NCBI GenBank assembly: GCA_020348445.1
Contig: CP070751.1
Span: forward strand, 3,832,076 to 3,843,664
DNA from: Thermoplasmata archaeon
GTDB lineage: Archaea; Thermoplasmatota; Thermoplasmata; GCA-020350865
Direction: 5' to 3'
Length of the DNA: 11,589 nucleotides
Shown: in pieces, positions 1 through 11,589 of the stretch
Position numbering within the stretch: position 1 is the stretch's first letter
Layout: every line of letters starts with the position of its first letter
The notes under the pieces: model-generated
Databases searched by the model: none
What the model was told of the DNA's origin: nothing
Seen by the model: the letters and a program-made list of their open reading frames with translations, nothing else
Made by a program: the position numbers and the translations under genes

Positions 1-1
1 G

Positions 2-1342
2 AATTATTCTCTAAACCTTGGCATGAACACCCCTTTCACAGAACAATTTGAAATCTCCACCGAAGGATGGGTAGACGGGGGAAATTTGGTACAAATCAAT
101 GCGCGGGACATCCTTGGAAACTCGAATTCATCCTGGTTTTTCTTTTATATCGATTCAACACCTCCAGAGATTCTTCTGAATTCACCTCAGGACAACTCCA
201 TAATCCAGGGCGGAACGATTCTTGACTTCTCATTAAATGAGCCAAATCCACAGCAAGTCAATTACTCCATTAACGGAGGTCCAGCTATATCATTCTCAAC
301 TCCTTTTGATATTTCAACAGCTGACTGGGAAGAAGGAGGTTACGACATTCAAATCAATGTACAGGATATGGTAGGCCATATACGCAGCTTCTCGTATAAA
401 TTCATGATCGATTCCACACCACCTCAAATCTGGGTAAATCCCGTCCTCAACCATTCCATAATCCCTGTAGGGACATTAATTGAACTCAACTCCCTGGATA
501 TTGATTTGGAAGCAATATGGTATGCAGTTGATGAAGGGGATTTTTCTTTGGTCTCACATCCCCGCACCATCGATACCTCCACTATTTCCCACGGAACACA
601 TTATATCATAATAAAAGCACAGGATACTGTGGGAAACGAAGGATCACAGTGGATCAAAATCACAATCGATGCACTTCGTCCATATGTTGTTTCAACAATC
701 CCATCCAATCAATCAACTGATATCGATCTCAACACCACGATCACAATATATTTCAGTGAGCCCATGGACACAACGTATACCGCGGATTTTATAAACATAA
801 CTCCTGACATAGAATTTTCCTTAAAATGGGAACTAAATGGGACGAAATTAATTGTTTTATTTGGACAAAACAACCTAACACAAAATACTACCTACCACCT
901 TAAAATCCACAGGGGAATCATAGATTTCAATGGCACTCACATGGCCTCTGATTTCGAGTTGGTATTTACAACCCGTGCCGAGCCAGCCAAACCATCTACA
1001 GAGCCTCAACCCTCACCCACTTCTGAGACATCGTTCCCACTTTTGATCCTTGCCCTTTTTGCCATAATAATTGCAGTTATAATCATACTGGCTGTGTTTA
1101 TTGTAAAGAAAAGGAGGGAAGAAAAGGAGGAGGAAACCGAGATTTCTGAGGATGAAGAGGAGGATTATGAGGAAGAACCTTCAAAGAAAAAACCTTCTGA
1201 GGAGGAAGAAAGACATGCCAAAATAATTAGGAAGTTGAAATGTCCAAAATGCAAGAAGATATTTAAAATAGTTAGTGAAGAAAGGCCAGTGCATGTGACC
1301 TGCCCCAAATGCCAAAAGACATTTAAAATGCCTGAACAGTAA
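2..1342 (+). CDS. Membrane-anchored Ig-like repeat surface protein with SbsA-type (Big_5-like) domain, TM helix, acidic linker and C-terminal zinc ribbon (5'-partial)
   Basis: The frame is open upstream of ATG 23 (NYSLNLG-M from base 2), and that stretch matches the NYSING part of the next repeat, so the gene begins before the window. ID(S/A)xxP repeat starts at 149, 407 and 665 are each 258 nt (86 aa) apart. RPYVVSTIPSNQSTDIDLNTTITIYFSEPMD...FTT is typical of Big_5. A P/S/T/E linker follows, then a 22-aa hydrophobic helix (1040-1105), KKRR, an E/D-rich tract and CPKC-x16-CPKC (1241-1312). Confidence 0.88.
   Translation, partial: NYSLNLGMNTPFTEQFEISTEGWVDGGNLVQINARDILGNSNSSWFFFYIDSTPPEILLNSPQDNSIIQGGTILDFSLNEPNPQQVNYSINGGPAISFSTPFDISTADWEEGGYDIQINVQDMVGHIRSFSYKFMIDSTPPQIWVNPVLNHSIIPVGTLIELNSLDIDLEAIWYAVDEGDFSLVSHPRTIDTSTISHGTHYIIIKAQDTVGNEGSQWIKITIDALRPYVVSTIPSNQSTDIDLNTTITIYFSEPMDTTYTADFINITPDIEFSLKWELNGTKLIVLFGQNNLTQNTTYHLKIHRGIIDFNGTHMASDFELVFTTRAEPAKPSTEPQPSPTSETSFPLLILALFAIIIAVIIILAVFIVKKRREEKEEETEISEDEEEDYEEEPSKKKPSEEEERHAKIIRKLKCPKCKKIFKIVSEERPVHVTCPKCQKTFKMPEQ
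149..664 (+). repeat. Two complete 86-aa tandem Ig-like repeats (plus a partial third to the left)
   Basis: IDSTPPEILLN...QDMVGH and IDSTPPQIWVN...QDTVGN; the upstream partial copy ends RDILGN. The period is exactly 258 nt. Confidence 0.8.
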
Positions 1343-1479
1343 AACCAGCAAGATATTTAACTTCTATGATTTATCTTCAATTTGACTAAACTTTACAAGT
1401 AATGGGGAAAGGGATTATTTTGCAAACTAATCATTAACATACCTGTACAATTATATTATCATTATTCAAATATTGCTCT

Positions 1480-1495
1480 AAAAACTATAAATATA
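1480..1495 (+). promoter_or_regulatory. Candidate archaeal BRE-TATA promoter
   Basis: AAAAAC followed by TATAAATA (1486-1493) in the AT-rich 333-nt intergenic region upstream of the protease gene. Confidence 0.35.
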
Positions 1496-1582
1496 ATTCA
1501 AAACATCTATATCAATAACCCTCTAGGAGCGAAGTGAACAATAAAGGGGCGGAGTGGGCTATCAAGTGAATTTGCATTAAGA

Positions 1583-1609
1583 GAACACTATATAAAGGGA
1601 AGGAACACT
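1583..1609 (+). promoter_or_regulatory. TATA-like element flanked by a GAACACT direct repeat
   Basis: GAACACT at 1583-1589 and 1603-1609 (20-bp period), with TATATAAAG at 1589-1597 between them. Confidence 0.3.
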
Positions 1610-1651
1610 TTAAGAAAAAAATATGCAAAAAAGCATCCCGAACTCCATTAA

Positions 1652-1661
1652 TACATATGTA
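1652..1661. promoter_or_regulatory. Perfect 10-bp palindrome TACATATGTA, candidate operator
   Basis: Self-complementary sequence ending 14 nt before ATG 1676 and overlapping a TTAATA element (1648-1653). Confidence 0.3.
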
Positions 1662-1675
1662 CTCATATATACCAG

Positions 1676-4600
1676 ATGGTGGCGACCATGCGAAAAACTG
1701 TCATATCTCTTTTAATTGTTAGCATTATGATAAGTGCGAATTTCATAGGAATGATTATGTTCGACACCAAGGATGGCATAAAAGATTCCTTGGATAATGA
1801 TGATGAGGATTTAATCCTGGATTTTCAAGAAGATAACCAAGAGAGCATATCATACGTTCCTGACAAAGATACTGAAAAAAATTGGGCCGAAGGTGAGATA
1901 CCATGGCATATTCTTTCTTCGGACAGCAACCCCTCAGCCAAGCTGTTTCTTGACCAGGGCATATTAGCAATTGAATTCCGATTGCCAAAAATGGAATTTG
2001 AAAAGACCTCCTACGGAGAGATCATAAATCTAGAAGGTTGTGATCCTTTACTTGAGCCTGGGAATCCTTTGGTCCCATTGTGCAAGTTCTTTGTTGCGGT
2101 TCCATCCGGCTCTGAAGTAAAAGACTTGGAAATAGTTGAGGCACAAACCAGAATCCTGGAAGGAAACCATATCATCGCGCCCTATATTCCCATGACTTTA
2201 GACGGCCAAATGCTACCTATTCAAGCAAATGCCGATGTGTACACAAGCTCAGCTCTATTCCCTGATAGTGTCTATGAAATCTCTGGACCAAACAAACTCC
2301 GACACTTAGACGCTCTTGAAATTTCGCTTTATCCTGTTAGGATTAGGCCTGCCATGGAAACTGTCGAGGTTTGCGATCTTCTGAGGATTAAAATCGAGCT
2401 TGAAGCCACTGACGGGACACAATTGGCTCCACCTTCTGTTTCTGTAAATGACGACCTTGACAGAAGTATGCTTAAATTGATTGTCAATTCAGGGGATGTG
2501 AACCTCTGTACCTCATACGAATCCACACATTCTTCTTCCACCAGAGCCCCTTCTACAATCTACCACACCATGGGCTTTCACATCCTAGCAAATGCCATTC
2601 ACCCAGTAAAGGACACCACAGTGGGCAATTTAGCTGGAGTTACTCTTCTTTCTAAGAACGATGACCAGTACTATGTTGCTGAGGCTGGACAAACCATGTA
2701 CATCGACGGCTTCGACATCGGGTCTGCCAATGTATCTGCATCACTGGATTATGCAGTTCTTCACCTCCAGTACAAAGGCACTGATGGATATGATGGAACA
2801 AGCAAGGTAAGATGGGCATTGGAGGGAGATTCTCTTAAGGAAACCGACATACAGCCAAAGGATCTAAATGACACGGAAAGCCCGGATATGAGTTATGACC
2901 TTCTTGGTTATTTGGGAAGTCCCTCAACTGTATCAGATCTTGCAGATTTGGATATCGAGTATTCAGAGAACGGTGTTTTCGCAGGCTCAAAGGATATACC
3001 ATTTGACTACGTCTGGATAGAATTTGCGTACAGAGAGGAACTTGTTGGAGAATCCAAATATCTCATCATAACGAATTTTGCATTGGCAGATGAATTAAGA
3101 CCACTTGCTGAATTTAAAACTGAAAGATTATCAGTTGACACCCAGGTTTATGATATAGAATGGATAGACGATAATTGGGATGGACCTAATCTTCTACACC
3201 GAATCCGCGATTTTATACGGTCCATGTACGAGAATTACAGCACAGAATATATTCTTCTTGGAGGGGATGAGAATATTATTCCAACCAATGATACAAACTC
3301 TATTTACGATTCCTTTTATGTGGATGTCAATGGATGGGCTTATCCTGACCTTGCTATTGGCCGCTTGCCTACAACCCAGGATGACATCATGGAGGCCATG
3401 GTTAACGACATTCTAGCTCATCAGCGCGACATGCGACCTTGGAAAAGAAATCATTACCTTATTGGAACCAATGTTTTCTCCTCAGGAGACGGACAAAGGG
3501 ACATGTATTATATCAGAGACAACTCCCTTTCGGGCCATGATCTTACATTTTATGAGGACTATGAAATCGAAGGTAACGTTACAAGAACACGAACAATCAA
3601 TACCTATAATCTTGGTATGGGCACAAGTACAATAACAGGCCATGGCTCAAAATATGGATGGTACAAGAACAATGGATCACAGAACTTTTTCAACAAAAAC
3701 GACGTAAACAATTCCTTAACCAATTCTGACATGCGGGGCTTTGTTTGGTCAAGTACATGCTCAAGCGGTGGTTTTGTGGGAAGTTACGTCTGCATAGGTG
3801 AGATGTGGGTGATTGCTAGGGATGGAGGGGGAATCGGATACGTTGGCGCTGCAAAGATTGCGTTGTACTCATCAACAAAGGCATTGTATCGAGGTTTTTG
3901 GGATGCGTTCGATAAATTACTTGATGCAGGAGAAGATCCAACACAGGGGGTGTGCCATTACCTGGGAATGAATAAATGCAATTACAGGATATACGTCCTG
4001 TTCGGTGATCCCCAGGTGGGGCTTACTGCAAGTGATCCGAATCTGGATTTGACAACAGGTTACTTCGATTCAGGCAATTTTGCAGATAGATCATGTTATG
4101 ATCAAGGTGAGCAAGTGAGTATCAAAACAAAAATTCGCTTTCCTGCAAGCACCCTCCCAAGGGGAGTCTATTTCAATCTTACCATAAGAAACGAGGAAGG
4201 GGATGTCTTCCACCTCCCCGAGATATTTGTAAGCGATCCTGATGATCTAGAAGAAACGATATTTTGGAACTGGAGCATTCCTGCAGGAGCACCTAATGGA
4301 GTATATAATATCACATTCCGCATCTACAATACAAGCCAGGGGTGGGAGTCGATATACATAAACGACACCTACTTCTTTGTGGGCTACAATGCATCCATCA
4401 TCTGGGTGGAGCAGGTATATTCAGAGGTAATCGAGGGTGATACTGTACTGTATTGGGTTCATATGGATAACGTCTTAAATCCGATTCCATCAGCCACCAT
4501 CAAGATCAGCTTAGAAGGAAGGGATTATGACCCATATATGACCCCTTTTAATTATTACGGCTCAAATACCACATCAATACCCACTGCCATGGATTTTATA

Positions 4601-6799
4601 GTGGAGGTCGAGATACCTGTATTTGAGCCTGGTACCTACAATGTGACAGCAGAATTGTATGTTAATTGGGCCCATATGGACTCGGCAGCAGGAGACGAGA
4701 CCGAGGTTCGGGGAATACGCATTTTGAATGTAGAATTCAATCACCCCATCTACTTTAGAGAGGATACAGTCGAGATCAGCTTCCATTACTTTGCATTCTC
4801 TGATTTTACTGGAGATGCTATTCTTGATGCAGAGGAGCAAGCCTCTCTGCTTTGCGATCCATGCAATTTCTATAACGGAACCAACTGGCTCAATTTCACT
4901 TGGACTGTACCCAAGTTCCTGCCAAATGATACATACAATCTCCACATGGAAGTAAACGGTCTAGGAAGAAGCCTAGAGACAGGTACAAAATCCATGAGGG
5001 TTGTTACAATTCGGGAAATACTTGATAAAGGTGAGCGATGGCTCATACCCATGCAGCAGCCAGGTGGAGGATGGAATGAGTCACTGTGGAGCTGGCCACC
5101 AGGTCCAAATTACAATGAGACTGCAAGGGTAATGCAGGCTCTTTTATGGTCAGGGATGGATCAATCAGATCCTGTAATACAGCAGGCTGCAGATTATATT
5201 GAGGATAGCCTGAACCTCAGCAGACCCGGAAGAATCGACAATTTTGCCCAGACCATATGGGCCATGGTGGAGGCTGGACGTGGATCTTCACCTAAGATCC
5301 AGGACTCACAAGAGGTCATTCGTAATATGCAGAATTGGATCTTTGAAGAAGAAAATTGGACATTGATATTTAATGGCAATATGAATGATACATGGCTTGT
5401 TAATATATCAGGCTATGATGATGGAGGTGGCCTACTTTATTCCCAGGAATATAGCGGTAAGGTTAATGTATCGTGGGGAGACTTTTGGGTGAACTTCTCT
5501 GTTCTTCCTGGGACAGTAACATTGAACGTGACCATAAATACTTCAGCAGGCTGGGTAAATGCTTTTATTTTTCCTACCTACTTCAAATTAGACCCAAAGA
5601 TGCTATGGGACGGAATTAGGCTGGACGATTCCCAGGGACCTGGTGATGGTATTAAATGGAATTGTACAGCTTCAGAAGAATTCGAATTCGACCGCGGCTG
5701 GGGTAGGCAAAAAGGCCTTGCCTCTCTTGCAGGATTCACAGCCTGGGGAGTCATTGGTCTCTTGCAGTATGGAGTTCTTGGACCCTTCGAACAAGAGGCA
5801 AAAACAACAGGTGTTGAGTGGCTATTGGACAACCAAAGCGCCGACGGCAGCTGGTATCCCATTGGTGAAGATATTGGGTTAATGGGCGGAGGGGAAGAAT
5901 ATCCTGGCGCCCAAGCAGGAGCCTGGGCAGCAGATCCGATTCAGAACACTGCTTTACCTGTGATTGCCCTGGTCGCAAACGGTACACTTGGGCAACCAGT
6001 TGATGATGCAGTTGCCTTCCTTAAATCCCAGCAGGCAGAAAATGGTTCGTATCCCTTCAGTACATGGTCATGGGATCATTCCATTAACGTCATATCAACT
6101 GCGCATACTTTACGGGCATTGAGGCGTACAGGGCATATGTTCGAAGTTAACATGCCATATGTGAGAGAGGGAGCTCGGTGGCTGTGTGCAGCCCAGAGCA
6201 AGTTCACAGGAAATTGGGAAAATTGGGGTAACTTCACACGAGTCGCATCTGAGGCCATGATGGCACTTGCTTGCATTAAACTCTCAAGGACAATGGAGCT
6301 TCAACCAGGTTGGAACCTTATTTCTCTGTCTCTAATTCAGGAAGATACCTCGCTTTCTTATGTTTTGGATTCTATAGATGGTGATTACGATGCTGTGCAG
6401 TGGTACGACCCCACGGATTCTGCTGATTCTTGGAAGCATCACAAAGTGGGCAAGCCCAATGGCAACGACCTATTCAATTTAAATGAGGAAATGGGAATAT
6501 GGATTCATATTACTAATCCTGCTGGTGCCACACTGAGATACAACGGCTTTGTGCCAAAGAGAAATCTAGAAATCGATCTTCATATGGGCTGGAATCTGGT
6601 TGGTTTTCCTTCTCAATGTTATAGGAATAGAACCATGGCCTTGAATAACGTTGATTTTGGTATGGAAGTCGACGCGATCTTGACCTATGATGCACATATA
6701 CAAAAGTGGATTAAGGTGGGAGAGCTGGATTATATAGAACCTGAGGTTGGATACTATATTCATGCAAGGACAGATATCACCTGGGAAGTTACCATCTAG
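1676..6799 (+). CDS. Secreted multidomain C25 (gingipain-family) cysteine peptidase: signal, C25 propeptide, inserted beta domain, catalytic domain, 3 Ig/MG2-like domains, QW-repeat alpha/alpha barrel, tandem GWNL C-terminal domain
   Basis: The N-terminus is MRKT plus a hydrophobic stretch. The likely start is ATG 1688, which has GGTGG 5 nt upstream. The propeptide-like segment is GNPLVPLCKFFVAVPSGS...LEISLYPVRIRP. Catalytic-domain hallmarks are KYLIIT (3056), YILLGGD, DLAIGRLP, TGHG (His656, 3641), STC (Cys695, 3758), GGIGYVG and LFGDP (FGDP at 4001), which match RgpB YVLLVGD/FIGRF/TGHG/VAC/VFGDP. QW-like repeats are WLIPMQQPGGGW, WLLDNQSADGSW, FLKSQQAENGSY and WLCAAQSKFTGNW. Confidence 0.9.
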   Translation: MVATMRKTVISLLIVSIMISANFIGMIMFDTKDGIKDSLDNDDEDLILDFQEDNQESISYVPDKDTEKNWAEGEIPWHILSSDSNPSAKLFLDQGILAIEFRLPKMEFEKTSYGEIINLEGCDPLLEPGNPLVPLCKFFVAVPSGSEVKDLEIVEAQTRILEGNHIIAPYIPMTLDGQMLPIQANADVYTSSALFPDSVYEISGPNKLRHLDALEISLYPVRIRPAMETVEVCDLLRIKIELEATDGTQLAPPSVSVNDDLDRSMLKLIVNSGDVNLCTSYESTHSSSTRAPSTIYHTMGFHILANAIHPVKDTTVGNLAGVTLLSKNDDQYYVAEAGQTMYIDGFDIGSANVSASLDYAVLHLQYKGTDGYDGTSKVRWALEGDSLKETDIQPKDLNDTESPDMSYDLLGYLGSPSTVSDLADLDIEYSENGVFAGSKDIPFDYVWIEFAYREELVGESKYLIITNFALADELRPLAEFKTERLSVDTQVYDIEWIDDNWDGPNLLHRIRDFIRSMYENYSTEYILLGGDENIIPTNDTNSIYDSFYVDVNGWAYPDLAIGRLPTTQDDIMEAMVNDILAHQRDMRPWKRNHYLIGTNVFSSGDGQRDMYYIRDNSLSGHDLTFYEDYEIEGNVTRTRTINTYNLGMGTSTITGHGSKYGWYKNNGSQNFFNKNDVNNSLTNSDMRGFVWSSTCSSGGFVGSYVCIGEMWVIARDGGGIGYVGAAKIALYSSTKALYRGFWDAFDKLLDAGEDPTQGVCHYLGMNKCNYRIYVLFGDPQVGLTASDPNLDLTTGYFDSGNFADRSCYDQGEQVSIKTKIRFPASTLPRGVYFNLTIRNEEGDVFHLPEIFVSDPDDLEETIFWNWSIPAGAPNGVYNITFRIYNTSQGWESIYINDTYFFVGYNASIIWVEQVYSEVIEGDTVLYWVHMDNVLNPIPSATIKISLEGRDYDPYMTPFNYYGSNTTSIPTAMDFIVEVEIPVFEPGTYNVTAELYVNWAHMDSAAGDETEVRGIRILNVEFNHPIYFREDTVEISFHYFAFSDFTGDAILDAEEQASLLCDPCNFYNGTNWLNFTWTVPKFLPNDTYNLHMEVNGLGRSLETGTKSMRVVTIREILDKGERWLIPMQQPGGGWNESLWSWPPGPNYNETARVMQALLWSGMDQSDPVIQQAADYIEDSLNLSRPGRIDNFAQTIWAMVEAGRGSSPKIQDSQEVIRNMQNWIFEEENWTLIFNGNMNDTWLVNISGYDDGGGLLYSQEYSGKVNVSWGDFWVNFSVLPGTVTLNVTINTSAGWVNAFIFPTYFKLDPKMLWDGIRLDDSQGPGDGIKWNCTASEEFEFDRGWGRQKGLASLAGFTAWGVIGLLQYGVLGPFEQEAKTTGVEWLLDNQSADGSWYPIGEDIGLMGGGEEYPGAQAGAWAADPIQNTALPVIALVANGTLGQPVDDAVAFLKSQQAENGSYPFSTWSWDHSINVISTAHTLRALRRTGHMFEVNMPYVREGARWLCAAQSKFTGNWENWGNFTRVASEAMMALACIKLSRTMELQPGWNLISLSLIQEDTSLSYVLDSIDGDYDAVQWYDPTDSADSWKHHKVGKPNGNDLFNLNEEMGIWIHITNPAGATLRYNGFVPKRNLEIDLHMGWNLVGFPSQCYRNRTMALNNVDFGMEVDAILTYDAHIQKWIKVGELDYIEPEVGYYIHARTDITWEVTI
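6290..6796 (+). repeat. Tandem GWNL C-terminal domain, copy 1 (protease)
   Basis: LQPGWNLIS...LHMGWNLVG...GYYIHARTDITWEVTI; GW motifs at 6308 and 6587. Confidence 0.85.
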
Positions 6800-6820
6800 G
6801 CGTTTTTCCCTCTCTATTTT
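6800..6820 (+). terminator. Possible archaeal oligo-T/pyrimidine terminator
   Basis: GCGTTTTTCCCTCTCTATTTT immediately after the TAG of the protease gene. Confidence 0.35.
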
Positions 6821-6825
6821 ACCCA

Positions 6826-6839
6826 GTTTACATGTAAAC
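6826..6839. promoter_or_regulatory. Perfect 14-bp palindrome GTTTACATGTAAAC, candidate transcription-factor operator
   Basis: Exactly self-complementary. It abuts an ATTAAAT element (6841-6847) that lies about 27 nt upstream of ATG 6869. Confidence 0.5.
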
Positions 6840-6840
6840 C

Positions 6841-6868
6841 ATTAAATCTATTATTTATTTTTATATAT
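6841..6868 (+). promoter_or_regulatory. Candidate TATA box(es) for a leaderless transcript of the first beta-helix gene
   Basis: ATTAAAT at about -27 from ATG 6869 and TTTTTATATATA at about -25 from the alternative ATG 6884. No Shine-Dalgarno sequence precedes either start. Confidence 0.35.

Positions 6869-11589: not shown

Follow-up and report, generated by a model that had tools for sequence, protein, structure and literature searches.

A two-unit β module at the C-termini of exported archaeal and bacterial proteins: a candidate non-covalent tether

Three consecutive genes of a Thermoplasmata archaeon encode exported proteins that end in the same module. This module, which we term the tail, comprises ∼165 aa arranged as two homologous β units of 80-90 aa. 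Overall, it appears to be an autonomous, non-catalytic module that has been shuffled onto the C-termini of unrelated Sec- or Tat-exported proteins. We tentatively propose that it serves these proteins as a tether or binding module. The window, that is, the whole stretch of DNA analysed, spans 11,589 nt of CP070751.1 (GCA_020348445.1, a Thermoplasmata archaeon MAG), positions 3,832,076 to 3,843,664. Its relevant features are as follows.

1676..6799, + strand: gene 2, exported C25 (gingipain-family) peptidase, 1707 aa
6281..6796, + strand: tail copy 1 (gene 2), HMM E 8e-100, model positions 1-172
6281-6556, + strand: half 1 of tail copy 1
6557-6796, + strand: half 2 of tail copy 1
6869..8989, + strand: gene 3, exported NosD-type right-handed β-helix protein with tail, 706 aa
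8471..8986, + strand: tail copy 2 (gene 3), HMM E 9e-103
8965..11589, + strand: gene 4, second β-helix protein, 3′-open, NosD E 1e-97
11110..11589, + strand: tail copy 3 (gene 4), HMM E 3e-95, model positions 1-161

The product of gene 2 has an N-terminus with K/R followed by an uncharged stretch of 22 aa, and comprises a propeptide (Propeptide_C25, E 5e-12), a C25 domain (Peptidase_C25, E 1.6e-46), squalene-cyclase-like repeats and the tail. Counting a lead-in strand, this tail is 172 aa long, and the match runs to the last residue of the protein. Gene 3 matched NosD (E 1e-48) and Beta_helix (E 1e-23). The GTG start of gene 4 lies inside gene 3, the overlap corresponding to the last 8 codons of the latter; the same gene-to-gene overlap is visible as (M/V)(C/R)LGGP N-termini in other tandem arrays. 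Gene 4 is cut at position 11589, directly after which a run of ∼100 N joins two contigs of the MAG. Tail copy 3 retains its first 160 residues, the final ∼11 being lost to the contig end; the nearest paralogue ends ...YYIHAKTECVWEVPL, then stop, in line with the ending that the initial annotation predicted for gene 4.

The HMM derived from the three window copies scored them at E 1e-95 to 1e-103, far beyond chance, bearing out the claim of the initial annotation that one module ends all three genes. Its more detailed observations were also reproduced. Thus, the two GWNL codons are 279 nt apart in all three copies (6308/6587, 8498/8777 and 11137/11416), the two complete copies each measure 163 aa from the first G to the final residue, and copies 2 and 3, counted from the first GWNL, are identical at 103 of 151 positions, equal to the earlier hand count. 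The internal two-fold repeat was substantiated by the homology of the halves (hhalign probability 98.4%, E 5e-15, 67 columns), and no hydrophobic helix was found in the tail, in agreement with the reported lack of a TM helix. The NRT sequon noted previously is kept in all three window copies; a sequon occurs at this place in just 37 of 70 paralogues.

The profile search that the initial annotation had called for returned many matches: 102 ORFs in the source genome carry the tail according to the HMM from the three window copies. In a library of 1.84 billion proteins, the tail family amounted to 4244 representative clusters. The tail ends ≤15 aa from the stop codon in 88 of the 102 ORFs, and most of the remaining non-terminal cases are contig cuts or have divergent second halves. 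In the library, the tail was C-terminal in 150 of 150 proteins, these being the best among the 4244 matches. The extreme C-terminal position is therefore nearly invariable, as had been expected, and not obligatory: among the 102 ORFs, 4 have the tail in an internal position. Two of these four proteins also have a C-terminal membrane anchor, indicating that the tail is not simply an anchor substitute. Short matches of 214-269 aa, considered as stand-alone tails, proved to be fragments cut at contig ends.

Carriers of the tail are exported, as originally supposed, with an N-terminal export segment in 93 of 102; a further TM-like stretch is present in only 1 tail protein. The hydrophobic stretch at the N-terminus, with a median of 21 aa, is long. 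It may represent a signal anchor that escapes cleavage, in which case the tail would form the membrane-distal end. Among the large exported-looking ORFs in the genome, ∼21% (87/410) carry the tail. The tail genes occupy 61 loci, 28 of which hold 2-4 of them in tandem, overlapping arrays.

The passengers proved to be as diverse as first thought, and include C25, M14, NosD β-helix, PQQ propeller, SBBP, CBM_4_9 and Laminin_G_3 domains. Because these are unrelated, the role of the tail is probably generic and not bound to one substrate. Tail identity exceeded passenger identity in 902 of 910 paralogue pairs, with medians of 58% and 32%, respectively, and reached 77% between proteins without detectable passenger similarity. 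The tails also group by genome (6 label changes versus a shuffled mean of 52), and all those tested from two other genomes had their best match in their own genome (36/36). The passengers of those two genomes found their best match in their own genome in 27 of 35 cases and in another genome in the other 8 (8/35). The genome-wise clustering of tails is therefore largely attributable to lineage-specific gene expansion and, as most passengers cluster by genome too, concerted evolution of the tails is weakly supported. Single-linkage clustering of the passengers was uninformative: common linker domains fused 68 of 79 into one group.

Among related genomes, the tail was found in 27 of 41. It is not the archaeal-only device that had been envisaged, as four Anaerolineae MAGs carry it on genuine contigs that encode gyrA, prfB and ftsY. 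In these bacteria, the tail sits on Tat- and Sec-exported proteins, with metallophosphoesterase and CARDB+fn3 passengers and one copy on a C25 protease. The latter, being the same type of protease as in the archaeon, points to exchange of the module between domains of life or to its conservation in both. The envelope of Anaerolineae is unlike that of archaea. Self-association or a generic ligand is therefore more likely than a lineage-tied receptor.

Searched against Pfam and NCBIfam, the tails of the three window proteins yielded no match at E ≤ 0.1. No characterised catalytic or carbohydrate-binding family was revealed, the kind of match that would have spoken against the initial annotation, nor did one emerge when 42 tails were checked at E ≤ 5. 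The family is large, has no name and is covered by no Pfam or NCBIfam model. No publication on the GWNL motif, or on a C-terminal domain of these lineages, emerged from literature searches. Two apparent relationships were rejected. DUF1737 was matched by 13 of 42 tails over only 15 residues around GWNLVGYP, below the cut-off, which we ascribe to motif coincidence. A PDB sequence match to a designed Kelch protein (E 6e-9) was the sum of six repeats, each with an i-E of ∼50; Pfam Kelch matches, at E 0.02-0.1, were confined to 3 of 42 tails, and the tail model has two units and not the 5-7 blades of the Kelch propeller.

GW modules, SLH and CWB2 repeats attach proteins non-covalently to an envelope polymer. 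The GW modules of Listeria InlB and Ami resemble the tail: they lie C-terminally in surface proteins and consist of tandem ∼80-aa units that each conserve a Gly-Trp. The GW (PF13457), SLH and CWB2 models did not match the tail, GW having been checked at E ≤ 5 in 42 tails. SLH (PF00395) had no Pfam match, and the SLH fold is helical whereas the tail model is nearly all β. Dockerin-cohesin systems are similar in that one small module, with lineage-specific variants, occurs on many exoenzymes in both Bacteria and Archaea. The dockerin, by contrast, is a short calcium-binding helical module; PF00404 gave no Pfam match, and the tail was modelled as β strands. Appendages of the PPC and CBM type are likewise non-catalytic β domains located C-terminally on secreted enzymes in both domains of life, but the tail had no HMM match to their families. 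As for archaeal sorting signals, PGF_CTERM had no match in the genome, which encodes an archaeosortase A (ArtA) homologue; the tail ends in W-E-V-P-L with no hydrophobic helix, departing from the PGF-CTERM layout of motif, TM helix and basic cluster. Finally, the tail resembles the C-terminal domain (CTD) of Bacteroidota T9SS cargo (Por_Secre_tail; gingipain CTD; de Diego et al. 2016, PMC4804311) in that both are folded β domains carried at the very C-terminus by dozens of unrelated secreted proteins in each genome, C25 enzymes among them. The tail differs in that it is double the size, arose by tandem duplication and is sometimes internal, and in that its presence does not go together with that of PorU-like C25 enzymes. 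The CTD model (TIGR04183/Por_Secre_tail) matched neither the three proteins at E ≤ 0.1 nor the 42 tails at E ≤ 5.

The structure of tail copy 2 (gene 3) was modelled using AlphaFold2, yielding two similar halves with a pLDDT of 96.5 and a pTM of 0.90. The model is nearly all β, with helices limited to two of 4-5 residues. Half 2 modelled alone had a pLDDT of 95.6 and is thus predicted to fold confidently by itself. Conserved Trp, Tyr, His, Asn and Gln are abundant in the tail (W, 4.3%); sugar-binding surfaces are often rich in such residues. The invariant positions, numbered on the 172-aa unit, are N12, W51, K58, G103-N105, P110 and G157. Fold searches gave no clear match among solved structures: the best was to the RCK_C (TrkA_C) domain, as in 4ys2, with 65 residues aligned at 3.0 Å, 3% identity and a Z-score of 5.4, which falls in the range that the tool calls a common arrangement. 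RCK_C domains such as 4ys2 share with the tail a small β-strand unit and one short helix, but are cytoplasmic ligand-sensing domains. No GW, SH3b or SLH-like structure was among the top 50 matches, themselves weak, of either fold search. The T9SS CTD structure (Ig-like β-sandwich, ∼80-100 aa) was absent from the best matches, none of them clear, to the whole model and to half 2. CBM65B was the sole CBM that the fold searches listed, as a weak match (Foldseek E 0.6). A BFVD model from an uncultured marine phage, named 'putative hemin binding protein', had a TM-score of 0.67 to the tail; a tblastn search of phage records gave no tail match.

The co-occurring partner family predicted by the initial annotation was not found in stretches ≤5 kb from the tail loci of the source genome, or in the comparison of C25 across relatives. 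The only real family among the enriched neighbours inspected comprises small secreted proteins ending in IYGPEIDAVG and is associated with one β-helix subfamily only. Three enriched neighbour 'families' among those inspected were antisense shadow ORFs of β-helix genes. Within 5 kb of the tail loci of this one genome, there was no scaffold with repeated, cohesin-like receptor domains. We also considered a C25 peptidase as a PorU-like sortase for the tail, but C25 and tails fail to co-occur, which led us to reject this reading: 13 tail-positive relatives are without any C25, including four that are >90% complete and have 17-37 tails. Gene 2 scored 42 bits against the PorU model, for which the cut-off is 420 bits.

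The initial annotation had proposed a sorting or anchoring tag in an archaeon. The abundance of C-terminal tails, their export and their diverse passengers agree with that proposal and lend it partial support. Its archaeal restriction and partner family were not sustained, and the end position is not obligatory. In the reading that we tentatively favour, the tail would be retained on the mature protein and, after export, act as a non-covalent tether, with a single shared ligand that is probably a protein or glycan in the envelope of the producing cell. Proteases, β-helix proteins and other exoproteins would thus be kept on or near the cell as opposed to diffusing into the sediment. This usage, proposed here from sequences and models, is that of GW, SLH and CWB2 repeats, and the genome-wise clustering of tails is the pattern that a shared lineage-level partner would give. 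Also in favour of a tether are the number and terminal position of the tails, their unrelated passengers, the export segments, the conservation above that of the passengers, the varied ends of homologous β-helix proteins, the residues reminiscent of sugar-binding surfaces and the confident modelling of half 2 alone. Against a tether are the lack of a partner among the neighbours searched, the Anaerolineae carriers, the two proteins that combine tail and anchor, the possible signal anchor at the N-terminus, and lineage-specific gene expansion as the main explanation of the genome-wise clustering. It is rather doubtful that the tail is a hitherto undescribed fold and a universal surface-docking tag acting via a shared receptor or tail-tail contacts. 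If it were, up to a fifth of large exported proteins would be held on the cell in abundant sediment Thermoplasmata and some Anaerolineae, by a dockerin- or SLH-like system that is built from entirely different parts and common to both prokaryotic domains.

The main rival to the tether, somewhat doubtful in our judgment, is a substrate- or particle-binding module of the CBM or PPC type that sticks enzymes to detrital polymers or mineral surfaces. That the tail occurs in Thermoplasmata and Anaerolineae, which are unrelated but are both anaerobic heterotrophs of sediments, fits a ligand without a host-encoded partner, as does the want of a partner gene near the tail loci. The conserved surface rich in aromatic and polar residues, the outward-facing position that the tail would have behind an N-terminal signal anchor, and its ability to be internal and to co-exist with a membrane anchor are also consistent with substrate binding. 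However, peptidases, phosphoesterases, β-helix proteins and propellers have quite different substrates, each protein has one tail that is nearly always terminal, and no carbohydrate-binding family matched in Pfam, nor did any CBM stand out in the fold searches. A module for protein-protein assembly, binding a repeat scaffold in the manner of a dockerin, or other tails, to form complexes or a surface lattice, is unlikely. Strong conservation and genome-wise clustering across unrelated passengers, the rigid pseudo-dimer of like units in the model (pTM 0.90) and the tandem, overlapping arrays (28/61 loci with 2-4 genes) argue for it, and self-association, requiring no extra partner, would suit the cross-domain distribution; the one genome searched, though, has no repeat-receptor scaffold within 5 kb of tail loci.

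To our knowledge, archaea and Anaerolineae have no T9SS. An export or sorting signal of the T9SS-CTD kind, recognised by a dedicated machine and then removed or swapped for a lipid or glycan anchor, is very unlikely. The usage pattern is that of T9SS cargo, C25 carriers included, and the genome has an archaeosortase A homologue. Yet archaeosortase signals require a TM helix, which the tail lacks; C25 is missing from 13 tail-positive relatives; the tail is internal in 4 proteins; and the junctions of different passenger types share no conserved motif. Moreover, twin-arginine (Tat) signals occur on some of the bacterial carriers, and the Tat pathway exports proteins in folded form. A strongly conserved domain of 165 aa, well folded in the model, is also large for a mere signal. 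Least probable of all is that the tail binds nothing and instead caps its passenger to fold or stabilise it, or acts as an intramolecular chaperone. The tail does directly follow large β-rich passengers after a short linker, but the passengers' folds are quite different, half 2 is modelled as folding alone, and conservation well above that of the passengers is not expected of a mere cap.

Much of the extracellular breakdown of protein in marine sediments is attributed to sediment Thermoplasmata (Thermoprofundales/MBG-D and relatives), whose signature enzymes are C25 peptidases (PMC6461988, PMC9585477). The tail bears on how uncultured archaea retain costly exoenzymes close to the cell. With ∼100 proteins per genome in the lineage carrying one conserved, unannotated module, it offers an expressible, testable handle, and a domain definition would better annotate thousands of 'hypothetical' or 'beta-helix repeat' proteins. 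The β-helix homologues end variously, in the tail, a membrane anchor or other conserved ends. A second conserved ending, 'type B' (...GYQISTS..F.FIG), aligns collinearly with one GWNL half, but was not supported as a homologue of the tail, the hhalign scores being not significant (E 0.43 and 0.01).

The window (G000:C1:3832076-3843664, G000:C1 being the contig of the source genome) carries four genes, all in one orientation:

23-1342: gene 1, Ig-like domains, a TM helix, an acidic linker and a cytoplasmic C-terminal CxxC...CxxC zinc ribbon
1676-6799: gene 2, a 1707-aa C25 (gingipain-family) peptidase with propeptide
6869-8989: gene 3, a NosD-type beta-helix protein
8965 to the window end: gene 4, a NosD-type beta-helix protein whose 3' end is missing

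The source genome is a 5.16-Mb MAG, and its 'single contig' consists of MAG contigs concatenated by N runs (35,300 N in total). Judged by the organisms in which its close homologues occur, it belongs to uncultured sediment Thermoplasmata. Gene 4 lacks its end because such a run, of ~100 N in this one spacer examined, begins directly after base 11589; open gene ends at these joins, that of gene 4 included, are artefacts.

Genes 2-4 share a C-terminal domain of ~165 aa, the tail (copies 1-3, respectively). The measurements of the initial annotation were reproduced: the GWNL codons are 279 nt apart in all three copies, the first G and the last residue span 163 aa in both complete copies, and copies 2 and 3 are identical at 103 of 151 positions. 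The proposed internal two-fold repeat was also recovered, the halves being homologous (hhalign 98.4%, E 5e-15). The NRT sequon, noted in all three copies, is frequent in the wider family without being universal (37 of 70 paralogues).

To determine the extent of the family, we built an HMM from the three window tails and counted genome ORFs at a domain E < 1e-5. The tail was found in 102 ORFs, with E-values down to 1e-103, and in 88 of them the domain ended at most 15 residues from the stop, as the initial annotation had anticipated. The other 14 include ORFs truncated at contig gaps and ORFs in which the second half has diverged but still extends to the C-terminus. The tail is truly internal in four, which continue downstream as follows:

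Case 1: a Spherulin4-like region (sequence read by eye, without a model)
Case 2: a beta-helix and a PEF-CTERM-like anchor
Case 3: a LamG-like region (sequence read by eye)
Case 4: a linker and a TM helix

The tail-bearing proteins appear to be exported: 93 of the 102 open with K/R and then an uncharged segment (median 21 aa), and only one has an additional TM-like segment. According to a crude hydrophobicity screen, the tail terminates 87 of 410 large exported-looking ORFs. In a library of 1.84 billion representatives, 4244 sequences matched at E ≤ 1e-3 and 310 at E ≤ 1e-30; the domain lay at the very end in all of the top 150. Precomputed Pfam assignments confirmed that the passengers, i.e., the proteins minus their tails, are unrelated: most are NosD/beta-helix proteins, and others contain Peptidase_M14, PQQ-like propellers, SBBP, CBM_4_9 or Laminin_G_3.

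The tail genes occupy 61 loci, 28 of which are tandem arrays of 2-4 genes. In these arrays, the downstream gene starts inside the upstream tail, overlapping its last 8 codons. This includes genes 3 and 4, the GTG start of the latter lying within 8965-8989. The (M/V)(C/R)LGGP N-termini conserved in many arrays are an other-frame reading of the upstream C.WEVPL end. This arrangement suggests translational coupling.

Within the source genome, we compared paralogue pairs whose passengers align. In 902 of 910 pairs, tail identity exceeded passenger identity (medians 58% vs 32%), and tails of proteins without passenger similarity were up to 77% identical. When 90 tails from five genomes, each of a different family, were placed in one tree, they grouped by genome (6 label changes vs 52 when shuffled), the 15 tails of one genome forming a single clade at 99. 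Among 37 full-length genes from two of these genomes, the closest match was in the same genome for 36/36 scorable tails and 27/35 scorable passengers. Since most passengers behave likewise, the grouping mostly reflects lineage-specific expansion; tail and passenger histories disagree in a minority of cases (8/35).

Of 41 related genomes, 27 contain matches to the tail profile, between 1 and 86 each; they represent 16 of 28 genera. In an even sample of 121 genomes from the whole phylum, 17 matched. No match occurred in several families of small, nearly complete genomes. A scan of species representatives detected it in Thermoplasmata, in MAGs labelled Methanomassiliicoccales and 'Methanobacteriota', and in four Anaerolineae MAGs (3-16 matches each). 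Two Anaerolineae contigs are clearly bacterial, one carrying gyrA, prfB, ftsY and pyruvate kinase and the other Wzc-like and polyprenyl glycosylphosphotransferase genes. The Anaerolineae tails are likewise C-terminal, on metallophosphoesterases with twin-arginine signals, a CARDB+fn3 protein and a protein with the architecture of gene 2:

L234:10001-13675 (an Anaerolineales MAG contig), minus strand: Propeptide_C25+Peptidase_C25 protein ending in the tail

This gene adjoins exopolysaccharide genes, which encode a Wzc-like kinase and a priming glycosyltransferase. All seven bacterial tails group together in a single clade (SH-aLRT 97). Given this clade and the bacterial contigs, the tail is not an archaeal invention that depends on an archaeal envelope, contrary to the original proposal.

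No Pfam or NCBIfam model covered the tail in the three window proteins at E ≤ 0.1, and scanning 42 tails one by one at E ≤ 5 produced only sub-threshold motif matches. Sequence and profile searches of solved structures found no relative, and a literature search found no paper describing the module. AlphaFold2 with 42 paralogous tails yielded a model (pLDDT 96.5, pTM 0.90) of two like units, each predicted to have six strands and one short helix; half 2 modelled alone gave a pLDDT of 95.6. Foldseek returned nothing from the PDB at E ≤ 0.001. Against ~48,000 representative chains, the whole model reached a Z of at most 4.3 and half 2 one of at most 5.4 (RCK_C; 65 residues, 3.0 Å, 3% identity), both below the tool's meaningful range. 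Among solved structures, no known fold was found for the model; one predicted viral protein matches it at TM 0.67.

The initial annotation also envisaged a co-occurring partner family, and no general one emerged. C25 peptidases were ruled out as a partner resembling PorU, the C25-type sortase of the T9SS, as presence patterns do not match: 13 tail-positive relatives lack C25, including four with >90% completeness and 17-37 tails, and C25 is present in three genomes without the tail. Enriched neighbours within 5 kb of tail loci, leaving out a 178-member group of large proteins, were antisense shadow ORFs apart from one real family. This comprises 13 small secreted proteins (~165 aa, signal ending SGSAVA, C-terminal IYGPEIDAVG[WY]), 12 of which adjoin tail genes, mostly directly upstream of the one beta-helix subfamily to which they are confined. 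Examples are:

G000:C1:1484401-1484943: IYGPEIDAVG protein
G000:C1:4774134-4774643: IYGPEIDAVG protein

The genome encodes an archaeosortase A homologue (146.7 bits; cut-off 75) and contains no match to PGF-CTERM. One internal-tail protein ends in IPEF, a TM helix and RKKRRK, which by its sequence looks like a PEF-CTERM-type signal.

G000:C1:4780632-4781375: archaeosortase A homologue
G000:C1:1054974-1059101: internal-tail protein with the PEF-CTERM-like end

Of 104 beta-helix paralogues, 46 have the tail as their C-terminus and 12 have a TM segment there; further paralogues end in a TM helix and a long cytoplasmic extension that often includes a zinc ribbon. A second conserved ending occurs in 18 ORFs genome-wide: an FN3-like unit followed by ...GYDTMGIPL...DWYCDNIP...GINYF...GYQISTS..F.FIG. 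It is collinear with one GWNL half, in an alignment that is not significant (hhalign E 0.01-0.43).

G000:C1:4489882-4492953: second ending
G000:C1:3175528-3178353: second ending

The tail is used much as are the T9SS CTD, dockerin, SLH, GW, CWB2 and PPC, C-terminal appendages that localise exoproteins: it is a single, terminal, passenger-generic copy on exported proteins and is conserved above its passenger. By sequence it matches none of these families, and its modelled fold resembles none of them clearly. We tentatively favour a role as a putative tether that, after export, would hold the protein non-covalently to a common envelope component. Because the tail spans two domains of life, has no partner found, coexists with membrane anchors and may accompany an uncleaved N-terminal anchor, two other roles keep some probability: binding of a substrate or particle, which we consider rather less probable, and self- or scaffold-assembly, which is unlikely. 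That the tail is a cleaved sorting signal seems very improbable, and that it is a mere folding cap slightly more so.

In gene 2, residues ~1349-1490, between protease and tail, contain squalene-hopene-cyclase-like (alpha-alpha toroid) repeats and a weak MG2 match; such a combination is unusual in the gingipain family. The zinc-ribbon C-terminus of gene 1 recurs in 70 genome ORFs of at least 300 aa, many of them beta-helix proteins; surface proteins with a zinc-ribbon tail in the cytoplasm seem to be a design that recurs.
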